Position numbers and translations under genes: made by a program
The notes under the pieces: model-generated
Seen by the model: the letters and a program-made list of their open reading frames with translations, nothing else
What the model was told of the DNA's origin: nothing
The model's database searches: none
NCBI GenBank assembly: GCA_024404275.1
Contig: JAKSQG010000048.1
Span: 1 to 10,579, forward strand
Origin: Clostridia bacterium
Lineage (GTDB): Bacteria; Bacillota; Clostridia; Christensenellales; Aristaeellaceae
Length of the DNA stretch: 10,579 nt
Reading direction: 5' to 3'
Shown here: positions 1 through 10,579 of the stretch, piece by piece
How the letters are laid out: every line of letters starts with the position of its first letter
Position numbering within the stretch: the first letter of the stretch is position 1

Positions 1-405
1 TTCCTCACCCGCTTTGGCGAGATCTTCCGCATCCTGAACACCGATACCATGCTGGCGCAGATCGAGGAATGCTACCGCATGCTGGCGCCCGAGATGGACA
101 TGCACTTTGACCGCTGGGCGTCCGAGAACCTCAAGAACATCTCCGCCGACCAGCCGCAGACCAAGGATGGCTGCCTGCGCTACTGGAACACGCGTGTGGA
201 GCGTCTCCGCAACGTGGTGCGCAAGCGCCCCGCCTATTGCTGGCGGCAGGTGGCGGAGTGGTTCAAGATGACGGATGCCGAGATGGAGGTCTATTTCGGA
301 CCCATCCCGCTCATCAGCACCGACGCCACATGGAACTCCACCTCGGCGGAAAACAAGGCCATGACGTACCTGTACGGTCCCAACTGGAAACGCCTGTACG
401 AATGA
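1..405 (+). CDS. 3' fragment of a gene starting upstream of the window; possibly a CotH-family protein C-terminus
   Basis: Frame 1 is open from base 1, so the ORF-track Met at 49 is internal. It ends at TGA 403-405, followed by a second TGA at 406-408. GC-rich third codon positions match the neighbouring host genes. The product guess rests only on remembered resemblance of ...APEMDMHFDRW...RYWNTRVERLRNVVRKRP... to the C-terminal part of CotH-family proteins and was not verified. Confidence 0.5.
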   Translation, partial: FLTRFGEIFRILNTDTMLAQIEECYRMLAPEMDMHFDRWASENLKNISADQPQTKDGCLRYWNTRVERLRNVVRKRPAYCWRQVAEWFKMTDAEMEVYFGPIPLISTDATWNSTSAENKAMTYLYGPNWKRLYE

Positions 406-521
406 TGACTGTGCACCGCATCCTGTTTATGACAACCTGAACATGGCTTTACGCAAAAAAAGATTCCCCTTGTACAAAGGAAATTCAATATTCGATAAAC
501 GATCGGGAGGTTACTTGACCG

Positions 522-2189
522 ATGTCTGACTGGTGGAAAAAATCCGTTGTGTATCAGGTCTATCCCCGTTCCTTCTGCGACAGCAACGGCGATGGTGTGG
601 GCGACCTGCGCGGCATCATCGGCAAGCTGGATTACATCAAGACCCTGGGGGCGGATGTCATCTGGCTGAACCCCATCTATGCCTCGCCCAATGACGATAA
701 CGGCTCCGATATCAGCGATTATTACGCCATCATGCCCGCGTTTGGCACCATGGCGGAGCTTGATGAGCTGCTGCGAGAGGCGCCGGCCCGCGGACTGCAC
801 ATCCTGATGGACCTGGTGGTCAACCACACCTCCGACGAGCACCCCTGGTTTAAGGAAAGCCGCAAGAGCAAGGACAACCCCTACCGCGATTTTTATATCT
901 GGCGCGAGGGCAAAGGAACGCTGCCGCCCAACAACTGGTGGTCGTATTTCGGCGGCTCCGCGTGGCAGAAGTGCGATGAAACGGGCGAATACTACCTGCA
1001 TGTGTTCTCCCGCAAGCAGCCGGACCTCAACTGGGAAAACCCCGCCGTGCGGCAGGAAGTCTACCGCATCATGCGCTTCTGGCTGGATAAGGGCGTGGAT
1101 GGCTTCCGCATGGACGTGATCAACTACATCAGCAAGGTGCCCGGGCTGCCCGATGGCCCGCTGATGCCCAACGGTCTGGGGGACTTCGGTCCCGGCTGCA
1201 TCAACGGTCCGCGCATTCATGAGTTTTTGCAGGAAATGAACCGCGAGGTGCTGTCCCATTACGATGTGATGACCGTGGGGGAGATGCCCGGTGTGTCCCC
1301 CGAGCAAGCCTGCCGTTATGCCTCCGTGGAGGGCAACGAGCTGAACATGGTCTTCCAATTCCAGCATATGGAGCTGGACTTTGATGAGCGCTACAGCAAG
1401 TGGACGCTGCTGCCCACGCCCCTGGATGCGCTGCGCCGCAATCTGTCCACATGGCAGACGGCCCTGCATGGCAAAGGCTGGAACAGCCTGTACTGGAACA
1501 ACCACGACCAGCCCCGCATCGTTTCCCGCATGGGCGACGACAGCACCGATGCGCTGCGCACCGCCTCTGCCAAGATGCTGGGCACGCTGCTGCACATGAT
1601 GCAGGGCACGCCCTATGTGTACGAGGGCGAAGAGCTGGGCATGACCAACGTGCCGTTTACCTCGGTGGAGCAGTACCGCGACATCGACGCGCTGAACGGC
1701 TACCGCGAGCTGACCATCATCCACGGTCTGCCGCACGAGGAGGCCTTTGCCCGCGTGAACGGTCACAGCCGTGACAACGCGCGCACGCCCATGCAATGGG
1801 ACGATTCCCCCAACGCCGGTTTTACCGCGGGTGAGCCGTGGATCATGATGAACCCCAATTACACAACCATCCATGCCGCCGCGCAGATCAACGACCCGGA
1901 CAGCGTATTCTCATACTATCGGCAGCTGATCGGGCTGCGTAAGCAGTACGACATCATCACCGAGGGCGATTATGAGCAGCTGCTGGAAAACAGCAAGCAC
2001 TTTTTTGCCTATCGCCGTCACCGGAACGGTCAGACGCTGACCGTCCTCTGCGGCTTCAACCGCGAAACGATCGCGGATGATGAGGTCGCGCCGTACTGCA
2101 CCGGCACGCAGCTGCTTTGCAACTGCAGCGAGAGCAGCAGCGGCTGCTGGCAGCCTTTTGAGACCCGGGTGTATCTGTCACAGGAGTGA
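522..2189 (+). CDS. malL: GH13 (subfamily 31-like) alpha-glucosidase, oligo-1,6-glucosidase type
   Basis: 555 aa, colinear with Bacillus oligo-1,6-glucosidase as I remember it. GH13 conserved regions are present: VVNHTSDEH (I), GVDGFRMDVINYI (II, nucleophile Asp), MTVGEMPG (III, acid/base Glu), YWNNHDQPR (IV). Val directly after the nucleophile Asp is typical of alpha-1,6-specific members. GGGAGG at 505-510 precedes ATG 522; the stop is TGA. A trehalose-6-P hydrolase or sucrose-isomerase-type specificity cannot be excluded. Confidence 0.9.
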   Translation: MSDWWKKSVVYQVYPRSFCDSNGDGVGDLRGIIGKLDYIKTLGADVIWLNPIYASPNDDNGSDISDYYAIMPAFGTMAELDELLREAPARGLHILMDLVVNHTSDEHPWFKESRKSKDNPYRDFYIWREGKGTLPPNNWWSYFGGSAWQKCDETGEYYLHVFSRKQPDLNWENPAVRQEVYRIMRFWLDKGVDGFRMDVINYISKVPGLPDGPLMPNGLGDFGPGCINGPRIHEFLQEMNREVLSHYDVMTVGEMPGVSPEQACRYASVEGNELNMVFQFQHMELDFDERYSKWTLLPTPLDALRRNLSTWQTALHGKGWNSLYWNNHDQPRIVSRMGDDSTDALRTASAKMLGTLLHMMQGTPYVYEGEELGMTNVPFTSVEQYRDIDALNGYRELTIIHGLPHEEAFARVNGHSRDNARTPMQWDDSPNAGFTAGEPWIMMNPNYTTIHAAAQINDPDSVFSYYRQLIGLRKQYDIITEGDYEQLLENSKHFFAYRRHRNGQTLTVLCGFNRETIADDEVAPYCTGTQLLCNCSESSSGCWQPFETRVYLSQE

Positions 2190-2228
2190 CGCCGCTTTCG
2201 ACTTCCAGGCAAACTGCATTTCAAAGCC

Positions 2229-2279
2229 CCTTCGACCCGATTTCGCTTTTCGCAAAGGCAACGGATCGAAGGTTTTTTT
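2229..2279 (+). terminator. Rho-independent terminator after the glucosidase gene
   Basis: CCTTCGACCCG (2229-2239) pairs with CGGATCGAAGG (2262-2272) with one mismatch and a ~22-nt loop. A T7 run follows at 2273-2279, 40 nt past the stop codon. Confidence 0.6.
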
Positions 2280-2539
2280 ATTTGGCCATTGTCTCCCAGG
2301 GCTGATTCATAGATAAGAACGGCAAGCGGGTGACAGTACAGAGTTGTGTTTCAGCTGCTTTGATCAAACAAGCGCTCAATGGCAATGTCAGAGCCTTTGA
2401 GACCATTCGTGATATGGTGATACGAATCCATGTTCTGAATTATTGTAACTGTTAAAGGACAGTTCCTCTGAAGTCAACTGCGGAGGGGCTTTTTGATACA
2501 CTTATGGAGAGAGTACTTGATGAATGTGATAGGCAAATC

Positions 2540-2568
2540 TTGTAAAGCATATGTTCATTTGGTATAAT
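2540..2568 (+). promoter_or_regulatory. Sigma-70/SigA-type promoter with extended -10
   Basis: TTGTAA (2540-2545), an exact 17-nt spacer, then TATAAT (2563-2568) preceded by TGG, giving a TGnTATAAT extended -10. The predicted TSS is about 2575. This is the only good promoter upstream of the 2809 CDS. Confidence 0.6.
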
Positions 2569-2608
2569 ATACTTAACACTTCGAATCAAGAACCATTGGT
2601 ATTCAAAC

Positions 2609-2635
2609 AGAAGCCCCCGTCGGGGCTTTTCTCAC
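2609..2635 (+). terminator. Intrinsic-terminator-like hairpin inside the leader (attenuator or end of a ~60-nt sRNA)
   Basis: AAGCCCC (2611-2617), loop CGTC, GGGGCTT (2622-2628), then TTCTC. The stem can extend by A-U and G.U pairs. It lies only ~35 nt downstream of the predicted TSS and ~170 nt upstream of the CDS start. Confidence 0.5.
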
Positions 2636-2808
2636 ACACTGTGCAGTCGGTCGAACCGACGATTTGAATGAATACTGTAATCATAATGTCGGTCAAGTTT
2701 GAGAGAAGTGTAATTTTGTAGGGAACTCAAACAGTGTTGCCGATTGCAGGAACACGGTGTTCATTTGAGAGTAGTACTGTTGAAAGCGTTTTGTACCGAG
2801 GTGACGGC

Positions 2809-5568
2809 ATGGCAAACCAGTTTTTGACCAACTATACCGAAACTACTTTCCTTGAGAAGATCAAGGATAATCTGCGGCATTGCTCAGCATTTTCCTTTTC
2901 AGTCAGCTTTATCAAAAAGGCTGGCTTGATTTTATTGTTCAGAGATATCGAAGCAGCCGTAGAACGTGGCTGTCGCGGACGGATCATTACTTCGACATAT
3001 CAGAATTTTACTGACATTGAATCGTTGAAGAGCTTCTATACTTTGGCAGGACGCTGCAACAATTTTGAATGCCATCTCGATCATGAATGCTTCCATGATA
3101 ATGGTTACAGTACACTTGGTTATCATTCAAAAGGTTATCTATTTGAACTTGATGATTGCTGTGAACTGATTGTCGGCTCATCCAATATCACGCGTTATGC
3201 GCTGCTCAAAAATATAGAATGGGACGTTGTCGTTCGTGAGTCCAAGGGCAGCGAAGCATATGAGCAGGCAATGGCAGAATTCAATAGCCGTTGGTCAGCA
3301 ACACATCCGCTAAACAGCGAGATCATCAATCTGTATGCTAACAAACTGAATTTTGCCATTGAACGCTGGGATATGGATTACGACTTTTCGCAGGCAAATA
3401 TCAAACCCAATTTCATGCAGCGCAAAGCATTGAAAGAACTGAATCGTTATCGTGCTGTCGGAACAAACCGTGCGCTTGTTGTTGCTGCCGCCGGTTCCGG
3501 GAAAACATATCTTGCGGCATTCGATGCATTGAATTTCAATCCAAAGAGACTTCTATACATTGTGCATGAAGGCTCCATTTTGAAGAAATCATTGGAAACT
3601 TTTCAGGATGTGTTTGGCAACCAAGTGACCTATGGCATATACAGTGGCACCAGCAAAGAATCAGATGCGGATTTTGTGTTTGCAACAAACATTACAATGA
3701 GCAATACGCTGGATCTGTTCCGGAAAGATGAGTTCGACTACATCATCATCGATGAATGTCATCATGCAACAGCTGAGACTTATCGTAAGATCATCGCATA
3801 TTTCGAACCGGAATTTCTTCTCGGCTTGACTGCGACACCTGAACGTATGGATAATCAGGATGTCTTTGAACTATTTGAGCAGAATGTGCCGTATGAGCTT
3901 CGACTGCGTGATGCAATCATTAACGATATTGTTGTGCCCTTCAAATATTATGGCATCCGTGACAAACTGGTCGACTATGGCCTGGGCGCAAATGAAGAAC
4001 GCCGTATGATTGCTCAAATGGCAAATGACGATCATTGTGATTTTATCGCAGAGCAGATCGAGGCTCATCGCGGTCAAGGAAAACTGAAAGCCCTTGCTTT
4101 CTGTCGTAATGTTACACATGCCCGCATGATGTGTGAATCAATGGGCGAGCATTACCACACTGCATATCTGACGGGGCGGAATGACATTGGTGAACGCATT
4201 CGAGCTTACAATGATCTGCAGAGCGATGCAGCAGATTTGGAGATTCTGTTCACAGTTGATATTCTGAATGAAGGTGTCGATATTCCCGGTGTCAACATGG
4301 TGCTATTCCTACGTCCAACGGAATCCTCGACGATCTTCATTCAGCAACTCGGACGCGGGTTGCGTAAATTCACCAACAAACAGTTTGTCACTGTATTGGA
4401 CTTTATCGGTAACAGCTATAAGCGCAGTGTGCAGATTGCGTTTGCGCTTTCCTCCCTTGCCGAAAACTTTGTCGTAGAAAAGCGCCTCATGGCTTCATTG
4501 GTCCGTGATGACTTTTCTGCTTTGGCATTACAGCAATATGGCGTTGAGATTCATATTGATGATCTTAGCAAAGAAGAAATCCTGGAGTTTATAGACAAAG
4601 AAAACTTCAATGCCATCAAGTATCTGAAACAGGACTATTTCAATTTCAAAAAATATATCAACGCTGAGTTTTGGCCAAAGCATATAGATTATCTGAATAA
4701 CGATTGTGCTCCGGACCTGATTCGGTTCATGAGCGTGAAAACAGCAGGAAAGAAACACTTCTCCTATTACAATTTCCTTCGGGCAATCGGAGAAGAAAAC
4801 TTACCCGTATTCAGTGAAGAACAAATCAGTTTTATCAATTATCTGTCAAGCCTCCTGCCTTTAGTCCGGCCACATGAATATATGATTGTAAAAGAACTGA
4901 TGAAAGCATCAATGTCTGTTGATGAAATGTCTGCATTGTTATGTCAGCAGATTCCAGGATATCAATTTGTTGAATTACGTCATGCACTTGAGTTTTTGAA
5001 ATACATCCATCATGATGGTGATGTTCTGTCGCTCGAGACAGAGATGGATGATCAGCTACGTGAGTATCTGGATGATTTGCTTACGTATGGCCTCACTCGC
5101 TACACCACTGACTACGGCGAAGAGACAGGATTCAAACTTTGGCAGAATTACCGTATGGATCAGGTTCAGATGAAGTTGCTAAAGAATCCAGGATACACAG
5201 CGGTCGGTACATATTATTATGACGATGTAGTTGTCATTTTCGCATCACTGAAAAAAGATCTTGATGCAGAGAACCGATTGAACTATAAAGACAAATTCTT
5301 GCAGCCTAATCTCTTTCAGTGGGAATCGAGAAATAATCTTCCAGCCGAAGATCTATCCAAACTGAACAGCAGCCGCTTTGCATATGTCTTTATTCGTAAG
5401 GTATCGGATGAGAATGGCATAACGTTGCCGTTCACCTATGTGGGCAAAGGTGTATTAGGCAATTGCCGAGCAACAGAAAATGGTAATAGAACGTATTTGT
5501 TCGACATCGAAATGGATAATGCACTTCCAAATTACTTGCAGTACGACTTTGGATTGACGAAAGAGTGA
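2809..5568 (+). CDS. SauUSI-family type IV (modification-dependent) restriction endonuclease candidate: PLD/HKD nuclease + SF2 DExH helicase/ATPase + C-terminal DUF3427
   Basis: I place the start at ATG 2809 (GAGGTG at 2798-2803, 5-nt spacer), not the ORF-track GTG at 2734. Single HKD-type motif HSKGYLF...VGSSNIT at 3124-3192. Walker A AAAGSGKT at 3484-3507. Motif II DECH at 3751-3762. Motif III TATP at 3829-3840. Motifs V/VI ...LNEGVDIPGV... and QQLGRGLR at 4342-4365. The C-terminal ~145 aa (about 5130-5565: WQNYRMDQV...FASLKKD...YKDKFLQPNLFQWESRN...YVFIRK...FTYVG) fits my memory of the DUF3427 pattern. Size (919 aa) and domain order match the published description of SauUSI. Stop is TGA. 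Confidence 0.75.
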   Translation: MANQFLTNYTETTFLEKIKDNLRHCSAFSFSVSFIKKAGLILLFRDIEAAVERGCRGRIITSTYQNFTDIESLKSFYTLAGRCNNFECHLDHECFHDNGYSTLGYHSKGYLFELDDCCELIVGSSNITRYALLKNIEWDVVVRESKGSEAYEQAMAEFNSRWSATHPLNSEIINLYANKLNFAIERWDMDYDFSQANIKPNFMQRKALKELNRYRAVGTNRALVVAAAGSGKTYLAAFDALNFNPKRLLYIVHEGSILKKSLETFQDVFGNQVTYGIYSGTSKESDADFVFATNITMSNTLDLFRKDEFDYIIIDECHHATAETYRKIIAYFEPEFLLGLTATPERMDNQDVFELFEQNVPYELRLRDAIINDIVVPFKYYGIRDKLVDYGLGANEERRMIAQMANDDHCDFIAEQIEAHRGQGKLKALAFCRNVTHARMMCESMGEHYHTAYLTGRNDIGERIRAYNDLQSDAADLEILFTVDILNEGVDIPGVNMVLFLRPTESSTIFIQQLGRGLRKFTNKQFVTVLDFIGNSYKRSVQIAFALSSLAENFVVEKRLMASLVRDDFSALALQQYGVEIHIDDLSKEEILEFIDKENFNAIKYLKQDYFNFKKYINAEFWPKHIDYLNNDCAPDLIRFMSVKTAGKKHFSYYNFLRAIGEENLPVFSEEQISFINYLSSLLPLVRPHEYMIVKELMKASMSVDEMSALLCQQIPGYQFVELRHALEFLKYIHHDGDVLSLETEMDDQLREYLDDLLTYGLTRYTTDYGEETGFKLWQNYRMDQVQMKLLKNPGYTAVGTYYYDDVVVIFASLKKDLDAENRLNYKDKFLQPNLFQWESRNNLPAEDLSKLNSSRFAYVFIRKVSDENGITLPFTYVGKGVLGNCRATENGNRTYLFDIEMDNALPNYLQYDFGLTKE

Positions 5569-5649
5569 TCTCACAGCACCTATGTGAAAAAGCAATGTCT
5601 AAGTTAAAATCCAAGCTTTTATCATTTTGAAAAACTAAATATTGAAAAA

Positions 5650-5678
5650 GGCCACCGGAGCGATTCGATGGCTTTTTT
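5650..5678 (+). terminator. Rho-independent terminator of the restriction-enzyme gene
   Basis: GGCCACCGGA (5650-5659), loop GCGA, TTCGATGGCT (5664-5673). This is a 10-bp stem with one mismatch and two G.U pairs, followed by a T-run to 5678. Confidence 0.65.
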
Positions 5679-5785
5679 ATGGAGGTGCAATATGATATGC
5701 AAATTCGTGTGCACTACTGGGAAAAATGCTGCGGAAAACCCACGATTTTCCATCATTCACCGGTGATGTTTTTCGGAAAATCCCG

Positions 5786-5831
5786 ATAAAATAAAGGAAA
5801 GTCAGCGATTCTCCGGAATTGCTGACTTTCC
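5786..5831 (-). terminator. Rho-independent terminator of the tRNA gene
   Basis: On the minus strand, GGAAAGTCAGCAATTC / GAATCGCTGACTTTCC (plus-strand 5796-5831) forms a 16-bp stem with one G.U pair and a 4-nt loop. It starts 4 nt after the tRNA CCA end and is followed by TTTATTTTATC. Confidence 0.75.
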
Positions 5832-5835
5832 TTGT

Positions 5836-5911
5836 TGGCAGCGCGTATGGGGCTCGAACCCATGTTCGCGATTTTAGAGACCGCTGTCCTGGACCACTAG
5901 ACGAACGCGCC
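5836..5911 (-). tRNA. tRNA with anticodon CUA (amber suppressor type, tRNA-Sup-CTA); tRNA-Glu-like body; encoded CCA
   Basis: The minus-strand 76-mer folds by hand as GGCGCGU-UC-GUCU-AGUGGUCC-AGGAC-A-GCGGU-CUCUAAA-AUCGC-GAAC-AUGGG-UUCGAGC-CCCAU-ACGCGCU-G-CCA. The acceptor stem has 7 pairs (G1.U72 wobble, then 6 Watson-Crick). The anticodon stem has 5 pairs (one G.U) and the T stem has 5 pairs. U8, A14, GG in the D loop, U33, G53, TTC, A58 and C61 are all present. The 7-nt anticodon loop CUCUAAA puts CUA at positions 34-36 (plus-strand TAG at 5875-5877). Confidence 0.85.
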
Positions 5912-6021
5912 ATACACGTTTTTATATTTGACACGGAACGGGTTTTTCCTGCCGGGGCGGGCAGATTTCTTTTATTTTGTACTCTTTTGTTCCGTGCTCT
6001 CCGATGAAAACGCTTCTGCCG

Positions 6022-6050
6022 TTGTATTTTGTTTGTTCCTGTGTTATAAT
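6022..6050 (+). promoter_or_regulatory. Sigma-70/SigA-type promoter for the 6087 CDS
   Basis: TTGTAT (6022-6027), a 17-nt spacer, then TATAAT (6045-6050) preceded by TGT (extended -10). It lies ~37 nt upstream of ATG 6087. Confidence 0.55.
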
Positions 6051-6086
6051 GCAGTCATAAAAACAGAAGAAGGATGGAAAAAAAGA

Positions 6087-6833
6087 ATGGCAAAGCATTA
6101 TCGCCGCAAGCCGAAGTATGTAAAACCCAAGGAGCGCACCTTTGTTGAATGGTGGAACGATCAGACCGAGCGCACCCGCCGCACCCTGATGATTACCGGC
6201 ATCGCCGTGCTGGCTGTCATCGTGCTGCTGATCGTTGGCTACTATGGTTTCTATAATGACGGTTCCCTGGTCGTCCGCAACGGCGAAGTGGTGGGCAAGC
6301 AGGATAATTGGCTCATCGCCGAGCGCACCCCGGGCAAGAACAGCAAGTATTATCATCTGGCCGATGTTGAGGCGATCGAAGGCTTCAAATACAACGGACC
6401 GCTGACCACCAGCATCAACGGCGCCAACATCAAGACCGATTTCACCTTCATCCCCGAGGATGAAAACAGCCCCATCGATATGATCTATGTCTCCCCCGTG
6501 GCGGCCCGCAGCCCCAAGGAGATGGCTGAATACGTTCGTCCCACCATGCTGAACTACGCCGGCGAAAACGGCACCGTTTCCGAGATCGAAAGCTTCAATG
6601 CTCCCAGCGGCACCGGTTACTGGTTCAACTACGCCTACAGCAACACCGACACCGAGACGGGCGTTGTCAAGTATTATCAGAGCGCGGTCATGTATGTGCC
6701 CTGCCGCTACAATAACAGCAGCGTGCTGATCTCCATCAACGTGGTCGGCGACAGCGAGGAAGTGTATATGCCCACCGAAGAACTGTTCAATCTGGGTATG
6801 AAGCAGATCAACGCCATCACCATCATCAAGTAA
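6087..6833 (+). CDS. Single-pass membrane-anchored protein of unknown function (basic N-terminal tail, one TM helix, ~190-aa extracytoplasmic domain)
   Basis: Start chosen at MAKHYRRKPKY (ATG 6087), downstream of the promoter at 6022-6050. The ORF-track start at 5928 would run across the tRNA promoter region with atypical codon use. The TM segment is LMITGIAVLAVIVLLIVGYYGF. Host-like GC and codon bias; TAA stop followed by a terminator. I recognise no family. Confidence 0.7.
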   Translation: MAKHYRRKPKYVKPKERTFVEWWNDQTERTRRTLMITGIAVLAVIVLLIVGYYGFYNDGSLVVRNGEVVGKQDNWLIAERTPGKNSKYYHLADVEAIEGFKYNGPLTTSINGANIKTDFTFIPEDENSPIDMIYVSPVAARSPKEMAEYVRPTMLNYAGENGTVSEIESFNAPSGTGYWFNYAYSNTDTETGVVKYYQSAVMYVPCRYNNSSVLISINVVGDSEEVYMPTEELFNLGMKQINAITIIK

Positions 6834-6850
6834 TACAAAACCTTCTCATC

Positions 6851-6895
6851 GGGGAGGACCGGGCTGTTCAGCGGCACGGTCCTCTCCCTTTTTTT
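6851..6895 (+). terminator. Rho-independent terminator
   Basis: GGGGAGGACCG (6851-6861) pairs with CGGTCCTCTCCC (6877-6888): an 8-bp core plus GGG/CCC across a bulge. A T7 run follows at 6889-6895. Confidence 0.7.
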
Positions 6896-6925
6896 AATGG
6901 CCATTTCCGTCCCCGCACAAGGCAG

Positions 6926-6964
6926 AAAAACGCCCCCGCATATAGGCTGCAGGGGCGTCTTTTT
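6926..6964 (-). terminator. Rho-independent terminator for the convergent minus-strand gene (potentially bidirectional)
   Basis: ACGCCCC (6930-6936) pairs with GGGGCGT (6952-6958). An A-run flanks it on the left and a T-run on the right, so either strand reads hairpin plus U-tract. It lies ~20 nt beyond the stop of the 6982-7674 gene. Confidence 0.65.
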
Positions 6965-6981
6965 ATGCCGTTTTTGAACGC

Positions 6982-7674
6982 TTATTCGTTGATGAAGGCG
7001 ATGGCTTCGATGGTGTATTCGATGCCGGCCTTGTCCGCGGCTTCCAGGGTGGATTCGTAGCGGAGATCCAGCTTGTTGAGGATGCTGCCGCCGGGCAGGA
7101 TGCCGCTGTTGCCGGTGTAGCCGTCGGTCACGCAGATGATGTTGCCTTCGGTATCACGGGCAATGTACACCACGGTGTAATCCAGCACAGCCAGATCGGT
7201 ATCATTGGTCACGGTGATGACGGCGACCTTGTCCACATAGTTGCCGTAGCCGCGGGGAACATCGATCACCTGCACAGTGGCGGGCAGACGCTTGATGGGG
7301 TTTTCGGAAGCGGACTTGCCGGTCACGGTCAGGGTGTAATCCGCGGGGACGACGCTCTTGTCATCGGTGGAATCGTACACCACCAGGTAGCCGGTCTCGC
7401 CGGGATTGAGATACTTGGGGTAGCAGTTGCCGTAGTCACGGTTGCCCAGCACTTCGCCGTTTTCATCCAGCACTTCCATCAGGCAGGCGTTGTACTGCAC
7501 GGGCTTGTCGCCTTTGTTGGTCACTTCGGCAAACACATAGGCGTAGTAGTAGCTGTAGCTTTCCACAACCACCATGTTCTCGCTGGTCACCACCAGTTTG
7601 CCGGCAGCGGAAGCCGCGGCGCACAGGGACAGCATCAGAACGAGGGCCAGTACCATAGATACTGCTTTCTTCAT
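6982..7674 (-). CDS. Secreted beta-rich protein of unknown function, two similar repeats (possibly FxLYD/Ig-like domains)
   Basis: Start placed at MKKAVSMVLALVLMLSLCAAASAAG (ATG 7674-7672), preceded by AAGGAGGAG with a 7-nt spacer. The ORF-track start at 7734 has no RBS. The N-terminus is a Sec-type signal peptide with ASA|AG. Two segments (...AEVTNKGDKPVQY...VLDENGEVLG... and ...ITVTNDTDLAVLDY...ARDTEGNIIC...) suggest a duplicated beta-sandwich. The family assignment is from memory only. TAA stop. Confidence 0.7.
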   Translation of the reverse strand: MKKAVSMVLALVLMLSLCAAASAAGKLVVTSENMVVVESYSYYYAYVFAEVTNKGDKPVQYNACLMEVLDENGEVLGNRDYGNCYPKYLNPGETGYLVVYDSTDDKSVVPADYTLTVTGKSASENPIKRLPATVQVIDVPRGYGNYVDKVAVITVTNDTDLAVLDYTVVYIARDTEGNIICVTDGYTGNSGILPGGSILNKLDLRYESTLEAADKAGIEYTIEAIAFINE

Positions 7675-7745
7675 AACAAAACTCCTCCTTGTTATTGGTT
7701 TTATCATCATATCATATTTTTGCTTGTGCCGCAAACGTTTTTTGC

Positions 7746-8549
7746 TCAGGTGTTCAACAACATGCGGTCGTTGTCCAGCGCACGGCCGGCATTTTCACGG
7801 AAGCGCTCCAGCAGGTCCTCCACCGTCATGCGGGCCCGTTCTTCGCCGCGGACATCCAGAATGATATGCCCGTTGTGCATCATCAGCGTACGCGTGCCCA
7901 GCTCCAGCGCGCTTTGCATGTTGTGAGTGATCATCATGCAGGTCAGGTTGTTTTCCTCCACCACCTGACGGGTGATGTTCAGCACCTTTTCGGCGGTGCC
8001 GGGGTCGAGGGCAGCGGTGTGCTCATCCAGCAGCAAAAGCTTTGGCGGGTTGAAGGTGGCCATCAGCAGCGTGAGCGCCTGCCTCTGACCGCCGCTGAGC
8101 AGACCGACAGGCTGCTTCATGCGCTTTTCCAGCCCCATATCCAGCAGCATCAGGCGCTGTTTGAACTCTTCCTTGTCCGCGCGGCTCACGCTGCTCAGCC
8201 AGCCGCCGCGTCCTGCCGCCAGCGCCATGTTTTCCTCAATGGTCATGCCGGGGGCGGAGCCGCGCATGGGATCCTGAAACAGGCGGCCGATCGTTCTGGA
8301 GCGTTGATGGTCGGGTATATAGGTGATGTCCCTGCCGTCCAGCTCAATGCGTCCCTTGTCCACATAGAAGCTGCCGCAGATGGCGTTGAACAGCGTCGAT
8401 TTTCCCGCGCCGTTCGCGCCGATGATGGTAATGAATTCGCCTTTGTTCACTTCGAGGTCCAGCCCGTCAAACACCTGCTTGGCATTGACGGTGCCGGGGT
8501 TGAAGGTCTTGCAGACGCCCTTCAAGGACAGGATGGGATGCTCAGCCAT
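7746..8549 (-). CDS. ABC transporter ATP-binding protein (COG1101-type)
   Basis: Walker A GANGAGKST, signature LSGGQRQ, Walker B LLLLDEHTAALD, H-loop ITHN. GGGAGGA lies 7 nt upstream of ATG 8549. The start overlaps the permease stop as ATGGCTGA, indicating translational coupling. TGA stop. Confidence 0.9.
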   Translation of the reverse strand: MAEHPILSLKGVCKTFNPGTVNAKQVFDGLDLEVNKGEFITIIGANGAGKSTLFNAICGSFYVDKGRIELDGRDITYIPDHQRSRTIGRLFQDPMRGSAPGMTIEENMALAAGRGGWLSSVSRADKEEFKQRLMLLDMGLEKRMKQPVGLLSGGQRQALTLLMATFNPPKLLLLDEHTAALDPGTAEKVLNITRQVVEENNLTCMMITHNMQSALELGTRTLMMHNGHIILDVRGEERARMTVEDLLERFRENAGRALDNDRMLLNT

Positions 8550-9477
8550 GGTTCCGTCCTCCCTTCATGGCGTTCATGCGGCGCACCAGCAGCGGAAGCT
8601 GTTTTTTCATATAGGGGCCGCCGATGGCAAAGATGATGATGACCGCCGACACAGCCTTGAGCATGAAGGTGGGCATGTTGAAGCGCAGGGCGATGGCATA
8701 GACCAATTGGAACAGCACAGAGCCCAGCACCGCGCCGATGGCACGCTTGACGATGCCGCCGCGCCCCAGAAAGACGCCGCCCATCAGCAAACTGGCAAGC
8801 GCAATGGTCACGATGCCGCTGCCGATATCAATGTTGGCCATCTTGTTGTACTGCGCCAGCAGGCAGCCGCTCAGCGCGGTAAAGGAGTTTGAAATGCACA
8901 GACCCACCATGGTGGTAAACGCGGGGTTGATGGAGCTGGAGCGCACCATGTCGGGGTTATCGCCCGTGGCGCGGATGGAAAGACCCAGCTTGGTCTGCAA
9001 AAAGAAGCGCAGGAAAACGATGACCAGCACCACTGCCGCGCCCGCGATGAGCAGCTTGTAATAGTCATGCCATACCGTGCCCTTGGTCAGCTTGTTCAGG
9101 ATGGAAAACACCGTGTCCGCCCGGTTCAGGTTGACCAGCGAGGCGCCGCCCATCACCGCGATGTTGATGGAAAACAGCGCTGTATTGACGATGATGCCCG
9201 CCAGCAGGGAGTTGATGCCCATGCGTGTCTGCAGCAGCGCCGTCACAAAGCCGCTGACCACACCGGCCAGCATGGCCGCGGGCAGCGACAGGTAGGGATG
9301 CCCCGCAACCGCCACCACGGCGCCTACCGCGGCGCCCAAAGTGAAGCAGCCGTCGGTCGACAGGTCACATACGTTCAGCATCGAGTAGCTCAGGAACAGC
9401 GCCAGTACGGTCAGGGCTTCAATCAGCCCCAGTTCGAGCGAGGTCTGTCCCAAAGAGAGGATCGCGGAAATGGTCAT
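8542..9477 (-). CDS. ABC transporter permease (COG4120-type, multi-pass membrane protein)
   Basis: 311 aa, hydrophobic throughout with about 8-9 predicted TM segments. AAGGAG lies 8 nt upstream of ATG 9477. It sits between the binding-protein and ATPase genes on the same strand. TGA stop. Confidence 0.85.
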   Translation of the reverse strand: MTISAILSLGQTSLELGLIEALTVLALFLSYSMLNVCDLSTDGCFTLGAAVGAVVAVAGHPYLSLPAAMLAGVVSGFVTALLQTRMGINSLLAGIIVNTALFSINIAVMGGASLVNLNRADTVFSILNKLTKGTVWHDYYKLLIAGAAVVLVIVFLRFFLQTKLGLSIRATGDNPDMVRSSSINPAFTTMVGLCISNSFTALSGCLLAQYNKMANIDIGSGIVTIALASLLMGGVFLGRGGIVKRAIGAVLGSVLFQLVYAIALRFNMPTFMLKAVSAVIIIFAIGGPYMKKQLPLLVRRMNAMKGGRNHG

Positions 9478-9514
9478 GGTTCAGGCTCCTTTTTCAGGGT
9501 CTTTACAGAAAGGG

Positions 9515-9540
9515 AAGGGCGCCGGTGACCCGACGCCCTT
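9515..9540 (-). promoter_or_regulatory. Intercistronic hairpin between binding-protein and permease genes (partial terminator or mRNA stabiliser)
   Basis: On the minus strand, AAGGGCG - 12-nt loop - CGCCCTT is followed by CCCTTTCTG, a weak U-tract. Such hairpins are commonly placed after SBP genes to raise SBP stoichiometry relative to the membrane components. Confidence 0.4.
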
Positions 9541-9556
9541 GAAAATTGCGTGTGGA

Positions 9557-10579
9557 TTACTGCACATCGCCGAAGCTTTCGGCGGTCACGATGGTCTTGA
9601 TGGCGGTGCAGAAGGGAGCGAAAGCGGCAGACACGGTGTCAAAGTCGATGCCCAGCTCGGCGCAGATCTCGGTATTGATGGTGGCGGTGCCGTTGTCGAA
9701 GGTCATGACGGGCACTTCAGCGGGGTTTTTGCCTTCCACCAGGATCTCGGCGGCCAGGTCAGCGGTGCAGCGGCCCAGGTTGGCGTAGTCCACGCCGTAG
9801 CCCAGGAAAGCGCCGTTCAGGGCGAAGGAGTCAGCGCCGGTGTAGTGGGGGATGCCGGCTTCGGCCAGCACTTCGTAGATGCTCAGCTCGGCGTTCATGA
9901 CGGTGTTGTCAGAGGGGGTGAAGACGGCATCGCACTGATCGGCGGCAATGGCCTGAGCAGCCTGCAGGATCTCGGAGGGGTTGGTGCCGGTGTATTCCTT
10001 GTACTGCACGCCCTTGGCGGTCAGGTAAGCCTTGGCATCGGCGATGGCGGCGGCAGAGGAATCCTGACCGACGTCATACAGCAGGGCGACCATATCGGCT
10101 TCGGGGTTGGCGGCGAAGATCAGGTTCATGACGGCGTTGGTATCCAGATAGTCGGAGGTGCCGGTCACGTTGGCGCCGGGGGCTTCGAGGGACTCGACCA
10201 GACCGCAGCCCATCGGGTCGGATACGGCGGCGAACACCACGGGGATCTGGTTATCTTCGGTGGCACCCTGCATCACGATGGCGACGGGGGTGGCAACGCC
10301 GATCATCAGGTCCACACCGGCGCCGATGAACTTGCTGACGATCAGCTGCAGGGTGGCGCTGTTGGCTTCGCAGTTGTCATACATGACTTCAAACTTGACG
10401 CCCGTTTCAGCGGTGATGTCCGCCAGCTGGGCTTCGATGTTTTCCACGATCTGGTTCAGGGAGGCATCGGAAACGTAGTTGCAGATACCGATCTTAAAAG
10501 TCTTTTCTTCGGCGAGGGAGAAGGAAGCGGCGGAGAGGAGCATCATAACGGCGATGAGAAGAGCAAAGAACTTTTTCAT
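9557..10579 (-). CDS. ABC transporter substrate-binding protein (COG2984-type, BMP/periplasmic-binding fold)
   Basis: 340 aa with an N-terminal signal peptide, MKKFFALLIAVMMLLSAASFSLA|EEK. The mature part begins KTFKIGICNYVSDASLNQI, typical of this SBP family as I remember it. It is first in the SBP-permease-ATPase order. The ATG is the last three bases of the window, so the RBS and promoter are not visible. TAA stop. Substrate unknown; some family members have been linked to tryptophan or other amino-acid uptake. Confidence 0.85.
   Translation of the reverse strand: MKKFFALLIAVMMLLSAASFSLAEEKTFKIGICNYVSDASLNQIVENIEAQLADITAETGVKFEVMYDNCEANSATLQLIVSKFIGAGVDLMIGVATPVAIVMQGATEDNQIPVVFAAVSDPMGCGLVESLEAPGANVTGTSDYLDTNAVMNLIFAANPEADMVALLYDVGQDSSAAAIADAKAYLTAKGVQYKEYTGTNPSEILQAAQAIAADQCDAVFTPSDNTVMNAELSIYEVLAEAGIPHYTGADSFALNGAFLGYGVDYANLGRCTADLAAEILVEGKNPAEVPVMTFDNGTATINTEICAELGIDFDTVSAAFAPFCTAIKTIVTAESFGDVQ

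Follow-up and report, generated by a model that had tools for sequence, protein, structure and literature searches.

A chromosomal CUA-anticodon tRNA of tRNA-Glu type in a narrow lineage of Clostridia and the probable decoding of UAG as glutamate

A 10,579-nt contig of a Clostridia bacterium (JAKSQG010000048.1, assembly GCA_024404275.1; the whole stretch is referred to as the window) carries a tRNA gene whose anticodon, CUA, pairs with the stop codon UAG. Such a gene raises three questions: what type of tRNA it encodes, whether it belongs to the host chromosome, and whether UAG is read as an amino acid in host genes and, if so, as which one. The gene and the signals around it are as follows.

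5782–5833, minus strand: intrinsic terminator of the tRNA, composed of a hairpin (5794–5833) and the U-rich tail UUAUUUUAU; identified from the inverted repeat and the folding energy.
5836–5911, minus strand: tRNA gene of 76 nt with anticodon CUA, a Glu-type scaffold, and an encoded CCA; supported by ARAGORN, Rfam RF00005, the minimum-free-energy cloverleaf, and 76/76 identity in two other assemblies (L007 and L002, described below).
5875–5877, minus strand: anticodon CUA (TAG on the plus strand) within the loop CUCUAAA; from ARAGORN and the fold.
5912–5948, minus strand: putative promoter region, not established as such, that lies upstream of the tRNA and contains the conserved motif TTCCGTGTC together with a TATAAA block rich in A/T; from conserved blocks in an alignment of the window, L006, L007, and L002.
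5949–5964, plus strand: hairpin resembling a terminator, in the interval that separates the tRNA from the divergent hypothetical gene; from a terminator scan, and conserved in L002.

ARAGORN detected a single tRNA in the window, at 5836–5911 on the minus strand, with the anticodon cta. The Rfam tRNA model RF00005 aligned with 5839–5911 of the same strand from end to end (model positions 1–71 of 71), with a score of 55.5 bits against a gathering score of 29 (E = 5e-10). The minimum-free-energy fold of the 76-nt RNA, GGCGCGUUCGUCUAGUGGUCCAGGACAGCGGUCUCUAAAAUCGCGAACAUGGGUUCGAGCCCCAUACGCGCUGCCA, is a cloverleaf composed of a 7-bp acceptor stem that starts with G1·U72, a 4-bp D stem, a 5-bp anticodon stem, and a 5-bp T stem. 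The D loop has 9 nt and contains GG, the anticodon loop is the 7-nt CUCUAAA, and the T loop is UUCGAGC; two bases separate the acceptor and D stems, the variable region is the 4-nt GAAC, and G73 precedes the encoded CCA. Directly 3′ of the CCA lies the terminator hairpin, with 18-nt arms and followed by the U-rich tail. Its folding energy was −23.5 kcal/mol (z = −4.2), and none of 200 shuffled sequences folded equally well. A preliminary description of this DNA, made from the letters alone, had proposed a canonical 76-nt cloverleaf with CCA, a CUA anticodon at plus-strand positions 5875–5877, and a strong dedicated terminator; the results agree with it on each of these points and add the strand of the gene, which it had not stated and which is the minus strand. 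No match to the sigma-70 consensus was obtained directly upstream of the tRNA in the promoter scan. The hairpin at 5949–5964 on the plus strand is GC-rich and precedes a T run. L002 has it as well, and its appearance is that of a terminator that would keep antisense transcription from crossing the tRNA.

The protein-coding genes that define the surroundings of the tRNA are the following.

522–2189, plus strand: GH13 alpha-glucosidase (annotation of the window).
2809–5568, plus strand: 919-aa PLD-nuclease/helicase/DUF3427 protein, matching the PADLOC model mREase_IV (type IV restriction) with 2e-104.
6087–6833, plus strand: hypothetical membrane protein, divergent from the tRNA (annotation of the window).
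7746–8549, minus strand: ABC-transporter ATPase (annotation of the window), with an ortholog at 2493–3296 of L026.

Lipoprotein and ABC transporter genes are also present in the window. Exact matches to its proteins assign the window to NCBI assembly GCA_024500545.1. The restriction-type gene of 919 aa is carried by a stretch of 42% GC in a background of approximately 60% GC. An empty site was found in L007, an independent assembly of the window's species from run SRR18398425, in which the terminator of the alpha-glucosidase gene joins directly to window position ~5697 and the tRNA is retained. Positions 2315–5696 of the window thus constitute a 3.4-kb low-GC insertion between the alpha-glucosidase gene and the tRNA, and, because the empty site keeps the tRNA, this insertion is a separate event and the tRNA lies on the conserved backbone. 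The possibility that the tRNA is part of the low-GC island was ruled out on the same ground, and the gene can be called chromosomal, as had been proposed. The dinucleotide AT is common to both junctions of the insertion, and no integrase is present.

We compared the tRNA with its counterparts in L007 and in L002 (JAZRWA010000050.1, a metagenome-assembled genome (MAG) labelled Clostridia bacterium that belongs to another species). Both tRNAs were identical to that of the window at 76 of 76 positions, CUA included. Since an assembly made independently and a MAG from a different species both contain these 76 nt, the CUA is not an assembly error; a sense anticodon at 5875–5877, by which the preliminary description would have been refuted, appeared in neither. 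Identity between L002 and the window was 70% in the terminator region, 60% upstream, and 42% further downstream, and orthologous proteins of the two species are approximately 72% identical. Despite the sequence identity of 70%, the terminator hairpin survives in L002 through paired (compensatory) changes. The upstream neighbor of the tRNA is the same hypothetical gene in both species, and the downstream neighbors differ. Covariation analysis within the tRNA was not possible because all copies are identical.

The distribution of the tRNA was examined in one genome per species using a loose pattern that required a D arm of Glu type and the loop CUCUAA but left the anticodon stem free. Among 185,579 species genomes, this pattern gave one true relative, L002. 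The only other match of the scan, at 322–416 on the plus strand of the archaeal contig L003, is called a 95-nt "tRNA-Phe(aaa)" by ARAGORN; it is probably an intron-containing tRNA that was misread and is unrelated to the tRNA of the window. The pattern search of JGI metagenomes gave only an unrelated CUA tRNA of actinobacterial type and a fragment. The former, a different Glu-type CUA tRNA of actinobacterial appearance, lies at 1884–1959 on the minus strand of the 2-kb contig Ga0194116_10087771 (L004), and the latter, a truncated copy of an actinobacterial-looking Glu-type CUA tRNA, lies at 210–239 on the minus strand of Ga0214919_10097129 (L005). Homologs of the hypothetical gene at approximately 40% identity were found in other contexts, with no tRNA nearby. 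At the level of sequence comparison, these data establish a real, vertically inherited tRNA that is subject to strong purifying selection and confined to a very narrow lineage.

The same data bear on the suggestion that the tRNA originated in TAG-recoded phages or another mobile element, or works on their behalf, and has no role in host expression. The tRNA has as neighbors a region that varies and a restriction-type gene gained by horizontal transfer, and recoding of TAG is known from phages and prophages of gut Firmicutes. However, neither the loose Glu-type/CUA pattern nor the exact anticodon arm matched anything in 2.9 million viral contigs (IMG/VR), and no phage genes or pyl genes were found in the window, which contains sugar-hydrolase and ABC-transporter genes instead. 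Moreover, the strain with the empty site keeps the tRNA, its upstream neighbor is the same in two species, and the in-frame TAG codons described below are located in host genes. We consider a phage or mobile-element role very improbable, and the link to TAG-recoded phages that was among the meanings offered in the preliminary description found no support.

To classify the tRNA, we compared its sequence and structural elements with those of known tRNAs. It was 70% identical to E. coli tRNA-Glu(UUC) and 52–53% identical to E. coli tRNA-Gln (glnV and glnU). Compared with the E. coli tRNA-Gln, its D loop is 2 nt longer and its variable loop is 1 nt shorter, whereas the D-loop length and the variable loop match those of tRNA-Glu. 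The features shared with the tRNA-Gln scaffold are limited to G73, G10, U35, and G2-C71, and the characteristics of the tRNA-Gln/supE scaffold (U1-A72, G2-C71, and G3-C70, a short D loop, and a 5-nt variable loop) were not met as a set. In the D arm, UCGUCUAGUGGUCCAGGACA, and in GAAC, the variable loop, the positions correspond one to one to those of three tRNA-Glu genes, of which E. coli gltU is one. Among 50,697 phage records, neither an identical tRNA nor a match with a CUA anticodon was found; the nearest matches were only two, both of them tRNA-Glu genes (CUC/UUC) with 76–80% identity. One of the two, located on an unverified faecal scaffold, is a tRNA-Glu(CUC) whose D arm is identical to that of the tRNA of the window.

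The identity rules for GluRS, which were reportedly worked out in E. coli by Sekine and coworkers in 1996, concern the augmented D helix, the acceptor pairs, and the anticodon. The augmented D helix is present in the tRNA of the window (U11-A24, and U13·G22 with A46, and no residue 47), so this identity criterion is met. The remainder of the E. coli set (U34/U35/C36/A37, G1-C72, and U2-A71) is not met, since the tRNA has C34 U35 A36 A37, G1·U72, and G2-C71. Non-discriminating GluRS enzymes are relaxed at position 36, which we regard as a lead only. The differences from an ordinary tRNA-Glu comprise C36A, C38A (loop CUCUAAA versus CUYUCAC), and G1·U72/G2-C71 in place of G1-C72/U2-A71. Given C36A, C38A, and the altered acceptor end, the gene is a remodelled derivative of tRNA-Glu and not a one-step mutant. 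The Glu-like scaffold described previously is therefore borne out by the Glu-type D arm, the 4-nt variable loop, and the identity values, whereas the single C36-to-A step from Glu(CUC) that had been suggested does not account for C38A or for the acceptor end. As for C38A, Yarus is said to have described A37-A38 after a CUA anticodon as the best context for amber suppression; this, too, is a lead only. Judged by its sequence and predicted structure, the tRNA is of Glu type by origin and scaffold, yet it is not an ordinary tRNA-Glu.

ARAGORN labels the gene "tRNA-Pyl", which is the default name given by the program to any CTA anticodon. The idea of a pyrrolysine tRNA rests only on this label and on the CUA anticodon itself. 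The characteristics of tRNA-Pyl (a 6-bp anticodon stem, a 3-nt variable loop, a small D loop without G18G19, a one-base linker, and no T-psi-C) were not met: the tRNA has a 9-nt D loop with GG, a two-base linker, a 5-bp anticodon stem, a 4-nt variable loop, and UUCGAGC. In addition, no pyl genes are located nearby, and the TAG sites described below align with Glu and not with Lys or with the Pyl sites of methyltransferases. A tRNA-Pyl is thus already refuted by the structure and is hardly credible, and tRNA-Sec was also ruled out on structure. In the preliminary description, the normal D loop, linker, anticodon stem, and variable and T loops had led to the exclusion of tRNA-Pyl, and the anticodon and the lack of a long arm to that of tRNA-Sec.

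We then examined genes of the lineage for in-frame TAG codons. In L002, the start of a histidine kinase gene (1665–3524) is 840 nt away from the tRNA, with a response-regulator gene in between. The reading frame of the kinase contains stop codons at codons 265, 366, and 477, all three of which are TAG; the true stop is TAA, there is no frameshift, and the part past the third TAG encodes a HATPase_c domain that is complete (E = 2e-28). The closest ortholog, P0014, is 72% identical, originates from the window's own assembly, and has Glu at both of the TAG sites that it covers. Gln was found at the second TAG site in two distant homologs. The identity between the kinase and P0014 is 67% in the first part of the gene, then 75%, and then 86%. 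This rise speaks against a true stop, because decay past a true stop would give the opposite trend.

A further in-frame TAG was observed in the window's own species. L001, which belongs to this species and has an identical ABC ATPase, contains a gene of 361 aa (132–1217) with an in-frame TAG at codon 281. The allele with TAG at this codon was present in several independent ENA, Logan, and NCBI assemblies (L001, L019, and an NCBI MAG). More than 50 homologs of the gene are single proteins of approximately 360 aa that span both halves. In the alignment column of codon 281, 13 of 17 homologs have Glu, an ortholog with 72% identity has GAG at the site at the DNA level, and two 361-aa members of the same 90% cluster from near-identical strains (P0219 and P0220) also have Glu. 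The dN/dS values calculated against the ortholog were 0.14 downstream and 0.20 upstream of the TAG. Two strains with the TAG allele differ at 18 sites, and the differences downstream of the TAG (4 of 4) are synonymous third-position changes. Constraint downstream of the TAG is thus observed, as are in-frame TAG codons at Glu positions in intact genes. In the annotation of the NCBI Clostridia MAG, the gene appears as two separate "hypothetical proteins", MCQ2453950.1 and MCQ2453949.1 (P0212 and P0211).

In total, the evidence consists of four in-frame TAG codons in two otherwise intact genes, all outside the window, which is a small sample. All three TAG sites for which a close ortholog is available align with Glu, the residue predicted by the tRNA scaffold. 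None of the seven genes of the window has an in-frame TAG, and none ends in TAG. In the lineage, none of approximately 21 genes ends in TAG; this count is uninformative, since only 1 of 42 genes ends in TAG in related Clostridia with 52–60% GC (L008, L014, and L028). The rarity of TAG stops is possibly a precondition for codon capture.

An in-frame stop codon of another kind was found in the ABC ATPase gene (2493–3296) of one strain, L026 (ERZ27247179), in which CAA is changed to TAA at codon 212. TAA cannot be read by a CUA tRNA, so this codon reflects either a nonsense mutation of recent date or a mistake in assembly, and it indicates that these assemblies are not free of ordinary nonsense changes or errors. 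In one relative, gyrB is called as two overlapping ORFs of 140 aa and 522 aa (L010, 4390–6367, minus strand), which looks like a frameshift or an assembly error and not a stop codon.

The TAA of L026 agrees with the explanation that the tRNA suppresses only weakly or not at all, or is a relic of evolution, and that the TAG codons are nonsense mutations, pseudogenes, or low-level read-through unrelated to it. Codon 281 is polymorphic between TAG and Glu within the species and could be a young nonsense allele whose downstream part has not yet decayed. Among the ways in which nonsense codons arise, a change from GAG to TAG is one of the most common, and no promoter consensus was found upstream of the tRNA. 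Furthermore, in-frame stops under constraint, with dN/dS below 1, have been noted widely in prokaryotes (PMC7918605). This explanation does not readily accommodate the 100% conservation of the tRNA and its anticodon across species in which the flanks have fallen to 42–70% identity, or a frameshift-free kinase gene whose three stops are all TAG and whose conservation rises downstream. The exclusively synonymous differences between strains past the TAG, the dN/dS of 0.14, and the alignment of three of three TAG sites with Glu, as the scaffold predicts, also count against it. We regard it as unlikely, though serious enough to be kept in mind.

The preliminary description had left Glu and Gln open as the inserted residue. 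Reading of UAG as glutamine, for which TAG-recoded phages and E. coli supE are precedents, would require charging by GlnRS, or by a non-discriminating GluRS followed by GatCAB. The elements G73, G10, U35, G2-C71, and the weak G1·U72 pair are compatible with this, as are the Gln of TAG-recoded phages and that of the two distant kinase homologs at the second TAG site. Normanly and Kleina reportedly observed in 1990 that amber suppressors built from tRNA-Glu insert mostly Gln in E. coli. However, Gln is absent from the TAG sites of the three close orthologs, where Glu is found throughout, in one case as GAG at the DNA level. TAG codons that specify Gln would mostly arise from CAG, and the D loop and the 4-nt variable loop are of Glu type. 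Glutamine is therefore distinctly unlikely, and, of the two residues proposed, the comparative data support Glu.

The reading that we prefer is that UAG is decoded as glutamate in this small clade, through either efficient suppression or full reassignment; we consider it probable, with expression and charging of the tRNA being inferred. Suppression or reassignment of UAG in the organism itself, one of the meanings offered in the preliminary description, is thus favored on account of the in-frame TAG codons at Glu positions in intact genes. In the proposed mechanism, the chromosomal and vertically inherited derivative of tRNA-Glu, whose CUA is predicted to pair with UAG, would be expressed from its own unit and, most likely, receive glutamate from the host GluRS, which would recognize its augmented D helix of Glu type. 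It would then insert Glu at UAG, which would become, at least in part, a rare sense codon for Glu. Changes from GAG to TAG in host genes would be tolerated, since they would be read through and would be effectively synonymous. That the tRNA of the window does the decoding, and that the residue is Glu, are inferences. Whether decoding is complete, with RF1 lost, or competes with termination is likewise a matter of inference.

The stronger form of this reading is that the clade has reassigned UAG to Glu genome-wide by means of a dedicated tRNA derived from tRNA-Glu, with RF1 lost or disabled. No data on RF1 are available, and we put this form forward only tentatively, as a possibility somewhat short of even. 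It would represent an early stage, in which TAG may still be very rare and may interchange with GAG between strains. Several observations stand against glutamate decoding in either form: the small sample, the TAA in L026, the absence of a sigma-70 promoter, and the lack of the E. coli GluRS elements G1-C72/U2-A71 and C36.

If UAG is decoded as glutamate, a host-encoded decoder would extend the natural genetic codes by a new one or supply an ambiguous intermediate that occurs in nature. The genome-wide form, if true, would be a new bacterial code and, among bacteria, the first in which UAG is assigned to a standard amino acid. With both TAG and GAG alleles among the strains, the question of codon capture versus ambiguous intermediate would become directly testable. 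The reading would also explain genes split by standard-code annotation, such as MCQ2453950.1 and MCQ2453949.1. Compatibility with phages and plasmids would be affected because incoming genes with TAG as their stop would gain an extension, and a natural amber-decoding tRNA/GluRS pair would be on offer for genetic-code engineering. Neither a chromosomal tRNA-Glu(CUA) in a bacterium nor a bacterial UAG read as Glu turned up in our literature search, which is not proof of novelty.

Related systems have been described for both UAG and UGA; for UAG, those in the literature consulted are limited to phages, users of Pyl, and some eukaryotes. The TAG-recoded phages (code 15: crAss-like, Lak, Garnet, and others) likewise use a dedicated CUA tRNA that reads in-frame TAG; in these phages, too, rare TAG stops appear to come first, and standard-code calling splits the genes. 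According to the literature on these phages, TAG is recoded only to Gln. Both the tRNA and the recoded genes are phage-borne in code 15, whereas the present case involves a chromosomal tRNA, host genes, and Glu as both scaffold and aligned residue. The bacterial stop-codon reassignments reported in the genetic-code screening literature all concern UGA and are accompanied by RF2 loss. In these cases (code 4, to Trp; code 25, to Gly), the cognate tRNA is also derived from an ordinary tRNA. The codon and release factor differ, being UGA and RF2 in codes 4 and 25 and UAG and RF1 in the lineage of the window, for which there are no data on RF1 loss.

Decoding of UAG as pyrrolysine in bacteria and archaea likewise employs a CUA tRNA and prokaryotic host genes, and a genome-wide reassignment of this kind is reported for some archaea (Kivenson 2025, cited at second hand). 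tRNA-Pyl is compact and needs pylS and pylBCD, whereas the tRNA of the window is canonical and Glu-like and would, by inference, carry a standard amino acid. The trypanosomatid Blastocrithidia nonstop reads UAR as Glu and likewise decodes UAG as glutamate with cognate tRNA-Glu derivatives (PMC12153298). That system is a eukaryotic nuclear code with all three stops reassigned and changes in eRF1, whereas the present case concerns a bacterium and UAG only. Finally, in the amber suppressors of E. coli (supE/glnV44 and synthetic tRNA-Glu(CUA)), the anticodon is changed to CUA and the tRNA competes with RF1. These laboratory suppressors are single-step mutants, whereas the tRNA of the window is a separate gene that is fixed across two species and has A37 A38 and an altered acceptor end.
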